Part shown: piece by piece, positions 1 through 64,000 of the stretch
Layout: every line of letters begins with the position of its first letter
Numbering within the stretch: position 1 is the first letter of the stretch
From: Candidatus Poribacteria bacterium
GTDB taxonomy: Bacteria > Poribacteria > WGA-4E > WGA-3G
Assembly (NCBI GenBank): GCA_963665235.2
Contig: CAXXLX010000001.1
Coordinates: 480,001-544,000 of the forward strand
Length of the DNA stretch: 64,000 bases
Direction of reading: 5' to 3'
Made by a program: the position numbers and the translations under genes
The notes under the pieces: model-generated
Database searches by the model: none
What the model was told of the DNA's origin: nothing
What the model saw: the letters and a program-made list of their open reading frames with translations, nothing else

Positions 1-36
1 AGCACAACCTGGGCAGAAATTAAAAACGTCAGATAG

Positions 37-75
37 AAAGAAACGGGCGGGCCCCTCATACACCCGTTTTTCTTG
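37..75. terminator. Hairpin, probable intrinsic terminator downstream of the PhyH gene
   Basis: AAGAAACGGG...CCCGTTTTTCTT inverted repeat with A/T tracts. Confidence 0.5.
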
Positions 76-94
76 TCTCTCCGAAATTGCAATT

Positions 95-868
95 TTAGGC
101 GTTAGCAGCATCAACTGCCTTTTGAATGCCCGGCCATTCACGCCAAATATCGGTATACCCATCGTAACCGTTTTCCACACAATCAACATGACGGATACGA
201 AAAATTACCGCGTACCGAACATCAGCCGACGCATTTGGTGCCGCGGAGTGGACTACCTGATGATGTGTCAAAACGACATCGCCTGCCTTGCCGACTATTT
301 GTGTCGGGCCCTCAGGTAGCTCTGGACGCGGCATGCCGTCTGCTAAAACTTCATGCCCCTCTTTTCTGAAATAGTCTGCAAAAAAACTGTGCGATTTCGG
401 CCACACCGTGAAATTCCCGCTATACGGCTCCGGAACATCTGCCAAGTAAACAACCGCTAGCGCTGTGAACCCACGCCGGTACACACCCTTTTCCATACCG
501 TTGCTACCACTTCCAAGTCCATCGAGATGTCCGCGCGGTTCTTTCGCATCACGTGCCAGCGGCATCGGAAACCGAAGGGCTATCTGCGCCGCACCCGGCA
601 CCTGAACATTGCCTTCACCTAACAACCCCTCCGTTATGTTATGAATAGGCGTTTTACGAAAAATATCCACAATCTGCGGAGCATTCCGAATTTCGTTGCA
701 ATACGATTGTGCCCGAAACTTCTCAAGATCCCCTTCGTGCATACCAACTGCACCGATAGAATGGTTAATCATCTTCCGAGCAGCATCCACCATCAACTGT
801 GGTACAACCCCCCGGATTGTGATATACCCGTTTTCATAGAATTCCAACTTCTGTTTTTGCGTAAGCAT
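95..868 (-). CDS. Phytanoyl-CoA dioxygenase (PhyH) family Fe(II)/2OG dioxygenase
   Basis: FYENGY start, HxD (GHLD), PKSH, GDVVLTH..HS motifs; GGAGG RBS before ATG at 868. Confidence 0.85.
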   Translation of the reverse strand: MLTQKQKLEFYENGYITIRGVVPQLMVDAARKMINHSIGAVGMHEGDLEKFRAQSYCNEIRNAPQIVDIFRKTPIHNITEGLLGEGNVQVPGAAQIALRFPMPLARDAKEPRGHLDGLGSGSNGMEKGVYRRGFTALAVVYLADVPEPYSGNFTVWPKSHSFFADYFRKEGHEVLADGMPRPELPEGPTQIVGKAGDVVLTHHQVVHSAAPNASADVRYAVIFRIRHVDCVENGYDGYTDIWREWPGIQKAVDAANA

Positions 869-898
869 GTTTCTCGCCTCCCAGAGATTTTCTAATAA

Positions 899-1373
899 TA
901 CCATTTCTAATTGAAAATGTCTCTTTCTTGTAGCATAAACTTCCAGTTTGTGCTTTCTTGTAGCATAAACTTCCAGTTTGTGCTTTCTTGTAGCATAAAC
1001 TTCCAGTTTGTGCTTTCTTGTAGCATAAACTTCCAGTTTGTGCCGTTCTCCGTTTCATTTCTAACAACTTAATGGTGAATAATTAATACTTTCTTGTAGC
1101 TTTAGGTTTGATGTTGTGAAAATAAAGGGTGTGTCTTCCCCAGTATTTTTGTGCGCTTTTTGCTTGTAGCATACACCGAGGGTGGTAAGGCCCCGTGTGT
1201 GCTTCGGAGGCCAGTTCTGTACCGCCTTTCTTGTAGCATAAACTTCCAGTTTGTGCTTTCTTGTAGCATAAACTTCCAGTTTGTGCTTTCTTGTAGCATA
1301 AACTTCCAGTTTGTGCCGTTCTCCGTTTCATTTCTAACAACTAGTAATGGTAGAATAATTAATAAAAATGGTA
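899..1373. mobile_element. TACCATTT...AAATGGTA MITE (composite) with 4+3 tandem 30-bp REP units
   Basis: TIRs flanked by TAA on both sides; unit TTGTAGCATAAACTTCCAGTTTGTGCTTTC. Confidence 0.8.
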
Positions 1374-1382
1374 TAACGATAA

Positions 1383-1494
1383 TACCATTTCTAATTGAAA
1401 ATGTCTCTTTCTTGTAGCATAAACTTCCAGTTTGTGCCGTTCTCCGTTTCATTTCTAACAACTGGTAATGGTAGAATAATTAATAAAAATGGTA
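1383..1494. mobile_element. Minimal 112-bp TACC MITE with a single REP
   Basis: TAA|TACCATTT...AAATGGTA|TAA. Confidence 0.85.
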
Positions 1495-1727
1495 TAATAT
1501 CAAATATACCCTATTTAGACACTGCATTAAGCGAAAAGTTTATAGTATAATATCAAATATAAAAATCCACTACTAACCTTCCACCTCCCCGGCCCTGCCT
1601 CTCAAAAACAGTTGACATTTTTCAAGCATCTCGGTAAACTAAATCTGTCAACGCTAATTTTCTACTATCTTTTTACAGCGCAATGGACTCTAATATACAA
1701 AAATAGCATAAATAGGAGAAACTCAAA

Positions 1728-1964
1728 ATGATTACAATCCTTCTCATTGTTCTAATTGGGTGTGGAAGCATCGTGGTGACAGTGCTTGGATGTGTATGGA
1801 TGGGCACGTCCTACTCCGCAAAGAAACACGGCTTCCTCCAAGGTGCATCACAACGGGAACTGGAATCACTACAGCAACAGGTAACCCAGGTACGTGATGA
1901 AATTGATGCCCTGAAAAAACAGGTACAAGAACTCATCCAAGTTGCCAAAGGGATTGCCAAGTAA
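1728..1964 (+). CDS. Small single-TM coiled-coil protein
   Basis: AGGAG RBS, N-terminal hydrophobic helix, heptad C-terminus. Confidence 0.7.
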   Translation: MITILLIVLIGCGSIVVTVLGCVWMGTSYSAKKHGFLQGASQRELESLQQQVTQVRDEIDALKKQVQELIQVAKGIAK

Positions 1965-1977
1965 AGGAGGAAAACGT

Positions 1978-2259
1978 ATGACTATTTTCGGCTCTTTTGC
2001 CGTAACCGTCACGTTGATAGTTATGGGAACTATAACCGTTACAGTGCTGGTTGCTAGCAAGTTGATAACTGCACATCTTCTTAAAAAGAAGGGATACCGC
2101 CCGGACAAGGCAGCATCGACGTATCAACAGATACAAACAGATTTGGATCAGGCAGCTGCCGATTTAACGGACATTCGCCTCCAATTGGATGACGTGGCAC
2201 CGGCCCTACTCGATATGGAATTTTTGAAATACGCCCCAGATAACAAGGTGCCAGAATAA
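1978..2259 (+). CDS. Small single-TM coiled-coil protein
   Basis: AGGAGG RBS, same architecture as upstream gene. Confidence 0.7.
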   Translation: MTIFGSFAVTVTLIVMGTITVTVLVASKLITAHLLKKKGYRPDKAASTYQQIQTDLDQAAADLTDIRLQLDDVAPALLDMEFLKYAPDNKVPE

Positions 2260-2626
2260 CCTGCTAATTTGGCGATTAGCTCTTGGATCAGGGCTGTTAG
2301 CAAGAGATGAACCTAAGCCCTCTGACGCACGTCAGAACGCGTATTAGAATCACAAACCTCTTGCCAATTGCTAATTGCTAATTGCCAATCGCCAATGGAA
2401 TTTTTGAAATACGCCCCAGATAACAAGGTGCCAGAATAACTGCTGAATTGGCTGTTGGCAGTTGGCTATTGGAAAACAGAAGGCTCTGACGCGTGTCAAA
2501 AATCTGATTATAATCACAAAATCTTGCCAGGAGAGAAAATAATGAAAATCGCAGATTTTCATCTATTTCTCCTTTCTGCCATCTTGCCAATTGCTAATCG
2601 CCAATGAGCCAATCGCCAATCGCTAA
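2260..2626. repeat. Short heptamer-like repeats (GCCAATC/GCTAATT) plus a duplicated 3' end of the upstream gene
   Basis: GCCAATTGCTAATTGCTAATTGCCAATCGCCAAT tracts; about 2214-2260 repeated at about 2394-2440. Confidence 0.6.
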
Positions 2627-3822
2627 TTACCAATCAACCAACGATGAAACAGCACCTCCTTACGTCCAGGCTCAACAACCTGTAATAAAACCTCACCCCC
2701 CTCTAGAAAATCTACCGCCATGAAACCGGGATGCTGGTGTGCAAACAGTGTACTTTCGCCATTGCCGACGATTGTAGACTTCTCACTAGACGCAAGCCCA
2801 CTCACGAGCAGATAATCGGTAGTATCCCCCTCTAGAACTTGCAGCGAATGCTCATGTCCAGAGGCGTAAATTAAAAGCGGGGTCTTCTTCGCAGTTGAGA
2901 ACGCGGCATTGAGTTGTGAAACCATGTGTTTGTTCCGAACCCCGTTCATATCTTGTTCAGAGCGGACCAGATGCCACCGCCCCAGCGGATACAGCGAACC
3001 GATGAGGGGCATAGGCACCCAAAGCCATTTTTTCACAGTCCTAGCGGGGAAAAGGTGAACCTTCCAATCAAAAAAACCCCCATGCATACCGTAGGTTTCC
3101 AGCGGATGGTGCCCAACAACCATAACAGGCAATTCAGTGTCTAACATCGTTCTAAGTGAAGCTATAACCGCTTCCTCCGCTTCTTGCGGTTTTTCATATT
3201 TATGTAACCACCACTGCGTATCTAGCACGATAAGCCGGACAATAGGCGCGTCTGCCGGAAGATCAAGTCGGACGGGCCCCGGAAGACCACCACGCGGTAG
3301 GAAATTCGGTTCACGGGAGAGAGCATCGTTGATAAACCTCTCTTGTGCAAGAAGCGCGCTATACCCCGCCTTCCTACCGCCTGCCCAATCGTGATTACCC
3401 GGAATGAACAACCCATGTACCCCCGCAGCTTTGACAACTGCTAATTGTGGACCGAGCCGAGATTCCGCCTCGTGCCTCTTCCGGGCTGTCATCCCCTCCG
3501 GGTACATATTGTCGCCAAGAAAAACAGCACTCGTTTTTTCAGGCTCTTTTTCCGCCCACGCCTGGAGTGTTTTTAACACCGGTTCCCCCGGTTTCGGTTC
3601 TCCGCCGTCCCCAAGAAGTAGAACCCGATAGGCAAACGTGTGTTCCGTTACGACAGCCTGCCTCTCGGCAGCCGGAATTTCCGAACGGTAGTAGGGCGAA
3701 GTATGGCTACATCCCGCAATTGTGAGTTGCCCAACCTGAACAACAAACGCCAGTATAAAAATGCCCCAAAGGAGGTAAGAAGAATGTCCTCGGCGGGGCC
3801 TTAGATGTTTGTAAAATTGCAT
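2623..3822 (-). CDS. Calcineurin-like metallophosphoesterase, probably exported
   Basis: GDGG, GDNMY, GNHDW, GHHP, GHEH motifs; N-terminal hydrophobic segment. Confidence 0.85.
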   Translation of the reverse strand: MQFYKHLRPRRGHSSYLLWGIFILAFVVQVGQLTIAGCSHTSPYYRSEIPAAERQAVVTEHTFAYRVLLLGDGGEPKPGEPVLKTLQAWAEKEPEKTSAVFLGDNMYPEGMTARKRHEAESRLGPQLAVVKAAGVHGLFIPGNHDWAGGRKAGYSALLAQERFINDALSREPNFLPRGGLPGPVRLDLPADAPIVRLIVLDTQWWLHKYEKPQEAEEAVIASLRTMLDTELPVMVVGHHPLETYGMHGGFFDWKVHLFPARTVKKWLWVPMPLIGSLYPLGRWHLVRSEQDMNGVRNKHMVSQLNAAFSTAKKTPLLIYASGHEHSLQVLEGDTTDYLLVSGLASSEKSTIVGNGESTLFAHQHPGFMAVDFLEGGEVLLQVVEPGRKEVLFHRWLIGN

Positions 3823-3914
3823 TCGCTTTTAAGATTCCGTGAAGTAGTGGGTCCGGTTAAAATTCGTTTTTATGCCGCGCAGGACTTACGAAAATTTAGG
3901 CGATATCCTCGTTC

Positions 3915-3937
3915 GTAGGGGCGAGGTCCCCTCGCCC
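3915..3937 (+). repeat. GTAG-family REP hairpin
   Basis: GTAG-GGGCGAGG-TC-CCCTCGCCC. Confidence 0.7.
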
Positions 3938-3963
3938 ACTAGGTTTCCCTCTAAATCCGATTA

Positions 3964-5322
3964 TCATAAGGGTTCATCAACGCGCTGCGTAACTCCTGCC
4001 GCTATTAACTGCTTTATCCGAGCTACAATGCTGTTCAGTGGCACATTTTCCTGTTCTCTACTTGCCAAATCACGGATTGCAGCGTTCCCCGCAGCCAACT
4101 CATCCGAACCGAGGATAATAGCGTACGGAATGCCCTTTGCATCAGCATATTTCAGCTGCGTCCCAAGCCGGGCAGACTCAAAATAAACCTCTGTCCGAAC
4201 ACCCGCCTCGCGTAGAAGCATCGCCAGTTTGAGCGACTCTTCCATCAGGTCATCATCAAAAACTGTCATTAATACCTGCGTCACCGTCTTACCTACAGTG
4301 TCCGGAAACATGGAAAACGTCTCCATCACGTCAATAATCCGTTCAATGCCGAAACTTGTTCCGGTTGCGGGGTAGCTCTGCTTGCTGAAACTTCCGATAA
4401 GTTCATCATATCTGCCCCCTCCAGTGAGACTTCCGATTTTCAGTTCTTTAAAAACCGTTTCGTAAATCGGGCCGGTGTAGTATTCCAAACCGCGCACCAT
4501 AGCGACATTTACCTTGTAGCACGTGTCCGGCACACCGAGTATCGTGAGATAACGGATTAACTCGTTCAATTCAGCGATACCCGCCTTAGCTGCTGCTATA
4601 TGTCCGAGCTGCGTCTCAAGTTCACCAAGAACAGACTCTGGCGGTCCTTCAATCTGCAGCAGTGCCAGCAATTTCTCAATCACCGGCTCAGGAATCTCAT
4701 TTTCTTGCAACTCTGCAGTAACACCTTCCAATCCGATTTTATCCAATTTATCGATGGAACGATAGAGACCGCCAAGTTGTTCTGAAGGCACACCCGCGAA
4801 CTCCCCTATCCCCGTAATCAGTTTTCTATCATTGATAGCAATCTCAAATTGCATGAAACCGAGTCGGGAGAGCACCTGATATATGAGACTGACATTTTCC
4901 GCATCAGCTAACATACTCTCGCTGCCGACGGTGTCCGCGTCACACTGAAAAAATTGACGGTAGCGTCCCTTTTGAGGCCGCTCCGCTCGCCACACAGGGT
5001 CAATTTGGTACCGCTTAAACGGCTTTGGCAATTGTGGATACATAGCCACCACTCGACAGAGCGGGACGGAGAGGTCATAGCGGAGCGAGATATCCTCTTT
5101 CCCACCCGGGTGACCCGCCTGATAAATCAGCTTTTCTGCATCCGGACCGTATTTTCCATTGAGCACCTCAGATAATTCAAGTGCGGGGGTCTGCAAGGGT
5201 TCAAACCCAAATTCCTCAAATACTTCACGAATCTTATCTATAACGTACCGCCTCCGAATCATCTGCTCCGGTAAGATGTCTCGCATCCCACGCGGGACGC
5301 GCGGTTTAATAAAGGGTGCCAT
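3964..5322 (-). CDS. hisS: Histidine--tRNA ligase
   Basis: PRGMRD, LRYDL, WRAERPQKGRYRQFFQCDAD, RGLEYYTG, GGGRYD; C-terminal anticodon-binding domain. Confidence 0.95.
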   Translation of the reverse strand: MAPFIKPRVPRGMRDILPEQMIRRRYVIDKIREVFEEFGFEPLQTPALELSEVLNGKYGPDAEKLIYQAGHPGGKEDISLRYDLSVPLCRVVAMYPQLPKPFKRYQIDPVWRAERPQKGRYRQFFQCDADTVGSESMLADAENVSLIYQVLSRLGFMQFEIAINDRKLITGIGEFAGVPSEQLGGLYRSIDKLDKIGLEGVTAELQENEIPEPVIEKLLALLQIEGPPESVLGELETQLGHIAAAKAGIAELNELIRYLTILGVPDTCYKVNVAMVRGLEYYTGPIYETVFKELKIGSLTGGGRYDELIGSFSKQSYPATGTSFGIERIIDVMETFSMFPDTVGKTVTQVLMTVFDDDLMEESLKLAMLLREAGVRTEVYFESARLGTQLKYADAKGIPYAIILGSDELAAGNAAIRDLASREQENVPLNSIVARIKQLIAAGVTQRVDEPL

Positions 5323-5334
5323 AAATTCTCCTCC

Positions 5335-6105
5335 TTAAATGTGTCCAGGAAGTGTTTGACTTCTGCGCCGCCGCAATCCACTTGCCAACGTCTGCTTCAA
5401 TTCTTCAATCTTCTCGCGTTTCCACGAATCCTCAAGCGACTTCGGGTTTGCAATTAACGTCGATTCAGACTCACGCAGCACCTCAATAATTTTCAGATGG
5501 TTTGCCTTGAGCGTACGCGCTGAGCTGCAATTATCAATAATAGCATCCGCCTCCTCCGGCGGTTTTCCCTCTGTCGCCCCGAAAGACAGCATGAGTGTGA
5601 TAGGGGACTGGTAAGTACCGAGCGTGTTCAGACGTTTCCAAGGCGTTAGGATAGCGGGGGCAACACGGTTTTCAGTCTTTTCAAGGATATATTTCTCCGC
5701 TATGTTCAGATATTCGGTAGAAATACGGATGTTTCTATCAGCAAGGTTAACCAAATCCACGAACGTCTTAATGTCTTCTCGCTCCTCTCGAACCGCGAGG
5801 ACAATACTAACGTACCCATAAGCCAACGGCAGTATTTCCTCAACATCCGCATCCGTCTCTTCAACCCAATCCTGTCCTGTTATTCCCAAGTCGTAAAAAT
5901 TGTCCATGCCAACATAGACCGGAATCTCCTGGGGACGTGAAATTTTTATCTGGAATTCGTTATTATTGTGAAAGCTAGCACGATAGGACCGGTCGGTTGA
6001 CTTGTAACCGTTTATTTCGTAACCAGCACGTTGAAACATTTCAAGCGTCTCAGACTGTATAGTGCCTTTCGGCAAAAGTAAATTCAGCACTCTTTCTGTT
6101 TGCAT
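5335..6105 (-). CDS. hisG: ATP phosphoribosyltransferase (short form)
   Basis: LPKG, RPQEIPVYV, DLGITGQDW, TEY, GATE, TLKANHL. Confidence 0.9.
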   Translation of the reverse strand: MQTERVLNLLLPKGTIQSETLEMFQRAGYEINGYKSTDRSYRASFHNNNEFQIKISRPQEIPVYVGMDNFYDLGITGQDWVEETDADVEEILPLAYGYVSIVLAVREEREDIKTFVDLVNLADRNIRISTEYLNIAEKYILEKTENRVAPAILTPWKRLNTLGTYQSPITLMLSFGATEGKPPEEADAIIDNCSSARTLKANHLKIIEVLRESESTLIANPKSLEDSWKREKIEELKQTLASGLRRRRSQTLPGHI

Positions 6106-6136
6106 AATTAGTTTCCCCAATCCTTAAGTAAGGTAT

Positions 6137-6615
6137 ACTATAGTTTGGACAATATCCGTGAGCCGAATCCCCGCTTTCAAAGCCTCTCTGATTTTTCTCT
6201 AAGTGCCTCACACAAGGACAAAGAAGAGAAAAATGGTTTCCGCCGATGGGTCTTCCAAAGCGCGGTTTCCCCAGCGGGGCGGAATGGTTATAGAACGTGA
6301 GCTTGATAATAAATATCCGTTTGCTCTAAACCTTTTTCATCACGAAAAAAGCGGTGTAATTGTAGCATAAACTTCCTAGTTTGTGCTGGTTTTTGCTAAA
6401 ACTACCAGAGAACGCTCTAGGTCAAAACTTTTTTCAAACTCGCGTTTATAGAATGTTGGAACCCGTTGGCAGTTAGCAAGAAGGTTGTGATGCTAAGCCT
6501 ATCTCTGCTGCGCGTCAAAAACCTCTTCCCCGCTTCCACCCTTCCATTCTTCCACCCTTCCACCTATCCCTTTGACAAGAACGTTGTGCCTCCCTAAAAT
6601 TGTCCAAAGTTTAGT
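6137..6615. mobile_element. MITE with AC...GT ends and 7-bp TSD AAGGTAT (IS982-like ends)
   Basis: ACTATAGTTTGGACAAT...ATTGTCCAAAGTTTAGT; AAGGTAT at 6130-6136 and 6616-6622. Confidence 0.75.
6295..6445. mobile_element. Nested 151-bp MITE with 7-bp TSD TTATAGA carrying one REP
   Basis: ACGTGAGCTTGA...TCAAACTCGCGT; TSD at 6288-6294 and 6446-6452; REP at about 6362-6386. Confidence 0.75.
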
Positions 6616-6652
6616 AAGGTATAGGACATTTTTCTCAATATGCCTACCCCCT

Positions 6653-8086
6653 TTAAAGTTCCTCGATGGTGACTACCTCTGTGTCTTCAGTCTTCAAATC
6701 GATTCGCTGCATCGGCTGCGCTGATGCCAAGTGGAGCAGATAATCGTAATTCATTTTGGCAGCATATTCGTGTTGCGCCTGAATGTCGCGTTCCATCAGG
6801 TCCACCTCCACGCTTTTCCCGGCGCGTCTCAATTTTTCAGCGAGACGTTGCGCTTCCGGGATAAGCTCGGTAGAGGTTGTAGCGATAAAATAATCCCTTT
6901 TCGTCTGAACCGGTTCGCGTTGCGTTTCCGAGAACGCTTCCATGAGCGAATCGAATTGGAACGCAAACCCGGCTCCCGGAATTGGTGCTCCACCCAAACT
7001 CTCTATCAGGTGGTCATATCGTCCACCGCCACAAAGTGGAAGATGCCGCGCCGACAACTCAATCTGAAAAACCATCCCGGTATAGAAATCGAACCCCCGC
7101 GTGATGCCCAAATTGATTTCAAACGTCGTAATATCGGAATTTTCCAAACAAGCACAAAGCGTGAGCAGCTCTTCACGAACAGGTTCAGCTGTCCTACCAA
7201 GACGCGTTTCCCATGCCGCCATAACCGAATCCTTATCCCCTCGAATCTTAGCAACATCAATACACTGCTGCGCTATCTCTTCAGAAATATTGAAATATCG
7301 GGACCATCTCGCTTTATAGGTTTCCTCCGCAATCATCGGTAACCTCTCTGCCCAACTCGCAGCATTGTCCTCCGTTAGCTCCTGAACTGTATCCGCATTA
7401 ATCCTGTCCGCTCCTTGATAGTCGGGGCCTTGTAAACGGCGCAGAAAATTCAATTCATCCCGAACCGTTTCCGGCACCAAAAGTTCACTGTCCCCACGCA
7501 GCCGGGCGAGATGGTCAAGGTCTAATATCACTTCACTTTGGTCTTTCGGATTAGGCGTGACCTGTTTAAAAATCTCACGGAACACCCCGGTGTTCCCGAT
7601 TTTCAAAGTCGTTTGTGAGATGTTCAACTTCTCAAGAATCCGCATAGGAAGTGTAATAATCTCCGCGTCAGCAAGCACCGATGTTGAACCAATCAGCTCC
7701 ACACCTGCCTGCCGAAATTCCCACCGAACCTCCCGGTTATCCATCTTCGGCTCCCGCCGCACACACTGTCCGATGTAGTAAAGCTTATGCGGATAAGGCT
7801 GATGTTGTAGTTCTCCGGTGGCTACAATTCGGCAGACAGGGGCAGTCAGTTCAGGCCGCAGCGCGTAATCTACCCGGTCTGGCCCGACAAACGTAAACAT
7901 TTTATGACGTATCTCTTCGCCAGCCTGTACTGACAAAAGCGAGAACGATTCAAACAGCGGGGTCTGAACCTGCGCGTATCCGTAACTTTCAAATGTTTCC
8001 CGAACGATATTTTCAACGAAATTTCGCTGCACCATCTGTTCAGGTAAAAAATCGTTCGTTCCAGCCGGTTTCGTAAACTTTTCCAT
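6653..8086 (-). CDS. hisZ: HisZ-like ATP phosphoribosyltransferase regulatory subunit / HisRS paralog
   Basis: PAGTNDF, LRPELTAPV, EFRQAGVELIG, FYTGMVF, GGGRYD; directly upstream of hisG. Confidence 0.7.
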   Translation of the reverse strand: MEKFTKPAGTNDFLPEQMVQRNFVENIVRETFESYGYAQVQTPLFESFSLLSVQAGEEIRHKMFTFVGPDRVDYALRPELTAPVCRIVATGELQHQPYPHKLYYIGQCVRREPKMDNREVRWEFRQAGVELIGSTSVLADAEIITLPMRILEKLNISQTTLKIGNTGVFREIFKQVTPNPKDQSEVILDLDHLARLRGDSELLVPETVRDELNFLRRLQGPDYQGADRINADTVQELTEDNAASWAERLPMIAEETYKARWSRYFNISEEIAQQCIDVAKIRGDKDSVMAAWETRLGRTAEPVREELLTLCACLENSDITTFEINLGITRGFDFYTGMVFQIELSARHLPLCGGGRYDHLIESLGGAPIPGAGFAFQFDSLMEAFSETQREPVQTKRDYFIATTSTELIPEAQRLAEKLRRAGKSVEVDLMERDIQAQHEYAAKMNYDYLLHLASAQPMQRIDLKTEDTEVVTIEEL

Positions 8087-8137
8087 AGCCGTTTCTCCAA
8101 TAAACGTAAAAGACACTCCGTTGCTATAGCGTCCATT

Positions 8138-8226
8138 ACAAAAAAAAACCTAGTAAACATAGAGCTTCCTCACACAAGACACCGACAGTGCTGTGCAGAG
8201 AAGAGCGGTTAGTCTACCAGGGTTTC
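8138..8226 (-). terminator. Attenuator terminator of the his cluster
   Basis: Minus strand CCTGGTAGAC...GTTTACTAGG stem followed by a T9 tract. Confidence 0.65.
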
Positions 8227-8283
8227 AAGCAAGCTTCGCTTGCTCCGTATGTCCAGCTATCACATCATTCTAATCCGCCCTAC

Positions 8284-8331
8284 TCAGGAATGGAGTGAAT
8301 GGTGATGCTTGAGAAAAAATAACGTTAGCAT
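8284..8331 (-). CDS. hisL: His operon leader peptide MLTLFFLKHHHSLHS
   Basis: 15 codons with 4 His, between a consensus promoter and a terminator upstream of his genes. Confidence 0.8.
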   Translation of the reverse strand: MLTLFFLKHHHSLHS

Positions 8332-8379
8332 AGGTCTTCTTGTCTGTTTTTCTTCCAAAATAAAATTGAGTATATACCA

Positions 8380-8408
8380 ATTATACTCTATCTCAGCACA
8401 AAAGTCAA
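8380..8408 (-). promoter_or_regulatory. Sigma70 promoter of the his leader
   Basis: TTGACT-17-TATAAT. Confidence 0.75.
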
Positions 8409-8692
8409 ATTTTTTCTGAATTAGCGGGTGTGTAAGTTTCGCTCATGTAAAAAGTATGTGCGATTGCTTGTGATAAAGTCAATAGCCATGGGGATTAAAC
8501 TTTTTTAGCAATCATCCTTTACATTAGCCAATATTTTTTATGAAGAAAAATCAAACAGTTCGCAACTAACATAACAGCAACCAAAACATTTTTCGGAGGA
8601 AAGAAGCACGTTTTGCAACTAACCTGATTAACCACTGATAGCGAAAGTGTAACATTTCATTTTTTTGAAATCGTCCAAGGGGGGTGTAAACG

Positions 8693-9890
8693 ACTTACAA
8701 ACATAGACGGGGCGGGCGTTCACGCACATTCAATACCGAGAACCAAATGTTACACTTTGTGTCAAAAGTGTAACATTTACACACAAATAGAACAAAAAAA
8801 TAGGAGACAGAACGATAAGAATTGTAGCACATACTTCCAGTTTGTGCCTCTATAAAGTAGGCAGGACAGATGTTACACTTTGTGTCAAAAGTGTAACATT
8901 TACACACAAATAGAACAAAAAAATAGGAGACAGAACGATAAGAATTGTAGCACATACTTCCAGTTTGTGCCTCTATAAAGTAGGCAGGACAGATACTCGA
9001 AAACCGGCCTCCGATATGTCCCACTTCGTTTTTTATGTGTTGTGAAAAAGATAGGGGTAAATCGCTTGAAAAGCTATACGTAGCGTGCGTTTGTGCGAAT
9101 GCAGCACCGAGAACCAAATGTTACACTTTGTGTCAAAAGTGTAACATTTACACACAAATAGAACAAAAAAATAGGAGACAGAACGATAAGAATTGTAGCA
9201 CATACTTCCAGTTTGTGCCTCTATAAAGTAGGCAGGACAGATACCCGAAATCGGCAGTCGAAATGACACAACGCGTTTTTTTCTGTTGCGAAAAAGAGAG
9301 GGAAAAACCACTTACAAACATAGATAGGGCGGGCGTTTGTGCACATGCAACACCGAAAACCAAATGTTACACTTTGTGTCAAAAGTGTAACATTTACACA
9401 CAAACCGCACAAAAAAGTAGGAGACAGAACGATAAGAATTGTAGCACATACTTCCAGTTTGTGCCTCTATAAAGTAGGCAGGACAGATACCCGAAATCGA
9501 CAGTCGAAATGACACAACGCGTTTTTTTCTGTTGCGAAAAAGAGAGGGAAAAACCACTTACAAACATAGATAGGGCGGGCGTTTGTGCACATGCAACACC
9601 GAAAACCAAATGTTACACTTTGTGTCAAAAGTGTAACATTTACACACAAACCGCACAAAAAAGTAGGAGACAGAACGATAAGAATTGTAGCACATACTTC
9701 CAGTTTGTGCCTCTATAAAGTAGGCAGGACAGATACCCGAAATCGACGGTTAAAATGACACAACGCGTTTTTTTCTGTTGCGAAAAAGAGAGGGAAAAAC
9801 CGCTTATAAACATAGACGGGGCGGGCGTTCACACACATGCAATACACAAAACCATAAGTTACACTTTGTGTCAAAAGTGTAACATTTACA
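8693..9890. repeat. Tandem array with about 246-bp period, each unit with a 34-bp palindrome and a REP
   Basis: TGTTACACTTT-GTGTCA-AAAGTGTAACA six times; GTAGCACATACTTCCAGTTTGTGC five times. Confidence 0.9.
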
Positions 9891-9921
9891 CCGGTTTTGT
9901 ACAAAAACTTTACACACCCAC

Positions 9922-9950
9922 TTGACATTTTTTGGAAAAAATGGCATACT
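9922..9950 (+). promoter_or_regulatory. Sigma70 promoter of the cupin gene
   Basis: TTGACA-17-CATACT with extended TG. Confidence 0.65.
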
Positions 9951-9977
9951 TAAACGAAAACAAATTCGGAGGACGCA

Positions 9978-10610
9978 ATGGGATTTCCTGTTTACGATTA
10001 CCGCACAGATGTCCGGAACGTTTTGGTAACACCCCAGATCCGCTCACGTTTCCTGAGAATGGAACCCGGACAGAGTGCACAACTACATAGTCATGACCTC
10101 GGTCACGAGATTTTCCTGATTCTGGAAGGGCGCGTTGAATTTGAAATCGATGGTGAAACGGAAGAGTTAGGCCCAGGACAGATGTGTGTCGCGCTAGCCG
10201 AGCAGCCGCACAAGGTACGTGTGCTCGGAGACGAACCGATGACGATGTATCTATCTGTCACACCCCATATCCATCCGACACACACACCGCGAACAGAAGA
10301 TGGCCAAAGACTTCCACCCAATTTCGCACCAGCGAGTGCTTACGATGTGGAACCGGATATGCAGATATCCGTGTCGGAGCTCGTTAAGCAGCAGATACAT
10401 GCCTCACAACAGCTTGCAGAACTCACCCGAAGGTGTACGGCGGTCCAGGAAGAAATGGGCAGCCAACTCAAAGCCGCAATTGCCGAAGGCGATGAACAGG
10501 CTGCCGCCGCAGCCCGAAAAGCCATGTGGGAAGCAATGTACCCTGTTTACAGAGCAGCCGCTGAACTAGCCGATATTTGGAATGAACTCGCACCACGCGC
10601 GACCTTGTAG
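9978..10610 (+). CDS. Cupin domain protein
   Basis: HSHD..HEIFLILEG and PHKV cupin motifs; helical C-terminus; GGAGG RBS. Confidence 0.85.
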   Translation: MGFPVYDYRTDVRNVLVTPQIRSRFLRMEPGQSAQLHSHDLGHEIFLILEGRVEFEIDGETEELGPGQMCVALAEQPHKVRVLGDEPMTMYLSVTPHIHPTHTPRTEDGQRLPPNFAPASAYDVEPDMQISVSELVKQQIHASQQLAELTRRCTAVQEEMGSQLKAAIAEGDEQAAAAARKAMWEAMYPVYRAAAELADIWNELAPRATL

Positions 10611-10756
10611 GATACTTTTTTAATTTGATTTACCGCTCTGATTTATGGTAGAATTACAAAAAACGGTCCTATGTGTAAAACGTCCATGCTCTAGGCGAGC
10701 GATGTGGTACCTACTCTCTAAAAAAAGATTTGACATTCACAAAGCGAATGTGTTAT

Positions 10757-11347
10757 CAAGTCCCAGCTACAAAACCCCTGTGCTTTAGCTGGGGGATGTA
10801 GTAGCGGCGCATGAGCTAAAATTTAACTTGACTTTTGCCTTAAAATGTTGTATAATATTAGCAGCTGCTGGTAAAGAAATACGACCCCGTGTTTACGCGT
10901 GTTCTCTACCAATCCCTTGTATTGGGTAGAGCAGTTGCAGCGAACCACAGACACTGCAAGCGGTATAAACTCTAAATATAGACCGGAATTCCCTGTAATA
11001 GGACGGTCTCACTACTACATATAGGTCTAGCTGGCCTGCTGTTGCCAAGTGCCCAAATACGTGAGCGGACTCTCTACTTAGCTGCCTGATAGTCCCCTGG
11101 AGGATACAAGCTATCTCCAGAGTGCGATGCACTAAAAAACTTGTCCTGATTTTTCCGCTAAACGGGAATTTCATGTATTGTAGGGCAGGGCATTGTCCTA
11201 CTTGGAGTAGAACGTGTTAGACTTGTTTTGTGAAGTCCTTCGGGACAGCAAACTGCAAGCGACGTTTGTTGATACCACAATCTACCCAGAGAGGCATTGG
11301 GCTCTTTACTAAGAATCCCCCATGCTTTAGCTGGGGGAGTATGTCAA
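10757..11347 (+). mobile_element. Non-autonomous IS200/IS605 (TnpB-type) element with no credible protein gene
   Basis: TTAT|CAAG left end, GCTTTAGC subterminal hairpins at both ends, right end GAATCCCC...GGGGAGTATGTCAA; internal TTGACT-17-TATAAT. Confidence 0.8.
11180..11347 (+). ncRNA. TnpB omega-RNA (reRNA)-like scaffold
   Basis: Structured right-end region ending in hairpin plus GTCAA; guide would be the downstream flank ACTACATGTATAAAATCGTA. Confidence 0.6.
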
Positions 11348-11747
11348 ACTACATGTATAAAATCGTATAGAAAAGCGTGGAAAATACCTTATTGCGGATT
11401 TTGCTTAACTTAAAATGAACTTTATGTCCCTAAGGTCCTTCGGTAAATGAACTTTATGTCCCTAAGGTCCTTCGGTGCACAAGCGGAGGTATCGTCTGTC
11501 GTTCTCAGCATTTGTAAGCCGGGCCATTCCGCAAGATGTGCTAACCGAGAACCCGAGCCGGTGGGAAAGCACATGAATCCGACAAAATAATCCCCTTTGA
11601 GCTGTCGAAGGAAAGTATATCAGATTGAAATGCCGATTTGCTTCGGTTTCACTTCGTTCAATTATTATAAATTTTTAAGGCATGCGGTTTTTCTTCCGTA
11701 GGTTTCCAAACCGCAAATTACAATAAATTAGCTAAGGAGTATTTTTT

Positions 11748-14609
11748 ATGAAAAACCAATTTTTCAATAGGAGAACCCTGTTTTTCCTATTGGCGATTGT
11801 AACATGTTTGGGATTTACAGCCATGAGTTACGGTGCAGCCACTGTCTCGGTTGATCCCGCTACACTTGAATCCCCAGCGGCCGGGGAACAATTCACAGTA
11901 GATATTACCATAGCAGGCGGCGCAGGCATCGCTGGTTACCAGGTAACCGTAAACTTCGATTCGACTGCGCTCAGTTATGTCTCTATTGCATATCAAGAAG
12001 ATTATCTTGAGAAACCCGCGGACCTATTAAGCCCCGTTACCGTATCTGATAATAGCGTAGTTTTTTGGGCAATAGGTGGTGCGCCGGATGGGGATCACAC
12101 CCTTGCTACGATAACATTTGAGGTTGTGGAAGCGAAAGAATCCGCCATTACCCTATCAGATATTGTTCTTTCTGATGCTGCTTCAGATGCATTAGAAGTC
12201 ACAACAGTAGATGGGGCGATTACTGTTCCCGCGACAGAAGAGCCAACAGACCCAACGGATGAACCAACAGACCCAACGGATGAACCAACAGATCCGACTG
12301 ATGAGCCAACAGACCCAACGGATGAACCAACAGATCCGACTGACGAGCCAACAGACCCAACGGATGAACCAACAGATCCGACTGACGAGCCAACAGACCC
12401 AACGGATGAACCAACAGATCCGACTGATGAGCCAACAGACCCAACGGATGAACCAACAGATCCGACTGACGAGCCAACAGACCCAACGGATGAACCAACA
12501 GATCCGACTGACGAGCCAACAGACCCAACGGATGAACCAACAGACCCAACGGATGAACCAACAGACCCAACGGATGAACCAACAGATCCGACTGAACCAA
12601 CGGAACCGACCGTAGCTACCGTTTCTGTCACTCCCGATACATTTGAATCTCCAGCGGTTGGGGACCAATTCTCTATAGATATTACCATAGCAGGTAGTGC
12701 AGGGGTTGCCGGTTACCAGGCGACTGTAAACTTTGATTCGACTGCACTCAGCTATGTCTCTATTGCATATCGAGAAGACTATCTTGAGAAACCCGCGGAC
12801 CTCTTAAACCCCGTTAATGTATCCGAAAATAGCGTACATTTCTGGGCGTTGGGTAGTGCACCGGATGGTGACCACACGCTTGCTACGATAACATTTGAAG
12901 TGATTGAGGCGAAAGAATCCGCTATTACCTTGTCAAACGTTCTACTTTCTGATGCTGCTTCAGGTGCATTGACAGTCACAACTACAGATGGAATGATCAT
13001 TGCTCCCTCGACAGAGCCACCAGAGCCGCCAGTGGAACCAAAAGAGCAACTCTTTGAAATTACCCTCACCAGCCTCACCGTGGGACCACCGGGAGGACAA
13101 ATCTTTTCGCCACCCATCTTTGCTACACACACATCAGCGGCAAATCTCGGCATGGTTGGGGAACCCGCCAATCCGGCACTCGTCACCCTTGCTGAAACTG
13201 GAGCTGTCTCAGGGTTACTTGCACTTGCTGGAGCCGTAGGCGCGAATACTGCTGTCGCAGATGGGCTAGTTCTTCCGGGCCAGTCCGTTACCGTTCGGTT
13301 AACTGGCAACGCAATGAACAATTCACTTACCGCCGCGGCAATGTTAGTTTCAACAAATGATGGGTTCATCCTTGGCAGTATACCGCTCTACGATGAGGAC
13401 GGTATGCCTGTGTCCACAACGTTGGATTTAATAGCTTTCGATGCAGGTAGCGAAGAAAACACAGAGCTTGCATCCGATATTCCGGGGCCGACCGCTGCCC
13501 TTGAGGAAAACCCAGGCGCAACCAATGCGCGTGTACCAACAGAAGATGGCGTAATCATGCCACACCCTGGCGTTCAAGGCATTGGCGATTTGCCCCCAAC
13601 ACTTTTAGGTTGGACAGAACCGGTGGCGACCCTAACAATCACCCCGGTATCCGATGAAGAGCCACCGGTAGACCCGGAGCCACCGGAACCTACCGAACCT
13701 AGCTATGACATCGTGCTTGAACGCGGATTAAACATGATCGCTGTTCCGCTGATGCCCGAAGAGCCCTACACAGCGGCATCGCTTGCCGAAAAGTTAGGCG
13801 CAACAATTGTCATCAAATTAGAGGCTGACACACAGCGACTCCTCGGCTATTCCGCAGCTGAAGAAGGAGATGGCTTCGCTATCGAAGGTGGAAAAGGGTA
13901 CATCGTCAATACACCCACAGGTGGAACCGTAACATTTACAGGCACTGCATGGAACAACCAAACTGTTGATGCACCCGCTGCACCGAGTACCACCACCGCT
14001 AAGAACGCCTGGGCATTCGTTATCACAAGTCAATTGCATGATAAAGAACCCGGGGCATCTTACACCCTAGTGTCCAAAAACCTTCGCACGGGAGTTGTCG
14101 CAACCAAGAATGTTACCAGCGACGATGCAAGCAGCTCAACTGCCTGGGCAAATCTCGACCTCCAGAGCGTCGTTGAAGCCGGTGATCGGGTTGAAATTAC
14201 ACTCCTCGACGAACGCGGCACCGTTGTCTCCGGACCGTTTGAACGCACAATTCAAACCTCCGATATTCACAACGCATATCTGAGCGTGCAGCTGCGAGTT
14301 GGCGATGTCCGTCCGAACGAAACACTCCTCGGACAGAACTTCCCGAACCCGTTCAACCCCGAAACATGGATACCTTATCAACTGAATCGCGACACCCTCG
14401 TGACCATTGAAATCTTTGATGTTTCCGGGCATTTGGTTCGTACGCTAGACCTAGGACATAAGTCAACAGGCACATACATGACGACTTCAACAGCAGCTTA
14501 TTGGGATGGGAAAAATGACGCAGGCGAAGCTGTCTCCAGCGGGATATATTTCTATGTCCTCAAAACAGAGAACTTCTCTGCAACGCGCAGAATGGTCATC
14601 CTCAAGTAG
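11748..14609 (+). CDS. Secreted protein: two cohesin-like domains, PTD(E/P) linker, Spondin_N-like domain, C-terminal FlgD-Ig/sorting domain
   Basis: Signal peptide; VNFDSTALSY..LATITFEV twice; QIFSPPIFATH..LAETG..TNDGF..FDAGSEEN; NFPNPFNPETWIPYQL..YWDGKN..GIYFY. Confidence 0.85.
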   Translation: MKNQFFNRRTLFFLLAIVTCLGFTAMSYGAATVSVDPATLESPAAGEQFTVDITIAGGAGIAGYQVTVNFDSTALSYVSIAYQEDYLEKPADLLSPVTVSDNSVVFWAIGGAPDGDHTLATITFEVVEAKESAITLSDIVLSDAASDALEVTTVDGAITVPATEEPTDPTDEPTDPTDEPTDPTDEPTDPTDEPTDPTDEPTDPTDEPTDPTDEPTDPTDEPTDPTDEPTDPTDEPTDPTDEPTDPTDEPTDPTDEPTDPTDEPTDPTDEPTDPTDEPTDPTEPTEPTVATVSVTPDTFESPAVGDQFSIDITIAGSAGVAGYQATVNFDSTALSYVSIAYREDYLEKPADLLNPVNVSENSVHFWALGSAPDGDHTLATITFEVIEAKESAITLSNVLLSDAASGALTVTTTDGMIIAPSTEPPEPPVEPKEQLFEITLTSLTVGPPGGQIFSPPIFATHTSAANLGMVGEPANPALVTLAETGAVSGLLALAGAVGANTAVADGLVLPGQSVTVRLTGNAMNNSLTAAAMLVSTNDGFILGSIPLYDEDGMPVSTTLDLIAFDAGSEENTELASDIPGPTAALEENPGATNARVPTEDGVIMPHPGVQGIGDLPPTLLGWTEPVATLTITPVSDEEPPVDPEPPEPTEPSYDIVLERGLNMIAVPLMPEEPYTAASLAEKLGATIVIKLEADTQRLLGYSAAEEGDGFAIEGGKGYIVNTPTGGTVTFTGTAWNNQTVDAPAAPSTTTAKNAWAFVITSQLHDKEPGASYTLVSKNLRTGVVATKNVTSDDASSSTAWANLDLQSVVEAGDRVEITLLDERGTVVSGPFERTIQTSDIHNAYLSVQLRVGDVRPNETLLGQNFPNPFNPETWIPYQLNRDTLVTIEIFDVSGHLVRTLDLGHKSTGTYMTTSTAAYWDGKNDAGEAVSSGIYFYVLKTENFSATRRMVILK
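12238..12610 (+). repeat. Coding 21-bp tandem repeat (EPTDPTD, about 18 copies)
   Basis: Visible in DNA and translation. Confidence 0.95.
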
Positions 14610-14615
14610 GCTTAA

Positions 14616-15010
14616 CACGCCTCCGTCAAATCCCCATGCTTTAGCTTGTGGGATGTAGACGGCTCAGGGCGTTGTTGAAAAATTTAATTTGACTTTTACC
14701 GAAAAATGTGGTATAATTATATCAGCATCGTGGACAGCATTCTCAGACTACACTCTCATGTAGTTGCTGTCCCTCAACCCTGAGAAGTTGCGTGATGCTG
14801 GTGCGAAATCACTGAAAACATTTCGGGATACACCGACGCTACATGTGGAGTAGAATCCCAGTCAACAGTGTGTATCCCCTCAATTCTATTCTAAAACGGG
14901 CAGGCTTAGCTGCCCTAAGTGGAGACGATGTCCGACGAGTTATCCCTCAGGGGTAACCGCTGTTGTCGAGGAAGCACAAGCCCCCACCTTTAGGTGGTGG
15001 GTACTATGAC
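14616..15010 (+). mobile_element. Second non-autonomous IS200/IS605 (TnpB-type) element, no ORF
   Basis: GCTTTAGC left hairpin, TTGACT-17-TATAAT, right end GAAGCACAAGCCCCCACCTTTAGGTGGTGGGTACTATGAC; ends approximate. Confidence 0.75.
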
Positions 15011-15028
15011 CAACTAACACGTAACAAT

Positions 15029-15100
15029 AAAAACGCCCCGACTGCCGGTTTTCCGAGCGTGAATCAATTCCGATTAACGTCGGCGGTGGGGCGTTTTTTC
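15029..15100 (+). terminator. Intrinsic terminator-like hairpin
   Basis: AAAAACGCCCC...GGGGCGTTTTTT. Confidence 0.6.
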
Positions 15101-15110
15101 AATTAATTAT

Positions 15111-15425
15111 ACCTAAGTTGCCACCTAGTAGCACAAACTTCCTAGTTTGGGTCTTCCATAAGGGCGCGAACTAGGAAGTTCACGCTACAATTAACAGCAG
15201 TTTTTGACTAATTAACGCAAGTTGCCACCTAGTAGCACAAACTTCCTAGTTTGGGTCTTCCATAAGGGCGCGAACTAGGAAGTTCACGCTACAATTAACA
15301 GCAGTTTTTGACTAATTAACGCAAGTTGCCACCTAGTAGCACAAACTTCCTAGTTTGGGTCTTCCATAAGGGCGCGAACTAGGAAGTTCACGCTACAATT
15401 AACAGCAGTTTTTGACTAATTAGAT
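15111..15425. mobile_element. ACCTAAGTTGC-type MITE with three tandem ~101-bp units, each an inverted REP pair (REPIN-like)
   Basis: TAATTAT at 15104-15110 and 15426-15432; GTAGCACAAACTTCCTAGTTTG...GAACTAGGAAGTTCACGCTAC three times. Confidence 0.75.
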
Positions 15426-15453
15426 TAATTATACGGTAGAGGTGTCGGTTTTG

Positions 15454-18400
15454 ATGTATCTAAAAAATATCCTATCTATCTCACTCGGACTTATACTCTT
15501 TCTCGCAGCAAGCAACGGAAATGTACTTGGCTACTCCTTTAATCCCCCTGATGGACTAACAGGAGCACCCAATGAAGGCAACTGTACACAGTGCCACGCA
15601 GGCAATGCCCTGAACGACTCAGATGGCTCCCTGATTTTGACTATACCTGAAAACTATTCACCAGGTGAAACCTACGATATTGTTGTCAAATTATCACACC
15701 CAGGACAAAAAAGATGGGGATTCGAAATGACAGCACTGAATAGTAGCGGGACACGCGCCGGCACCTTTGCTACAGCAGATGGAAATACACAAGTTTCTAC
15801 AGCAGGTGGAAAGCAATACATTAAACAGACTCTCTCCGGCGTAGCCACCGATAAAGCAGACTCCAACAGCTGGACATTTAAATGGACTGCACCCACCACC
15901 GATGTCGGAACTATAACATTTTACGCTGCAGGAAACGCTGCAAATAGTGATTTTACCTTCCGGGAAGATTATATCTATACCCAAAAAGCGACATCGGACG
16001 CTCCCCCTATTTATGGGCTTACGCTAATAGGCGTAGGTGCCTTGACAAAACAAACCGCAGATCCAAGTTCAGGTGTTAGTTATACGCTCCAGCTCACGAA
16101 CACCGGCAACACAACCGATACGTTTAAACTATCAACGTCAGGAGCTGTGGCTGCTACCCTCAGTCGCACCACTGTCTCCCTCACACCTAATGCTTCCACC
16201 CAAGTAACAGCCAAAATCGCTGGGACCGCGCTATCGGCTGCGGGAACTTATGATGTCAAGGTTACAGCAACTTCACAAGGGGATAGCGCGCAAACTGCTG
16301 ATATTACAACGACAACAACGGTCCTGCCTATTTACGATGTTACGTTAGCCGGCGTAGGCGCGGTGGCAAAACAGACCACAGACGCAAGCGCGGGGGTTAG
16401 TTATACGCTTCGGATTACAAACACGGGAAATACAACCGATACGTTTAGACTATCAACATCAGGCGATGCGAATGCTACCGTCAATCGAACCTCTGTATCG
16501 CTTGGGCGTGGCGCATCTACCCAGGTAACGGTAACAGTGTCTGACCCTGTGCTATCAACCGCGGGAACTTATGATGTCAAGGTTACAGCAACTTCACAAA
16601 GCGATACAACACAAACCGATGATATTACAACAAAAACCACTGTCCCACCTGTTTACGGGGTCACGCTAACCGGTGTAGGTGCGCTGGCAAAACAGACCAC
16701 AGACGCAAGCACAGGCATCAGCTATACACTCAAAATCACAAACACGGGAAACACAAACGATACGGTTAAACTATCAACATCAGGCGATGCAAATGCTACC
16801 CTTAGCCGGTATGCTATCTCACTTGCGCGCGGGGCTTCCACACAAGTGACAGTGAGGGTTTCTGGTGCTGCACTCGCCGCCGCGGGGAGTTATACTGTCA
16901 AGGTTACAGCAGCATCACAAAACGATACTACAAAAACCGATGACATTACAACAAAAACCACGATCCTCCCGGTTTACGGGGTTGCGTTAGCAGGGGTAGG
17001 CGCACTAGAAAAAGAGACCTCAGATATGAGTTCGGGTGTCAGTTATAGTTATACGCTTCAGGTCAAAAACACAGGAAACACAGATGACACCATACTGCTT
17101 AGCTCCTCAGCAGAAGTCGGCATTGAGGGAAGTGTGCTCGGAACATTCACTCAAACAGGCACACAAGCACAGCAGGTCAGCCAGTTAGAGGTTACACTAG
17201 CCGCCGGAAAATCTGCCGAAGTTATCTTTACAGCAGCAGGGGATGTCTTTACAAAACCGGGCGAATACACAATCGAAGTTACAGCAACTTCGCAAAACGA
17301 TACTACAAAAACCGCCCAAGCAACAACCACTACAACCGTTTTACCTGTTTACGGGGTTGCGTTAGCAGGTGTAGGTGCACTGGCAAAACAGACCACAGAC
17401 GCACGCGCAGGCAGCAGCTATACACTTCGCATTACAAACACGGGAAACACAGACGACACGATACTGCTTAGCTCCTCAGCAGAGGTCGGCATTGGCGGAA
17501 GCGTGCTCGGAACATTCACTCAAACAGTGCGCAAGCACAGCAGACCAGCCAGTTAGAGGTTACCCTTTCCACCGGAACATCTACAGAGGTTATCTTCACA
17601 GCAGCAGGAGACCTTCTTACAAAACCGGGCGAATACACAATCGAAGTTACAGCAACTTCGCAAAACGATACTACAAAAACTGCCCAATCAACAACCACTA
17701 CAACGGTTTTACCTGTTTACGGGGTTGCGTTAGCAGGTGTAGGTGCACTGGCAAAACAGACCGCAGACGCACGCGCAGGCAGCAGCTATACGCTTCGCAT
17801 TACAAACACGGGAAACACAGACGACACGATACTGCTCAGCTCCTCAGCAGAGGTCGGCATTGGCGGAAGCGTGCTCGGAACATTCACCCAAACAGGTGCG
17901 CAAGCACAGCAGACCAGCCAGTTAGAGGTTACCCTTTCCACCGGAACATCTACAGAGGTTATCTTCACAGCAGCAGGAGACCTCCTTACAAAACCGGGCG
18001 AATACACAATCGAAGTTACAGCAACTTCGCAAAACGATACTACAAAAACTGCCCAAGCAACAACCACTACAACGGTTTTACCTGTTTACGGGGTTGCGTT
18101 AGCAGGTGTAGGTGCACTGGCAAAACAGACCGCAGACGCACGCGCGGGCAGCAGCTATACGCTTCGCATTACAAACACGGGAAACACAGACGACACGATA
18201 CTGCTCAGCTCCTCAGCAGAGGTCGGCATTGGCGGAAGCGTGCTCGGAACATTCACCCAAACAGGTTCACAAGCACAGCAGGGCAGCCAGTTAGAGGTTA
18301 CCCTTTCCACCGGAACATCTGCCGAGGTTATCTTCACAGCAGCAGGAGACCTCCTTACAAAACCGGGCGAATACACAATCGAAGTTACGGCAACATCGCA

Positions 18401-19352
18401 AAACGATACTACAAAAACTGCTGAAGCAACAACCACTACAACCGTTTTACCTGTTTACGGGGTTGCATTAGCAGGTGTAGACGAGCTGACAAAAGAGATA
18501 GCGACAGCAGGCGAACCGGTCAGCTATACGTTCAAAATCACAAATACAGGCAACACAGCCGATGTCATAGATATAGCAACGACAGGCGATGCGGCCGCCA
18601 CATTAAGTCAGACCACTATCTCACTATCCGCCGGGGCTTCAGCAGAAGTGACGATGACAGTCCCTACGACCGCACTAGCAACTGCCGGCGATTACGTTGT
18701 CACGTTTACAGTCACTTCCCAGGGGGATAGCACACAAACCGCTAAAACGACAACCACAACCACTCTTCTGCCAGTTACACCGGTTTATAGTGTCACGTTT
18801 GAAGGGGATAGTGAACATACTGGCTCAACCGTGGATGTGCTGTCGGGTGTGAGTTATACACTCACGGTCACAAACACCGGGAATATGGATGACACGATAC
18901 TGCTTGGCTCTTCAGCAGAGGCTGGCATTGAAGGGAGTATGCTCGGGGCATTCGCTGCTATAGATTCACCAGAACAGCGGAGTGGTCAGTTAGAAGTTGT
19001 ACTAGCCGCCGGAACATCTGCCGAGGTTATCTTCACAGCGGCAGGAGATTTCTTTACAAAACCGGGCGACTATGCAATTGAAGTTACGGCAACATCGCAA
19101 GCGGATACCACAAAAACCGCCGTGCTTACCATAACAACAACGATAACCCCTGTACCCTCAGACGTGAATGCTGATGGGGTGGTAAATATTTTGGATTTAG
19201 TGAAAGTTGCCAATCAATTCGGTGAAGTTGGCGATGGTCTCGTTGGGGATGTGAACATAGATGGGCGCGTAAATATCCTTGATTTAGTAAAGGTCTCCTC
19301 CCGTTTCGGTAAGACCCAAGTGGAGATTGTCGAAATCTTGCCGCCCCTTTAA
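15454..19352 (+). CDS. Large secreted protein: Reeler/choice-of-anchor-V-like domain with CxxCH, about nine Ig-like repeats, C-terminal dockerin; one frameshift near 17527
   Basis: TGAPNEGNCTQCH..WTFKWTAP..FYAAGNAAN; TNTGNTxD repeats; DVNADGVVNILDL and DVNIDGRVNILDL; ACAGTGCG vs ACAGGTGCG in the sister repeat. Confidence 0.8.
17335..18480 (+). repeat. Three near-identical 369-bp coding repeats
   Basis: Shadow ORFs at 17743 and 18112 repeat with a 369-bp period. Confidence 0.9.
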
Positions 19353-19380
19353 AAAGCAGCTTAGGAGAATACGTGTGTTT

Positions 19381-19914
19381 ATTGTAGCATAAACTTCCAG
19401 TTTGTGTCCTTTATTGTAGCATAAACTTCCAGTTTGTGTCCTTTATCGTAGCATAAACTTCCAGTTTGTGTCCTTTATCGTAGCATAAACTTCCAGTTTG
19501 TGTCCTTTATCGTAGCATAAACTTCCAGTTTGTGTCCTTTATCGTAGCATAAACTTCCAGTTTGTGTCCTTTATCGTAGCATAAACTTCCAGTTTGTGTC
19601 CTTTATCGTAGCATAAACTTCCAGTTTGTGTCCTTTATCGTAGCATAAACTTCCAGTTTGTGTCCTTTATCCGTATAAACTTCCAGTTTGTGTCCTTTAT
19701 CGTAGCATAAACTTCCAGTTTGTGTCCTTTATCGTAGCATAAACTTCCAGTTTGTGTCCTTTATCGTAGCATAAACTTCCAGTTTGTGTCCTTTATCGTA
19801 GCATAAACTTCCAGTTTGTGTCCTTTATCGTAGCATAAACTTTTAGTTTGGGTCTTCCGTTCTCCGTTTCATTTCTAACAACCGGTAATGATAGAATAAT
19901 TAATAAAAATGGTA
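19381..19914. mobile_element. TACC MITE lacking a clear left end, about 15 tandem 32-bp REP units
   Basis: ATCGTAGCATAAACTTCCAGTTTGTGTCCTTT repeats; same right arm ending AAATGGTA. Confidence 0.85.
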
Positions 19915-19994
19915 TTAGAACGAAGACTACCGAAACAGAAGAACTGTGACACCTGCTCTGACGATTAGGATGTCACTCGATATGGAGAAGAAAA

Positions 19995-21062
19995 ATGGCA
20001 TCAAAATATCGGGTCGGAATTATCGGGTGCGGAGGCATTGCCAACGCCCATGCCCGGGGGTACGAAGGCGTTGAAGCGACAGAGATTGTCGCTCTTGCTG
20101 ACCCTGTCCAAGCAGCCCTAGACAGATTCGCGCATACCTACGGCGTGTCGAGTGAAAATTGCTATTTAGACGCACGGGAGATGCTGGACGCAGAAAACCT
20201 TGACATTGTTAGTGTCGCCACATGGCATAAACTTCATGCACCCATGACAATCGCAGCGTGTGCACGCGGTCCAAAAGCGGTGCTTTGTGAAAAACCGATG
20301 GGTGTAAACCTCGGTGAATGCAATGAAATGTTAATCGCTGCAAACCGAAACAGTGTCAAAGTCGTCGTTGGGCATCAACGGCGGTTCAATTCGGCATGGA
20401 CAGATGCCCGCAACCTCATCGCTGCAGGCGCAATTGGTGAACCGCGCCAGATTATCTGCCACGGTGGACAGGGGCTCCTGAACGACTGCTCACACCTCTT
20501 TGATATGATGCGCTACGTCCTCAACGATGCCGCCCCGGAGTGGGTCATTGGAAACGTCGAACGTAAAACCGACCGGTATGAACGCGATATCCAGATCGAA
20601 GACCGCAGTGCCGGAATTGTCGGTTTCGCAGGCGGATGCATCGGCATACTCATGCAGGAAATCGGCAGACCTAACTATCAGGGCGGCACTGTTTACGGAA
20701 CAGATGGCATCGCGGATGTAACAGAAGGCCGCGTACGCCTCCTCAACAGTAAAACAGCCGATTGGGAGGAACGTCCCTCCGATGGAACGAATCAGCACAT
20801 CGCACAAGCAGCCGAATTGGTCGAATGGCTCGAAGGCGGGCCCGAACACCGGGGCGAGGCGAAACATGGACGTGCCGCCGTCGAAATTATCATGGCAATC
20901 TACGAATCCGCACGGATGCACGAAGTGGTACGATTGCCACTCCGAACACATGCAAACCCGCTGGATTTGATGATTGAAAATGGCGATTTGCCCGTCGAAC
21001 GCCCCGGACGCTACGACATCCGGGCATTCCTATTGCATGGCGAGTCTATGAAACCCGACTAA
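19995..21062 (+). CDS. Gfo/Idh/MocA family oxidoreductase
   Basis: GIIGCGGIA, LCEKP, GHQRRF. Confidence 0.9.
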   Translation: MASKYRVGIIGCGGIANAHARGYEGVEATEIVALADPVQAALDRFAHTYGVSSENCYLDAREMLDAENLDIVSVATWHKLHAPMTIAACARGPKAVLCEKPMGVNLGECNEMLIAANRNSVKVVVGHQRRFNSAWTDARNLIAAGAIGEPRQIICHGGQGLLNDCSHLFDMMRYVLNDAAPEWVIGNVERKTDRYERDIQIEDRSAGIVGFAGGCIGILMQEIGRPNYQGGTVYGTDGIADVTEGRVRLLNSKTADWEERPSDGTNQHIAQAAELVEWLEGGPEHRGEAKHGRAAVEIIMAIYESARMHEVVRLPLRTHANPLDLMIENGDLPVERPGRYDIRAFLLHGESMKPD

Positions 21063-21106
21063 CCTAACACGCGCGAGCGTCTCCACCGCGCACATCAAAA
21101 GAACAG

Positions 21107-22351
21107 ATGCAAATAACACAAGGAATTAGCGTCGGGCTCTCCGCATTGAAGCGGAACAAATTGCGGTCAGTACTCACAACGCTCGGAATTATTATCGGTA
21201 TCGCCGCCGTCGTTGCTGTCGTCTCCGTTGGCGGCGGCGCGGAACATCTCACCCTAGCCGAATTTGAACGAATCGGCGGAGCAACAATGATTGTCTGCTT
21301 CCGACAAGATTTTATTAGAAGAGATGATGGTAAATACGTCCGAAATACACACCCAGCGTACATTGAGTATGAAGATGTCGAATTTGTCCTAAAAAACTGC
21401 CCGACTATCGTAAATGTGTCCGCCGACTACGGAGCAATCGACTTTCCCGTGAGACGCGGATACAACGTACGCTCACTCCAAGTCGAAGGCGTTACCACGT
21501 CATACCAAGAGGTCCATAACTGGTACGTTGAAACCGGAAGATTCCTTGATCAGAAAGATTTGGACAGAAGAGATACCGTCTGTGTTATCGGGTCAGAAGC
21601 ACGAAAGCAGCTCTTTAAACGGGACGACCCAATCGGACAAGAAATAAAAATTAACACAGAAAGGTTCACCGTCATCGGCGTTATGGAGGAGAAAGGCGAT
21701 AAAATGGCGAGCACAGGATGGGATAATCGGGTCATTATTCCGTTCTCTACGATGAAGATTCGCTTCATCGGACAACGAAAACACGGAATCGCCTTCTACA
21801 CACAAGCCGCAAGCTTCGAACAAGTTGAACAGGGCCTCGCTGAACTCAAGGTCGCTATGCGGCAACAACACGGGTCCGAAAAATACTTTGAATACTTCAC
21901 CGCTAAAGAAATCATAAAGGAGGTCGGGCATGTAAGCCGCATCATTCAAGTGCTGCTTGGCGGAGTCGCAAGTATTGCCCTATTCGTTGGCGGTATCGGC
22001 ATCATGAATATTATGCTGGTCTCCGTAACAGAACGTACCCGCGAAATCGGTTTACGCAAGGCTATTGGCGCGAGACGACGCGACATCCTAATTCAATTTC
22101 TGATTGAAGCCATTGTTCTAAGTATTTGTGGCGGCCTCGTCGGTATTTTAATCGGTAGCACCCTCGCCTCCGGCGCAGGATGGATTATCTCAAAATTCCT
22201 GATTAAAGATGCAAGTTGGCCCGCAATTGTATCCATCCAAGCCGCTTTAATCGCATTCGGTGTTTCCGCGTTCATCGGCATATTTTTCGGAATCTATCCA
22301 GCAAACAAGGCGGCAAACCTCACACCAACGGAGGCACTCCGCCACGAGTAA
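21107..22351 (+). CDS. MacB/FtsX-family ABC transporter permease
   Basis: RSVLTTLGIIIG; GGIGIMNIMLVSVTERTREIGLRKAIGA. Confidence 0.92.
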   Translation: MQITQGISVGLSALKRNKLRSVLTTLGIIIGIAAVVAVVSVGGGAEHLTLAEFERIGGATMIVCFRQDFIRRDDGKYVRNTHPAYIEYEDVEFVLKNCPTIVNVSADYGAIDFPVRRGYNVRSLQVEGVTTSYQEVHNWYVETGRFLDQKDLDRRDTVCVIGSEARKQLFKRDDPIGQEIKINTERFTVIGVMEEKGDKMASTGWDNRVIIPFSTMKIRFIGQRKHGIAFYTQAASFEQVEQGLAELKVAMRQQHGSEKYFEYFTAKEIIKEVGHVSRIIQVLLGGVASIALFVGGIGIMNIMLVSVTERTREIGLRKAIGARRRDILIQFLIEAIVLSICGGLVGILIGSTLASGAGWIISKFLIKDASWPAIVSIQAALIAFGVSAFIGIFFGIYPANKAANLTPTEALRHE

Positions 22352-22369
22352 AGTCCATAAGGAGATACC

Positions 22370-23404
22370 ATGAAAAATAAAACAAAAAAAGTACGCGCTG
22401 CTGTCATCGGACTCGGTTGGCCCGGGATGCAGCATCTCAAAGGTTACACAGTTGACCCCCGTTCAGAGGTCATCGCTGTTTGTGACCTCGATGAAAAACG
22501 CACCGAAGAGGTCGCGAAGGAACATAACATCCCGAATACCTATACAAACCATCTGGAGATGTTAGAAAATAGAGATATCGATGCCGTTAGCGTCTGTCTA
22601 CCGAATTTCCTACATGCACCTATCTCTATTGACGCGCTAAATGCTGGCAAACATGTCCTTTGCGAAAAACCCCCTGCCCGAAGTGCAACTGAAGCCAAAG
22701 CGATGGCTGATGCAGCAACTGAAAACGGAAAGACCTTAATGTACGCACTCGTACAACGGTTCGGTGGTAACAGTCAAAAACTGAAGCAGCTAATTCAGGA
22801 TGGCGAACTCGGCGACGTTTATTTCGGTAAAGCGGCTTACGTCCGCCGCCGTGGCATCCCCATCGGCAAAGAGGGATGGTTCGTCGATAAAGAACGCGCC
22901 GGCGGCGGTGCCCTCATTGACATCGGCGTACATGCATTAGACTGTATTTGGTGGCTAATGAACTCCCCGAAACCGGTCGAAATTATGGGCGCGACCTATT
23001 CTCACTTCAAACACCTGGTCCCCGATAATATCAAATACGATGTTGACGATGCAACCTTTGCCCAAATCCACTTTGAAAACGGTGCCACTATTGTCCTTGA
23101 AACTACATGGGCACTCAACCTCCCAGGGGACAACTACATAAGAATAGCAGGAACGAAAGCAGGCGCGAGCCTCAACCCGTTCACCCTTTACACCGAAGAA
23201 GACGGAAAACAGGTAGATAAATCGCTCGAGGCACCATCAATTAACAGTTTTGACGAAGAGGTGAAACATTTCGTGGCGTGCATAGTGGAGGAAACAGAGC
23301 CCATCCCTTCAGCGGAACAGGGGATTATGTTGATGCAGATGCTTGACGGTATTTATGAATCCGCAAAGACAGGACAATCTGTCCATATCACCGACCTGAG
23401 CTGA
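22370..23404 (+). CDS. Gfo/Idh/MocA family oxidoreductase
   Basis: VIGLGWPG, GKHVLCEKP, GGGALIDIGVH. Confidence 0.92.
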   Translation: MKNKTKKVRAAVIGLGWPGMQHLKGYTVDPRSEVIAVCDLDEKRTEEVAKEHNIPNTYTNHLEMLENRDIDAVSVCLPNFLHAPISIDALNAGKHVLCEKPPARSATEAKAMADAATENGKTLMYALVQRFGGNSQKLKQLIQDGELGDVYFGKAAYVRRRGIPIGKEGWFVDKERAGGGALIDIGVHALDCIWWLMNSPKPVEIMGATYSHFKHLVPDNIKYDVDDATFAQIHFENGATIVLETTWALNLPGDNYIRIAGTKAGASLNPFTLYTEEDGKQVDKSLEAPSINSFDEEVKHFVACIVEETEPIPSAEQGIMLMQMLDGIYESAKTGQSVHITDLS

Positions 23405-23467
23405 AAATTTTACGCTTTTAAAAAAAGGTTGACAACTGTCGAAATTTAAGATATGATGTCATTGTAA

Positions 23468-23951
23468 TACCATTTCTAATTGAAAATGTCTCTTTATTGT
23501 AGCATAAACTTCCAGTTTGTGCCTTGTAGCATAAACTTCCAGTTTGTGCCTTGTAGCATAAACTTCCAGTTTGTGCCTTGTAGCATAAACTTCCCTTGTA
23601 GCATAAACTTCCAGTTTGTGCCTTGTAGCATAAACTTCCAGTTTGTGCCTTGTAGCATAAACTTCCAGTTTGTGCCTTGTAGCATAAACTTCCAGTTTGT
23701 GCCTTGTAGCATAAACTTCCAGTTTGTGCCTTGTAGCATAAACTTCCAGTTTGTGCCTTGTAGCATAAACTTCCAGTTTGTGCCTTGTAGCATAAACAGT
23801 TTGTGCCTTGTAGCATAAACTTCCAGTTTGTGCCTTGTAGCATAAACTTCCAGTTTGTGCGTTATTGTAGCATAAACTTTTAGTTTGGGTCTTCCGTTCT
23901 CCGTTTCATTTCTAACAACCGGTAATGATAGAATAATTAATAAAAATGGTA
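23468..23951. mobile_element. TACC MITE with about 15 tandem 27-bp REP units
   Basis: TAA|TACCATTT...AAATGGTA|TAA. Confidence 0.88.
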
Positions 23952-23991
23952 TAAGTAAACTGTAAGAGTATGTCAGAATTTTAAAAAAAAG

Positions 23992-24020
23992 TTGACAATT
24001 TTCGAAATTTAAGATATAAT
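23992..24020 (+). promoter_or_regulatory. Consensus sigma70 promoter (related copies at about 23429 and 26796)
   Basis: TTGACA-17-TATAAT. Confidence 0.8.
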
Positions 24021-24050
24021 GTCCTTGTAAATCATACTTTTATTTGGGGT

Positions 24051-24552
24051 TTGACAATGAAAAACCGACAAGCACAATCGCTATTGAGAAAAGAACGTAG
24101 TAGATGCCTTCGAGCTAGGCAGGATTGTCCGCGCAGAATACCTATCGGTTTCTACATTAACTTTCCGTTAAACCCCCCCCTTAATAAATTTTCTTATTTG
24201 TTAATTATTTTACGTCGTATTGCAGGATTTAAAATCTGCGATATTTCGCGCCCGCACGTACTTCGTCCACGACGAAGTGTACAGTTGCGGGCTTTTGTTG
24301 TTGCATCGGAGTGTACTTCCGTTCCGCATCTGTACCGTGCGTGACAGCGGAATATAATAGGACAGTACACATCGAACAAAACAAATTTAAGGTCTCTGTC
24401 CATTAAACTGTCTGATATAACAGTGTTTAAGGAACTTGATAGTTCACGTAATACTGTTCAATTAGATAACCGAGACCTAATTTACGACACCTTGGAACCG
24501 AGGGAAATCTGTAAATCCCTTTGTGTACCAAAACTATAAGGAGAAATTCTAA
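24051..24552 (+). other. Conserved ~500-nt leader or decayed ORF, copy 1
   Basis: Aligns along its length with 26889-27384; in-frame TGA at 24342. Confidence 0.6.
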
Positions 24553-25002
24553 GTCAATAACCCCCCGCTAAAGCGTGGGGGCTTGTCCAAGATGGTAGCC
24601 ACCCTGTAACTTGGGTGAGGGCAACTTATTGACTACCGTAATATATCGCGATATCGAGGCGTGGCAGCCTCAACGTATCCATTAAAACGCTATAGTCAAG
24701 TGGTAGTTTCTATAGCTAGGTCCTGCTCCCCAAGGGTTGGGTTCATGCGGGTATCGTGATCGGGATGGGGCAATATACACTCCGAAAGGAGACTTACCTG
24801 TTTTCTCAAAGATACCGTGTCAGGTCAAGTAAACAGAAAGTGCGAGTTCTGTTGAACGAAGCAGCACAGTTTGCGAGGAGCGCCTACGGGAAACTTGTGG
24901 CGAAAAAACAACCCGACTCCCCTTTGGGGGAAATCTAAAACGAATAGGAGCGGTGTTTCCTCCCCCGCATAAATGCTGGGGGTTTCCACACCGAATATTT
25001 TG
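24553..25002 (+). mobile_element. Non-autonomous IscB-type (HEARO/omega-RNA) IS200/IS605 element
   Basis: GTCAATAACCCCCCGCTAAAGCGTGGGGGCTTG...TTATTGAC start; terminal hairpin CCCCCGCATAAATGCTGGGGG; followed by ATGA; absent at the paralogous site 27384/27385. Confidence 0.82.
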
Positions 25003-25698
25003 ATGAAAATTATGTTAGTATTAGCAGGATTTATGTTGATGATAGCCTTTGTTATTATCAGCACAAGCGACATGGTATGGGCGGAGGAAGTCTTGGGAAC
25101 AGGAACCGGCTCACTGATAGGCGGCGACCTAACCGACCCAGAAGACGATGGTCAACCTGAAACAGATGACGGTTACAACGCTGTTTTCACAGCCAACGAA
25201 GAACCCGGTTTCGGGGGCGGGGAATCTGCGTTTAACGTCTTCGATAACCGCCTTGGCCCCGGCAATGACAAATGGTGCTGCGGACGTGGCGGCGGCATTC
25301 CGGACGAAGGTCTACACGTGACAGCTGAATTTGACGAGCCGTACGCATTGACACACTTCACCGTATCCTCAGCGAACGATGTTCCTAATAGGGACCCTAC
25401 AGAATGGGAAATTCAGGGGTCGAACGACGGCAAAGAATTCACGACCATCTTTTCTCACAAGGGGGATAGCTTCTGGGATCAGCGACTGCAAGTCGTCCTT
25501 TTTAAGGCTGGAAAAGATTACGACGTTCAAAAAATCGGGTACAAGTTTTTCCGGCATGTTACTTTTAACACCGCAGCGAACCCGGCTGGAGCGTACTTTC
25601 AAATTGGCGAAATAGAGTACTTCGGCGATGATAGTTATCCCGTAGACCCTAGAACCAAGCTCACAACCACATGGGGAAGCATCAAAAACGCCCGATAA
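25003..25698 (+). CDS. Secreted discoidin/F5-8-like beta-sandwich protein with TTTWG tail
   Basis: Signal peptide, FNVFDN..KWCC, SANDVPNRDPTEWEIQGSNDG, FQIGEIEYF. Confidence 0.75.
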   Translation: MKIMLVLAGFMLMIAFVIISTSDMVWAEEVLGTGTGSLIGGDLTDPEDDGQPETDDGYNAVFTANEEPGFGGGESAFNVFDNRLGPGNDKWCCGRGGGIPDEGLHVTAEFDEPYALTHFTVSSANDVPNRDPTEWEIQGSNDGKEFTTIFSHKGDSFWDQRLQVVLFKAGKDYDVQKIGYKFFRHVTFNTAANPAGAYFQIGEIEYFGDDSYPVDPRTKLTTTWGSIKNAR

Positions 25699-25719
25699 GC
25701 ACAAATATCTGACATTTCT

Positions 25720-25761
25720 AAATCGGCTTGAATCCAGTAATAACTGGGTTTAAGCCGATTT
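25720..25761 (+). terminator. Intrinsic terminator
   Basis: AAATCGGCTTGAATCCAGT...ACTGGGTTTAAGCCGATTT. Confidence 0.7.
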
Positions 25762-25932
25762 CCACACAGGTGTCCAATCAGAAACACCCACACTCGGCAT
25801 TAGACTATTTGACACCTATCGAATTTCAACGACAAAACTGCACAAACATTAATAAAGATTGGTATGGTAATGGGTGCAGTTTATTCAAACTCACGTAAAA
25901 GTGAGATTCATTTCTATAGGAGATGGCACATT

Positions 25933-26631
25933 ATGAAAATTATGTTAGTATTAGCAGGATTTGTGTTGATGATAGGCTTTCTTGTTATCGGCACAAGCGA
26001 CATGGCATGGGCAGAGGAAGTCTTGGGAACAGGAACAGCCTCGCTGCTAGGAGGTGACCTAACCGACCCAGAAGACGATGGTAGTCCCGATGCAGACGAA
26101 GGTTACAACGCCATTTTCACAGCCAATGAAGAACCCGGTTTCGGGGGCGGCGAATTTTCCTTTAACGTCTTTGATAACCGCCTTGGCGGCGGCAATGACA
26201 AATGGTGCTGCGGACGTGGTGGCGGCATTCCGGACGAAGGCCTACACATAACAGCTGAACTTGAAGATCCGTATGTATTGACACACTTCACCGTATCCTC
26301 AGCGAACGATGTTCCCGCAAGAGACCCTACAGAATGGGAAGTTCAGGGCTCGAACGACGGCGAAGACTTTACGACCATCTTTTCTCACTCCGGGGATAGC
26401 TTTTGGACTGCGCGACTGCAAGTCGTCCTTTTTGAGGCTGGAAAAGATTACGACGCTCAAACCACCGCGTATCGGTTTTTTCGGCATGTTACCTTTAACA
26501 CCGCATCGAACCCAGCTGGAGCGTACTTTCAAATTGGCGAAATTGAATACTTCGGCGCTGATAGTTCGACCGCTGTAGACGCTAAAGCCAAGCTCACAAC
26601 CACATGGGGAAGCATCAAAAACGCCCGATAA
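25933..26631 (+). CDS. Paralog of the 25003 gene, secreted discoidin-like protein
   Basis: High identity to the upstream gene; AGGAGA RBS. Confidence 0.8.
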   Translation: MKIMLVLAGFVLMIGFLVIGTSDMAWAEEVLGTGTASLLGGDLTDPEDDGSPDADEGYNAIFTANEEPGFGGGEFSFNVFDNRLGGGNDKWCCGRGGGIPDEGLHITAELEDPYVLTHFTVSSANDVPARDPTEWEVQGSNDGEDFTTIFSHSGDSFWTARLQVVLFEAGKDYDAQTTAYRFFRHVTFNTASNPAGAYFQIGEIEYFGADSSTAVDAKAKLTTTWGSIKNAR

Positions 26632-26653
26632 GCACAAATATCTAACACTTCCT

Positions 26654-26698
26654 AAAACGGCTTGAATCCAGTAATAACTGGGTTTAAGCCGTTTTTTT
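26654..26698 (+). terminator. Intrinsic terminator
   Basis: AAAACGGCTTGAATCCAGT...ACTGGGTTTAAGCCGTTTTTTT. Confidence 0.75.
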
Positions 26699-26888
26699 AT
26701 ATCCACTTGAAACCGTGAGGGTGAAAACTTTTTTCAAACTCGCGTTTTTGATAAATAAATCGTCCGGCTGAAAATTTGACGATTTCAAAAAAAGGTTGAC
26801 AACTGCCGAAATTTAAGATATAATGTCTTTGTAAATTGTATGAGCGGAAAACTTTGTTACCGCATATCTCATTTTTCATATCCGGGGT

Positions 26889-27384
26889 TTGACAATGCAA
26901 AACCGACAAGCGACATCACTATCCAGAAATGAACGCAATAGATGCCTTCGAGCTAGGCAGGATTGTCCGCGCAGGGTGCCTATTGATTTTAGCGTATCGT
27001 TAAACCCCCCCCTTAATAAATTTTCTTACTCGTTAATTATTTTACGTATCGCAGGATTTAAAATCTGTGATATTTCGCGCCCGCACGTCCTTACGTCCTT
27101 CGTCTATCACGAAGTACTTGCGGGCTTTTGTTATTGCATTGGAGCGTACTTCTGTTCCGCATCCGTACCATGCGTGCCAGCGGGATATAATAGGACAGTA
27201 CGCCTCGAACGAAACAAATCCAAGGTCTCTGTCCATTAAACTGTCTGATATAACAGTGTTTAAGAAACTTGATGGTTCACGTAATACTGCTCAAGTAGGT
27301 AACCGAGACCTAATTTACGACACTCTGGAACCGAGGGGAATCTGTAAATCCCTTCGTGTACCAAAACTATAAGGAGAAATCTAA
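26889..27384 (+). other. Conserved ~500-nt leader or decayed ORF, copy 2
   Basis: Homologous to 24051-24552; frameshifted relative to copy 1. Confidence 0.6.
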
Positions 27385-28230
27385 ATGAATTTCAAAGCTA
27401 TAAAAGTGGTTTGTATCCTCAGCCTCTTACTTACCTCTATTTGGTACGTAAACGCGGTTGATGCACAACTTGATGAAAACACAGTTGCTGGCATGTGGAC
27501 CTTTGAAGAAGGTGAAGGCACAGTCGTCAAAGACCTCTCCGGTAATGGAACCGATGGAGCGTTTGTTGGTAGCTTAGAATGGGTCGATGCCAAATTCGGT
27601 GGTGGGTTAAAGTTTGATGGCACAAACACTTGGATTAAACTCGGAACAAAAGGTGATGCGGATAGTTTAGCGGCTTTGCAAGTTAAGGATTTAGCAGGGT
27701 TCTCTGTCCACGCCTGGGTCTATTCGGAAGTAGCTCCAACTGGCAAATGCGTTGTTTGGAAAGGCCTTGGGTGTTCAACCTGGTCACAGTTCCGTCTGGG
27801 AACAGGTTCTCACGAAAACGGGGACAACAGTACAAAGGCATCGTTTCACATCCGAGCTGGAAACGGCGGTGCTAGGCTTGAAGTTCTCGGTGATGACCTG
27901 CCTGCTGGAGAATGGCTGCATCTCGTTGGCACCTGGGACGGAACCAAAAATCACATCTACGTCAACGGCGAACTCCAAGCATCCGCAGATGCATCACAAC
28001 CCCCTTGGGCATCCCCTGAAGAGGTCTACATCGGGGCCGACCCTGGCTGCGGTAAGCGGGGACAGTGGAACGGTATCATGGACGAAGTCGCTATCTTTAA
28101 CGTAGCACTCTCAGCCGAGCAGGTTGCAGAGCTCGGGCAAGGTCTTGACGCTGCTTTAGGAAGAGCCACACCGGTTGACCCCATCGGGAAAACAGCAACA
28201 ACCTGGGGCAAACTCAAAAATAGGAAGTAA
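27385..28230 (+). CDS. Secreted LamG/concanavalin-like domain protein with TTWG tail
   Basis: WTFEEGEG..DLSGNG, KFGGGLKFDG, WLHLVGTWDG..YVNG, GIMDEVAIFN. Confidence 0.88.
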   Translation: MNFKAIKVVCILSLLLTSIWYVNAVDAQLDENTVAGMWTFEEGEGTVVKDLSGNGTDGAFVGSLEWVDAKFGGGLKFDGTNTWIKLGTKGDADSLAALQVKDLAGFSVHAWVYSEVAPTGKCVVWKGLGCSTWSQFRLGTGSHENGDNSTKASFHIRAGNGGARLEVLGDDLPAGEWLHLVGTWDGTKNHIYVNGELQASADASQPPWASPEEVYIGADPGCGKRGQWNGIMDEVAIFNVALSAEQVAELGQGLDAALGRATPVDPIGKTATTWGKLKNRK

Positions 28231-28390
28231 CGTGCATGTGTTATGGAATAGAACGGTCTGTTTCGACGCTGTTCCAGAACATCGAAAAACTTGCTTTATG
28301 GTGAAGCGATATATAGCGTGTTCCTGTATTTTTTAGTATATTATCGACTGTTTGTTACATAGACAGTCTCAAAAAATAGGAGAAATATAG

Positions 28391-29233
28391 ATGTTTCTTT
28401 ATAAATGTTATGCGAAACTGACACTCACCGCACTTACGCTCATTTTTATCAGTTTTGCCGTGATAACAGTGCCAACTGACGCGAAAATCGACGAAGCTAC
28501 GATTGTCGGAATGTGGACCTTTGAAGAAGGAAAAGGCAATACCGTCGGCGACAGCTCAGAAAACGAGAGCGATGGCACATTTGTCGGCGATCTGAAATGG
28601 GTAAAAGGTAAATTCGGCGGTGGACTGGAGTTTAACGGAGATACGTGGGTTAAGATTGGGGAGAAGGGCAACGCAGACTCCCTAGCAGCCCTAGATTTTA
28701 AAGCCGCCGAAGGATTTTCAATTCACGCTTGGGTCTATTCTGAAGTAGCACCCGGCGGCAAATGTGTAATCTGGAAAGGACTTGGATGCTCAACCTGGTC
28801 ACAATGGCTACTCGGAACCGGGGCACATGAAAACGGGGACAACAGCGCAAGGGCAGCATTCCATATCCGCGCCGGAAACGGGGGTGCTAGAAATGAGGCA
28901 CTCGGCGCTGAACTTCCCGCAAAAGAGTGGATTCATCTCGTAGGTGTTTGGGATGGAGAAAACGTTTATGTCTACGTTAACGGTAAATTATCCGGTGAAG
29001 CCCCCGCAGCAGGCCCCCCTTGGGCTTCAGGAGAGGAAGTTTACATGGGAGCTGATCCTGGCTGTAATAAACGGTGCCTGTGGGACGGTATCATGGACGA
29101 GATTGTTATCTTCAACGTTGTACTTGCTGAAGCTGAAATTAAATCACTCGGCAATGGAATTGAAGGTGCCCTAGCTGTAGATGCCGGTGGAAAAGCAACA
29201 ACGACCTGGGGTAAACTCAAAGCTGTCAAATAG
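28391..29233 (+). CDS. Secreted LamG domain protein, paralog of the upstream gene
   Basis: Same motifs; KATTTWGKLK tail. Confidence 0.88.
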   Translation: MFLYKCYAKLTLTALTLIFISFAVITVPTDAKIDEATIVGMWTFEEGKGNTVGDSSENESDGTFVGDLKWVKGKFGGGLEFNGDTWVKIGEKGNADSLAALDFKAAEGFSIHAWVYSEVAPGGKCVIWKGLGCSTWSQWLLGTGAHENGDNSARAAFHIRAGNGGARNEALGAELPAKEWIHLVGVWDGENVYVYVNGKLSGEAPAAGPPWASGEEVYMGADPGCNKRCLWDGIMDEIVIFNVVLAEAEIKSLGNGIEGALAVDAGGKATTTWGKLKAVK

Positions 29234-29582
29234 GAATCCCAGGGACATCCACTCCCTACACTAAACATGTAACGTACCGAGGATGCGATGCCTGCGAAAA
29301 CGAAGTAGGTATCGCATTCTCTACCCCTCTTCCACCCTTCCACTCTTCCCACCTTTCCCTTTCACAAAAACTTTACACCCCCAACGCCTTTTCCCTTGAT
29401 TTTTCCACAGAAATTTGTTAGAATTACGTTACAAACAAATGCACAACAAATTGTGGAGACACTTATGGCATCTATTGCTGCATACGATCTTTACACCCCC
29501 AACGCCTTTTCCCTTGATTTTTCCACAGAAATTTGTTAGAATTACGTTACAAACAAATGCACAACAAATTGTGGAGACACTT

Positions 29583-30176
29583 ATGGCATCTATTGCTGCA
29601 CAAACCTACGTTACGCCTGCGGAATACCTCGCTTTTGAACGTAAAGCCCCCTTCAAAAACGAATATCTTGAGGGACAAATCATCGCAATGTCGGGTGCAA
29701 GCCGCGCACATAATCGCATCACAGTGGATATAACAATTCAGCTTGGAAATCAACTGATGGCGCGTGAGTGTGAAGTTTTCGCGGGCGATATGCGCGTACG
29801 ACCGAGCCTAGAAAGCCCCGCATACTTTTACCCAGATGTCGTTGTCGTCTGTGACGAACCGCGTTTTGAGGATAATACCCTTGACACGCTCCTCAACCCA
29901 ATTCTTGTTATAGAAGTGCTTTCACCCTCAACTGCAGCTTATGACCGGGGGGAGAAATTTGAACACTATCAACAGCTGGAATCTTTGCAGGAATACATTC
30001 TCGTCGCCCAGGACCGTGTGCATGTTGAACACTATTTGCGACGAGACACCCAATGGGTTCCAGCAGAATTCCGGGAACTTGACGACGTGCTACCGCTTGT
30101 TTCAATTGAATGCACGCTGCCCTTACGTGCCATCTACAGACGCGTCATACCTACCGCACGAGGTGAAAACGTATGA
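29583..30176 (+). CDS. Uma2 family PD-(D/E)xK putative endonuclease
   Basis: EYLAFE..MSGAS..H, YPDVVVVC, EVLSPST..YDRGEKF..Y. Confidence 0.9.
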   Translation: MASIAAQTYVTPAEYLAFERKAPFKNEYLEGQIIAMSGASRAHNRITVDITIQLGNQLMARECEVFAGDMRVRPSLESPAYFYPDVVVVCDEPRFEDNTLDTLLNPILVIEVLSPSTAAYDRGEKFEHYQQLESLQEYILVAQDRVHVEHYLRRDTQWVPAEFRELDDVLPLVSIECTLPLRAIYRRVIPTARGENV

Positions 30177-31084
30177 AACCAATTCAAAAGGCGATTATTC
30201 CGATTGCTGGATACGGCACACGCCTCTTTCCCGCAACGAAAGCTGTACCGAAAGCCCTTTTCCCAATTATCGCGCCAGACGGTCTCACAAAACCGGTCAT
30301 TCAGTTGATAATTGAGGAGGCACTCGCAGCTGGCGTGGAAGAGGTATGTATAGTTGCCCAACCGCAACAGGTTGAACCGATTACCGACTATTTCTCTGGT
30401 GCCGTGCCAGCCGCGATTCTTGAAAAACCGGAACTGGCGATGATAGTTGACAACTTGACAGAAATAGGCAAGCGGCTGCATTTCGCAATTCAGGCGGAAC
30501 CGAAAGGGTTCGGACATGCCATCTATTGTGCAAAAGATTTTGCCGCAGACGACCCCATCATGATTCTACTCGGGGACCACCTCTATATCTCAGAATCGGA
30601 CATCTCTTGTGCAAAACAGCTGGTAGATGTCTACGCAGCAGTCGGAACATCTGTCACGAGTCTGGATGTTTGTGATGAAAGCGAGCTGGCTCTCAACGGA
30701 ATTGTGCAGGGAACTGCTGCTGCGGACAATCCGGATATTTTCAAGTTAGCACAAATTGCCGAAAAACCGACGGTAGCCTACGCACGCGAACACATGCACG
30801 TCGCAGGCGTATCGGATACACAGGAAACGCCTAGATATCTATGTCACTTCGGCATAGATTTGCTAACCCCACTCCTATTTGACATACTGGATTACAACTA
30901 TCGCAACGAAATTTTGACGCACGGTGAAATTCAGCTGCGGGACGCAATGGCTGAAATGGTAAAGCAGGAGGGCATGTTCGGATACCGCGTCGCTGGCGAA
31001 CGTTATGACACAGGCAACCCACAAGAACTACTGAAAACGGCCTACGCCTTTGGAGGACAAAGCCCCTATATCGGGAAGTGTTGA
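30173..31084 (+). CDS. GalU-like sugar-phosphate nucleotidyltransferase
   Basis: KAIIPIAGYGTRLFPATKAVPKAL, PKGFGHA, LGD, EKP, YDTGNP. Confidence 0.88.
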   Translation: MKPIQKAIIPIAGYGTRLFPATKAVPKALFPIIAPDGLTKPVIQLIIEEALAAGVEEVCIVAQPQQVEPITDYFSGAVPAAILEKPELAMIVDNLTEIGKRLHFAIQAEPKGFGHAIYCAKDFAADDPIMILLGDHLYISESDISCAKQLVDVYAAVGTSVTSLDVCDESELALNGIVQGTAAADNPDIFKLAQIAEKPTVAYAREHMHVAGVSDTQETPRYLCHFGIDLLTPLLFDILDYNYRNEILTHGEIQLRDAMAEMVKQEGMFGYRVAGERYDTGNPQELLKTAYAFGGQSPYIGKC

Positions 31085-31146
31085 CATCTCACTTTGTATG
31101 AACCTGATCCCTATAGTATCCTAACTAAATTTTTCGGAGTTGTCCC

Positions 31147-34100
31147 ATGAACAGCGAGACTATTTTCACCGTCCAGAATAAAAACCTGACCCAGCTTAAC
31201 CAGAACACAGCCGTTGAATTTTTTCAGAAGCTGCTGTGGGCAGAAGCGCGCCGACTCGGTATAGAAATTAGCAAGATTAACGTTTCTCGTTGGGTTAATG
31301 TCCCGGATGGCGGCGTTGATGCGACCGTTGAGGATGTTCAAATTGCAACAGGGCTCGGAATCATTAAGCAAGGGAAAACCAGTTATCAAATTAAATCCGG
31401 TCCATCGTTTAAACCGTGGCAGAAATCGGTCATTAAAAAAGAACTCTTCGGAACAAAAACACCTGAGTTGCAGAACTTAGGAGAAAGTATTCGCGCCTGT
31501 CTTGATGCGGATGGGACTTACGTTTTGGTTTGCACCGGGATAGACTTAGTTGATTCTCTACGTAGAGATGCGCTCAAACATATTGAGGATTTTCTAAAGG
31601 GGTGCGGTTATTCAAATCCCAAGGTTGAGGCGTGGAGTCAGAACACTTTAATCGGTTTTCTTGAAACGTTTCCATCCTTGGCGTTATGGGTGAATGAACG
31701 CGATAAATCAGATTTTCAAACACATCAGAGTTGGGCAGAAAATGATACTATGAAAGCCGCTTATGTTTCAGGGGAACCACAAGACGACTTAATTGCAGAA
31801 ATCCGGGACGAATTACGTCAAAATTATGACACTGTTCACGTGCGTGTGTTAGGTGAACCTGGAATCGGCAAAACAAGGCTCGCTTTGGAAGTCACAAGTC
31901 CAAACGATTTAGCACCGCTTGTTATTTATTGCACAGCTGCTCAGTTTCGGGGCAGCGAATTGATGCGTGAAATCCTCCGAGACGACAGTCAATTCTCCGC
32001 CATCGTCGTAATCGATGAATGTGACCCATCTAGCAGCTCGGATTTCTGGGATAAACTGAGCCATCGTGGGGCGCGAATTAAGTTGATTAGTATCTATAAT
32101 GAGCATGAGGTTAGGGGCGGAGGCATTAGCTACCATGACACGCCATCGCTGAATGACGAGCAGATTCGCAGCATCATTCAGAAACATATAACTATTTCTA
32201 ATGCTGAAGCCGACGGGTGGGGTAAGCTCTGTAGTGGTTCGCCAAGGGTTGCACACGTCATCGGTGAGAACTTGGTAAAGCATCCCGAGGATTTACTTAA
32301 ACCCCCTGGCACAGTTGAAATATGGGAACGTTATGTCGCTGCAGGTGATGACCGTGAGAAGACTGAGCGACAGCGGTTGGTGCTTCAACACCTCGCGCTT
32401 TTTAAGCAGTTTGGCTATGAGCGCTCTGTTGCCAAAGAGGCAGAAGCCATCGCCAAAAAGGTTGAGAAGGCTGACCGGAACATCACATCACACGAATTTG
32501 AAAATATCATCTATGAACTCCGAGAACGTAGGATACTGCAAGGCGAGTCTACACTCTATATCACGCCAAAGGCACTCCAGATTTGGTTATGGACGCAATG
32601 GTGGGAAAGACATCACAGATTATTTAAGCTTGAGGATTTCACCGAAGGACTCCCCCCGAAATTGGTTGAACGGTTTTATGAGATGTTTGTCTACGCTGCC
32701 GAATCGGGTGCGGCATCAAGAACTGTTGAGTACCTTCTCGGACCAAACGGTCCTTTTCGGGATGACGAATATCTGAAGACAAGGTTGGGTAGCCGTTTTT
32801 TTCTAGCATTGGCTGAAGCGGAGCCCAAAGCAGCCTTAAAGTGCTTGACGCGTACGATAGGAACCTGGGATACGGATACCCTTCTTCAATTCACAGATGG
32901 CCGAAGGGACGTAGTATGGGCACTTGGAAAGATTGCTATGAAGCGAGAGCTGTTTGTTGATGCCACGCGGTTACTCCTCGCCCTCGGTGAAGCAGAGAAT
33001 GAAGGTCGGTCAAACAACGCCAGCGGTATATTTGCTGGACTCTTTTCGCCCGGACGCGGCAGAGGCATACCGACCGAAGCATCTCCAGCAGAACGTTTGC
33101 CTGTCTTGAAAGAGGCGTTTGAATCAGGGTCGACAGAACGACGGCTGCTTGCATTGAAAGCCTGCAATGAAGGTTTGGAGCCCGACCATTTCTCATCGAT
33201 GTCTGGGACAGAATATCGGGAATTACGTAACGACATCGACTTTTGGGAGCCCAAAACTTACGGTGAACTTTCTGAGGCTTACCGTCAGGTATGGCATCTC
33301 CTGGCTGAACAATTAGAACGTTTGCCGATAGAAGAACGTGAAGAAGCTATAGGGATTCTCCTAAAACGTGCCCCGCGACTCGCAAGAAACCCGAACCTAA
33401 GTGATACGGTTGTTGACACAATGCAAACAATCGTCGAAAAAGCCTATGTTGATAACAGACTCCTTATTAAAATTGTTGTCGAGTTCCTTCATGATGAAGG
33501 CAACGATTTACCCGATGACCTAAAACAACGTTGGGAACACCTCAAGGATGAATTAATTGGTTCTGATTTCCATTCCATGATGCGCCGGTATGTGGCGATG
33601 AATTTACGTGTAGATACTTTCGACGATAATGAAAATTACCTCGAGGAAGGACATCCAAAAATTCGGACACTCGCCCAACAAGCTGTTGAGAATGCATCTC
33701 TTTTGGAATCGGAACTGCCCTGGCTTGTCACAACAGATGCAAAAAACGGGGACAGCTTCGGATACCAACTCGCGAAAAAAGACAATGGATTTGTCCTTCT
33801 ACCAATGCTTATTGAGGCACAAAGAAACGCGGGGGAAAATGCAAGCGCATTCTTTCTAGGTGGATATTTTCGCACACTCTTTGAAAGCAACGTATCGGAA
33901 TGGGAAGAGCAGCTTGACGCACTGGTTGAGGATACAAGACTAAATGTGTTAGTTGCAGAACTCACGTATCTCTCAGGAATGACAGATCGAGCGGGTTTAC
34001 GACTACTCAAACTTGCCAAAACCGAGGTCATGGATATCAAATACTTTGCATTTTTCTTCGGCAAGCGTACGACAGACAACCTATCCGAGAAAGTCTTCAC

Positions 34101-34944
34101 TGAATGGATTGCATTTTTGCTGGATTGCTCGGACAATTTGGCGGTGTCTATCGCGCTTAAACTGTACCATTTTTACTATATCCATGATAAACAGGAACCA
34201 ACGCCTCCGCGCGACCTAACGTTCCAGCTCCTCACTCGTCCAGCCTGGTTTGAAAACTCAATCCCAAATCAGATGAACCCCATGACAAGTCACTATTGGA
34301 CAGAAATTGCAAATGTCTTCCTAAACCTCTATCCGGAAAAGGATTTAGAGTTCATTGAACAAGTAATCCCCAATTTTGGGAAAAAGGGCACCATTTTTGG
34401 AACATTTACTAATACCGACGCGTCCTCTGTGCTGACTGAGTTGACAAAACGGCATCCAGAGCAAGTTTGGAAACACGTTAGCAAACGCTTAGAGGAATAT
34501 GACCGTTTCTTAGAAAAGTGGCTTAAAGAGGGTAATTCCAGAGATTCTTTTTCAACCCCGGAAGAAACGGGAGCGTTAGCCTTAATTCCACGTGAAAAAA
34601 TTTGGGAGTGGATTGATAACAATGTAGAGGAGCAGGCATGGTATTTCGCCTACAAACTCGTTCCCAAAACCCTTTCAGCAGAAGAATGGCAGGATTCTCT
34701 GACACGTGCCTTCCTTGTTCGTTACGGGGGCCGAGAAGATGTCCGAGAAAACCTAAGCGCAAATTACGGAACAGAGATATGGAGAGGGCTCCGTAGTCTA
34801 CACTTTGAAGCGAAAAGAGACAAGCTGCTTCGTATAAACGAAGGTGAAGACAACGCGAACGTCAAACGATGGCTTGAGGAGTATATACATCAGCTGGAAG
34901 GGAATATTAAACATGAAAGAATTGAGGAGGAAAGAGAATTCTAA
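31147..34944 (+). CDS. Restriction-endonuclease-like domain + STAND-like P-loop NTPase + helical sensor region (Avs/AVAST-like)
   Basis: PDGGVD..YQIKS, Walker A GEPGIGKT, Walker B VVIDEC, GSPR. Confidence 0.75.
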   Translation: MNSETIFTVQNKNLTQLNQNTAVEFFQKLLWAEARRLGIEISKINVSRWVNVPDGGVDATVEDVQIATGLGIIKQGKTSYQIKSGPSFKPWQKSVIKKELFGTKTPELQNLGESIRACLDADGTYVLVCTGIDLVDSLRRDALKHIEDFLKGCGYSNPKVEAWSQNTLIGFLETFPSLALWVNERDKSDFQTHQSWAENDTMKAAYVSGEPQDDLIAEIRDELRQNYDTVHVRVLGEPGIGKTRLALEVTSPNDLAPLVIYCTAAQFRGSELMREILRDDSQFSAIVVIDECDPSSSSDFWDKLSHRGARIKLISIYNEHEVRGGGISYHDTPSLNDEQIRSIIQKHITISNAEADGWGKLCSGSPRVAHVIGENLVKHPEDLLKPPGTVEIWERYVAAGDDREKTERQRLVLQHLALFKQFGYERSVAKEAEAIAKKVEKADRNITSHEFENIIYELRERRILQGESTLYITPKALQIWLWTQWWERHHRLFKLEDFTEGLPPKLVERFYEMFVYAAESGAASRTVEYLLGPNGPFRDDEYLKTRLGSRFFLALAEAEPKAALKCLTRTIGTWDTDTLLQFTDGRRDVVWALGKIAMKRELFVDATRLLLALGEAENEGRSNNASGIFAGLFSPGRGRGIPTEASPAERLPVLKEAFESGSTERRLLALKACNEGLEPDHFSSMSGTEYRELRNDIDFWEPKTYGELSEAYRQVWHLLAEQLERLPIEEREEAIGILLKRAPRLARNPNLSDTVVDTMQTIVEKAYVDNRLLIKIVVEFLHDEGNDLPDDLKQRWEHLKDELIGSDFHSMMRRYVAMNLRVDTFDDNENYLEEGHPKIRTLAQQAVENASLLESELPWLVTTDAKNGDSFGYQLAKKDNGFVLLPMLIEAQRNAGENASAFFLGGYFRTLFESNVSEWEEQLDALVEDTRLNVLVAELTYLSGMTDRAGLRLLKLAKTEVMDIKYFAFFFGKRTTDNLSEKVFTEWIAFLLDCSDNLAVSIALKLYHFYYIHDKQEPTPPRDLTFQLLTRPAWFENSIPNQMNPMTSHYWTEIANVFLNLYPEKDLEFIEQVIPNFGKKGTIFGTFTNTDASSVLTELTKRHPEQVWKHVSKRLEEYDRFLEKWLKEGNSRDSFSTPEETGALALIPREKIWEWIDNNVEEQAWYFAYKLVPKTLSAEEWQDSLTRAFLVRYGGREDVRENLSANYGTEIWRGLRSLHFEAKRDKLLRINEGEDNANVKRWLEEYIHQLEGNIKHERIEEEREF

Positions 34945-35011
34945 GAACTGTTCACCTCACCCGACTATTTCGTACAGCACAAACTAACAGTTTGCACTAC
35001 AAAAAATTACC

Positions 35012-35722
35012 TTAGTCTAAGGTTTCCCCAACCGCTAACGAAATAATTTCCACATCCTGGGATGCTGTCAATTTTCGGAGTTCTTCCGGGGTGCCTGTTA
35101 AGAGTGGAAAAGTGCCGTAATGGATAGGCAAAATCGCCGGCACATTGAGCAATTCTGCTGCGTAAGCCGCCTCACGCGGGCCCATCGTGAAATGGTCACC
35201 GATAGGCAGAAGTGCCAAATCGGGTTGGTAAATCTCACCTATAATTCGCATATCCCCGAAGACGTTGGTATCCCCAGCATGATAGATTTTATACCCGTTC
35301 GCAAACTCAAGCACGTAACCAGCGGGTTCCCCCAAATAGACGATTGTTCCATCTTCCGTTGTGAAGCTACTGCTATGATTTGCTGAAACCATCGTCGCTT
35401 TTACCCCCGCAACCGTTACGGTGCCCCCCTTGTTCATACCTATCGTGTTTTCCACCCCCTGACTGCCAAGCCATCGTGCTATCTCTACGATAGACACAAC
35501 CGTTGGCGTGTGTTTTTTGGCGAGCGAGACTGCATCACCAATATGGTCAGCGTGCCCGTGCGTTATGAGTATCACATCGAGCGTGTCGAAGGTTTTGAGG
35601 GTGTCCGGACAGACAGGATTACTTGCAACCCAGGGCTCCATGAGGAGGGTTTTTCCATCCACCTCAATTTTGACGGTGGCATGTCCCAGCCATGTGAGTT
35701 GAATACCGTTGTTAAGTTTCAT
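35012..35722 (-). CDS. Metallo-beta-lactamase-fold hydrolase (UPF0173-like)
   Basis: WLGHA, THGHADH, YHAGDT, PIHYGTFP. Confidence 0.92.
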   Translation of the reverse strand: MKLNNGIQLTWLGHATVKIEVDGKTLLMEPWVASNPVCPDTLKTFDTLDVILITHGHADHIGDAVSLAKKHTPTVVSIVEIARWLGSQGVENTIGMNKGGTVTVAGVKATMVSANHSSSFTTEDGTIVYLGEPAGYVLEFANGYKIYHAGDTNVFGDMRIIGEIYQPDLALLPIGDHFTMGPREAAYAAELLNVPAILPIHYGTFPLLTGTPEELRKLTASQDVEIISLAVGETLD

Positions 35723-36840
35723 GATGTTTTCTCTAAAATCTCCTTTAATCTTTGTGCGATAATTTCCACTTCACCCGGCATCAAGGTTTGTCCGTTGATA
35801 AGTACGCCGTTTGTGCCTGCACCTGCAATATCTATAGAAGGTTCACCTTCAGCAAGTTGTTGGAGAATTTCGTCGCGTGTGATACCTATCTGTTCAGCGT
35901 CAAATCGGATTTCCGTTCGGGGCATAGGTTGTCCCGCCTCAGATGGGAAGCTTCGATGCACTGAAACTCCTCTGATGTCCTTAAACATCGACGTATAGTA
36001 GGTAACCTGAGCCTCGTAGGATTGCATCAATTGTGTGTGGTCTTGATTCAGGTACCATTCCACGGCAGCCAGCAAGCCGACCATCTCCTCTTTACCGACC
36101 TTCATGCCCCTACCGATGAAGGGATGCGGGGGACCGTTGAATGCAATCGCCTCAATCAGCGATTTTTTACCGACGATGAGTCCACTACTTTGCGGACCGC
36201 ACAACCCTTTTCCGCCGCTAAACAGAGCCAAATCTGCCCCGAGCTGTGTGAATCGCCACAAGTTTTCTGGCGGGGGCAGCTGTGCCGCGGCATCAACGAT
36301 AAGGGGGACACCGTGCCTTTTGGCAATTTCAATAGCCTTTTCGTACGGTACCCAGAGATGTGCTCTACTGGGGTTCGCGAAGTAAAAGATTGCCGCGGTC
36401 TTCTCCGTGATAGCACTTTCAAGGTCCTCAGGCGTTGTGCCGTTTTCATCTCCTATCTCCACGAGTGTGACACCGACCTGTCGCACGGCAAAATCGTATC
36501 CGACTCTACCGTGGCGATGCACAATGACCTCACTTTTCATAGAGTCGTCAAGATGGGGCAATTTCCCACGTTTGGCAGCATCTAATCCCGTGATACAAGC
36601 GGCAGTGCTGAGCGTCAACGCTGCTGCAGCACCGCAGGAAACATACGCTGCTTCGTTATGAGTGAGTCTCGCTATCTCTTCACCGACCCGCTTTTGGAGT
36701 TCAACAATATCCACAAAATGCTTTGAGGCCTCCGCCATCGCGGAGACGACTTCAGGCGGCATGATGGAGCCGCCGAGACGTGTCAACGTTGCGTTCCCGT
36801 TGATAACAGTGCGAATGCCTAAGCGTTTGTAGATTGACAT
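35719..36840 (-). CDS. SelA-like PLP-dependent enzyme
   Basis: VINGNATLTRLGGS, VDAAA, FSGGKGLCGPQSSG, GRGMKVGKE. Confidence 0.85.
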   Translation of the reverse strand: MSIYKRLGIRTVINGNATLTRLGGSIMPPEVVSAMAEASKHFVDIVELQKRVGEEIARLTHNEAAYVSCGAAAALTLSTAACITGLDAAKRGKLPHLDDSMKSEVIVHRHGRVGYDFAVRQVGVTLVEIGDENGTTPEDLESAITEKTAAIFYFANPSRAHLWVPYEKAIEIAKRHGVPLIVDAAAQLPPPENLWRFTQLGADLALFSGGKGLCGPQSSGLIVGKKSLIEAIAFNGPPHPFIGRGMKVGKEEMVGLLAAVEWYLNQDHTQLMQSYEAQVTYYTSMFKDIRGVSVHRSFPSEAGQPMPRTEIRFDAEQIGITRDEILQQLAEGEPSIDIAGAGTNGVLINGQTLMPGEVEIIAQRLKEILEKTS

Positions 36841-36848
36841 GTAGCGGT

Positions 36849-37654
36849 TTATCCGACCTCTTGGCCGTCCAATTTGCCGACGTGTAGGTCAATTTCATCG
36901 CGTGACTCAATTTTCTCAACCTTACCATCCGCCATGTGGAAAATCCGATCGGATACATCGAGCATCTTATGGTCGTGTGTTGCGGTGATAATAGTTACGC
37001 CGTTTTCGTCATTGAGTCGGCGGAGCAGTGCGATGATTTCAAGTCCGGTTTTGGTATCCAGGTTACCCGTAGGTTCATCCGCGAGGACAATCGCCGGGTC
37101 GTTAGCGAGCGAACGCGCAATTGCAACACGCTGCTGCTGCCCCCCGACAGTTCTAACGGTTTATGTTGCACACGGTCCCCCAATCCGACGAGCGAAAGCA
37201 GGTCAACCCCCTTGTCTCTACTTTCGTCAGCACTCATGCCAGCGAAAATCATCGGAAGAGAGACGTTTTCAAGAGCCGTCATGACAGGAATAAGGTTAAA
37301 CGATTGAAAGATATAACCGATTTTCCGACAGCGGAGCCACGCCAGCTCATAAGCGTCAAGTTGGGCGATGTCCACCTCGTCAATATAGACCCTGCCTTCG
37401 GTAGGTTTATCCAATCCGCCAATCATGTTAAAGAGCGTTGACTTCCCGGAACCGGAGGGTCCCATAATAGAGATGTATTCCCCGCGCTGGATTTGGAAGT
37501 TGACACCGCGGAGGGCATCCACAGTTTGCGTCCCCATTTCGTACCGTTTGATAAGGTTTCGGACGCGAACGGTATTCTCCTTCGGCAGGAGACGTTGAAA
37601 TCTTTCAGGTGTTTCAGTGAGTGTCCGTTGTCCACCGCCTATTTCTGTTTGCAT
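36849..37654 (-). CDS. LolD/MacB-type ABC ATPase, frameshifted in a G homopolymer near 37141
   Basis: GPSGSGKST; LSGG then QQQRVAIARSLANDPAIVLADEPTGNLD in the shifted frame. Confidence 0.88.
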
Positions 37655-37715
37655 ATCTATTTTTTCTCCTTTTGTGAGGCATGCAACGGGGAGACCATTT
37701 CGTTTTCGGTTTGCT

Positions 37716-40048
37716 TCAGGAATTAGCACGGTTTCCGGTATTTTGCTTAGCCTCTCGCAGCTGCTCGTATTTCTTCAAGAATTCGGTATGTGCATCCCGG
37801 ACCATGCGGAGTAAATCCGTATATCGCCTGATGTAGATTTGCGACTTCTCCAAATTTTTACGCTTTCCTCTTACGTAAGACGTATCAACCAAATCTCCGC
37901 AAAGGAGATACCCCGTAACCTCCTCAATTTTGTAGTTCGGGTCTGATGTTCGTTGAATATAGTCTCGCATAAAGATAACATAGTCCTCAATTTGGTGGAG
38001 TTCTTCCCGAGAAGCTCTCGATTTGGCCGTTTTATTTCCACAACGACTAGATGTGTGCTTGCTCGTACACAGAGGAAATCGATCCGTTTGTTTTCCGCTG
38101 GTACAGTGCTATCTTCCGGAAATTTATCGCGAAGTAATTGACTATAGGTGACTTCGTCAGCCACCAATGTCCAACGTGGGTCGATGACCCAAGGAAATTC
38201 TTTCAAGAAATTGTGGAGCGTTGGTACTTCCAGGGCGTTGTTTTCAATCAATTCCTGAAGTTTTTCTATGGTAGTTATCCGTCCTTTGGTAACGCGTGCC
38301 ATTTCTTTCGCTTCAACGATTTCCCATTCCCGGAATAAATTGAGAAGCGCATCGATATCTTCAAACGCCGTTTCAGTTAATTCTTCAGCGATTTCCCAAA
38401 AGGCATCGAACTCCAGAAAATCCAGACAGTTTTGGATAAGCGGCTCAAGCTCTTTGGTGTCAGCAATTGGATTTTTCGTAATTGCTTGACGGATGAGTTG
38501 GTCCGCTAGTTTCAATGCGCGCTTATTGCCTGTTGCTTCCGCTTGCTCCTTGAATTTAACATATTGTTCGTTTTCTTCCAACTGCTTTTCTTTATCCTGC
38601 CGGCGCTTTTTAGCCCACAAACTTGCGATTTTATTGACCTTTTTTGCTCCCCACTCTTTGAGAGCAGTATTAGCTTCTGTCTCCCAGACCAATGAGTTGC
38701 GCGTTGTGCTAATCGTATCCTCTCCTTCGTCAACAAATTCGGTATGGAGTTCACCAATAAGGTAAGAGAGCGCGTACTGCTGACCGACAACTGCGTCGAA
38801 AACAAACGGTTCTTGCACAAGTTTACCTCTCGCCATAAGGACAATGCCACGGTTTATTCCATCAATCTTTGATGTTGTTCGCTCTAGGGCTCCAATCCAA
38901 CCCGACACTGTCCAACCTGTTTCTTCCTCTATCTCCACATTATCGTACTCCCACAGGTACGGCTCACCGTTCATATCTTTTGCAAGTAGACGTTTCAAAT
39001 CCCGCTCCTCAACCGAGATTGGGGTACCGTTAATTATCACCTCAAAGTTGTGTTTTTCCCCAATGACAGCGAAACGTCTGGCGAGTCCTCTACGGATTGT
39101 GTCAATTGGAATACGGCGATTTTTGAATTTTGTGAAATATCTGAGTGTAATCTTTGTACCGATAGAGAACACTTTCAGTGGCAGGCAATCGCGGTAATTC
39201 AATAAATCGTTCATCTGCTTTTTCCAAGAGTTCGTCGTAATTCATTCGGAAATGGCTAACCTCTACAACATTTCCTTAGCGATACCAGCGGAAAATTTGC
39301 CAATACCTTTCCTACCCATGATTGGACGCTCGTGAGGCGGCGGTGTTTTGTCAACCTGCTCTTTTTCGCGCCGATCGCGACCGATAATCAAATATTTTTC
39401 TCGCACATCCCTATCTGACATACCGACACCATTATCACTAATGATGATTTCTGAAGTTTGTTGGTTAATTTGCCCCTCTGGGATTGTAATCTTAACTACA
39501 GTCGCATTTGAAAATTTGCCAATACCTTTCCTACCCATAGGAATTTTACGTTCGTGAGGTGGCTGTGTTTTGTCAACCTGCTCTTCCTCCCGCCGATCGC
39601 GACCGATAATCAAATATTTCCGCAATGAAATACCCCTATCTTGTGCTGGATGCACAAAGCGTCCAGAGTAAACATCCGCGCATGACATGCCGATACCATT
39701 ATCACTAATGATGATTTCTGAAGTTTGCTGATTAATTTGCTCCTCTGGGATTGTAATCTCAACTACAGTCGCATTTGCATCCCAAGCGTTTGCAACCAAT
39801 GTTTGGCATCAAGCAAATTCGCGTCAGCCCAAAAACCGTGCTGCTTTAGCATAGAGCAATTCTTCGTAAATTTCTTTTCCACAAGCGTTAATTCTCAACG
39901 AGAATAAAATCCGGAGGGCATTCTTCTACAATTCGCGCAAAGGCTAATAAAAGTACTTTCCGTACATCTGCAAACCGAGGTGTTTAATGGTCCCAATGTC
40001 AAACTTCATCTCGTAGGGGTTTTTCTTAGGAATTTCGGCTTGATGCAT
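37716..40048 (-). pseudogene. Fragmented GHKL (MORC/Hsp90-like) ATPase fused to a PD-(D/E)xK nuclease-like domain
   Basis: IKHLGLQMY, VANAWDANA, DNGIGM, GRKGIGK (duplicated), RIDFLC..VVEIKRP; multiple frameshifts. Confidence 0.75.
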
Positions 40049-40109
40049 AAAGTACCTCTTCAGAGTGTTCTATCAAATACAGCGGAGTCAACCAATTTTC
40101 ACGTGCCGC

Positions 40110-40574
40110 CTACTTTTTCTGTAGGAATCCAAAAAAGCCTCGCTTTTCGGGGACAGGTGTTGTTGCAGTATTCGGTTTCGCGTCTGTCGGTATAGCAAAT
40201 CCGATGAAATTCCGTTTACCGAGCTGTTGTATGAACGTAAAAAGCGACGTTTCCGCCTCCTTTCGGGTCAGTTGATGTTTCTTCTGGAGTGCCTTGATAA
40301 TCTGTGAAATGGTATGCTCCCCATCACACATCTGCCACACATACGCACCTATGCTATCTAGCACGACAACCCGTTTATCGGGAAGCATAAAGAGTTTACT
40401 TGTAAGCCGTATCCAGAATTTGTCTTTCTGCGGAATGACAAGTGAGGCTTCCCCTTTGTCGTCCATTTCCCACGTTATCAGCTGATTCCGTAACGGAAAG
40501 GCTTTGAGGATTTTACCTCTATCTACATCGGGACGTTTTTTGAGTTTAAGTGAATATAGAATTTTGTTGAGCAT
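40110..40574 (-). CDS. PqqD/RRE-domain protein
   Basis: LDSIGAYVWQMCDGEHTISQII..EAETSLFTFIQQL winged-helix signature. Confidence 0.85.
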   Translation of the reverse strand: MLNKILYSLKLKKRPDVDRGKILKAFPLRNQLITWEMDDKGEASLVIPQKDKFWIRLTSKLFMLPDKRVVVLDSIGAYVWQMCDGEHTISQIIKALQKKHQLTRKEAETSLFTFIQQLGKRNFIGFAIPTDAKPNTATTPVPEKRGFFGFLQKK

Positions 40575-40658
40575 GTGTTGTTTTTTTGCCTATTGTTCCA
40601 GTTACGTTCACCGCTAGCGAGGCGGAACTATATGGTGGGTAGGACGAAAACCGCTGCA

Positions 40659-41657
40659 TCAGTGACAATGGATGCTGTCGGCGACCTGTTGTGCTATCTT
40701 TTCAGCATCCACTCGCCCGATAGATTGCACCACATAAATCCGATTGGACTCATAACAGTGTCTTATATGAAAGACAAGCCTTGTCCGTTTGCGTAGTTTG
40801 TCCAATACCAGCACCGGTGCAATCGGGACATAATCGTAGAAGCGCGTCTGCTGTCCAATCAGCGTCAACCATTGGTCACCCTGTACGTCCTGCTGCGTGA
40901 CCTCAAAGCCGTATCCACGAATTGCCTTTGCGTACTTTGCCCGGAACCAAGTCTCTAGGGGTGTCGATTCAGTGCTGTATGCATTCAGCAAGACCTCGGC
41001 GGGGCCATAACGTTCTACGCTAATTTTTCGACTTTTTCCTTTGTTAAATGCAAATAACAGATAGCCGCTGAGCAGTTTCTGACGTTCCAATTTAAAGATT
41101 CTCGGGACAGCGAGCCTGAGTCCATAAGCACTCCAGAGGGTGTGTGTGTCCGTGGCACCGTAGTCAGAAATGGAGTGGAAGATATGTTGAACTGTGGGGC
41201 GCCAGTTCTCTTTCAGCCGTCCCATGACTTGTACGATGGTAATCCGCTTGGCAGTTGGGTTGTGCACAATTAACCCGTTGGCGCGGATACCCCCTTTCCA
41301 ACTGAAACCGATGACAGTTCTACCTTTTAAAAAATCTTCATCCTTGACGAGGTCAACATTTCTTCGGAAGGAGACCTCGCCGGTCCGCTTATAGTTTTTC
41401 CGGACTAATTTGAAGTATTCATCAAGCGTTTTATGGAGGTCAGGTTTTTTCTGACGTGATTTTGCCCATTTGAGTTCTAAGCGTGGCATCTCTGCATCAT
41501 CCATTCGGAGGTACCCATTTTTCTCATCCCCGCTGAGCCCGCTGATTTCCCATGTTGCCGGAATGTCTATTTGAATGCCTGCCCAACCAAATTTTTCAAA
41601 TTCTCTCGTTGAAGAGGATTCTGTTTTAGAGATAGAATCGGGTGATTTCTGCTTCAA
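40659..41657 (-). CDS. Hypothetical protein, co-oriented with the transporter operon
   Basis: 332-aa ORF; no recognised catalytic motif. Confidence 0.75.
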   Translation of the reverse strand: MKQKSPDSISKTESSSTREFEKFGWAGIQIDIPATWEISGLSGDEKNGYLRMDDAEMPRLELKWAKSRQKKPDLHKTLDEYFKLVRKNYKRTGEVSFRRNVDLVKDEDFLKGRTVIGFSWKGGIRANGLIVHNPTAKRITIVQVMGRLKENWRPTVQHIFHSISDYGATDTHTLWSAYGLRLAVPRIFKLERQKLLSGYLLFAFNKGKSRKISVERYGPAEVLLNAYSTESTPLETWFRAKYAKAIRGYGFEVTQQDVQGDQWLTLIGQQTRFYDYVPIAPVLVLDKLRKRTRLVFHIRHCYESNRIYVVQSIGRVDAEKIAQQVADSIHCH

Positions 41658-41691
41658 ATCGGCACCTCAGGATATAGCAAATAACCAAAGT

Positions 41692-42012
41692 TTAATCGCG
41701 TGTGGCAATTTGCTGCCACAACCGAATTGTTTTGTCGTCGCTTGCACTGGCGAGCGTTTTCCCATCGGGACTCCACGCTACTGAGTTGACATTATCTGTA
41801 TGTGCCATCAAAGTTTGCATGAGTCTGCCTGTGTGAGGCTCCCACAATTGAATTTTGTTGTCATTGCTTGTACTAGCGAGCCAACCTTCATTAGGATTCG
41901 GATTCCATGCCAGTAAAAACTCTACCCACCGAGGTATTGTATAACAAGCACTTAGTGATAAGATTACGGCAAACGAAGCGATCATTAACCAGATTAAGCG
42001 GTTTCTAAACAT
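41692..42012 (-). CDS. Short exported WD40-repeat protein, possibly truncated
   Basis: Signal/lipobox-like LSAC; HTDNVNSVAWSPDGKTLASASDDKTIRLW. Confidence 0.7.
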   Translation of the reverse strand: MFRNRLIWLMIASFAVILSLSACYTIPRWVEFLLAWNPNPNEGWLASTSNDNKIQLWEPHTGRLMQTLMAHTDNVNSVAWSPDGKTLASASDDKTIRLWQQIATRD

Positions 42013-42218
42013 ATTTCAATCTCCTCACAAGGCTGGCATGTGCTCTATTTTTTCTTACCTGATTTGTCCATGGTCTCAATTAAGCCATCACCTGCTTTAT
42101 TACATGAAATCGGCCGACAAACCGGCTGTTTCTATTGACAGTTTTCAGAAATCCACCACTTTCATCGGCATTTATTTTGAGGTATCCCTCAACAAATCCC
42201 TAACATCAGATTAAAAGA

Positions 42219-44207
42219 TTAAAACGGTTTAACGATAACAGCCTTAGAAACAAGGGCAATTGCAACAGTACCCATCCCTATCAATCCGACACCGCATGCG
42301 AATCCTGCTGCCAAAACCGGATTGAACATATACCATCGTTTCAAGCCGAACCGCTTAATCATATAGAATCTGCCGATAATTGCGCCGAGCAGTCGTGCCA
42401 CCATACTTCCTGGGTCCGCACCAATTCCGCCGATGATACCGTAGTACCACATAGAGGGATACTTGAAGACCCAGAGCAGCCCATAAATAGCGAGACTGGA
42501 GGTGAACCCCGCGGCGACATAATCCCCGCGGATAGCGTTCAGCATCTCACTATTTCCATCGCGTAGCGATGTTTTCCAGAGGCATTCATTAGTTGCATTA
42601 ATCGGCCACATCATCTGGACGTACGGATATTGTGCAGAAGGTATCGGCGCGATTTTCCAAATAAAGTGCAACACCACAATGCCACTAACGAGCAGAATTG
42701 GCATAATAAGCAGCGTGCCGGCAAGATTTGAGGTGAAGGTTGTGCCGGTGAGTTCTAACACACGCCAGCTCTGCGTTCCCTGTCCATAATCCTCATCCGG
42801 CAGCGGCGCGAACCAGATATCAATTTCTTCATACCGGCTCAGAATGAACGTAATCTCATGAAGGTACGGTATTTCAAACAGGTCGCGTCCGAGTACGCCG
42901 AAAGTTCTCGCCGTGATATAGGAGTTAAGCGGTGTGTATAAGAACGCGTATCCGAGTAAAAAGCTGAGCGGGAAGTTGGGGACCATCCAGTGGATGAGCC
43001 AAACAAATCCCCCCATCCCGATGAGCCAGAGGAGCCCCATTAACCATAGTGGAAAATCGCCTCGCCCGGGAGGTGTAGCCAGTGAACCGCGTTGCCCTGC
43101 CTTTTTCTTGGAACTTCGGAGTTTGAAAAGCATCGGAATAGAAGCCGCCATGCCGACGAGCCCGAGGCTAAACATTTTGCCCATGCCGTAGCTCATCCAG
43201 AAATCGAGGTTGTTGAAAAGTCCAACCCCCCGTACATCGAGCCCAGGGTGCCATTGCCACAGAATGCCGGATTTGTACAGAATTTGCGGGTTCAACACGA
43301 ATTGCGATAGCATCGCCGTAATGAACTCCGACATCATCACCGGGAACGGCATGACGAATCCGATAAGCATCTGTCCAAAATCGGTGCGGAGCGCAAAGAC
43401 CCCCGTTGGCGCGAACCCTTCAATGCTTTGTGTGAAGTCTATCCACGGGATTTTGAGTATCTGAATCGGTTGACTCATCATAACGCCGCTAAGCGCAGGA
43501 ACACCGATATAGATGAACCCCCAGATTAAGCCAGCCATGGAGCCGATGGAAAAGACTTGCCATCGCCAGGTTTCGTTTTTGCCCGTCGTTTCTGCAAGTG
43601 CGGTCGCGCCTTGTGCACTAATAGGTGCCATCGGGTAGGGGAGCCGTTCGAGGTCCGCTGTCAGCCGGAACAGGATGTACTGACCACTGACAAACCGCAA
43701 TGTACCGAGCAGCTTGCCAGCGAGATAGACCCCTATAGGTAGGAGCCAATCGGGGTGCAACAGACTGCGCGTTAGCACGCCTGCGGAATCACCAGCAGGC
43801 ACAACCCATGCGGGAATTTTGTCGGCGATTTCGTAGGACACCGCTTGCGGCGTGTTCACGAAATAGGCATACCAGATAAAGTTCCGGTATTGCATACCGC
43901 TGCCAACCGCGGCACCAGTGAGCCCGAGGAGCATATAGAGCTCCTGTCGGCGCGCAGTGGTAAAGGAACGTCTGGCTAATTCGGTGAAGAGTATGACAGC
44001 GACCCATGGGGCCGCCGCTGCACCGGATTGACCGGATACATAACTGAGATAGATGGAACCGGGCATCATGAGCAGCCCAACAAAGAGCGCGCCGAGGAAC
44101 ACTTTGAGCGTTAATCCGGATTCAAATTCCCGGACACCGCCTTCAATGTCGTACCGTTGTGCCCAAGTTTGCCATTCATCTGCCTGTGAGATTCGTTCTC
44201 TCGCCAA
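42219..44207 (-). CDS. OPT-like polytopic membrane transporter
   Basis: 662 aa with many hydrophobic segments; ERLPYPMAPISAQGATALA motif. Confidence 0.65.
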   Translation of the reverse strand: MARERISQADEWQTWAQRYDIEGGVREFESGLTLKVFLGALFVGLLMMPGSIYLSYVSGQSGAAAAPWVAVILFTELARRSFTTARRQELYMLLGLTGAAVGSGMQYRNFIWYAYFVNTPQAVSYEIADKIPAWVVPAGDSAGVLTRSLLHPDWLLPIGVYLAGKLLGTLRFVSGQYILFRLTADLERLPYPMAPISAQGATALAETTGKNETWRWQVFSIGSMAGLIWGFIYIGVPALSGVMMSQPIQILKIPWIDFTQSIEGFAPTGVFALRTDFGQMLIGFVMPFPVMMSEFITAMLSQFVLNPQILYKSGILWQWHPGLDVRGVGLFNNLDFWMSYGMGKMFSLGLVGMAASIPMLFKLRSSKKKAGQRGSLATPPGRGDFPLWLMGLLWLIGMGGFVWLIHWMVPNFPLSFLLGYAFLYTPLNSYITARTFGVLGRDLFEIPYLHEITFILSRYEEIDIWFAPLPDEDYGQGTQSWRVLELTGTTFTSNLAGTLLIMPILLVSGIVVLHFIWKIAPIPSAQYPYVQMMWPINATNECLWKTSLRDGNSEMLNAIRGDYVAAGFTSSLAIYGLLWVFKYPSMWYYGIIGGIGADPGSMVARLLGAIIGRFYMIKRFGLKRWYMFNPVLAAGFACGVGLIGMGTVAIALVSKAVIVKPF

Positions 44208-44222
44208 ATTGAAGATTCTCCT

Positions 44223-44423
44223 TTAGTCGGGTGAGTTGTCATCTGTATTCGTGTCGTTATTATTCTCTTCACTGAGTTCTTCCCAGAAGTGTGCCATGAA
44301 GATGCCGATAGTCAATATGAGTGCGGCGAACATCTGCCACTGCCAGCGACCCCCTAAGGCGAAAATACTGACGAACCATAAAACAGTCCCGATGATGATA
44401 ATAAGACTCGCTAATTTTTCCAT
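44223..44423 (-). CDS. Small two-TM membrane protein
   Basis: 66 aa, between the giant permease and the OPT-like gene. Confidence 0.6.
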   Translation of the reverse strand: MEKLASLIIIIGTVLWFVSIFALGGRWQWQMFAALILTIGIFMAHFWEELSEENNNDTNTDDNSPD

Positions 44424-44456
44424 AGTTAATAGGTATCAGAGTGTATGCCTACTCCC

Positions 44457-47400
44457 TTAATCTGCTGTCGTCATGACAGGCTCTAATTGTCCGGTGCCCT
44501 CCTGTGTATCGGCACTTTCAGTTCGCCCGCGTTCATGGAATTCTGCTCGAACATCAACACTAAATGTCCGCCAAATCAGCAGCTGTTTCCGCAACAGATT
44601 GAGGAAGCGACGGTTCACCCGTTTCCAAGACGCTATCTCGCCACTTTCACGGTGAACATCTAAGGTAATTTGGTAAAGATCTTCCTCTTCTCCACCGACC
44701 GGTGAGGTAACAAATTGGATGGATTGACTGACCCCCAGGTCGTAAGGTGCCAACCAGACCCGCATACCGATTTGGTAGGAGTGTTCCTCTGATTGCGCGG
44801 CGTCTGTATCTGTAGCGACCGTGCTGAAAGTGACATTGTCAGTATAGAAGTCGCTTGCGGACTCATCAGCGTGTGCGTCGAAGTAGTCCCGCATGAACAC
44901 ATTTAAACCGAGTGCCTCCTCCTGTAGCACGGTAAACGGCAGGTTAAAGTGCCAAACATCGCCCTCCGGTTCCGGCAGTTTCCATTTCCGTTCAATATCC
45001 GGCACCGCCATGCGGGAAGCTTTCAGGGCGGGATAAAGCGTACTGAGCAGCACCACAATCATCACGATAACTGTGGCGACCACCGTTGACATTGAAGAGT
45101 AGTTCAACGTCAATCCGGCAAGCCAGCCGAAGTATACCAATGTTGTTGCAATAGCTTGTCCCATGAGATAACCGAGGACTGCCCCGACAATCGCATAGAC
45201 ACAAGCTTCAGCGAGGAAAAGAAACGCGATATGGACGGGGGCAAGCCCAACCGAACTGTAAATTCCGATTTCGCGCACGCGTTCATAAACCGCCCCGAGC
45301 ATCGTATTTAAGACAATCAGTGCAGCAATCAGAATCGGGACGAAGAGGTTGCCCATGCCGCTAAAACTGGTCATGCCGATACTGCTGTAAAGATAGGTGT
45401 CTTTGTCCCGTCCGACAAAGAAATCTAAAGCGATGCGGTTCATCAGCGGTGCCATAATGAGGTCAAGTTTATCAATTGACGTTAAGAGCGTTGGGTCGTC
45501 CGGTTGAGGCTCCATGTTGACAGCGACACTTCTCAGCGTTCCACCCTGATTCATGACCACCTGATATGGGAGCACGGCAATACTATCCGGGGTGAGGTGA
45601 AGATATTTCTGAAGTTCACCTTCAAGCGTTTCATCACCCGTTCCGCCTCGGCTCCGTTGCTGTTGCATCAATTGATAATCGACGGGGGTGAGTTCCTCCC
45701 CATCGTTATCTGTCAAATCCTTGAATCCGATGCCGAGTACACCGACGACAGTGAAATCCGCCCCGTAAACAGAGATTGTCGCTTTGCCCATGTCGCTTTC
45801 CGTAATTTTCAGGAGGTCCGCCATCCCTTTCGGAAGGATAATTGCGTAGGGCCACTCAGTCGGCCAAGTGTGTGCATCCACGCGATCGAACCATTTTCCG
45901 TATTGAAGATATCGATGGATACCGGTGACTGTGGGTTCCATCTCACTCATCCCGACGAGCATGTTTGCAGCAAAACTCGGGAGTTCCCCCGTAAGGGGAT
46001 GTGTGGGCGGGACTGGGTCGTGGGTGTTGCTGCTTCGCGTCAATTGCACAAACGATTGGTCCCCGGTTCCCGACGACTGATACCATGCGCGCGGAGCGAC
46101 GACGTTCTCCACGGTGAGGACCGGTTCTTCGTCAACGGTTTTGATAAACCCATCTTCTCTCAATGTAGCAATTGCGGCAGGAATGTCGACCGGTGTCTGT
46201 CCCTGCTTCTTGAGCCGTTCGTTTTTCTGTTCCAAAAGCCGTTGTAGTGCGTCAACCGTAATTTGTGTTTTCTGCATATCGTTGAGAATAGAGTTCAGCA
46301 CCGGTTCTTCAAGCGGCCGCCAGTATTGGTCGCGAATAAGCAAACCTGTATAGCGAGGCGTTACCTGCGGCAGACTCGTCCGGTTCGGGCGTAGGAACGT
46401 CCGCACCGATGTGAACGATATGACAGTAAACGTTAGGATAACGAGCGTGGCGCAGGTAAGGATAGTCCGTCCTTTGCGTTTGCGCATATTCGAGATACCG
46501 AGGCTAAACGCCGCTGCACTGGCACTCAGTCTGCCAACATCAGCTTTGTAAACCTTATGGTCCCCCTGCTGGCGGATTTTCTCAAGCTGCTCCTCGAATT
46601 TTCTTACAATAATGCTGATAACAATCACGGTCAGTGCAAGCACAACGAACGCAATCAGGATAATCACAGGCGTTGTCGTTATCTGGAACGCCGGATGTAC
46701 CTGGCTTAGGAAGAAGAAGACTAACAGAAAAATGCCAAAGGTTGCTATAATCTGTTTGTGAATGTTAGGGAAACCGAAGAGCAGCCGTTCCATAAAGTAT
46801 GCAAACGGCATCAAGAGCGCGAGATAGAACATAATCCCGTTCACTACATCGTTGCCTGTGCTTTTCACATCTGGATATGCCCGCGATTCGTACCCCCAGG
46901 CCGCCCGTGCTAATTTGAGGGCTTGTTGATAATCGTTTTGAAGGAGTGCCGTCTCCGCGCGGGTGAGGTATTCGTTAGCGAATTGGTGCAGTTTGTCAAG
47001 ACGGTCGCTACTGATACCGAACCGCTTGTAGAGCCGGGAGCGGTTTTCATCGAGCCACCACATATCGCGAACCACGACATAGGGTGTTAGGCGGATGCTA
47101 CCGTTTTCTCGGACGACGAATCCTTCTCCTGTATAGAGCGTCGGATTTTTCATACCGCTTTTTGTCGCTTTAATTAACAGCAACCGTTTGCCGATTTGCC
47201 CATAAGCCATCCCGACTTTAATACGTTTCTGCGGTTCGCTATAAACCAGGGCAATCGGTTCAGCTGCAGAGACACCCTCCTGTTGCCACGGCTTGGACAT
47301 ACCGAATTTCTCTGGCGGACTATCCGAGAGGGCATCGTATATCTCTAATTCTCGGAGGGTTCGGAGGTACCGTTGGTCGACCAGGTCGTAGATAGTCGTG

Positions 47401-50400
47401 GAAACGCAGGGAAACGTTACCACTCGGCAGCCACGTCTGCGGGTATTGATTGGAACTTTGTTAGGCAGCAGTTTCGCGCCGTAATTTCCGAGGTCGGGGG
47501 CATACACGATATCGCCTGAATCTGGGTCAAGGATATACGCCTCAACCTCTTGTGCCCCGCCTAGTCTGCGTGTTGCCCTACCTTCCATTGCAAGGCCTGC
47601 CACCTCAAAATTGCCCTTGTTATCGCCCATCGCGAAGAGGTCCCCGCGCACCCCCATCATTGTCTTGTGTTTCCGGCGGAGCGTCAAAATAGGATAGGAT
47701 ACCGGCTTATTCGGGAGTGCTGAATCGCGGGCATCAAATTCAACCACATCGCCGAAGAGGTTGCAATAGAAATTACCGACCCGTGCAGCGGTCGGCATTT
47801 GCGGGTCCCGCAAGGCCTGAATGAGTAAAGAGGCTAATGTTTTTGCTTGCTGATGCAGATTACCATCTTCGCGTAGGTCAACCCGTTCAATTGTATCCAG
47901 AGGCGTATCTGTCAGGACACGCGCATCTTCAATCGTTGCAAAGGCTATACCTGTTTTTCCGACTAACGTTGCCACTTCACTATCAAAGGCGATCTTTCCG
48001 GGGATGTAGGTTTTCCACGTCTTGCCGCCGCTAGCAGAAATGGCATTGACAAAGTTAGAGCTGCCCCCAAGTCCAACGATAGAAATTAGCGTTCTAATGT
48101 CCTCTATTTCATCTTCGGTGAAGGTATCCGGGTCTTCGTGCCGGAGCCTAAGCATTGCGGGGAGTTGTGCTATCATGCGGATGCTATTTTTTCGGCTTTT
48201 CTTTGCATTGCGGACATCGTTTCGGATAAACCGTTCCACCTCTTTACGGATGTAGTCCATATCCTTCAGCATATCTTCAGACGGTTCTCCGCGGTGTTGC
48301 CACTGTTCGAACTGCATTCTCATCAGGCGGCTGACTCCCCCTAATCCCGTTAATTTGCCGTAGTGTGCGCTGAGCAGGGTTTCAAGGGTTTTCCCTTCAA
48401 GTGCTTCCTTGTCCGAAATTTGGCTAGCGACACCCCATTGGCGGGCCATCACAGCTTGTCGGATTTGGTCATCCGTTGCTTGCCACAGTTTTCTCACACG
48501 GACACCGAAATCCGCATCCGCCGCATAGGCCGCTAATTTATTTCCGATGCTTGCAAATTCACGCCGCAGCACAAACTCGGGTTGCTGGTCATAGAACCAC
48601 CCTTTGTTAAAAACACCAAATTGGTTCGATTGCGAAGAGAGGTCGATGCTACAAAAGAGCGAGGTATAATAGCGGTTGAAAAGGTCTTGAAGGGCAATCG
48701 CAGCTTCAATCTGTGCAATTTTGTCGTTGTATTCCGCCTCACTAATCCGCACCATTTTTTCCACACGACTCTGAATGTTCCGAAGCCTTGCATTCCTCAA
48801 CGTCAACATGTTGTCCCGGAGGAGCCGTTTGGTCTCTGCATTGAGGTCGGATGTGAGCGTTGGTAACTGGATTATGAGATTTTTGAGCGCGTTCACATCT
48901 GCTGTGGCACCCTGCTTCACTGTCTGTAGCAGGTGTTCTTCTGCCAAATATGCGGATATAGCCGCGCGTGCTACTTCTGCCTGCTCAACTTCAGCACTTG
49001 ACAGGTAGCTCTCTAAAATAAGCCGTTCCTCCGCTAAATATCCACGGGCTAGCGTCGCGTGTGATTCAAGCAGTTTTTCAAGCCGTTCCTGTTCGAGGCG
49101 GGCGTTGCGAAGCGCAATTTCAAAGATGCCCTGCTTATCTCGGACGAGGTCAGCAATAAGGATGTCGGTACTTTCTCCGCCGCCCACTACATCTTTAGAC
49201 GTTCTCTCCTGAGCACGTTCTTCCGTTAAACGTTGCCGGAGTTGAGCGTTTATTGCGTCTATCCGTTCTCGAGAGTTTTTCGTAAGATAGCGGATTTGCA
49301 AATCGGGTGTCAAGGTATGTTCAGGCGTGTCGCGCAGCGCATTGATAGCCGCCTTAATTTGGTTAGCGGGCATAGCCGTATCGCCAAGAGGCTCCTGCTG
49401 ACTGTCGCCGGATAACTGCCGACGGCTAACGAGTGCCTGCTGTGCTTTCAAGAGGAGAGCTTGCTCTTGGGCGATACTCGCTTCACGCGACGCAGTTGCT
49501 GAGTTGCCTATAAGCCGGCGGGCATCTCTCGCTTTTTTCAGGTCGGGCAGATTCAGGTGCCGGTCTAGGATTTTATCCGGTGTCCACATCAACGCAAACT
49601 TTCGCGTGTCGCTCAGCTCCCAATTGGCAAGTGTTTTATTGAGTAGTTCTATGTCCGGTATCAATTCAGGGGGCAAATCTGTCGGTGTCGGTATCTCATA
49701 ACCATCATTTCGTTTCACTGGCAATAGGTATGATGTCCTTGGATGCGTTCCGTATCCATCGCTCAGTTTGCCCGCTTGAAGCTCGCGCTCCAGCTTGTCC
49801 ACTGCCCAGGTGTCCAATCGGGCGATAGGTAAGGCGATAGTCTCTATCAATTCACGTTGCGCGGTTCGGCTGCTGTCTAAGGCAGATGTACGGACCTGTG
49901 CAAGTCGTTGCACAATATGTCGGAGAAAGTGTGTTGTTTGGAGTGCCTCTTTTTCAAATCGGATAAGGTTTGCGTTACGTTTTGATTTTTCCTCTTCCGT
50001 GAATCCCTGCTTTTCCCGTTTCCTATTTCGTGTGACCCGTTTTTTCTGCTGTTCAGAGAAATCGCGTTGCGCTGCATGCAGCGACTCAATTTGTGAACGT
50101 GTCGTTGCCAAGGCTGTTAACGTTGTTGCCAGTGAGTCTATGTCCGCTTTCACGCCGTGTATATCGTGAAAGAAATCCGCAGACAGGTCGACGAGCGTGC
50201 TTCGGTCGATTGAGAGGAGCAGTTTGCGTCCTAATTCTTCGAATTCAATAATATCGTTGGATAACCCACGTCTGAGTCCTTGCAAAGTCGGTGTTCCTGG
50301 GGAATCGGTTGCGGACCCGACAATATCTTGTCCGATACCTTCCATGAATGCGCGCATGCCTGCTAAACCTTGGAAATGCGCGTCAACCGCCACAAAGAGG

Positions 50401-51839
50401 ACAGAACGTCCTGGACGGTATTCAGGTTTCTCGAACAAGCGTGCAAGTTCCATAAGCACCGCAATCCCGCAGGTTGGGTCAGCCCCAGGGGCAATTGCGG
50501 GAACAACAGACATGGAATCATAGTAAGCGGTGAGGACGACCAATTCATCCCGCAAGATAGGGTCACCGCCTTCAAGGAAACCTCGGATATTTTGTCCAAC
50601 CCGGCGTTCCCATGTCATTTTACCGCTGACACGCACGTTAACTTCGCTATTAGAGAGCCGTTCTTTTAGTGCGGCTGCATCCGATTTTGTAATCCAAAAC
50701 CGGGGAATGTTTGCGGGAACGGTGAGAAATTTGTTCTCTGCTTCACCACGGATAGTTGTTTCCGGTTCAATAAAAACAACTGCCGATGCTCCTAACATCG
50801 CGGCATTAATCCAACGTGTCCCGGAATTAAACGCTGTCAAGACTATCGCGCCCTTTGGTATGAAAATGTCGGCCTCGCTTGCAGCAATGAATTCACCGAC
50901 TTCGTCAATCTGTCCATCTTTATTGTTATCCAGTCCATCTGTCGCATCGCCCGGAATTTCGTCTGTCCAGCCGTTCGCGTTATTGTCAATGCCATCTGTT
51001 CCCCACCCTACGATTTCAGAGAGCAGCGGAATTTCGCCATATTCATCAACCATCCCATCTTCATCGTTATCAATACCATCAGATGCCTTCTGAAGGTGGC
51101 CGTTCAGAACATCGTCCGTAATACTCGCTTGTGTGACGCGATAACGTCTCGATAGGGTAGAGAGCGTATCCCCCACCTGAAGCGAATACCAGAAACCGCC
51201 CACATTGCTGCCGTTGAAATCTGATAGTTGTGCATCGTCAACGTCCAACAGCGGCCCCGTGAGCCCCCCTGTCGGTATAAAAACCGTGTCACCTACCCCG
51301 ATAGGAGTGGATAGGAAGCGGTTTCGTGAATTCTCCACGATGTCTGTCAAGGAGACAGCATAACTCTCCGCAATCTCCTCCAAAGTTTCACCCGCTTCAA
51401 CCGTATGTTTCACCCCATCCGCTATGAGAGATGTCCTGACGAGGTTGGGCCACAACGGTTTGAGCGTGAACGTCTCCAGCACTGTTCCATCAGGCGCAAG
51501 CACCTCCAGCGCACTATTCCCGTGGTCAATGGGAACGGTGATTGAAAACTCACGGCTCTCTACGTTCTGCAAACCGCTCTCGACAAAACGGTCAAAGACG
51601 TATTTGCTGCCACTAGCTGCTTGCGGGTAGCCTGTGACGCGACTGGAGAGACTCGCCATGCGAGCGAGGTCTTTCCGAATATTGCGAATGGAGAGTTCAC
51701 CACGAATTTGGATGGCAGCCGCCGATAAACCGAGGGCACGTTCTCCTTCCGCTGCATAGCAGCTCTTGGGAGTCGGGTTGAACGCAGAAAAACCCGACAA
51801 GAAAATTAATAGAGTTATAAGGACATATATCCGATTCAT
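44457..51839 (-). CDS. Giant membrane protein: two LysM, Asp-rich Ca-binding-like repeats, M28-like peptidase fold with long helical insertion, FtsX permease domain
   Basis: HTVEAGETLEEIAESY, YSLQVGDTLSTLSRRY; DG(I/L)DNxxxGxxDE three times; VLTAYYDS..APGAD..ELAR; VYERVREIGIYSSVGL. Confidence 0.8.
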   Translation of the reverse strand: MNRIYVLITLLIFLSGFSAFNPTPKSCYAAEGERALGLSAAAIQIRGELSIRNIRKDLARMASLSSRVTGYPQAASGSKYVFDRFVESGLQNVESREFSITVPIDHGNSALEVLAPDGTVLETFTLKPLWPNLVRTSLIADGVKHTVEAGETLEEIAESYAVSLTDIVENSRNRFLSTPIGVGDTVFIPTGGLTGPLLDVDDAQLSDFNGSNVGGFWYSLQVGDTLSTLSRRYRVTQASITDDVLNGHLQKASDGIDNDEDGMVDEYGEIPLLSEIVGWGTDGIDNNANGWTDEIPGDATDGLDNNKDGQIDEVGEFIAASEADIFIPKGAIVLTAFNSGTRWINAAMLGASAVVFIEPETTIRGEAENKFLTVPANIPRFWITKSDAAALKERLSNSEVNVRVSGKMTWERRVGQNIRGFLEGGDPILRDELVVLTAYYDSMSVVPAIAPGADPTCGIAVLMELARLFEKPEYRPGRSVLFVAVDAHFQGLAGMRAFMEGIGQDIVGSATDSPGTPTLQGLRRGLSNDIIEFEELGRKLLLSIDRSTLVDLSADFFHDIHGVKADIDSLATTLTALATTRSQIESLHAAQRDFSEQQKKRVTRNRKREKQGFTEEEKSKRNANLIRFEKEALQTTHFLRHIVQRLAQVRTSALDSSRTAQRELIETIALPIARLDTWAVDKLERELQAGKLSDGYGTHPRTSYLLPVKRNDGYEIPTPTDLPPELIPDIELLNKTLANWELSDTRKFALMWTPDKILDRHLNLPDLKKARDARRLIGNSATASREASIAQEQALLLKAQQALVSRRQLSGDSQQEPLGDTAMPANQIKAAINALRDTPEHTLTPDLQIRYLTKNSRERIDAINAQLRQRLTEERAQERTSKDVVGGGESTDILIADLVRDKQGIFEIALRNARLEQERLEKLLESHATLARGYLAEERLILESYLSSAEVEQAEVARAAISAYLAEEHLLQTVKQGATADVNALKNLIIQLPTLTSDLNAETKRLLRDNMLTLRNARLRNIQSRVEKMVRISEAEYNDKIAQIEAAIALQDLFNRYYTSLFCSIDLSSQSNQFGVFNKGWFYDQQPEFVLRREFASIGNKLAAYAADADFGVRVRKLWQATDDQIRQAVMARQWGVASQISDKEALEGKTLETLLSAHYGKLTGLGGVSRLMRMQFEQWQHRGEPSEDMLKDMDYIRKEVERFIRNDVRNAKKSRKNSIRMIAQLPAMLRLRHEDPDTFTEDEIEDIRTLISIVGLGGSSNFVNAISASGGKTWKTYIPGKIAFDSEVATLVGKTGIAFATIEDARVLTDTPLDTIERVDLREDGNLHQQAKTLASLLIQALRDPQMPTAARVGNFYCNLFGDVVEFDARDSALPNKPVSYPILTLRRKHKTMMGVRGDLFAMGDNKGNFEVAGLAMEGRATRRLGGAQEVEAYILDPDSGDIVYAPDLGNYGAKLLPNKVPINTRRRGCRVVTFPCVSTTIYDLVDQRYLRTLRELEIYDALSDSPPEKFGMSKPWQQEGVSAAEPIALVYSEPQKRIKVGMAYGQIGKRLLLIKATKSGMKNPTLYTGEGFVVRENGSIRLTPYVVVRDMWWLDENRSRLYKRFGISSDRLDKLHQFANEYLTRAETALLQNDYQQALKLARAAWGYESRAYPDVKSTGNDVVNGIMFYLALLMPFAYFMERLLFGFPNIHKQIIATFGIFLLVFFFLSQVHPAFQITTTPVIILIAFVVLALTVIVISIIVRKFEEQLEKIRQQGDHKVYKADVGRLSASAAAFSLGISNMRKRKGRTILTCATLVILTFTVISFTSVRTFLRPNRTSLPQVTPRYTGLLIRDQYWRPLEEPVLNSILNDMQKTQITVDALQRLLEQKNERLKKQGQTPVDIPAAIATLREDGFIKTVDEEPVLTVENVVAPRAWYQSSGTGDQSFVQLTRSSNTHDPVPPTHPLTGELPSFAANMLVGMSEMEPTVTGIHRYLQYGKWFDRVDAHTWPTEWPYAIILPKGMADLLKITESDMGKATISVYGADFTVVGVLGIGFKDLTDNDGEELTPVDYQLMQQQRSRGGTGDETLEGELQKYLHLTPDSIAVLPYQVVMNQGGTLRSVAVNMEPQPDDPTLLTSIDKLDLIMAPLMNRIALDFFVGRDKDTYLYSSIGMTSFSGMGNLFVPILIAALIVLNTMLGAVYERVREIGIYSSVGLAPVHIAFLFLAEACVYAIVGAVLGYLMGQAIATTLVYFGWLAGLTLNYSSMSTVVATVIVMIVVLLSTLYPALKASRMAVPDIERKWKLPEPEGDVWHFNLPFTVLQEEALGLNVFMRDYFDAHADESASDFYTDNVTFSTVATDTDAAQSEEHSYQIGMRVWLAPYDLGVSQSIQFVTSPVGGEEEDLYQITLDVHRESGEIASWKRVNRRFLNLLRKQLLIWRTFSVDVRAEFHERGRTESADTQEGTGQLEPVMTTAD

Positions 51840-52480
51840 TAAACACCTTAAAGGCAAATATCGCCGTTTCTTGATAAAAAATTCTTTCATCTTAAAGTTC
51901 ACATTTTTATTATACCAAAATTCTTAAGTTTTTGTCAACAAAAAAAAATAAAAAACGGATGTGTCAACATTTTGTACTTATGTGTCAGTCTACCCTATAG
52001 CTCTCCACCGTTTGTAAAAAATGACGTTGTGATATTTGGGGCATGAGCTTAGTCGGGGCCTACAACGGTGGCATACATCCAAAAAACGGATACGTCATTT
52101 TGGGTTTCCACGCCTCCATTCCTATATCTATCCTTTGGGCCTCCAAAAAGTTTACACATCCCCAAAAAACGTTCCCCCTTCCCACCTATTCGTTTGACAA
52201 AAATTTTACATATCAAAAAAAAATTTGCTTTTTAACGTTTTTTAGGTTAAAATATATTTAACGTTTTTATTCTGTTTCATCTTTTTTATCGGACCTGTGC
52301 TATCGGTTCGCTTAAAAAGTTGAAAGAAAAAAACACGGTTCACGATACACAGACAGATTCCAACTGTCAACGTATCCTGCTTAGCCTGATAATAAGAGCG
52401 AGTTTCTGCTCGCGATTTTTGTGTCAAAATTTTCTAAACGTATACACTGCTTTATTTACAACGAATGAAAGGAAACAGTT

Positions 52481-52873
52481 ATGAGTAAAGATGAAACCGT
52501 CTCTCGGATAAAAAAACGGCGGCTTGAACTAAGCATGACACAGACCCAGTTAGCGAAAATCGCAAACTTAACACCTGCAGCCATCTCACAGTTCGAGTCT
52601 GGGACCCGCAAACCCTCTTTTAACACGCTCGCTGGCCTGTCCGAGGCCCTAAAGGTAACAACAGATTATCTTCTCGGTAAAGAGGAATTGCGATACGATG
52701 ACCTTCTTGCGGACCCGAAGGTTAGTCTCATGTTTAGAGGCATGATGGAATTCACAGAGCGCGATAAGGAAACCCTCTATGAGTTCTATAAATTCCTCAA
52801 GACACAAGCGGATGATGCTACATCAGATGCCACATCAGATGCTACATCAAGTGAAGGTTCATCGGGTCAATAA
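52481..52873 (+). CDS. XRE-family HTH regulator
   Basis: RIKKRRLELSMTQTQLA..ISQFESGTRKP..TTDYLLG. Confidence 0.92.
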   Translation: MSKDETVSRIKKRRLELSMTQTQLAKIANLTPAAISQFESGTRKPSFNTLAGLSEALKVTTDYLLGKEELRYDDLLADPKVSLMFRGMMEFTERDKETLYEFYKFLKTQADDATSDATSDATSSEGSSGQ

Positions 52874-53432
52874 CCCCCAGCTAAAGCATGGGGGCTTGTC
52901 CCTGATGTCCGCCAAGGCTATCACAGGGACGAGGGTAACTTGTTGACTACCGTAATATATCGCAGATGCTGGACGTGGCAGTCCAAAGTATGGTTATCTA
53001 AAAAGGTGGCTTGTTTGTGGTAAAAGCAAGTTGCTGAAGGGTGCTCCCCAAGCCTTAACCCACTACGCTTATGTGATCGGGATGGGGCAATATATACCCG
53101 TGTAAGCGGAGAGCCCGAGAGGGTCCTTACCTGCTTTCTCAAAGAGACCGTGTCAGGTCGGCTCGGAGATGGTGACAGCACTGAAGAGCAGGCTGTTTGC
53201 CTGAATACTGAAAAGAAGCAGCACACTCGGAGAGGATCGCCCACGGGATTGTGGCGAAAAAACAACCCGAAGGAGGAAAACGAATGAACTTCGTTCATTT
53301 GTTTTCCCTCCCCCCCTTTGGGGTAATCTAAAACCGAAAAAGAGGCGGTGTTAGGAGGAAAGCTAATGAACTTCGTTCATTCGTTTTCCCTCCCCCGCAT
53401 AAATGCTAGGGGTCTCCACACCGAATATTTTG
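52866..53432 (+). mobile_element. Second non-autonomous IscB-type omega-RNA element
   Basis: Same GTCAATAACCCCC start and CCACACCGAATATTTTG end as 24553-25002; followed by ATGA. Confidence 0.82.
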
Positions 53433-54356
53433 ATGATGCGTAACCGATTGCACTCTGCGAAGGATAGCCCCGCCGCCACGGCGTGGGCCCTCCTTCGCGA
53501 CCTCGATATACAAGAATTTCCAATCGAACCGAGGCACATCGCAAGTGCCCTCGGTATAGTCCTATGGGAACGTGAATTTGCGGGTAATTATGATGGATGC
53601 CTCATGCGCGTTGGAGATGCGTGGGGTATTCTCATCAACGCGCAAATTCAGTCCGAAGCCCGGCGGAACTTTACAATCGCCCATGAAATTGGGCATTACC
53701 AATTGGAACGCGATACGGAAACCCGCTCCTGTTCCCTAGATGAACGGTTAAACGCCGTAACTGCGGAACAGCGTGAGGACACTGAAGAGACATCCTCACA
53801 GAAGCGGGCGCATCTGCTTAGTGAACAGCGCGCCAATCAGTTTGCCGTTGAGTTGCTAATGCCAACCCCTATGTTTTTGGCGGACGCAGCAGGGCTGACA
53901 GAGGTCGGATTGCCAGCCATTACTGCCCTTGCTGAGCAGTACGGCACATCTTTGACGAGTACCGGCATTCATTACACCCGCCTCTCCGATTTGGTTTGCG
54001 CAATAGTGTTCTCGGAAGCTGGAATTATTCGTCACTTCGCCTACTCCGATGCATTTCGCGAGAATAGGAACTGCTATATCGCTATCGGCCAGACGCTTCA
54101 TCCTGAATCGCTCGCTTATCGGTTAGCGAATGAAACCCGTAAGGAGCCACTCATAGGACGGGTCCCGCTCAGCTGTTGGTGCCGACCTAATCAGCGTCGT
54201 AGGCATAGTAATAAGTATTCCGCCAAGGGGGCCGTAACCACAGAAATTGTAGAACATTCACTACGAATTCCGAGTACGAACCGCGTGATAACGTTTATCC
54301 ATTTTCCTATTGAGGGTGTGATGCCATCTCACAGTGTCATAGTACCCACCACCTAA
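53433..54356 (+). CDS. ImmA/IrrE family metallo-endopeptidase
   Basis: RRNFTIAHEIGH, EQRANQFAVELLMP. Confidence 0.9.
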   Translation: MMRNRLHSAKDSPAATAWALLRDLDIQEFPIEPRHIASALGIVLWEREFAGNYDGCLMRVGDAWGILINAQIQSEARRNFTIAHEIGHYQLERDTETRSCSLDERLNAVTAEQREDTEETSSQKRAHLLSEQRANQFAVELLMPTPMFLADAAGLTEVGLPAITALAEQYGTSLTSTGIHYTRLSDLVCAIVFSEAGIIRHFAYSDAFRENRNCYIAIGQTLHPESLAYRLANETRKEPLIGRVPLSCWCRPNQRRRHSNKYSAKGAVTTEIVEHSLRIPSTNRVITFIHFPIEGVMPSHSVIVPTT

Positions 54357-54452
54357 AGGCGGCGGATTTGACAGGGGAGCGTTAAAATAGCGCGATGCGC
54401 TATCACAGGTAGGAGCGGATGGGATATGAAGAATGCCTGCTACCTTCACATG

Positions 54453-55496
54453 TCACGGGAGCAGACAGATTTTTCCGAAATTTTGACGCGCCTCCAAAAG
54501 ACGATGCGCTTCAGCTGCCTGCTGTAAAGGCAACGTGCGGTCAATGATAGGACACAACCGCTCCTGTTCTAAGAGGCGAACGAGGGTGCGAAGCTCGGTG
54601 ACGGTCCCCAATGCCGACCCCATGAGCGTCAGCTGTTTTTGATACATTTTCCGGATGTCGATTTGCCCTATGTTGCCTGTTGTAACACCGCACGAAACGA
54701 GTCTGCCGTTTTTCGCAAGGCTGCGGATGCTCTGTTCCCAGGTCGCAGCCCCGACATGTTCAAGAACGACATCAACCCCCCGCCCATCTGTTTCGGCTAG
54801 GATAACCTCTGAAAAATTTACGTCGGCATAGTTAATGGTAACGTCTGCGCCGAATTCCTTGGCGCGTGCCAATTTTGCATCTGTGCTAGCAGTCGCAAAG
54901 ATGCGCGCCCCGACTAGCTTGGCGATTTGTAAGCCGGCACTTCCGACACTTCCCCCAGCACCGAGTATCAGTACATCATCACCTGCGCGGAGCTGTGCGC
55001 GCGTGATAAGCATGTGCCATGCGGTGAGATAAGCGATAGGCAGGGCAGCAGCGTCAACAAACGACACGTTATCACCTATCCGAATTGCGTTTTTGGCTGG
55101 GGCCTTAACGAACGCAGCATACCCGCCATCTATCTGGAAGCCGAGCAGGTGTTGCGTCCCACACAGATTTTCGTACCCGTTGATGCAGTCGCTACAAACA
55201 CCACACGGGATACAAGGAGCGAGGAGTACCCGGTCCCCGATAGTGAGTTCCGAATGTGTGCCAGAAATTTCAGCGATTTCACCTGCAATGTCGGAACCGA
55301 GGATATGCGGTGCGCCTGTCTCTGATAATTTCTGTTTTATTTCAGGCCGGTCGCGCCGCGCGTGTATATCGAGATAGTTAACAGCGCACGTTCTAACTTT
55401 AACAAGGATTTCATCACGGTCAAGGGTCGGTTCAGCTACGTCTTGATACTGTAAAACGTCAATCCCGCCCTGTTCTGTAAACGCCAGTGCTTTCAT
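54453..55496 (-). CDS. Zinc-binding alcohol dehydrogenase family (MDR) protein
   Basis: PHILGSDIAG, CGVCSDC..C, GAGGSVG, FGKICL. Confidence 0.9.
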   Translation of the reverse strand: MKALAFTEQGGIDVLQYQDVAEPTLDRDEILVKVRTCAVNYLDIHARRDRPEIKQKLSETGAPHILGSDIAGEIAEISGTHSELTIGDRVLLAPCIPCGVCSDCINGYENLCGTQHLLGFQIDGGYAAFVKAPAKNAIRIGDNVSFVDAAALPIAYLTAWHMLITRAQLRAGDDVLILGAGGSVGSAGLQIAKLVGARIFATASTDAKLARAKEFGADVTINYADVNFSEVILAETDGRGVDVVLEHVGAATWEQSIRSLAKNGRLVSCGVTTGNIGQIDIRKMYQKQLTLMGSALGTVTELRTLVRLLEQERLCPIIDRTLPLQQAAEAHRLLEARQNFGKICLLP

Positions 55497-55534
55497 TACA
55501 AATCCAAATTGTAGGAGGTGTATGCCATACACTA

Positions 55535-55686
55535 ACCTAAGTTGCCACATAGTAGCATAATCTTCCAGATTGTGCATATTTGTGGGCAAATTGGAAGTGA
55601 ACGGGACAAATATTAGCTCATTATCGGCATATTTTCAGTAAAGACGGTGTTTCCAGGTCTAAAAACTTATAAGTAGCAACTTGGGT
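55535..55686. mobile_element. 152-bp ACCTAAGTTGC MITE with 7-bp TSD TACACTA and one REP
   Basis: ACCTAAGTTGC...GCAACTTGGGT; second copy at 55888-56338. Confidence 0.82.
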
Positions 55687-56025
55687 TACACTATCAAACC
55701 GCTAAATATTTAACCATTATATCGAGATAGTTAACAGCGCACGTTCTAACTTTAACAAGGATTTCATCACGGTCAAGGGTCGGTTCAGCTACGTCTTGAT
55801 ACTGTAAAACGTCAATCCCGCCCTGTTCTGTAAACGCCAGTGCTTTCATTACAAATCCAAATTGTAGGAGGTGTATGCCATACACTAACCTAAGTTGCCA
55901 CATAGTAGCATAATCTTCCAGATTGTGCATATTTGTGGGCAAATTGGAAGTGAACGGGACAAATATTAGCTCATTATCGGCATATTTTCAGTAAAGACGG
56001 TGTTTCCAGGTCTAAAAACTTATAA

Positions 56026-56321
56026 TACCATTTTTATTAATTATTCTATCATTACCGGTTGTTAGAAATGAAACGGAGAACGGAAGACCCAAACTAAAAG
56101 TTTATGCTACAAGGAGGCACAAACTGGAAGTTTATGCTACAAGGAGGCACAAACTGGAAGTTTATGCTACAAGGAGGCACAAACTGGAAGTTTATGCTAC
56201 AAGGAGGCACAAACTGGAAGTTTATGCTACAAGGAGGCACAAACTGGAAGTTTATGCTACAAGGAGGCACAAACTGGAAGTTTATGCTACAAGAAAGAGA
56301 CATTTTCAATTAGAAATGGTA
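56026..56321. mobile_element. TACC MITE (reverse orientation) with seven 30-bp REP units, nested in another MITE
   Basis: TAA TSD shown by the empty site at 55670-55672. Confidence 0.9.
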
Positions 56322-56361
56322 TAAGTAGCAACTTGGGTTACACTATCAAACCGCTAAATAT

Positions 56362-57171
56362 TTAACCATACGCGCCATGACTGAGAAATCCGAGCAGCCG
56401 TCGGAGGCGCGGGGATGCGTCCCGATATACAGATTCCGGCATCGTATAATTTACGAACGGATAATATTTATGCCCTACTAATCGGCGCGCATAAGTCACC
56501 TGTGTGATATATCGGGTGCGTTGACTTTGATTCGGACCGCCGCGGTGCCACACCTGATTGTTGAACATAATGACACTTCCCGCTTTGCCGAGGTTATATT
56601 GAATCTTTTCTTCCCATTGCGTTCCCTCCATCGGATTTGGCGGCGATGCACCGAAAAGATGTGACCCGGGAATAACCTCTGTCCCGCCATGTTCAATCTC
56701 CGTAACATCGGTGAGATAGTAGTTCGCAGTAAAGAGCAGTACAGGAAGTTTGACGTTCGTCGGCGGTGCACCTTCTGTGACAATATAGTGCGGGGAGTCG
56801 TCTTGATGCCAAGTCGTAATGCCGCCGCCGGGGCGCGTTTGAAACGAGTTGTTGTGAATGACGTGGCATTCTCCCACAATAAGTGCCTCGGCAAACGAGA
56901 CAATCGGTTCAATTTCAAACAAACGCAGGTTTGCCGGGCTGTGTTCAAACATCCGATGACAGAGATGCATAGTTGATGTGCGGTTTCCGCCGTTCAAACC
57001 GTTCGGATTATTCTCAAGTGACCATTCTAAATCCTGCCGAAGTTCATCGCAGTGAGCGGGGGTCAACACATTTTCAAGGAATAGGCAGCCATCCCGGTGG
57101 AACGTCTCCACCCATTCTTGGATTCTTTCAGGAGTGACGTTCTGTTCTGACAAGTAACGCGTTTCAGACAC
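56362..57171 (-). CDS. PhyH family dioxygenase
   Basis: FHRDG, WHQD, GGTEVIPGSH, WHRGGPN. Confidence 0.88.
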   Translation of the reverse strand: MSETRYLSEQNVTPERIQEWVETFHRDGCLFLENVLTPAHCDELRQDLEWSLENNPNGLNGGNRTSTMHLCHRMFEHSPANLRLFEIEPIVSFAEALIVGECHVIHNNSFQTRPGGGITTWHQDDSPHYIVTEGAPPTNVKLPVLLFTANYYLTDVTEIEHGGTEVIPGSHLFGASPPNPMEGTQWEEKIQYNLGKAGSVIMFNNQVWHRGGPNQSQRTRYITQVTYARRLVGHKYYPFVNYTMPESVYRDASPRLRRLLGFLSHGAYG

Positions 57172-57250
57172 GAAGCACCTCTTTATTATGGAAACCCATA
57201 CAGACAACGTTGAAACCCTGCCAATATAGGTTTCCTGCTTGTAGTATAAC

Positions 57251-57589
57251 CTATCCCATCGCTGCGGCGACGATAATGCCGAGCGAGATTAAGACACCGG
57301 CAACAGCGATACCTGCAGCGGTGTTGTTCTCTTCAGCTATCTGACGGTTCAGGTCATACGGGGTTGCCATATCGAAGACCTTATACCCAATCATTAAAAT
57401 GATTAAGCCAGCGATGCTAAAAACTATCACTAGAATGATATCCCTGGCAATCCCTTTCAAATCAAACAGTCCGTCTTCTTGTGGGGCGGCCTCATCTTGT
57501 GCCTGAACAGTCGTTACAAATAGCGTGAAGACACATAATGATACCATGACCAAACAAAATGTAGTTGATACGATTCTTTGCGCTTGCAT
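57251..57589 (-). CDS. DUF350-like membrane protein
   Basis: YKVFDMATPYDLNRQIAEENNTAAGI. Confidence 0.8.
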   Translation of the reverse strand: MQAQRIVSTTFCLVMVSLCVFTLFVTTVQAQDEAAPQEDGLFDLKGIARDIILVIVFSIAGLIILMIGYKVFDMATPYDLNRQIAEENNTAAGIAVAGVLISLGIIVAAAMG

Positions 57590-57609
57590 AGTTCCTCCAA
57601 TAGATTAAG

Positions 57610-57633
57610 GTAGGAGCGAGCTCCCGCTCGCGA
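57610..57633 (+). repeat. GTAG-family REP hairpin
   Basis: GTAG-GAGCGAGCTCCCGCTC. Confidence 0.6.
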
Positions 57634-57658
57634 TTAACCTGTGTGATACTCACAACGC

Positions 57659-58918
57659 CTAAAGGCGTGTGCTTCTTTGCCTCCTCAGGGGAGGCTTACT
57701 TGATTTGAGCCCCGAAAACGGTGACCACTTATCAAGTCGACGCAGGTGCGGATTAAACCGAACACCTGTGGGGGATACCACAGCCCCGACTACAGGGTTG
57801 AAAAGCCAGCCCTGATACTTTGTCAAAATGTTGCTTGCCCACACAACGTCTCTGTGTCCGTTCCAACCGCATTTAGAACAGTGGTAATTTCTGCCACTCG
57901 GCTTCTTGCGATTACGGCAACTCGGACAAGTTTGTGAGGTATAGGCTTCGTTTTCTGTCTCAACGTTGATGCCTACCGCTTTTGCTTTGTAGGTTATCAG
58001 GTGTTCGATTTTTGAGAAAGACCACTGGTGCAACTTCTGATTGGCGTTTTTGCTATAGTTAATAGATTGTCGTATGTGCTTAATGTCACCAATGACAATC
58101 GTTTCTATCCTTCGCTCTCGGCAGGAAGAAACAAATCGAGACGTGATTTTGTGACGCATATCACGTAATTGATTAGCAAGCGATGCAAGCGTTCTATCTT
58201 TAGCACGTTTTAGTTTTTTCCAACGCTTGCTATAACGTTTGCACCTTGATAGTTTTTGGTTGATTTTCGCCTTAAACTTTTCGCAATACCTTGCTTTACT
58301 TCGGATTTCGCGGCCGTTATAAATCTCGGAATTAAGTCCATCAAAAGCAACAATCGGATGTATTTCGCCCATGTCCACAGCAACCACAGGACCCGCTTTT
58401 ACTTTTGTCCGCTTCGGTTGCGTTACGTAGGTTGCGTGGAACTCGTATTGTTTCGTGGTTCGGTTATAGACAAGTGAGACTCCAGCGGGCACTTTCTTAT
58501 GGAACTTCTTATCAATCTTAATCCAGAGTGGGTCTCTGCCTTTGCCCAGAGAAAGCCGTAGCTTACCGTGCTTGTAGGTGATACCTGTAGCACGCCACGT
58601 GAAAGTATGGAACTTATGCTTTGGAGGCTTTGCTTTGGGATTAGAAGCTTTATTAGAAAAGAAAGAACGCCTTGCACCGCAATAGTCGTCTATGATTGCC
58701 TGAACGCTATGGGCATGGCAGGGATACCGCTTGAATTTGAGATATGCCTTAAGTCCACCGTCTGAAATCCAAAAGCCTTTTCGCCTGTGTGTTTTGAACG
58801 CAAGCGATACCGTTTTTGAATAGATACGACCGCCAAGCCGATTCATCTCGTCTAACTGCTCTGTAGGCTTGGCGGTTCCTATGATATAAGTGAGATAATC
58901 ATTTTTGGACCTAGACAT
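57659..58918 (-). CDS. tnpB: RNA-guided endonuclease TnpB
   Basis: AVDMG, IVIGD, EAYTSQTCPSC..CSKC, HRD..ASNI. Confidence 0.92.
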   Translation of the reverse strand: MSRSKNDYLTYIIGTAKPTEQLDEMNRLGGRIYSKTVSLAFKTHRRKGFWISDGGLKAYLKFKRYPCHAHSVQAIIDDYCGARRSFFSNKASNPKAKPPKHKFHTFTWRATGITYKHGKLRLSLGKGRDPLWIKIDKKFHKKVPAGVSLVYNRTTKQYEFHATYVTQPKRTKVKAGPVVAVDMGEIHPIVAFDGLNSEIYNGREIRSKARYCEKFKAKINQKLSRCKRYSKRWKKLKRAKDRTLASLANQLRDMRHKITSRFVSSCRERRIETIVIGDIKHIRQSINYSKNANQKLHQWSFSKIEHLITYKAKAVGINVETENEAYTSQTCPSCRNRKKPSGRNYHCSKCGWNGHRDVVWASNILTKYQGWLFNPVVGAVVSPTGVRFNPHLRRLDKWSPFSGLKSSKPPLRRQRSTRL

Positions 58919-59324
58919 TCTTTTCATCCTCAATATACTTTTTGACAACTTCTAAGGATACACACCCAACCGACGATATGAATTTGGAACGCGTCCACAG
59001 AGAGGGTAAACCGGATTTTAGGTGTGGAAATCCCTCACGCAAGACTTTAGAGGTGAAACCTTTTAGCATCCAAACTGTCCGAGTGACTGGCACTTTCGGA
59101 TTGGTTTCTATGATAAGATGCACAGGGTCTTCCATCACCTCACTGGCACACACCTTAAAATCTAAATCGGTTTGTTTGGAGCATATCAGATGATGCAACC
59201 GTTCTTGTATAGGTTCGGTTAAAACCTTGCGCCGATACTTCGGACACCAGATAACAGGATACTGACAACTATAGACAAGGTTCGTATCAGAATACCAACT
59301 CTTTTCTGGGTTCTTAATAAACAT
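58911..59324 (-). CDS. tnpA: IS200-type Y1 transposase with degenerate HUH motif
   Basis: WCPKYRRKVL, DPVHL instead of DHVHL, LKG, LWTRS, KKYIE. Confidence 0.88.
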   Translation of the reverse strand: MFIKNPEKSWYSDTNLVYSCQYPVIWCPKYRRKVLTEPIQERLHHLICSKQTDLDFKVCASEVMEDPVHLIIETNPKVPVTRTVWMLKGFTSKVLREGFPHLKSGLPSLWTRSKFISSVGCVSLEVVKKYIEDEKNV

Positions 59325-59487
59325 TATACTATATCCTTTATCTGTTAGTTTCTCTAATATAGGATAACATATTTTTTAGATAATGTCAACTATTTTAGCT
59401 GTCACAGAGGCACGGGCGTTACGGGGTTGGACCCACAGCTAAAGCAGTGGGATTGTTAAGTGAGTCCCTTCAGTTTACGAATAGCAG

Positions 59488-62400
59488 TTATTTAAGCAGT
59501 TGAAACTGCATTTCTGCTGTGCTGTGTAGCTGTTTAATCAGGATAGCGTCTTTTTCGTGAAGGTACCGCCATCCGGATGTGACATCTTCTAGGGACTCAA
59601 CTTGCGGAATATCGTAAGGCGCGTCCTCTTTATCTGCATCATGCTCGGCACCCTCTGTTTGTGCGGGGTGAGTCGGGTGTGCACGAATGAGAGATGGGGC
59701 TTGTCCGTACCCGGTAATCAGTGTGTGACTGATTTCGTTTTCCGCGTAGTTCAGTGTCCACTTTAGTTCCCCTTTTCGGGAGGTGTTAACATCTTCCGGT
59801 TTCGCGCCGGAGCTGAGATGGATTGAGCCTGCAATTGCGGTTTTGATGCCCGGGTCAAGTCCGCGGAGCGTATAGACATTAACCATAATATCCTCAGGAT
59901 TGAGATGCGGTCCCTTGCCTTCGGTGCAGAATCCGTAGAATCCATCGGGGTATGTGCCTTTCAGTTCACCCTCTGTCCACTGCTGGTACATTGCACTTAT
60001 GGTGATGCCTTCAGCAATGTCGCGCCATTTTTCATCCCGTTTGTGCCGGTCCAGTTGTTGCAAATAGTAGGCATAGACCAGTCCGTTCCACTGCACTGGT
60101 ACCCCGAACCATGGGTGCGTATGAAACGTTGTGCCGAAAACGGGTATGGAGCCGAACAGCATTCCCGGTCGGTCCGGCAGATACCAATGATATAGGAAGG
60201 GTAGGCCCGCCTTAGCCCAGTATTCCGCGCGTTTCAGATACGATTTATTTCCGGTGATTTCGTGTGCCTCAATGTATGCCCCAATTGCATAGGCGGCAGC
60301 GAGAATATCCGGCTCATACAATGGGCATTCCCATGTTTGGGCACCCCGCGGCACCGAAAAACGGTTCATGAAGGCGAGTGCTTTTTTACCCGCTTCGAGT
60401 GAGACACTGTTCCCGGTGATGCGTGCATGTTTCAAGAGTTTTAGGGCATTCACAGCACACGTTCCGAGGACAACATCGCCCGGTGTTCCGAGGCTTTCTG
60501 TCCGTTCCGATGCTGGTTGAAACGCCCAGCTGCCATCCGCTGCTTGCGATGATAGCAAGGGTGCCACTTCGTCTTCATAGTGTGCCAATGCGGCCTCTAA
60601 GTGTCCGACATAGAATGGAAACTCTCCGCTGAGAATATGACATGAACCGCGGGCTACCAAAGCTGCCGGGCCGCCTTCGGCGACCGTTTTATCTGCTATC
60701 TCCATGACTCGTGCCTTAACAGGGTCAGATTTGGTGATGAGGTAATCGTACCAAAGTAAGGTTGCAAATCCCGGTTCGTTCTGTGAGGGCCAATCGGCAC
60801 AGTGTCGCGATTGCCGTGCCTCTGCATCCCAGGTTGTGTCCATGAACCCGTGCCGTGAGAGGAGTAGCTCCTCTTCATCGCTGCGCGGTGGGTTTAGCGG
60901 TGCTGGGGTGCCATACGCGGATGTCCAATGCGTTACTGCGTCTAAAATTGTGGTATTTCCATCTGCAATAATTTCACACGCCAAGGAGATAGGACGTTCC
61001 GGGGTGAATGTATAGGCTGTCTCAGCAACCCGTTCATTCTCCTTGACCCATTTCGGTACAGTGGGTAAGAAGAGTCCCATTAAATGATTTTTCTCTCGGT
61101 GATACGAATTCGGGGAGGCGAATACAGCGGAGACGTTGTGTTCCTCGCCATCCCAACTTTCCAGGGGATTCCAAGCGATACCGACAATTGATTTCTGCAA
61201 CTCAACCGCCATAACAGGAACAGTAATTTTATAGGGGTGCGGGACTAACCGGTTGTTGAGCGGAGGTGCTGCGTCTCTGGGATTTGAAGAGGGTTCTTCG
61301 TTTTCTAAGAATTCCAGCCCGGGAAACAGCGCAGCCGCTTTTTTATCGCGCATGCTTTTATGTCCTGCATAGATTTCTGTTCCTCGGAAAGCGAGCAACT
61401 CCCGGGGGCTATCCACCGTTAAGCGATATGCTGCTTTGATACGTCTAGCATCTTCAGTGAGCGTTAGCAGGAGTTGAAGCGTCCATGTTACGCCATCGGC
61501 ATCCTTCTGTTCATCGGATAGTCGGACAATAGCTTCGCCGAGGCTGTTCCCTGATAGGTAAACTTCACTTGGAACAAAAGTGAGATTCTGCTGTGTATCT
61601 GTCCGAGCTCCCTCCTGCTCGGGCTGTTCTTTTGATTGAGAAATGTAGGTTGCTTCAGCGATTGTTTTGGAGGTTGCTACTTGGTGATAGGTATTCCCTT
61701 TCGCTACGAAAACGGCATAATACTCAAAGCCTTCCGGTATGTCTATTTCTTGTGAGCGGAGGCTATCGCGCTGTGTGCCATTGTGAACCAAAACGATGCG
61801 GAGATGTTTATTGCCCATCACGACGTGTTCGTCCTGTTTGTAGGTATGGAGCTCCGGTATCACTTTTGTTTCAAGTTTCGGTAATACTGGTCGGATGTCA
61901 ACTGTACCCTTTACCTGTTTCTCACCGGTATGTTGCTGTGACTTCAGCGTAACACTGAATTCGGCACTATTTGAATGTGAAATCCCGTTTGCCTGCCAGA
62001 ATAACGTCGTTGTCTCACCGGGGGCGAGTGCATTCACGTTGTGTGTAGGTTTATCACGTTTGAGTTTCAGCTCGCTGATACTCAGACGTGTCTTGCTGTC
62101 CTTGGTGAGGGGCCCCGCCCCGGTATTTTTCAGAGTGCATTGTACTTCAAACGCCTCCCCTACACCGACAACAGCGGATGTTGCGCCGACGCTGACTATC
62201 TCTAATCGCGGTTGTGCTGCGTAAAGCGTTAAGTCGAGCGGCTCGTCTGCTAATTGCTTATAGATTTCACCTGCAATTTCGGAAGCAGGGGTGAAATCAG
62301 CACGATTGAACGTAAACACGCTGTGCTGATTCTCGTCGAATTCGGCAATAGCAATACCGCATTGCAATTCCGGTGTGGATACCGCTCTCCGCCTCCCTCT

Positions 62401-63579
62401 GCCCCTCGTACGGGTACGCTTCCTATCACGTCCTTCACCCCTTGTAGTTAGCTTCAGAAGTGTCGGTTTACCCCATAGTGCCCACGCGTAGCTGCTATTT
62501 CCTTCAACGTTACAGTGCGTGATGAAGGTGATGTTCACTGTTTTATCCGCGTAATCTGTTAACTCTATCCCGTTTTCCGCCCAACGGCATTCGGTTGACA
62601 CAGCGTCAAAATGCGGTTCGCCCGAAATTTCGATACAGAACTTAACCCCGCCCGGTGGTCGCTCCGCGTCATCAAACACGATGCCATCACGGAGCCCGAC
62701 ACTGAAATGGAGAAAAAGTGCTTCGTTCTCGGCAACGGAAGGGAGTGCTAATTCGTAGTTAATTCGGGCAGCATCGGTTGATGATGGGTGTCCAAACAGG
62801 GCAGGTTTTTTTACGCCGCCTGCTGAATCTGCCAAGCTTGCTGATACCTGCTCCGCCCCCTTATATGTGCTATCTTCAAACATCGCTACGAAATCGTACA
62901 CTTCCTCGCTTGTCCCCAGCTTATAAGACACCTCAGGTTCACTTGGGCCGGGCGTTTCTTTATCGTCAGATGCGGCTTCTGATTCTGCAGTCTCACCATC
63001 CGTAGACGCGCTTTGTAAGGGCTCAATCGATTCTAAAGGTTTAGATATCTGATCTTCTTCTGTAGGCGTGCTCTCCGGAGCATCAGATGTTACTTCAGCT
63101 GTCTCTGCCTCGGCCGCTTCAGGCGTTTCAGTAGGAACGTGCTCCTGCTCGCCATTTTCCACATCTGAACTCTGTTCTGTGGGGGCATCATCGCCCGCGA
63201 CTTCTTCAACAGGGTCAGCAGAATCAGGGTCAGGCGTTTCAGTAGGAACGTGCTCCTGCTCGCGACTTTCCATATCCGAATCTTGTTCTGCTGGGATATC
63301 ATCGCCCGCGACTTCCTCAACTGGCTCAGCAGAATCAGGATTAGGCGTTTCAGTAGGGACGTGCTCTTGCTCGCGACTTTCCATATCCGAATCTTGTTCT
63401 GCTGGGATATCATCGCCCGCGACTTCCTCAACTGGCTCAGCAGAATCAGAGTCAGGCGTTTCAGTGGAGGCGTGCTCCTGCTCGCGATTTTCCACTACGG
63501 GTTGTTCAAGTTCTTCCTCGTCATTATGTGTTTCTTCTTCCATTTTTCCTATGAGAAAATGTTGGAAAAACGTCAGCAT
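59488..63579 (-). CDS. Large hypothetical protein: acidic N-terminal repeats, NPCBM/CARDB-like domains, C-terminal alpha/alpha-barrel-like region
   Basis: 39-aa EQEHVPTETP..VEEVAGDD repeats; LKNTGAG; YLKRAEYWA. Confidence 0.65.
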   Translation of the reverse strand: MLTFFQHFLIGKMEEETHNDEEELEQPVVENREQEHASTETPDSDSAEPVEEVAGDDIPAEQDSDMESREQEHVPTETPNPDSAEPVEEVAGDDIPAEQDSDMESREQEHVPTETPDPDSADPVEEVAGDDAPTEQSSDVENGEQEHVPTETPEAAEAETAEVTSDAPESTPTEEDQISKPLESIEPLQSASTDGETAESEAASDDKETPGPSEPEVSYKLGTSEEVYDFVAMFEDSTYKGAEQVSASLADSAGGVKKPALFGHPSSTDAARINYELALPSVAENEALFLHFSVGLRDGIVFDDAERPPGGVKFCIEISGEPHFDAVSTECRWAENGIELTDYADKTVNITFITHCNVEGNSSYAWALWGKPTLLKLTTRGEGRDRKRTRTRGRGRRRAVSTPELQCGIAIAEFDENQHSVFTFNRADFTPASEIAGEIYKQLADEPLDLTLYAAQPRLEIVSVGATSAVVGVGEAFEVQCTLKNTGAGPLTKDSKTRLSISELKLKRDKPTHNVNALAPGETTTLFWQANGISHSNSAEFSVTLKSQQHTGEKQVKGTVDIRPVLPKLETKVIPELHTYKQDEHVVMGNKHLRIVLVHNGTQRDSLRSQEIDIPEGFEYYAVFVAKGNTYHQVATSKTIAEATYISQSKEQPEQEGARTDTQQNLTFVPSEVYLSGNSLGEAIVRLSDEQKDADGVTWTLQLLLTLTEDARRIKAAYRLTVDSPRELLAFRGTEIYAGHKSMRDKKAAALFPGLEFLENEEPSSNPRDAAPPLNNRLVPHPYKITVPVMAVELQKSIVGIAWNPLESWDGEEHNVSAVFASPNSYHREKNHLMGLFLPTVPKWVKENERVAETAYTFTPERPISLACEIIADGNTTILDAVTHWTSAYGTPAPLNPPRSDEEELLLSRHGFMDTTWDAEARQSRHCADWPSQNEPGFATLLWYDYLITKSDPVKARVMEIADKTVAEGGPAALVARGSCHILSGEFPFYVGHLEAALAHYEDEVAPLLSSQAADGSWAFQPASERTESLGTPGDVVLGTCAVNALKLLKHARITGNSVSLEAGKKALAFMNRFSVPRGAQTWECPLYEPDILAAAYAIGAYIEAHEITGNKSYLKRAEYWAKAGLPFLYHWYLPDRPGMLFGSIPVFGTTFHTHPWFGVPVQWNGLVYAYYLQQLDRHKRDEKWRDIAEGITISAMYQQWTEGELKGTYPDGFYGFCTEGKGPHLNPEDIMVNVYTLRGLDPGIKTAIAGSIHLSSGAKPEDVNTSRKGELKWTLNYAENEISHTLITGYGQAPSLIRAHPTHPAQTEGAEHDADKEDAPYDIPQVESLEDVTSGWRYLHEKDAILIKQLHSTAEMQFQLLK
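63130..63490 (-). repeat. Coding 117-bp tandem repeats (three plus a partial)
   Basis: Visible in DNA and protein. Confidence 0.85.
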
Positions 63580-63688
63580 TTCATATCTCCTCTGCTCAAA
63601 GTAGTAGGCATTTTTGAGTATTAGGGCAAGCAGCCTGCTCCTAAGGTTTCCGTAACAACGTTATAGAAGCGAGCTCGCGATTTACAAG

Positions 63689-64000
63689 CTATTGCTTTTC
63701 TTGCCACCGCTTTTTTTGCTGCTTCATTTCAGCGTTGAGAACAGGGTCAGATGATGGCGTTTGGTTTGCCGCGTCAATGAGCCAAACCCCGTCTTCGCTC
63801 TTCAGCACCGGTTTCCGTTGTTCAACAGGTAGCACGTCAAACGGTTTATGCGGCTCTATCTGATACCAATATGCGACAGAAGATGTCTCATTGCTGAGAT
63901 GGTTGCCGTGTCCGTGCTCAATTGTCACCCGAATCTCTTTCTCAAAACGGATGGGATTTTCAAGATGATAGACATACGAAGTTTGGTAACCGTTGGTATC
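63689..64000 (-). CDS. DUF2961 (GH172-like) protein, 3' part only
   Basis: YVYHLENPIRFEKEIRVTIEHGHGNHLSNETSSVAYWYQ. Confidence 0.8.
   Translation of the reverse strand, partial: DTNGYQTSYVYHLENPIRFEKEIRVTIEHGHGNHLSNETSSVAYWYQIEPHKPFDVLPVEQRKPVLKSEDGVWLIDAANQTPSSDPVLNAEMKQQKKRWQEKQ

Follow-up and report, generated by a model that had tools for sequence, protein, structure and literature searches.

The DNA analysed here, a window of 64,000 nucleotides from a Candidatus Poribacteria bacterium, holds two short transposon-like elements, A and B, in which an apparently pseudoknotted RNA follows an internal promoter. The question raised by this locus is what such an RNA represents: a structured non-coding RNA that took the place of the transposon genes, as the initial annotation proposed, or a part of the transcript that complete elements possess as well. 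Cas12 descends from TnpB/omega-RNA elements, which now serve as genome-editing tools; to our knowledge, little has been learned about the means by which these elements, within their hosts, express the nuclease and the guide RNA and keep the two in balance.

Element A (10757-11347, plus strand) is a 591-nt, protein-free, PATE-like mini element of the IS200/IS605 type. Its left end is preceded by TTAT (10753-10756), a tetranucleotide that precedes all copies with such a left end and that may constitute a TAM-like target motif. A motif search located a subterminal hairpin at the left end (10776-10796), with the right-end hairpin at 11318-11338; the hairpin motif (10776, 11318) occurs in 73 copies in the genome at no more than two mismatches, the reversed-pattern control giving 0. 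The last ~160 nt of A (11186-11347), which include the right-end hairpin, can be aligned in successive blocks with the tnpB 3' end plus the right end of elements encoding a 400-aa TnpB, as well as with other mini elements, and from this alignment they are expected to be an omega-RNA scaffold. In the established layout of TnpB omega RNAs the guide lies directly 3' of the right end, and by analogy the plus-strand flank at 11348-11367 can be read as a putative guide. At BLAST level, the likeness between A and the 400-aa TnpB elements is limited to about 95 nt at the left end and about 75 nt at the right end. The part of A lying between the structured RNA and the omega-RNA homolog (10939-11185, 247 nt) is hairpin-rich, as the initial annotation had indicated; only A and its paralog carry copies of it, it was found in 0 of 100 other genomes of the family, and it has no Rfam match. 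Some RNA-library contigs are about 93% alike to this middle part and have different flanks.

Element B (14616-15010, plus strand) is a 395-nt mini element of a second family, with copies at C1:1263202, C1:851243 and C1:102435 in the same genome, and its target-side flank is TTAA as against TTAT for the A family. Its omega-RNA part and right end (14894-15010) were recognized by likeness to loci encoding a 388-aa TnpB; in three of these loci the stretch directly behind the TnpB zinc-ribbon match is 86% identical to the 3' part of B. A 953-aa ORF (11748-14609), with an array of 21-nt tandem repeats inside (12150-12674), lies between A and B, and B is inserted between the stop codon of this ORF and a terminator-like hairpin at 15076-15095.

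An ORF search found no credible ORF in either element. The longest ORF of A, on the minus strand, comprises 93 aa; the paralog does not retain it and Pfam gives no match to it. A tblastn search of A with TnpB proteins, only some of the 22 being whole, gave an overlap at the right end and nothing else. Four RNA libraries (X1-X4) made from related strains in one study contain contigs that connect 10756 with 11348 and 14615 with 15011, each in two runs, and that correspond to the empty sites of A and B; as assembled sequences, these contigs carry no start, end, strand or level, and the stretches that they leave uncovered are without meaning. These empty sites indicate that both elements are discrete insertions, and the borders originally given for B agree exactly with the corresponding contig. 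End hairpins, absence of ORFs and empty sites together bear out the earlier description of A and B as protein-free elements of the TnpB type.

The same genome could supply the missing proteins, as it contains 44 matches to the TnpB domain PF07282 and 13 to the Y1 transposase domain PF01797, one of the latter within an element with an A-type left end. In 35 left ends a common hairpin and promoter block was recognized: in about 11 of them the right end is found ~1300 nt past the promoter block, with matches to the 400-aa tnpB inside, and in about 16 it is just 286-508 nt away. Each mini element possesses a strong internal promoter, a structured 5' RNA and an omega-RNA-like 3' part. By their sequence, A and B are very probably PATE-like derivatives that underwent internal deletion while keeping promoter, leader and omega RNA, and they would depend on TnpA and TnpB provided elsewhere in the genome. 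PATEs have been described as IS200/IS605 mini elements that lack protein genes and specify omega RNAs (Meers et al., bioRxiv 10.1101/2023.03.14.532601), and, as far as the accessible text of that preprint goes, A and B resemble them in having ends of the full-length type, no gene, an omega-RNA-like 3' part and a need for TnpA and TnpB in trans. They differ from the description given in that text in having an internal promoter followed by a conserved pseudoknotted leader. The initial annotation had seen in A an RNA-only OMEGA satellite; the promoter-driven, protein-free nature of A and B agrees with this, and such satellites have already been described as PATEs (bioRxiv 10.1101/2023.03.14.532601, in the same accessible text).

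In element A the pseudoknotted leader extends from 10861 to 10938 on the plus strand. Helix P1 (10861-10869 with 10930-10938) has 9 bp including one G-U, P2 (10870-10878 with 10902-10910) has 9 bp with one A.C mismatch at 10874, and P3 is formed by 10914-10916 and 10924-10926. The loop of P3 (10917-10923, TTGTATT) can establish 7 bp, one of them G-U, with AATACGA at 10878-10884, a bulge that separates P2 from a weak inner hairpin, P2a; A10878 is common to the pseudoknot and P2. P1, P2 with its mismatch, P3 and the 7-bp loop pairing had been correctly placed in the initial annotation, as had the position of the leader directly after a promoter. The latter (10828-10856, plus strand) is of the sigma-70 type, TTGACT-17-TATAAT, with 11 of 12 consensus matches, and is conserved in 35 left ends; P1 begins 4 nt past the promoter end at 10856. 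The nested helices correspond to the minimum-free-energy structure (-26.5 kcal/mol; z -3.56, with 0 of 200 shuffles equally good), in which both pseudoknot strands are left unpaired, and folding of the whole 509-nt RNA returns the leader as a separate 5' domain. A competing hairpin, CTCTACC/GGTAGAG, had also been pointed out; it is present in A, but is mismatched in the paralog and absent from a further copy at C1:691803-691883. In the paralog (C1:1891914-1891992) P1 is kept, P2 is perfect, and the pseudoknot, ATTAACG/CGTTAAT, is fully compensated with respect to that of A.

The leader of B (14720-14803, plus strand) has the same topology with unrelated sequence, as claimed, and lies behind a B promoter (14689-14717, plus strand; TTGACT-17-TATAAT with an upstream TG) that is as strong as the one in A. 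Its P1 has 12 bp, its P2 8 bp and its P2a 6 bp, and its pseudoknot is TTCTCAG/CTGAGAA. A promoter-anchored scan recovered the same architecture from 10 or more sequence families in the genome, a few bases past the -10 box in each case, and follows a fixed order: P1, P2, a 7-nt bulge, the P2a hairpin, the 3' strand of P2, a short joiner, P3 and the 3' strand of P1, with the P3 loop complementary to the 7-nt bulge throughout. Anchoring on promoters provided a discrimination that a genome-wide scan for P2 and pseudoknot alone did not, since the latter gave 2024 matches against 1872 in reversed sequence and, with stem filters, 19-84 against 6-91.

An alignment of all 20 copies by MAFFT was structurally wrong, and a seed-and-realign approach was used instead, in which 10 well-aligned copies served as seed for a first covariance model, 17 copies of the own genome were realigned with Infernal, and a model named R2 was built from these 17, the pseudoknot being excluded. 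The realignment, performed at E ≤0.01, left out three true copies (L022, L023, L030). R2 matches the A leader with 50 bits (E 9e-9) and the B leader with 69 bits. Among the 17 own-genome copies 95.1% of the cells pair (63.9% after shuffling), among 48 distinct copies from other genomes 98.0% (66.1%), and among the 30 of other genomes that lack an ORF 97.8% (73.7%), these figures for nested pairing being inflated by the common descent of the copies and by their selection with a nested-helix model. The pseudoknot, which is unaffected by this bias, pairs in 88%, 96.7% and 96.6% of the cells, respectively. When the 3' partners of the 48 copies are slid by 1-3 columns, pairing falls to 38-43%. Changes on both sides are seen at 31 of the 35 pairs in these copies, pseudoknot included, with compensatory double changes at five of the seven pseudoknot pairs, and none of 500 shuffles attains the observed pairing values in either the 48-copy or the ORF-less set. 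The covariation that had been suggested as a check is thus strong, and it reaches the helix that the model did not contain.

A chance fold, or a neutral relic devoid of function, is extremely improbable in view of these data. It is true that the copies are of common descent and were spread by transposition, and that their shared structure is in part inheritance. Against a chance fold or relic stand the double changes at so large a fraction of the pairs, the unmodelled pseudoknot among them, the failure of every shuffle to match, and the maintenance of a single topology by ten or more sequence families within one genome.

Could the fold belong to a known class of RNA? Searches with Rfam 15 gave no match in the window and two chance-level matches elsewhere in 10500-15400, and for 19 copies they returned five matches, all with E ≥0.42 and far below gathering; there was none to IS605-orfB-I (RF03065), HEARO (RF02033), group I introns, small ribozymes or riboswitches, so that no known Rfam family accounts for the leader. 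A compact pseudoknotted three-way junction at the 5' end of a transcript, with alternative pairings adjoining P1, is the kind of structure that could be anticipated for a small self-cleaving ribozyme or a ligand-sensing riboswitch. However, no Rfam ribozyme or riboswitch matched at E up to 10, helices and pseudoknot vary freely, and inspection of the alignments by eye disclosed no invariant unpaired core across families, which makes such a function highly improbable. The fold was also considered as a candidate for the TnpB omega RNA itself and rejected, because it sits at the predicted transcription start while the omega-RNA homolog of A is found at 11186-11347.

The context of the fold in full-length elements provides the major clue to its identity. 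In this genome it lies between the left-end promoter and the tnpB start of full-length elements without tnpA, at C1:1109095-1109180, C1:602518-602603, C1:667348-667413 and C1:331072-331157, the tnpB genes behind it encoding two proteins of 420 aa, one of 422 aa and one of 368 aa. Seventy-two copies, 50 from other genomes and 22 from this one, were inspected for ORFs; an ORF of at least 300 aa begins within 60 nt of the fold in 14 of them. In other genomes eight of 11 such ORFs encode TnpB according to Pfam, and the three in the own genome coincide with places of PF07282 matches. The tnpB start codon is found 11-16 nt past the fold (P1) in 10 of the 11 TnpB-bearing copies; the longest frame of the eleventh begins 2 nt past the fold and has its first ATG at 11 nt. 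The mini elements retain what appear to be the first codons of tnpB, with the ATG changed. A fold that precedes intact tnpB genes, together with relics of the tnpB start in the mini elements, indicates an ancestral leader that was kept through internal deletion.

The original proposal, that the pseudoknotted RNA is a cargo installed in place of tnpA and tnpB, does not survive this comparison. In its broader form, an independent structured RNA with a function of its own, possibly exerted in trans, it could invoke the 58 of 72 copies that have no long ORF behind the fold (promoter-driven, RNA-only omega satellites are in fact the commonest carriers of the motif) as well as the self-contained nature of the domain, and, from the accessible text on IS200, a transposon leader with an action in trans has a precedent in the 5' tnpA leader described below. 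Yet the same fold stands at a fixed distance before intact tnpB genes, the mini elements carry relics of the tnpB start, and the families have no conserved unpaired stretch in common that might act as a trans-pairing seed. We regard an independent cargo as quite unlikely, and on sequence grounds are confident that the fold is the native 5' leader of the transcript driven by the left-end promoter in tnpA-less TnpB elements of the IS200/IS605 type.

Some copies of the fold are found in other surroundings. In three other genomes it is followed, 17-49 nt downstream, by ORFs that are not tnpB (L071:1501-1583, L075:1501-1578 and L051:1501-1584) and that are dockerin-like, PLD/helicase and FGE-sulfatase, respectively; these may be promoters captured along with their leaders, or remnants. 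At C1:691803-691883 (minus strand) a fossil that lacks end hairpins but still comprises the promoter, a pseudoknot that is intact and some 17 codons of tnpB lies upstream of a dnaA-like ORF.

The leader is tightly bound to its promoter. A promoter of strict pattern ends 0-20 nt before the R2 match in 51 of the 72 copies, the distance being 0-8 nt in 49 of the 51, and near-consensus promoters can be discerned by eye in most of the other 21. This bears on whether the structure could act as DNA. The transposition of IS200/IS605 elements uses folded top-strand DNA, and the fold is on the same strand as the end hairpins, so it could conceivably form in the single-stranded top strand and aid TnpA-mediated excision or integration. 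A role of this type is, however, very unlikely: the fold is anchored to the promoter (0-8 nt past the -10 box) and not to the element end, it is missing from copies that share the left end and carry tnpA, and the sense strand frequently forms G-U pairs (16, 12 and 11 cells at three pairs, for example).

In those tnpA-bearing copies, which have the promoter in common as well, the place of the fold is taken by a short leader that contains a Shine-Dalgarno motif, and the abundant family of 400-aa TnpB proteins presents a simpler leader only, meaning that not all elements need the fold. The absence of a Shine-Dalgarno motif before tnpB says little, given that ~43% of long ORFs in this genome are without one (it is present at only 57% of 2222 crude ORF starts). 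Leaders have also been exchanged among families, as A itself illustrates, being a chimera whose leader resembles that of an element encoding a 373-aa TnpB and whose omega RNA and right end are those of the 400-aa family.

As to what the leader does, the fact that the fold is intact and shows compensatory change in copies without an ORF means that the selected function cannot be translational alone, and its preservation in 30 such copies indicates an action on the RNA itself. Persistence in ORF-less copies, position at the predicted transcription start and the lack of a conserved unpaired core jointly favour a cis-acting, 5'-terminal fold. In the model that we propose, the leader begins within a few nucleotides of the predicted transcription start and forms a three-way junction locked by the 7-bp pairing of the P3 loop with the 7-nt bulge between P2 and P2a; in full-length copies tnpB follows 11-16 nt downstream, with the omega RNA at the 3' end, and the leader would operate in cis on its own transcript. 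Such a fold would shield the RNA 5' end from 5'-end-dependent decay and would stop upstream RNA from disturbing the folding of the omega RNA, leading to more guide RNA. The supply of guide RNA would thereby rise from tnpB mRNAs and RNA-only satellites alike. As a whole, a tnpB leader with a cis-acting 5' fold is moderately probable and the best explanation at present, while the specifically protective or insulating mechanism is put forward more tentatively, at a little less than an even chance. A plain 5' hairpin would suffice for protection, and the elaborate, conserved pseudoknot hints accordingly at something more specific.

The main rival to a purely 5'-terminal action is a specific interaction with TnpB, in which TnpB or a host factor would bind the pseudoknot, either for autoregulation of tnpB translation or for loading or processing of the omega RNA in the same transcript. 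The gene 32 protein of phage T4 is said to autoregulate its translation in such a manner, at a pseudoknot in its own mRNA. The leader is found only in transcripts with tnpB and/or omega RNA and not before tnpA, it is kept in ORF-less mini elements, its distance to the AUG is constant and accompanied by a second register of P1, and protein-bound scaffolds typically conserve their structure and not their sequence. On the other hand, leader types are shuffled among omega-RNA and TnpB families, which argues against a specific contact that co-evolves, and the 400-aa TnpB family works with a simpler leader. Taken together, these observations leave a TnpB-specific role rather unlikely, and action in cis at the 5' end is still the preferred interpretation.

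The second register consists in a tandem repetition of the 3' strand of P1 right before the tnpB AUG, which covaries with the 5' strand of P1. It was seen in L035, L036, L041, L056, L086, L087 and others, and in the own genome at C1:1109176-1109200, the sequences involved differing between families. The spacer preceding the AUG pairs with the P1 5' strand over at least six contiguous bp in 12 of 19 tnpB copies (each p ≤0.02 by shuffling), and the test failed in the remaining seven. In tnpB copies the closing of this alternative P1 onto the AUG could throttle TnpB translation. In mini elements of the B type, it is the P1 3' strand that has an alternative partner, an ATCAC-like stretch located downstream. 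An extension of the model is conceivable, although we consider it doubtful, in which the leader is a dedicated OMEGA module, namely a 5' handle read by TnpB, a host RNase or the ribosome, required for the production or stability of guide RNA from promoter-driven, RNA-only satellites and functioning as a two-register switch in tnpB copies. If this were true, the switch would couple the synthesis of nuclease to the supply of guide RNA, revealing a new layer of transposon self-regulation and providing a portable part for the expression of TnpB guide RNAs.

Several known systems share features with this leader. The ompA leader is a 5'-terminal stabilizer structure, and the predicted base pairing from the first transcribed nucleotides onward is reminiscent of stabilizers of this type; in T4 gene 32 mRNA, in turn, a pseudoknot likewise precedes a start codon whose ribosome-binding site is weak. 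Neither has homology to the fold, and their mechanisms were established by experiment, unlike the one proposed here, which derives from comparative sequence analysis. The TnpB omega RNA (reRNA) is also structured, belongs to the same transposon family and the same transcript, and reportedly contains a pseudoknot; it occupies, however, the 3' end, where it overlaps the right end as well as the terminal part of tnpB, whereas the leader is at the 5' end, ~250 nt (A) or ~90 nt (B) upstream of it, and of unrelated sequence.

The 5' leader of IS200 tnpA is highly structured, limits translation and survives as a stable small RNA, 5'tnpA (PMC4513863, PMC5435999, PMC12594629). To the extent covered by the accessible portions of these articles, it is comparable to the present fold as a structured transcript 5' end within the same IS superfamily, but it precedes tnpA, is composed of stem-loops and is opposed by an antisense RNA, while the fold of TnpB elements is pseudoknotted, precedes tnpB or omega RNA and is absent before tnpA. 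In IStrons, group I introns are found at the 5' side of TnpB elements (bioRxiv 10.1101/2023.11.20.567912; PMC13565253); the accessible text likewise places a structured RNA in the 5' part of the element, on a transcript shared with the omega RNA. A group I intron is longer than 200 nt, as against ~80 nt for the present fold, which matches none of the group I families of Rfam and, since it stands behind its own promoter, is not removed from a host transcript by splicing. According to the accessible parts of the literature, it is also known that tnpB mRNA is processed into omega RNA and that an inhibitory region lies within the mRNA. In the literature searched, as far as accessible passages of main text go, a pseudoknotted 5' leader was not found described for TnpB elements. 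Judging from the sequences, the leader appears to be a new, well-supported RNA motif within a known kind of element, and not a new kind of system. It has a clear genetic context, matches no Rfam family and lends itself to direct and cheap experiments.

The distribution of the motif was surveyed with R2, which finds 29 copies in the own genome, at least one match in 23 of 41 near relatives (own genome counted) and in 95 of 151 genomes sampled from the phylum, with several hundred matches in total. By family, matches occur in 81 of 99 genomes of f1, 12 of 26 of f3, one of 10 of f2 and none of 15 of f4-f9. Among 80 TnpB loci of a species-representative collection the fold precedes tnpB in nine, eight of them titled Candidatus or uncultured Poribacteria and the ninth from a MAG. 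R2 at E ≤1 has no match in 62 TnpB loci (L103-L165 without L114), none of which is titled Poribacteria, and a second scanner, applied to 59 of the 80 loci, gave no score above 41 from L103 on, the best control reaching 40, although both tools were tuned on the own lineage and divergent versions could escape them. Among the genomes searched, the motif looks lineage-restricted, the lineage being in all probability that of the Poribacteria. A degenerate right end comes directly after the fold in L033 (1220-1340) and L034, two genomes that belong to a single genus, and an omega-RNA scaffold is missing from between the two parts.

Other elements of the window deserve mention. An autonomous IS605-type element is located at 57659-59451 (minus strand), with tnpB at 57659-58948, tnpA at 58926-59276 and a left-end hairpin at 59432-59451. 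Two ORF-less elements, at ~24553-24990 and ~52866-53390 (both minus strand), have ~430-500 nt in common; they carry no pseudoknot leader according to R2, and terminate in the same right-end hairpin, their left-end hairpin being a different one. Finally, tandem arrays with units of 27-32 nt are present at 923-1436, 19293-19950, 23470-23905 and 56055-56324, and also at 15115-15426. They adjoin a common promoter-like flank of ~68 nt, one mini element carries such an array, and BLAST detects hundreds of copies of them throughout the genome.

Follow-up and report, generated by a model that had tools for sequence, protein, structure and literature searches.

Positions 14721-14895 of the stretch of DNA analysed here (the window, 64,000 nucleotides from Candidatus Poribacteria) read as a pseudoknotted RNA with a second structured domain, ahead of an omegaRNA-like end, which raises the question of what kind of genetic unit such an RNA belongs to and what it does there. 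An earlier note had regarded it as a cargo RNA, the second of two copies (A and B) bracketing a secreted-protein gene. Cas12 descends from TnpB elements, which are under development as compact genome editors. PATE elements, according to the accessible text of a preprint, often encode omegaRNAs on which TnpB acts in trans (Meers et al. 2023, PMC10055086).

Boundaries, Promoter and Modules of the Element

The RNA lies within a longer unit, the outer features of which are the following.

11748-14609, + strand: host gene for a cohesin/T9SS-tail protein (Pfam), stop codon at 14607-14609
14612-14615, + strand: TTAA target motif and presumed TAM, in the left flank
14616-15010, + strand: whole ORF-less IS200/IS605-type element of 395 bp, delimited by empty-site contigs, with 14721-14895 inside
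14632-14652, + strand: left-end subterminal imperfect hairpin, CCCCATGC TTTA GCTTGTGGG, read from the sequence
14689-14717, + strand: promoter TTGACT-17-TATAAT with TG extension, 11 of 12 consensus positions
14981-15001, + strand: right-end hairpin
15031-15099 (about), + strand: strong intrinsic terminator of the host gene, displaced by the insertion; the empty-site contig enters it from the 3' end of the gene

The boundaries were given by an empty site in a related population, in which contigs X6 (from a DNA run) and X9 (from an RNA-library run) join 14615 directly to 15011. Exactly 395 nt are skipped, with a 2-nt ambiguity, and the junction is scarless, shows no target duplication, and connects the 3' end of the host gene to its own terminator. 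Because 14616-15010 alone is missing from the empty site, copy B is an independent 395-bp insertion, placed after the stop codon of the host gene and ahead of its terminator, and no + strand ORF of at least 50 aa was found inside it. TTAA precedes the conserved first C in six of the seven subfamily copies of this genome, the seventh having an interrupted left end. The left-end hairpin begins 16 nt within the left boundary and the right-end hairpin stops 9 nt short of the right boundary, a spacing that we take to be typical IS200/IS605 geometry. Both hairpins carry CTTTAG-type loops, and the ends themselves (CACGCC... and ...TACTATGAC) are unrelated, so there are no terminal inverted repeats; the right ends of the subfamily finish at TACTATGAC, beyond which the flanks diverge. 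The segment 14616-15010 is a discrete, population-polymorphic insertion of the IS200/IS605 type after TTAA, and it would be mobilised by TnpA in trans.

Between 8000 and 20000, three promoters match the consensus at 11 of 12 positions, including the one at 14689-14717; the third is on the minus strand at 8408-8380. The number of blastn matches in the same genome differs along the locus: 43-52 for the left module of about 90 nt with hairpin and promoter (14628-14720), about 10 for the D1 module (14721-14820), 4 for the D2 module (14821-14895) and 8-13 for the right module (14896-15010), which indicates a modular build. In the sister copy at C1:1263180-1263558, about 18-20 nt of the left flank (GGTATCGATGTCAATTCG...) recur about 22 nt past the right end.

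Structure and Conservation of Domain D1

Domain D1 follows the promoter directly and is composed of these parts.

14722-14801, + strand: D1, a three-way junction (P1, P2 with inner hairpin, P3) with a 7-bp pseudoknot 14740-14746/14780-14786, supported by covariation and by matches of covariance model R1
14722-14729 with 14794-14801, + strand: P1, TCAGCATC with GATGCTGG, one G-U pair
14732-14739 with 14765-14772, + strand: P2, GGACAGCA with TGCTGTCC
14740-14746, + strand: 5' strand of the pseudoknot, TTCTCAG
14747-14752 with 14759-14764, + strand: inner hairpin, ACTACA with TGTAGT (whole hairpin 14747-14764)
14775-14778 with 14787-14790, + strand: P3, CAAC with GTTG
14780-14786, + strand: P3 loop, CTGAGAA, perfect complement to TTCTCAG 14740-14746

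All the pairings listed for D1, and those given below for D2, can be read from the letters of the window. P1, P2, TTCTCAG, the ACTACA/TGTAGT hairpin and P3 were each located where the earlier note had placed them, and the loop complementarity that it had described as perfect is exact. When D1 was folded by itself, the outcome included P1, P2 and the inner hairpin, together with a small one following P1, with a z-score of only -2.38 and equal folding in 5 of 200 shuffles; the 398-nt stretch up to the terminator gave a clearer z of -5.85. Covariation is stronger evidence than folding energy that D1 exceeds chance.

The covariance model R1 was built on eight D1 copies of this genome (5.3 Mb, 4 contigs), using the nested helices only and leaving the pseudoknot out. 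It found 12 matches in the same genome, 11 at 87-115 bits and one at 31 bits. Of 101 genomes from this family, 64 were positive, a single one accounting for as many as 39 of the matches listed. In a phylum-wide sample, 61 of 99 genomes of family f1 and 1 of 26 of family f3 were positive, and none of 25 in the other seven families sampled. The D1 alignment (44 sequences, 43 distinct) showed pairing in 96.6% of cells against 78.2% in shuffles, statistics that are inflated by the lack of independence among copies of one genome and of related genomes; pairing dropped to 34-46% when the 3' partners were shifted by 1-3 columns, and double-sided changes were present at 31 of 37 pairs. The loop-loop helix, which is absent from R1, was paired in 96.9% of cells, and five of its seven positions show compensatory changes. 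These values refer to the model-based alignment A4, the MAFFT alignments A1 and A2 having two subgroups one column out of register. The variety of the pseudoknot 7-mers makes the D1 pairing hard to doubt, despite the kinship of the copies.

The relatives that carry the D1 motif are assigned to Candidatus Poribacteria. An exact 18-base pattern comprising P4 (described below) and its linker matched 79 stretches, including 13 from other taxa; these 13 were rejected as chance matches, since R1 gives 11 of them no more than 20.6 bits and does not match the other two, whereas seven control loci score 72-100 bits, and about 17 chance matches are estimated for 18 fixed bases in the collection searched. 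Rfam at gathering scores gave no match in the whole window; with E up to 10, the sole matches in 10600-15500 were PinT and Plastid-ycf3, both at the level of chance (E 3.3 and 4.8) and outside D1 and D2. No tRNA or tmRNA was found by ARAGORN.

In 19 of 21 copies, P1 starts 5 nt past the -10 hexamer, so that the D1 fold would take in the extreme 5' end of the transcript. Covariation by itself fits a fold of RNA and one of single-stranded DNA equally, since the sequence of the top DNA strand is that of the RNA.

P4 and Domain D2

D1 is followed by a short hairpin and by a second domain.

14801-14812, + strand: P4 hairpin GTG-CGAAAT-CAC, followed by a conserved AAAACAU linker; helix 98.4% paired, compensatory changes at 2 of 3 pairs
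14825-14893, + strand: D2, a 9-bp stem with 36-nt loop and a second pseudoknot, scored in related sequences
14825-14833 with 14870-14878, + strand: D2 stem, GGGATACAC with GTGTATCCC
14851-14856 with 14883-14888, + strand: D2 pseudoknot, loop TAGAAT with ATTCTA

The D2 stem (6-11 bp) was found in all ten related sequences, in four sequence versions, and the second pseudoknot (5-6 bp) in nine of the ten, in two compensatory versions, TAGAAT:ATTCTA and TAAGAA:TTCTTA. Scoring was done by script, because four sequences are misaligned by two columns in the MAFFT alignment A6. The D2 fold is real, supported by few independent changes. The second stem and the TAGAAT/ATTCTA complementarity of the earlier note are thus present, and its pseudoknotted domains are, by the covariance analysis of D1 and the scoring of D2, both real and conserved.

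The possibility that D1 and D2 are a degraded remnant of tnpB coding sequence is disfavoured by the stop codons in the frame translation and by blastn, in which intact tnpB elements showed no similarity upstream of 14896. A few 6-10-mers common to D1-D2 and tnpB (GTGGACAGCA, GTCAAC) were noted by eye and could be due to chance.

Right End and the TnpB and TnpA Genes of the Genome

The remainder of the element is related to known tnpB elements.

14894-14956, + strand: tnpB remnant, the last 20 codons and stop, KRAGLAALSGDDVRRVIPQG*, by in-frame translation against the C-termini of 383-aa TnpB
14896-15010, + strand: omegaRNA core scaffold and right end, 115 nt, terminal TACTATGAC, by blastn and an alignment of 35 distinct cores
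15011-15026, + strand: right flank, would-be guide of a read-through omegaRNA, from its position 3' of the right end

That 15011-15026 would serve as a TnpB guide is our assumption by analogy with TnpB systems. The segment 14896-15010 shares 91-92% identity with the right ends of two elements of the same genome with intact 383-aa tnpB, and equally with that of one element with a truncated tnpB ORF, so the omegaRNA-like right end that had been described proves to be genuine, consisting of a 3' remnant of tnpB and a right end of this type.

The proteins that such a scaffold would need are encoded in the genome: intact TnpA and TnpB genes are present, the TnpB genes with nearly identical right ends. 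By our own count, 21 of 59 left-module matches have an ORF of 332-432 aa within 600 nt downstream, and those listed of this set resemble TnpB or TnpA; TnpA-sized ORFs of 134-137 aa stand ahead of tnpB at three left-end copies. Pfam searches with three ORFs returned OrfB_IS605 and Cas12f1-like_TNB for two large ORFs and Y1_Tnp for one of 134 aa (E 2.6e-33). One intact 383-aa TnpB aligns over residues 22-372 with the solved ISDra2 TnpB (E 3.4e-40), and it retains GFDYG, FETLN and DRDVNAA (the D, E and D motifs), which we take to be the RuvC catalytic motifs. In one intact-tnpB element, the left-end hairpin is broken by an insertion of about 45 nt (C1:1304840-1304900); this element may supply TnpB and yet be immobile.

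The reading that we favour, with a probability of roughly 0.8, is that the flagged RNA forms the body of a non-autonomous PATE-like IS200/IS605 element, 14616-15010, which has lost tnpB and kept all the parts of the guide RNA.

The right-end core is conserved across the 35 distinct sequences. Copy B has C at 14933, within the conserved GTAAGACG stretch, where at least 90% of the 35 distinct relatives have A, and on this account it may be a weakened guide RNA. The same substitution could be taken to mean that copy B is an inert relic that has gone out of use even though the motifs of its family are conserved, and only four full copies of its subtype are present in the genome; with 98% identity to a second copy, all D1 and D2 pairings intact, and a presence/absence difference between closely related populations that points to recent insertion or loss, we regard a relic as rather unlikely.

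D1 Topology in tnpB Leaders and in ORF-less Elements

The pseudoknot topology of D1 was found directly behind the left-end promoter, in the 5' UTR, in all eight tnpB-bearing relatives examined. This set comprises eight elements from seven genomes (L066, L067, L027, L028, L034, L046, L047 and L050), the leader being taken as the stretch from promoter to AUG in a plain MAFFT alignment. The leaders follow the D1 plan of P1, P2, inner hairpin, P3 and pseudoknot with different sequences; 95.8% of cells are paired, and compensatory changes occur at 17 of 30 pairs and at six of the seven pseudoknot pairs. The leaders carry the P1 3' strand twice in tandem, as two 7-nt repeats (e.g. CGTGATA CGTGATA), each of which pairs with the P1 5' strand at 92.9% and covaries with it. 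The second repeat ends a few bases upstream of the AUG, a stretch in which the eight leaders show no evident Shine-Dalgarno sequence. The arrangement suggests that the tandem P1 partners may form a two-state switch acting on translation.

In the ORF-less elements the P1 3' strand is not duplicated; P1 is followed by the P4 hairpin, the conserved AAAACAU linker, a long variable D2-like stem and the omegaRNA core, and the D1 leader is combined with three different right-end types. Its presence both in tnpB 5' UTRs and in ORF-less elements of three right-end types makes D1 the family's own leader, and the description of the RNA as cargo was accordingly abandoned. In three genomes (L105, L109 and L110 in G012, G078 and G114; location about 330 nt after the start of D1), a D1-P4-D2-omegaRNA-like RNA with no recognisable right-end hairpin occupies the same place immediately upstream of an OmpA-like lipoprotein gene; it may be a domesticated or fixed copy.

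These leaders also bear on whether D1 and D2 work as RNA at all. They might instead function in the top strand as it is transposed, as folds of single-stranded DNA that could, for instance, assist excision or integration. IS200/IS605 elements move as top-strand single-stranded DNA, as the accessible text of the PATE preprint has it (PMC10055086), and the folds are strand-specific in the required sense, many of their G-U/G-T pairs becoming C-A mismatches on the opposite strand and the sense strand being the top strand. However, G-T pairs, which are frequent here, are weak in DNA, P1 keeps its fixed distance of 5 nt from the -10 hexamer, that is, to the predicted 5' end of the transcript, and the alternative P1 partner abuts the AUG in the tnpB copies, pointing to a role at the mRNA level. 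A DNA-level function for D1 and D2 is therefore judged improbable.

A catalytic or ligand-binding function has to be weighed as well, in which D1 would be a self-cleaving ribozyme trimming the transcript or a riboswitch gating the expression of tnpB or of the guide. Ribozymes are known at the 5' ends of mobile-element RNAs, and D1 is a compact three-way junction held by a long-range pseudoknot; its P2 sequence is conserved (GGATAG/CTATCC), and P1 in the tnpB leaders is of a two-state type. In architecture it can be likened to three-way-junction RNAs closed by loop-loop pairing, such as the purine riboswitch aptamer or the tertiary contacts of the hammerhead, with P1 closing two arms whose loops pair. 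It differs from both in that its long-range helix has 7 bp and covaries freely and that the junction strands are very short, 2-4 nt in the alignment, leaving little space for a conserved catalytic or ligand-binding core; nor was any ribozyme or riboswitch of Rfam matched, even with E up to 10. We give this possibility little credence.

Copy A and the Composite-Transposon Hypothesis

The second element that had been paired with the RNA is located upstream of the host gene.

10760-11345 (about), + strand: copy A, a second ORF-less IS200/IS605-type element of about 590 bp, with the left-end/promoter module and another structured interior

Transposases of the IS200/IS605 family act on whichever left-end/right-end pair is compatible, and a composite transposon could be imagined in which the left end of copy A and the right end of copy B mobilise the enclosed secreted-protein gene, with D1 and D2 as cargo. 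Both elements are on the + strand and flank the gene at 11748-14609, in keeping with the bracketing in direct orientation that the earlier note had described. The bracketing goes no further, because the empty site lacks only 14616-15010, with the gene still joined to its terminator, and because copy A owns a right end of a different type (GAGTATGTC, about 11309-11345, hairpin 11315-11338, against TACTATGAC in copy B). Copies A and B have only the left-end/promoter module in common, at 74% identity; copy A folds differently, and R1 gives no match to it, its internal RNA included. With the D1 topology native to the tnpB leader, joint mobilisation of the gene is highly improbable. Copy A is an element distinct from copy B, and nothing points to a composite transposon.

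Repeats were also noted nearby. Between copy A and the cohesin gene, 11413-11476 is a perfect 32-nt direct duplication (AAATGAACTTTATGTCCCTAAGGTCCTTCGGT x2). Further upstream, 8740-9907 holds four tandem repeats of 246 bp that begin at about 9030 and are preceded, starting at about 8740, by related units; each has a palindrome with a 15-bp stem (AAATGTTACACTTTGTGTCAAAAGTGTAACATTT), and they precede a cupin gene at 9978. On the other side, between the displaced terminator and the gene starting at 15442, three tandem 104-bp units (15115-15426; 100%, 100% and 96% identical) each contain the inverted repeat AACTTCCTAGTT...AACTAGGAAGTT. The region 15442-19352 encodes a large protein with Ig-like/FixG_C repeats and a dockerin domain in three overlapping ORFs (15442-17556, 17375-18424 and 17871-19352), a split that may reflect frameshifts or assembly slips in DNA repeats of 321-369 bp, and a 32-nt tandem array follows these ORFs at 19293-19950.

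Expression of the Element

Contigs from RNA libraries that are 100% identical to the locus were found in two cases, X5 to 14766-14923 and X8 to 14768-14911; in X8 the neighbouring gene has no cover. In a third RNA library (X9) there is no cover over 14761-14883, which was not counted as evidence of absence. All three are contigs and thus blind to transcript ends, DNA carry-over in RNA libraries is possible, and the second copy of this genome, C1:1263180-1263558, being 98-100% identical, is an alternative possible source of the RNA contigs. Taken with these limits, the contigs weakly favour expression of 14616-15010.

Proposed Mechanism

For the favoured reading, a guide-RNA-only element, the following course of events is proposed from the arrangement of the parts. 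Transcription would be driven by the left-end promoter, start in the initial bases of P1 and yield a single RNA containing D1, P4, D2, the omegaRNA core and then the flank. TnpB supplied in trans would bind the 115-nt core, with the flank CAACTAACACG... as guide. After excision by TnpA, TnpB would cut the TTAA-flanked empty site (TTAA-CAACTAACACG; TTAA-CAACTAACACGTAACA), and recombination would restore the element. The most likely role of D1, and at the same time the least certain step, would be to stabilise or organise the transcript as a compact fold at its 5' end. We assume, by analogy with the ISDra2 scaffold of about 116 nt, that D1 and D2 are dispensable for TnpB binding; their retention is therefore not predicted by the guide-RNA explanation.

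A wider interpretation can be put forward tentatively, as a possibility that we hold to be less probable than its failure. D1 could represent a new class of transposon leader RNA, acting as a two-state switch on tnpB translation and forming, together with P4 and D2, a required 5' module for making or stabilising stand-alone guide RNAs that parasitise the TnpB of others; the family would then host guide-RNA-only mobile genes with three omegaRNA types and one leader.

Relation to Known Systems

The 115-nt core at 14896-15010 is close in length to the ordered ISDra2 scaffold of about 116 nt. The ISDra2-type TnpB omegaRNA/reRNA (structures 8bf8, 8exa and 8h1j were matched) likewise has a scaffold running from the 3' part of tnpB to the right end and takes its guide from the flank; the scaffold of 14616-15010, in contrast, stands without an ORF and has two extra pseudoknotted domains ahead of it. 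No omegaRNA-type family of Rfam, including the HEARO/IS605-orfB motifs, matches the element in the window.

The closest likeness is to PATE elements, which, in the accessible text of the preprint, also have no protein gene, carry subterminal hairpins at both ends and a TnpB guide scaffold at the right end, and depend on TnpA/TnpB in trans (PMC10055086). What 14616-15010 adds to this plan, between left end and core, is a promoter close to consensus and some 175 nt of pseudoknotted RNA with covariation (D1, P4 and D2). The leader module is common to ORF-less elements of three right-end types; no such leader is mentioned in that text. IStrons, which combine a group I intron with TnpB elements (10.1101/2023.11.20.567912, accessible text), similarly place a structured RNA at the left-end side, upstream of the guide RNA, of an IS605/IS607-type element, whereas D1 has only about 80 nt, no match to a group I intron of Rfam and no splice-site logic. 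A 5' leader pseudoknot in IS200/IS605 elements was not found described in the main texts of the literature searched (including PMC10055086, PMC10691335 and 10.64898/2026.09.24.754181). Guide-RNA-only PATE-like elements are known; the pseudoknotted leader and its two forms were not found described in Rfam or in the literature searched.

Significance

To our knowledge, the natural expression, stabilisation and regulation of TnpB guide RNAs are only partly known. The locus 14616-15010 is a natural, well-delimited case of an omegaRNA gene that stands alone on a mobile element and is driven by a promoter. For the annotation of these genomes, it means that dozens of "structured intergenic RNAs with strong promoters" are transposon derivatives. 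If the leader governs the translation of TnpB or the stability of guide RNAs, it would constitute a new regulatory layer and a possible part for engineering guide expression.

Follow-up and report, generated by a model that had tools for sequence, protein, structure and literature searches.

The 450 nucleotides at positions 24553-25002 of the window, by which we mean the whole stretch of 64,000 nt of DNA that was analysed, are an ORF-less IS200/IS605 element of the ISC1 type, lodged between TAAGGAGAAATTCTAA and the ATGA that opens a gene at 25003. We estimate at roughly three in four the probability that it is a non-autonomous, PATE-like member of ISC1, built of an IsrB-type omega-RNA scaffold and a further RNA domain (called X below), which sits at the start codon of a discoidin gene and homes with the help of TnpA and IsrB supplied in trans. 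The assembly from which the DNA was taken has a completeness of 92.6% and a contamination of 5.65%.

The two junctions of the element join ACTATAAGGAGAAATTCTAA to GTCAATAACCCCCC (24552/24553) and CACCGAATATTTTG to ATGAAAATTATG (25002/25003). Its ends are fixed to the single base by positions 27366-27384, which serve as a model of the empty site, and judged against that site (27366-27388) the insertion is clean, without target-site duplication, and lies directly before ATGA (N/ATGA). These junction coordinates and letters had been given correctly in an earlier, sequence-only reading of the same DNA, as had the second site at 27366-27384 with its one missing T. Hairpins are present at both ends of the element, as is usual for ISC1 and for IS200/IS605 elements (RNAfold was applied to 31 ends caught by a regular expression, among which are a few chance matches that are not elements, e.g. 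2941729 and 392405). The ISC1 trait that is absent from 24553-25002, by both blastx and Smith-Waterman comparison, is the IsrB gene; no IsrB-related coding was found inside the element, blastx recovering no more than the final 8 codons, at E>1, and the element is therefore a non-coding (PATE-type) derivative of the ISC1 branch. The coordinates of all features are collected in the table.

Contigs of 181 nt from two sequencing runs (library kind unstated) cover 24402-24582 without differences, which means that the insertion is present in those samples too. In two runs, no RNA-library contig bridging 24552/24553 was found, only related elements at an identity of at least 85%, and contigs of this sort cannot show transcripts. 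The high summed depth over 24792-24865 stems from contigs with other flanks.

Table. Features of the element, its host gene and the related sites in the window.
Feature	Positions	Strand	Basis
Predicted 20-nt guide (5′ flank)	24533-24552	+	Sequence; guide position by the IscB/IsrB omega-RNA rule (Meers preprint, available part)
Host SD AAGGAG, within the predicted guide	24538-24543	+	Sequence
IsrB-type omega-RNA scaffold (HEARO-like)	24553-24790	+	RF02033 match; 22-copy alignment
Extra stem-loop GCUAUAG / loop with AGUGGUAG / CUAUAGC	24689-24716	+	ORF-less lineage only; alignment A1
Module X, structured RNA domain in the place of isrB	24790-24945	+	Covariation in 10 copies
SD-like AGGAG, 5′ of and adjoining the terminal hairpin	24946-24950	+	Sequence
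Subterminal imperfect hairpin CGGTGT...ACACCG, target-abutting end (left end in TnpA orientation)	24951-24993	+	RNAfold of ends
9-nt terminal linker AATATTTTG	24994-25002	+	AAKATTTTG kept at 22/23 paired ends
ATGA: transposon target, TAM, and start codon plus first base of codon 2	25003-25006	+	22/23 elements followed by ATGA
Intact host gene of 231 aa with an F5/8 type C (discoidin) domain	25003-25698	+	Pfam PF00754, E=1.6e-7
Host-gene upstream (promoter/leader) region, duplicated at 26782-27384	23978-24552	+	Local alignment
Unoccupied paralogous site ACTATAAGGAGAAATCTAA followed by ATGA	27366-27388	+	
Second ORF-less element of the omega-RNA/X kind, 567 nt; the ATGA after it opens a 307-codon frame	52866-53432	+	

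In a permissive Rfam search of 24300-25200 (901 nt), the HEARO model RF02033 matched 24553-24778 on the + strand from model position 1 to 211 of 211, with 29.4 bits and E=4.9e-4. The check with this model, which had been proposed together with the original claim, thus gave a match of full length, but with a score far from the gathering score of 83 bits, and at the gathering score Rfam has no match anywhere in the window. The 16 HEARO matches in the genome are all similarly weak (the best has 35 bits) and under the gathering score, including those located just 5′ of intact isrB genes. We aligned 22 scaffolds (alignment A1), 7 from short and 15 from long elements, one of the long ones (F_3814966) having a broken ORF. 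The resulting structure of 40 pairs is formed in 93.8% of the cells, and compensatory changes occur in 21 of the 40 pairs; none of 500 column shuffles reached any of the measures, and controls in which the structure was slid along the alignment were paired at 30-47%. At 24553 all 40 pairs are formed, a figure which is partly favoured by construction, as the structure was derived from the same sequences. This scaffold is not located directly 5′ of an iscB or isrB gene, and homologous scaffolds precede isrB in the 15 long elements of A1. By these comparative measures, 24553-24790 is a structurally intact IsrB-type omega RNA, although the compensatory changes could in principle predate the loss of the ORF.

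The element has numerous relatives in its own genome, where it gives 47 blastn matches. By motif scan, the omega-RNA 5′ ends number 29 and fall into two types, GTCAATAACCCCC and GTAAAGATCACCC; for 23 there is a conserved 3′ end to pair with, ...CCGAAKATTTTG, which in 22 of these 23 cases is followed by ATGA. The long copies, of about 1.26-1.41 kb, carry an ORF of about 350 aa. One such ORF was tested: Pfam gives RRXRR alone (1.3e-28), and the best PDB match is the IsrB structure 8dmb (E=9e-36, residues 3-323). RRXRR has 23 matches in the genome; 20 of these fall in open frames 336-403 aa long, which gives about 20 intact isrB genes. The HNH and HNH_5 models match at 7 and 5 places, in no case overlapping an RRXRR locus. 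Because RRXRR occurs here without HNH and the best structural match is 8dmb, the cognate nuclease family is, as judged from sequence, IsrB (an HNH-less nickase), and not IscB. The sequence-only reading was consequently right that a protein-free omega-RNA element lies exactly between an SD and a start codon and that a cognate nuclease is encoded in the genome, and wrong in naming IscB as the family. Y1_Tnp gives 13 matches, 8 of them full-length, so there are at least 8 full-length tnpA genes. RuvC motifs can be seen by eye in the translation of a resident IsrB, with no sign of an inactivated regulator; the combination typical of TldR-like proteins, a dead effector with a guide to a conserved host target away from the insertion site, was not found, the state of the effector having been judged by eye. 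One further copy, at C1:419213-419536, is truncated at its 5′ end.

Seven complete ORF-less elements are present in this genome, at separate loci with different flanks. All seven share an extra stem-loop of about 45 nt with the conserved loop AGUGGUAG, which occurs in none of the 15 long elements of A1. Across 6 genomes, the extra hairpin folds in each of 13 ORF-less copies, the stem sequences being quite different, and when the ORF-less scaffolds are considered alone (the 13 copies from 6 genomes), compensatory changes are found in 31 of 47 predicted pairs. Between genera, identity within the ORF-less lineage is 69-77%, the structure being kept through compensatory changes. Among relatives belonging to one other genus, a tblastn match to IsrB is seen at 3 of 4 loci carrying the short-variant scaffold but at none of the 10 that have the long variant, and no full-length element having this scaffold variant, with extra stem-loop and X, was found in the genome or among the examined loci of relatives. 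On this comparative evidence the ORF-less copies are an old lineage that spans several genera and has a stem-loop of its own, with X instead of isrB.

X itself occupies the roughly 155 nt that separate scaffold and terminal hairpin, and it is conserved in the short elements of 6 relatives out of 24 in the family. In an alignment of 10 copies, pairing holds in 93% of the cells and compensatory changes affect 17 of 30 pairs; none of 500 shuffles reaches four of the five measures. The predicted structure includes a pseudoknot, in which CGCC (24881-24884) pairs with GGCG (24899-24902) and this helix is crossed by that of CGGG (24887-24890) with CCCG (24912-24915). When one genome per species was scanned for the exact pattern, X turned up in 32 places, all of them in Poribacteria records. 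The one-genome-per-species scan yielded 26 complete elements, all of 442-607 nt, which is too short for isrB, and 24 unique complete copies are known from other genomes. We considered whether X might be decayed isrB, and found no similarity by blastx or by Smith-Waterman comparison against shuffled sequences. Nor does it look like a known RNA: the one Rfam match is a partial one to STAXI (E=2), and at a relative's locus (L080) that contains the common 55-nt core of X no Rfam match at E<=1 was present. If X is a module that took over from the nuclease gene, it might act in processing, stability or coupling to translation.

These elements are strongly enriched exactly at junctions between an SD and an ATG, and some sit even before essential genes. 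Of the 23 elements in this genome, 13 stand before an ATG that opens a frame of at least 100 codons, compared with 17.5% of all 39,675 ATGA sites (binomial P of 2.8e-5), and 8 lie between an SD-like motif (GGAG, GAGG or AGGA, 8-18 nt upstream of the 5′ junction) and such an ATG, compared with 3.4% of the same 39,675 sites (6e-7). With sites inside long ORFs excluded by a crude stop-to-stop proxy, the proportions are 8/17 and 15% (P=0.002). Genes are represented in the enrichment test by an ORF-based proxy, and the elements within the genome are related to each other, though their flanks differ. Elsewhere, 17 of the 24 unique elements precede an ATG frame of at least 100 codons and 10 of the 24 have the SD as well, these being raw counts; after the remaining 7 the frames are shorter (6-56 codons), and short frames follow some elements in this genome too. 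Of 15 downstream frames that were scanned, 13 have Pfam families, and several of the domains begin at residues 4-16, which indicates that the ATG is the true start. They encode, among others, ribosomal proteins L15 and S1 (in two different genomes), an ammonium transporter and a Cu/Zn superoxide dismutase. One element is located between rpsE and rplO, with secY downstream, and the L15 match there is the only one in that genome, so that the element is compatible with read-through transcription and with translation of the gene that follows. A search of published main texts returned no report of a start-codon preference for such transposons, and in the text of Kapitonov 2016 (PMC4810608) the phrase "start codon" appears nowhere.

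An insertion at such a place separates the gene from its own SD. This had been pointed out before and is correct; still, it is only a part of the picture, as the element has an AGGAG of its own (24946-24950) just 5′ of the terminal hairpin (24951-24993), after which a linker of 9 nt leads to the ATG. A script run on 35 ORF-less ends detected an SD-like motif no more than 9 nt from the hairpin foot in 28 of them; the motif comes in 12 sequence variants, the background being 8.4% of random 14-nt windows. By our reading of the ends, five of the seven misses are failures to detect the foot, and two ends are truly without the motif. The hairpin foot covaries (CGGTGT, CGGGCT, CGGATT), and wherever the inner foot could be located the linker between hairpin and ATG measures 7-11 nt. 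In full-length elements the motif falls within the last codons of isrB; in ORF-less ones this coding constraint is gone. This suggests that the distal SD-like motif may be a portable ribosome-binding site. On the other hand, RNAfold often adds an AAAA/UUUU helix to the hairpin, which would place GGAG in an internal loop, and the conserved AGGAG could instead serve transposase binding.

How might such an element persist? In the scenario that we favour, and following the established mechanism of the family, it would be mobilised by Y1 transposases (TnpA) whose genes lie at other loci of the genome. Transcribed from the promoter of the host gene, as part of its 5′ UTR, it would acquire the 20 nt upstream of it as a guide, and the resulting RNA would be used in trans by the IsrB nickases of the approximately 20 full-length elements. 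After excision, IsrB would nick the empty site, which offers a guide match together with ATGA, and recombination would then restore the element (restorative homing), while the occupied site would be spared since it has GTCA in place of ATGA. Insertion at a start codon may be tolerable if the element's AGGAG, 9 nt from the ATG once the hairpin forms, substitutes for the displaced host SD. That the guide is derived from the 5′ flank, as the sequence-only reading had it, agrees with the available part of the Meers preprint, and its view of ATGA as the transposon target and as a TAM is borne out by the accessible portions of Kapitonov 2016 (target) and Hirano 2022 (TAM accepted by IsrB). A bolder version of the idea is that ORF-less omega-RNA/X elements are guide-only hyperparasites that borrow both TnpA and IsrB, dock between SD and ATG, where the promoter of the host would transcribe their guide, and remain neutral for translation thanks to a portable SD placed by the hairpin, which would let even essential genes such as rplO put up with them, X being a new module that replaces the nuclease gene; taken as a whole this version is tentative, and we would sooner expect it to fail than to hold.

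The near-match between the guide and a neighbouring site is real, but it has a simple origin. The site at 27366-27384 reads ACTATAAGGAGAAATCTAA followed by ATGA, and it differs from the 20-nt 5′ flank of the element by the absence of one T, 5-6 nt from the ATGA. Local alignment revealed that 23978-24552 and 26782-27384 form a duplication of about 575 nt, about 90% identical with few indels, whose similarity ends just past ATGA. In the last 213 nt before the element, identity to the duplicate is 92% (17 differences), and this segment occurs just twice in the genome. The genes behind the two duplicates are non-paralogues (F5/8 type C and Laminin_G_3, the proteins being 27% identical), so that the paralogous site marks where a duplicated promoter/leader region ends. 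The host gene is 82% identical to the next gene (listed as ORF 25864-26628), in which the conserved MKIMLVLAGF segment is internal. The near-match is thus, from what the alignment tells us, a by-product of the duplicated upstream region, since guide and site each lie at the end of one copy, and ordinary divergence accounts for the 1-nt indel: a rate of 8% predicts about 1.6 differences per 20 nt, against the single indel observed. As a possible outgroup for the indel, the 213-nt leader was sought in 40 relatives and found in none of them.

The sequence-only reading had drawn another conclusion from this near-match, namely that the guide RNA acts on 27366-27388 through binding or nicking by a nuclease supplied in trans, or else that the missing T is a mutation which allowed that site to escape cutting. 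It is true that 19 of 20 guide positions are matched and followed by the correct ATGA, that isrB genes are present in the genome, and that a second element, C1:1404400, similarly has a near-match (2 mismatches in 18 nt, one of them beside the TAM) at a paralogous gene start with an ATGA after it. Nevertheless, the duplication accounts fully for the match at 27366-27388, its one difference in 20 being within 8% divergence, and the two differences at the C1:1404400 site likewise fit the background divergence of about 12% there. When all 29 guides were compared with the genome by blastn-short (whose filter passes over the gapped match at 27366-27384), a near-complete off-site match with ATGA was obtained for just 1 of the 28 other guides, that of C1:1404400, itself at a paralogous gene start; off-site targeting is therefore, as far as the guide sequences indicate, not a property of this element family. 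Moreover, the resident IsrB ORFs bear no signs of inactivated regulators (RuvC motifs by eye), and Cas9-like enzymes usually do not tolerate bulges 5-6 nt from the TAM, which is where the indel lies. Duplication and ordinary divergence suffice, and we give regulation of, or escape at, this site only a very slim chance.

One could also assume that the element is a dead relic, internally deleted, immobile and unexpressed, whose RNA has no function. The lack of an ORF, the sub-threshold HEARO score, the absence of an RNA-library contig across 24552/24553 and the 5′-truncated copy at C1:419213-419536 would all be in keeping with this. A relic, however, would hardly be expected to have all 40 scaffold pairs intact, to be accompanied by 7 complete ORF-less copies with different flanks here and 24 unique complete ones in other genomes, or to belong to a lineage that has diverged to 69-77% identity between genera with its structure kept by compensatory changes, and we regard this explanation as improbable. 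Co-option is another matter: the whole element, or X, might have become a cis-regulatory module of the 5′ UTR that controls translation or mRNA stability, the omega RNA being incidental. Enrichment exactly between SD and ATG speaks for such a module, as do the covariation of X with its pseudoknot, the conserved distal SD-like motif and the tolerance of the element before rplO and rpsA homologues. Yet the genes downstream are unrelated in function (ribosomal proteins, a transporter, a superoxide dismutase, oxidoreductases, lectin-like proteins), frames of only 6-56 codons follow 7 of the 24 elements elsewhere and frames below 100 codons follow some here, and a pure UTR role leaves unexplained why the omega-RNA scaffold is under structural selection. 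We consider co-option very improbable, and our preferred reading remains that of a mobile, PATE-like ISC1 member served in trans by TnpA and IsrB.

As first described, the locus is unexceptional within a known class, since protein-free omega RNAs and the ATGA target were already known. HEARO RNAs without an adjacent ORF were reportedly described by Weinberg and colleagues in 2009; Weinberg 2010 does not name HEARO. What is new, relative to the searched literature in so far as its texts were available, is a long-lived guide-only lineage with X, its concentration at start codons, and the SD-like motif beside the hairpin. That IsrB uses the RNA in trans, that the guide is expressed and that the SD is portable are, by contrast, inferences. 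If the portable SD is real, an RNA-guided transposon would thereby secure the transcription of its external guide without harming the host gene, and both the use of guide RNAs by IsrB in trans and the rules of scaffold compatibility would become directly testable.

A precedent for the proposed role of the hairpin is offered by gene 38 of phage T4, where a hairpin brings a distant SD to working distance of the start codon. Our analogous proposal is based on geometry and conservation, and here the hairpin may also be the end that the transposase binds. As to the transposon, Kapitonov, Makarova and Koonin 2016 (PMC4810608), in the portion available, characterise ISC1 by a 5′-GTCA terminus, insertion at N/ATGA without duplication and an antisense arrangement to TnpA. 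The element at 24553 resembles ISC1-1_MA of Microcystis described there, in its GTCA terminus, N/ATGA target, subterminal hairpins and presumed mobilisation by Y1 in trans, and in that the Cas9-like gene, where present, is HNH-less (IsrB); unlike ISC1-1_MA as presented in that portion, the 24553 lineage lacks isrB and has a structured RNA domain of about 155 nt instead.

Among short derivatives, the closest parallel is found in the available part of Meers et al. (10.1101/2023.03.14.532601), according to which the guide of IscB lies outside the element and must be transcribed from outside, upstream genes showing a bias for the same orientation, and PATEs related to ISGst are short, have transposon ends and no protein gene, and use TnpA in trans. 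Our element is likewise a short IS200/IS605 derivative with its ends kept and its protein-coding gene absent. In that part of the text, ISGst-related PATEs are described by shared transposon ends alone and a start-codon preference is not mentioned. Standalone omega RNAs are reported to function with IscB (Altae-Tran 2021, as cited in the accessible part of Hirano et al. 2022, PMC9581776). They too are scaffolds without an adjacent nuclease gene for which action in trans is proposed; in the present case the predicted partner family is IsrB, the lineage has its own stem-loop and X, and the elements are complete transposons with both ends, as compared with what the citing sentence says. The same portion of Hirano et al. 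describes IsrB as a nickase with an NTGA TAM, DtIsrB nicking targets with TTGA and ATGA TAMs. The resident IsrB aligns with DtIsrB (PDB 8dmb, PMC9581776) over about 320 residues (E=9e-36), and both systems, as far as that portion goes, share a guide (here a predicted one) 5′ of the scaffold and a TAM of the NTGA/ATGA kind, as accepted by DtIsrB. The scaffolds beside isrB in this genome measure about 200-215 nt and the ORF-less variant about 240 nt plus X, lengths known from sequence, compared with about 284-300 nt for DtIsrB.

The genome of the reported ORF-less element (window 24553-25002) also holds a mosaic short element: its initial ~75 nt belong to the GTAAAGATCACCC type, and the remainder shares 97% identity with the reported element, a composition that suggests recombination between scaffold types. 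In the second ORF-less element of the window, built of omega-RNA and domain X (the structured RNA domain standing where isrB would be), a small hairpin resembling GAAAACGAATGAACTTCGTTCATTTGTTTTC has been inserted and occurs twice, and similar mini-hairpins were found within several full-length, isrB-bearing elements, e.g. at C1:2522249 and C1:3020110.

Two tnpA genes stand near the window's two ORF-less elements. A 25-nt hairpin, ACCCCCAGCTAAAGCATGGGGGCTT, is common to the first omega-RNA stem-loop and to about 20 further loci of the same genome; some of these adjoin tnpA and are therefore candidate mobilisers.

Domain X has a 55-nt core hairpin (window 24814-24868) that also occurs, with a compensatory change, in an intergenic stretch of locus L080 from the relative G018. 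This stretch opens with an omega-RNA-like GTCAAGACCC hairpin, contains a promoter-like TTGACA...TTTAAT, and gave no Rfam match at E<=1. RNA-library contigs with matching flanks give it a high summed depth, though contigs cannot show transcripts. It is a candidate for an abundant unknown RNA, kin to domain X.

Coordinates and properties of the features
Feature	Location	Size	Remarks
Y1 transposase (tnpA)	window 58926-59276	154 aa	- strand
Y1 transposase (tnpA)	C1:545730-546080	154 aa	just beyond the window
Intergenic stretch	L080 (G018) 1283-2171	~890 nt	without long ORF
Second ORF-less omega-RNA/X element	window 52866-53432	567 nt	
Mosaic short element	C1:1888074-1888563		own genome
Promoter-like motif	duplicated region		near-consensus TTGACA-17-TATAAT
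Terminator-like hairpin and T-run	duplicated region, around 24249-24300		
Additional leader	duplicated region	~250 nt	

An upstream region of ~575 nt is present twice in the window (23978-24552 and 26782-27384, ~90% identity), each copy preceding an operon of secreted lectin-like proteins, and the two operons are unrelated. A search of 40 relatives did not find the region, and an Rfam search of the whole window, this region included, returned no family at gathering score. It may represent either a regulatory leader or a small RNA, of a type so far unknown. Downstream, four lectin-like proteins (window 25003-26631 and 27385-29233) are of the F5/8 type C and Laminin_G_3 kinds, and all four share the C-terminal motif TTTWG-x-[IL]K-x-x-[RK], which could be a sorting signal.

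Follow-up and report, generated by a model that had tools for sequence, protein, structure and literature searches.

A PATE-like, protein-free element with a probable IsrB-type omega RNA between a Shine-Dalgarno motif and a start codon in Candidatus Poribacteria

How does a 450-bp segment without a protein gene come to lie between the ribosome-binding site of a bacterial gene and its start codon, and what might the RNA read from it do there? The question is raised by a locus in a 64,000-nt stretch of the genome of a Candidatus Poribacteria bacterium (the window: GCA_963665235.2, contig CAXXLX010000001.1, positions 480,001 to 544,000), in which all the features mapped below lie on the + strand. 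We consider it probable that the segment, at 24553-25002, is a PATE-like, protein-free member of the IS200/IS605 group, made up of an IsrB-type omega RNA scaffold (~240 nt), a 3' RNA domain and an ATGA-side hairpin, and that both its mobilisation and the use of its RNA depend on proteins acting in trans. Omega RNAs that stand alone are reported to be functional partners of IscB (Altae-Tran et al. 2021, as cited in Hirano 2022, PMC9581776) and PATEs often encode omega RNAs that are used in trans (Meers et al. 2023). Since such RNAs and elements are already known, the bare finding is not new. The interest lies rather in a clean, multi-genome, RNA-only OMEGA lineage with an added domain that has no counterpart beside a nuclease gene, which is relevant to the degree to which omega RNAs can evolve on their own, apart from their proteins.

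The insertion and the gene behind it

As read from the sequence, the element is inserted between TAAGGAGAAATTCTAA and ATGA, the layout being ACTATAAGGAGAAATTCTAA (24533-24552), then GTCAATAACCCCCC ... AATATTTTG (24553-25002), then ATGAAAATT from 25003 onwards. ATGA (25003-25006) belongs to the flank and lies outside the element; the initial annotation, which had placed the element at 24553-25006, was right about the start and included these four nucleotides of flank at the end, the true end being 25002. Subterminal hairpins are present at both ends (24562-24581 and 24962-24982), with no terminal inverted repeats in the element. No target-site duplication accompanies it, the flanks TCTAA and ATGA being contiguous at a paralogous site free of the element. 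An empty version of the same locus occurs in a related strain, where contigs join 24547 to 25003 via 8 other letters (one contig each in run X7, an RNA library, and run X6, possibly DNA). No protein gene is found in the element: similarity to IsrB is limited to the last ~8 codons, which lie in the end, and the copies do not share a reading frame. The element is of the non-autonomous IS200/IS605 type, PATE-like and protein-free.

An intact ORF of 231 aa with an F5/8 type C domain (25003-25698; PF00754, E 1.6e-7) follows. Because this ORF opens at the ATG at 25003, the AAGGAG at 24538-24543 has been displaced from its start codon by 450 nt. The element had indeed been described as lodged between ribosome-binding site and start codon, and as cutting the gene off from its Shine-Dalgarno motif, and both statements agree with these positions. 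Further upstream, a promoter-like site TTGACA-17-TATAAT (23992-24020), with 12/12 consensus positions, belongs to a 68-nt repeat present three times (family D4); a transcript started there would run through the leader, guide and omega RNA into the gene. The host gene has a long 5' leader (24021-24552), which is paralogous to window positions 26782-27384. The portion of the leader from 24055 to 24547 is covered at 90-99% likeness by contigs of three RNA-library runs (X7, X8 and X9), these being Logan contigs of a related strain without the insertion, and no RNA across the 24552/24553 junction was seen in them.

An omega RNA scaffold with an added 3' domain

The first part of the element (24553-24791; the transposon RE in the TnpA convention) was recognised as an IsrB-type omega RNA scaffold by a HEARO match, alignment and covariation, and it ends in the hairpin CTCC-GAAA-GGAG (24780-24791). 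Positions 1-211 of Rfam HEARO (RF02033) match 24553-24778 with an E-value of 6e-4 in a 1.1-kb search. The initial annotation had proposed this covariance model as a check, and the match does begin at the element's first base and span the whole model, however its score is 29.4 bits against a gathering score of 83 bits. No HEARO match at gathering level was found in the window or the genome, nor does any Rfam family reach that level anywhere in the whole window. Sub-threshold HEARO matches number 16 in the genome. The likeness to RF02033 is seen in the 5' stem GUCAAUAA/UUAUUGAC, in a CCCC-loop-GGGG hairpin, in the order of the helices and in the alignment of the whole model, although the scores in the genome and related loci are 22-38 bits, well below gathering.

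Ten of the genome's HEARO-matching RNAs immediately precede ORFs of 342-368 aa that contain RRXRR only, and ~20 isrB genes of this genome have, just upstream, an RNA homologous to the scaffold. It aligns with 15 omega RNAs from IsrB-type loci, and 13 of the 15 aligned short-scaffold homologues were checked as preceding an RRXRR ORF. The proposed scaffold helices are paired in 92.5% of cells vs 32-43% in slid controls; compensatory changes are seen in 39 of 55 pairs, a level that none of 500 shuffles reached. All columns invariant across 25 aligned omega RNAs are preserved in the present copy. As the single-sequence fold of 24533-25006 is no better than that of shuffles (z -1.4), the claim of structure is built on covariation. 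The RNA had been called a protein-free IscB omega RNA; protein-free it is, while RNA type and the nucleases of the genome point to IsrB in place of IscB. An extra stem-loop, GCTATAG...CTATAGC (24689-24716), is specific to the protein-free lineage, occurring in all ten protein-free omega RNAs aligned and in none of the 15 of IsrB type, with compensatory changes in 5 of its 7 pairs.

Behind the scaffold lies a conserved structured 3' RNA domain of ~150 nt (24793-24940; 149 bits with our model R1). Here 86% of cells are paired vs 28-48% when slid, and 17 of 28 pairs show compensatory changes. The domain includes a putative H-type pseudoknot, CGCC-UA-CGGG...UUGU-GGCG-AAAAA-ACAA-CCCG (24881-24915), whose helices 3, 4 and 5 are paired in 88-94% of cells, each with at least two pairs changed on both sides. 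No Rfam family was found for the domain in this copy and 12 related loci. It was never seen adjoining isrB (a gene within 1.5 kb at 0 of 30 related loci) and, like the extra stem-loop, is absent from all 15 IsrB-linked omega RNAs aligned. The available portions of Hirano 2022 (PMC9581776) and Meers et al. 2023 describe no 3' domain of such type for IsrB or PATEs, and Meers et al. point out that structural elements farther downstream are missing from RF02033.

Other identities for this region were considered and rejected. The domain is not recognisable as a decayed remnant of isrB, since tblastn and sensitive blastn returned, besides the terminal codons in the end, spurious short matches only. 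A small ORF is equally disfavoured, as the longest stop-free frame varies among 14 copies and indels other than triplets occur. A self-splicing intron or IStron is rejected as well: up to E 10, neither this copy nor 12 related loci match any intron or ribozyme family. Weak matches to STAXI and HgcC within the element (E 2.4 and 2.9) are ascribed to chance, as they do not recur at the same place in the 12 related loci. One HgcC match, with E 2.6, was seen in the related locus L073.

Model R1 detects copies of the 3' domain in 40 of the 101 genomes of the bacterial family, with roughly 140 matches in all, and the source genome has 8 protein-free copies. The non-poribacterial matches to exact motifs (17 of 71) are regarded as chance, 16 failing the model and one scoring 19.7 bits. 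The protein-free copies, with their extra stem-loop and 3' domain, are a separate lineage in Candidatus Poribacteria. An RRXRR gene accompanies the domain in 34 of 40 genomes vs 31 of 61 genomes without it, a comparison in which the genomes are related and the test is not independent. All 23 genomes with at least two copies of the domain have an RRXRR gene (23/23); six of the 40 carry single copies, and no RRXRR gene was found in them.

Nucleases, transposases and the ends of the element

A protein-free guide RNA raises the question of its partners. The genome has 23 RRXRR matches, all in frames of at most 403 aa; in the ORFs of 342-368 aa, Pfam finds PF14239 alone and there is no HNH insertion. 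Seventeen of 22 ORFs examined are full length with a canonical C-terminus, and the genome encodes ~17-20 apparently intact IsrB proteins, which fall into three subfamilies, with the ORFs at C1:120464, C1:673189 and C1:3599046 as examples. The best solved relative is the IsrB structure 8dmb (E 1.4e-25), IscB chains matching residues 4-119 only. The alignment to DtIsrB keeps the VDPG, ED and H..D motifs, which we take to be the RuvC catalytic motifs. Judged by these sequences, the nuclease family is IsrB and not IscB; of the cognate genes that the initial annotation had proposed to look for elsewhere in the genome, isrB is there and iscB, for want of HNH, is not.

IsrB is reported to use an omega RNA of ~300 nt and the TAM NTGA, and DtIsrB to nick ATGA targets (Hirano 2022, PMC9581776). 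The resemblance to that system (PDB 8dmb) covers the protein, RRXRR/PLMP-RuvC of ~350 aa with no HNH, and also the arrangement, with an omega RNA encoded in the terminus that precedes the ORF, ATGA accepted and individual stem-loops variably present among orthologues. It differs in that the isrB-linked omega RNAs here measure ~190 nt up to the ORF, against the ~300 nt reported, and in that the element at 24553-25002 has no ORF at all. With the standalone omega RNAs and PATEs, as far as these are described in the sources cited, the element shares transposon ends without a protein gene, an omega RNA that would need a nuclease from elsewhere, and a presumed mobilisation by TnpA in trans; it differs from them in being of IsrB type with an extra stem-loop, and in having, where an ORF would stand, the ~150-nt structured, pseudoknotted domain, which several genera of a single bacterial family have in common.

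The ATGA-side end (24944-25002; the transposon LE in the TnpA convention) is conserved in 45 copies in the genome. It is composed of AGGAG (24946-24950), an outer stem CGGTGT/ACACCG (24951-56/24988-93), which covaries, an inner hairpin (24962-24982) and a 9-nt spacer (24994-25002). ATGA follows 37 of these 45 ends and is therefore taken as the target or TAM, in agreement with the initial proposal and with the NTGA of IsrB (Hirano 2022, PMC9581776); at this locus it is at once the transposon/target-adjacent motif and the start codon of the host gene plus one base. The 5' flanks of 16 omega-side ends are mutually unrelated.

Matches to the Y1 transposase (Y1_Tnp) number 13 in the genome. Three IS605 tnpA-tnpB copies (C1:32727, C2:339792 and C1:3153209) have LE and RE hairpins homologous to the ends of the element, the likeness at LE being CTTCGGTGT..CCCCC-loop-GGGGG..ACACCG and at RE AAGCCCCC-loop-GGGGGT.TAT..AC. 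These copies differ in carrying TnpA (137 aa) and TnpB, not IsrB or RNA only, and in a left flank of TTAT, not TCAT; a left end flanked by TCAT was not found for any TnpA.

On the model of published systems, the element may work as follows. The element would be inserted as a single strand by TnpA acting in trans, beside a TCAT that reads ATGA on the + strand. In IscB systems the transposon RE gives rise to the omega RNA scaffold, the guide lies outside it, and transcription has to come from outside (Meers et al. 2023). Transcription from the host promoter at 23992-24020 would read through the leader, and in the resulting RNA the scaffold would be preceded by a guide made of the final ~16-20 nt of the leader. 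Once the element is excised, an IsrB encoded elsewhere and loaded with this RNA would nick the joint left empty at the donor site (...GAAATTCTAA plus ATGA) and so favour re-copying.

The paralogous site and the start-codon context

The would-be 20-nt guide is the 5' flank (24533-24552), which contains the Shine-Dalgarno AAGGAG of the host; its derivation from this flank, as originally suggested, is supported by the position known from published IscB/IsrB biology (Meers et al. 2023). An unoccupied site before a LamG-domain gene (27365-27388) reads AACTATAAGGAGAAATCTAA followed by ATGA, identical to the 5' flank of the element save one T fewer and with no element. This near-match, to which the initial annotation had drawn attention, is real and beyond chance. 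It had been interpreted either as a guide aimed at this site, where a nuclease acting in trans would bind or cut, with regulation as the outcome, or as the trace of an escape mutation that removed the T. We consider such a reading highly improbable. The two 20-nt sequences do differ by a single T and ATGA follows both, but they match because the whole promoter and leader are duplicated over 603 nt (C1:506782-507384, window 26782-27384; 81.4% identity over 617 aligned columns, 91% in the last 268 nt), so that the short match needs no separate cause. One indel per 20 nt is what the ~9-19% divergence of the duplication would predict, and an escape mutation is not called for. Read without a gap, the guide has only 5 contiguous TAM-proximal matches to 27365-27384, which makes targeting of the paralog unlikely. 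The genes on the 3' sides are non-homologous (F5/8 type C vs LamG), hence the element could not reach the paralog through recombination-based homing. IsrB is a nickase (Hirano 2022, PMC9581776), RuvC-type motifs are kept and no inactivated IsrB was noticed in the alignment, so nothing points to a nuclease that binds only. There is only one paralog, and a search of 60 related genomes yielded no orthologue of the leader that might polarise the T run.

The element might also be an inert relic, an old and immobile insertion with inactive RNA, its structure being a legacy of earlier selection in the family. Among the intact protein-free copies of this genome the closest has no more than 81% identity (a 5'-truncated one 92%), hence there is no sign of recent amplification, and the six RRXRR-less genomes with single copies indicate that orphan copies can persist. 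Such a relic would however hardly be expected to keep every invariant column of the aligned omega RNAs, the high score on the 3' domain model, two intact ends and a consensus promoter upstream, and we hold this explanation to be unlikely, preferring a PATE-like element that is served in trans. A further reading, that of a translation-compatible resident of the 5' UTR, is concerned with what such an element does to the gene behind it, and we regard it as possible, though doubtful. Its ATGA-side end would rebuild a ribosome-binding site (AAGGAG, a stem folding away ~42 nt, 9 nt, ATG), the host gene would still be expressed, and the element would be tolerated or even regulatory. Elements lie between a Shine-Dalgarno-like motif and the ATG of an ORF of at least 100 aa in 12 of 28 paired cases in this genome and, in other genomes, in 12 of 31; for ATGA sites outside long ORFs the share is 10.0% (762/7637; binomial P 6e-6). 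This gap is the commonest context of the family, and the ORFs behind such insertions are intact. In 26 of 36 protein-free ends a GGAG or GAGG, noncoding there, immediately precedes the covarying outer stem, and the predicted fold leaves GGAG unpaired and the stem closed. Against this, the z-score of that fold is only -1.8, the ends are also constrained as TnpA substrates, and AGGAGC forms C-terminal codons of IsrB in isrB-carrying elements, so the motif may be simply inherited. A need for outside transcription, together with the purging of insertions within genes, can account for the enrichment.

AAGGAG, stem and 9-nt spacer at the ATGA-side end may form a split ribosome-binding site. Sites of this kind, bridged by a hairpin, occur in genes 38 and 25 of phage T4. 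The likeness is that a Shine-Dalgarno motif far from the AUG in sequence is brought near by a stable stem; the difference is that here the arrangement is predicted only and lies inside the end of a mobile element. If the end does rebuild the ribosome-binding site, the element would be one built for translational neutrality. With the same doubt, one may imagine an RNA-only lineage of IsrB-type guide RNAs specialised for translation-initiation regions, in which ATGA makes the start codon a landing site, host promoters supply the guide transcript, and the pseudoknotted 3' domain and the Shine-Dalgarno-rebuilding end keep the interrupted gene translated or under RNA/IsrB control.

The family, of which this copy is one case, would be retained mostly just before start codons because ATGA is a start codon plus A and because its RNA needs co-directional transcription from outside. 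The overlap of ATGA with the start codon and the need for outside transcription together make a simple, testable rule for the sites at which such elements accumulate, and this rule predicts dozens of genes per genome with inserts of 0.45-1.4 kb between Shine-Dalgarno motif and ATG, still intact.

The element and the resident nuclease

The 450-bp insert is indeed a protein-free element with clear limits, which belongs to the IS200/IS605 kind and carries an omega RNA of the IsrB type. This much is established biology in a new group of hosts; its lineage-specific 3′ RNA domain, extra stem-loop and start-codon niche set it apart and merit modest follow-up. Reading of the sequence from 24300 to 25300 places the end of the host 5′ flank (...ACTATAAGGAGAAATTCTAA) at 24552. 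The element starts directly 3′ of it with GTCAATAACCCCCCGCTAAAGCGTGGGGG and ends in CCACACCGAATATTTTG at 25002, and the host sequence resumes at 25003 with ATGAAAATT, whose ATG starts an ORF of 231 aa that contains an F5/8 type C domain. The initial annotation had located the element between a ribosome-binding site and ATGA, with a look-alike unoccupied site nearby, and this proved correct: the paralogous site at 27365-27388 (AACTATAAGGAGAAATCTAA|ATGA) is uninterrupted and lacks an insert. The insertion joint also stands, however the ATGA at 25003-25006 had been counted with the element and belongs to the flank. An empty version of the element's own locus, with 24547 joined to 25003 via 8 other letters, is present in one contig each of two sequencing runs from one study, X7 (an RNA library) and X6 (probably DNA); these contigs are ~96% like the window and therefore derive from a related strain.

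At curated thresholds, no Rfam family was found in the window. At relaxed thresholds HEARO (RF02033), the Rfam family of IscB/IsrB omega RNAs, spans 24553-24778 over the full model length from the insert's first base, a match that is nevertheless sub-threshold (29.4 bits, cut-off 83). The genome (5.3 Mb, 4 contigs) has sixteen sub-threshold HEARO matches, and parts of the element are matched 47 times by BLAST. Many of the genome matches pair into units of 1.26-1.41 kb, in which an ORF of 342-368 aa begins 211 nt after the GTCAATAA end; the RNA end itself occurs in two variants, GTCAATAACCCCC and GTAAAGATCACCC. RRXRR (PF14239) is the sole Pfam domain of these ORFs and their closest solved structure is IsrB 8dmb (E 1.4e-25, residues 3-299), while IscB chains align over the N-terminal 4-119 only. 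The genome holds 23 RRXRR matches with a longest frame of at most 403 aa, and the 22 ORFs read out comprise 17 of full length with a shared C-terminus, three with altered ends and two truncated. The single domain, the best structural match and the frame lengths therefore identify the resident nuclease, at the level of sequence, as IsrB, an HNH-less nickase with three subfamilies. Thus the element, earlier described as an IscB omega-RNA element, does have cognate nuclease genes in the genome, but their family is IsrB.

Sixteen copies have 5′ flanks that are unrelated to one another. The opposite end was located 45 times using six end variants as queries and is directly followed by ATGA in 37 cases, which upholds ATGA as the adjacent motif and fits the IsrB TAM, NTGA, reported by Hirano et al. 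(2022, PMC9581776), who also describe nicking of ATGA targets by DtIsrB. According to Meers et al. (2023, bioRxiv 10.1101/2023.03.14.532601), the transposon RE gives rise to the IscB omega RNA scaffold, the guide lies immediately beyond it, and the same adjacent motif is read by TnpA and the nuclease; in the convention described there, the GTCAATAA end corresponds to RE and the end beside ATGA (TCAT on the transposed strand) to LE. The genome also has three IS605 elements with tnpA and tnpB (137-aa TnpA, 368-aa TnpB), all outside the window at C1:32727, C2:339792 and C1:3153209 (contigs of the same genome), and their LE and RE hairpins are clearly homologous to both ends of the IsrB and protein-free elements. 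From this homology we infer that they are the leading candidates for the source of the transposase that mobilises these elements. Their left flank is TTAT, whereas that of the IsrB and protein-free elements is TCAT; a single transposase may act on elements with TnpB, with IsrB or with RNA only, despite their different adjacent motifs. Y1 (IS200-type) transposase genes are also found at 58926-59276 (minus strand) and just outside the window at C1:545730-546080.

RNA structure and distribution of the protein-free lineage

The scaffold alignment comprised 15 short-scaffold omega RNAs, 13 of them verified 5′ of an RRXRR ORF, and 10 protein-free copies, of which seven are from this genome and three from its relatives. 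RNAalifold predicted 40 pairs, 29 with compensatory changes. On a recount with the 5′ stem and extra hairpin added by hand, 92.5% of cells were in standard pairs, against 32-43% when partners were slid by 1-3 columns, and 39 of 55 pairs had changed on both sides. None of 500 shuffles matched the observed values, a count that overstates the case as the sequences are related, and the slid controls are the fairer comparison. By this covariation, the omega RNA is under structural selection.

An extra stem-loop of ~42 nt, here at 24689-24716, is present in all 10 protein-free RNAs and in none of the 15 others. The hairpin CTCC-GAAA-GGAG (24780-24791), which overlaps the isrB ribosome-binding site in isrB elements, is followed in protein-free elements by a ~150-nt 3′ domain (24793-24940). 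This domain shows no similarity to isrB at the DNA or protein level, no reading frame kept among copies and no matching Rfam family. Its conservation extends across genera and is accompanied by covariation (RNAalifold: compensatory changes at 18 of 28 pairs); a hand-drawn model of six helices pairs 86% of cells, against 28-48% when slid, with 17 of 28 pairs compensatory, and includes a pseudoknot-like arrangement at 24881-24915 (CGCC/GGCG and CGGG/CCCG). On sequence comparison, the protein-free copies are a separate lineage.

R1, a covariance model of the 3′ domain, matches 8 copies in this genome; of 101 genomes from the same taxonomic family, 40 have matches, up to 31 each. No IsrB match lay within ~1.5 kb of any of 30 fetched R1 loci, and in the 13 of these where a pattern search found both ends the element measures 434-607 bp. 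When 185,579 species representatives were scanned for exact motifs, 71 matches resulted, 54 in records titled Candidatus Poribacteria; of the 17 elsewhere, 16 fail R1 and one scores 19.7 bits, against 109-144 bits for nine of nine poribacterial controls. Judged by these relatives, the genome that holds the window is very probably poribacterial. Presuming that both searches covered the same 101 genomes, an RRXRR gene accompanies the domain in 34 of 40 genomes and occurs in 31 of 61 without it, and in 23/23 with at least two domain copies and 11/17 with a single match. These counts, which come from kin genomes and are no statistical proof, fit a dependence of protein-free elements on IsrB to multiply.

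Read on the minus strand, helix 6 of the 3′ domain forms a terminator-like hairpin with a T run (24915-24935), which could stop antisense transcription into the element. At 52866-53432 lies a second protein-free omega RNA element of 567 bp, which shares 67% identity with the first and is larger through two nested palindromic inserts of ~40-50 nt each; similar small palindromic inserts lie between omega RNA and isrB ATG in four full-length elements.

Insertion between ribosome-binding site and start codon

The ATG adjoining the element opens an ORF of at least 100 aa at 23 of 37 ATGA-flanked ends, against 6907 of 39577 ATGA sites genome-wide (17.5%). Among paired elements this holds for 18/28, and in 12/28 the RNA end is also preceded, at 4-16 nt, by a Shine-Dalgarno-like motif; both features are combined at 1537/39577 of all ATGA sites (3.9%) and at 762/7637 (10.0%; binomial P 6e-6) of those outside the interior of ORFs of at least 150 aa, a crude non-coding set. 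Protein-free elements with distinct flanks in other genomes agree (long ORF 20/31, with motif 12/31). The separation of the gene from its ribosome-binding site, noted initially, is confirmed, and insertion at this place is a habit of the family.

Outside transcription is needed for RNA production according to Meers et al. (2023, bioRxiv 10.1101/2023.03.14.532601). Our preferred explanation of the niche is that the element would require co-directional transcription from outside, insertions within genes would be purged, and the commonest ATGA in a 5′ UTR would be the start codon itself. A promoter with 12/12 consensus positions lies at 23992-24020, ~530 nt upstream of the element, and the leader is found in contigs of three RNA libraries, although such contigs are no proof of transcription.

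Alternatively, the ATGA-side end might rebuild a split ribosome-binding site, its order being AGGAG, CGGTGT, inner hairpin, ACACCG, AATATTTTG and ATG, which in the folded RNA would place a Shine-Dalgarno motif at 9 nt from the host ATG. Ribosome-binding sites bridged by a hairpin occur in phage T4, and the arrangement proposed here, which is predicted only, resembles them. Covariation among copies is seen in the outer stem (CGGATT/AATCCG, CAGTGT/ACACTG, CGGGAT/ATCCCG and others), and GGAG or GAGG stands directly 5′ of it at 26 of the 36 protein-free ends in which a crude rule found the stem (38 examined); the consensus at this position, AAAAAGGAGC, falls in sequence that is non-coding in protein-free elements. 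In the predicted fold the stem is closed and GGAG stays unpaired (z -1.8). However, the same letters encode the C-terminus (..YRSGVSSPC) in isrB elements and the end also serves as TnpA substrate, and we regard a rebuilt site as unlikely.

Paralogous leaders and the guide look-alike

The near-match of the guide to 27365-27384, one T apart, is real, but it is explained by leader paralogy. The sole other genome copy of the upstream region is 26782-27384 (81.4% over 617 aligned columns; 91% over the last 268 nt), which includes a copy of the consensus promoter. Over their last 46 nt, the two leaders are separated by a single substitution plus the T indel, in line with their overall divergence, and by alignment the two 20-mers are simply 3′ ends of paralogous leaders. 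The interpretation first placed on the paralogous site is not supported: a single indel within leader divergence gives no reason to invoke escape from self-cleavage, and RNA-guided binding or regulation of the paralog is unnecessary where paralogy suffices and the ungapped contiguous match, read by eye, is limited to the 5 bases adjoining ATGA. A search of 60 related genomes for an orthologous leader was negative, and the direction of the indel is therefore not inferable.

The consensus promoter and ~520-nt leader occur twice (23963-24552, 26782-27384), each time ahead of a pair of secreted lectin-like genes. The two pairs are not homologous: the genes at 25003 and 25933 are of the F5/8 type C kind, those at 27385 and 28391 of the LamG kind. 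The long conserved leader, matching no Rfam family, suggests shared regulation of the pairs. Its sub-segment ~24157-24310 recurs at five other genome places (72-84% identity) and may be another small repeat element. Further upstream, a promoter-like site (23429-23457, 11/12 consensus positions), itself a copy of the promoter preceding both leaders, is directly followed by a 27-nt unit (TTGTAGCATAAACTTCCAGTTTGTGCC) that is repeated head to tail ~16 times (23470-23905).
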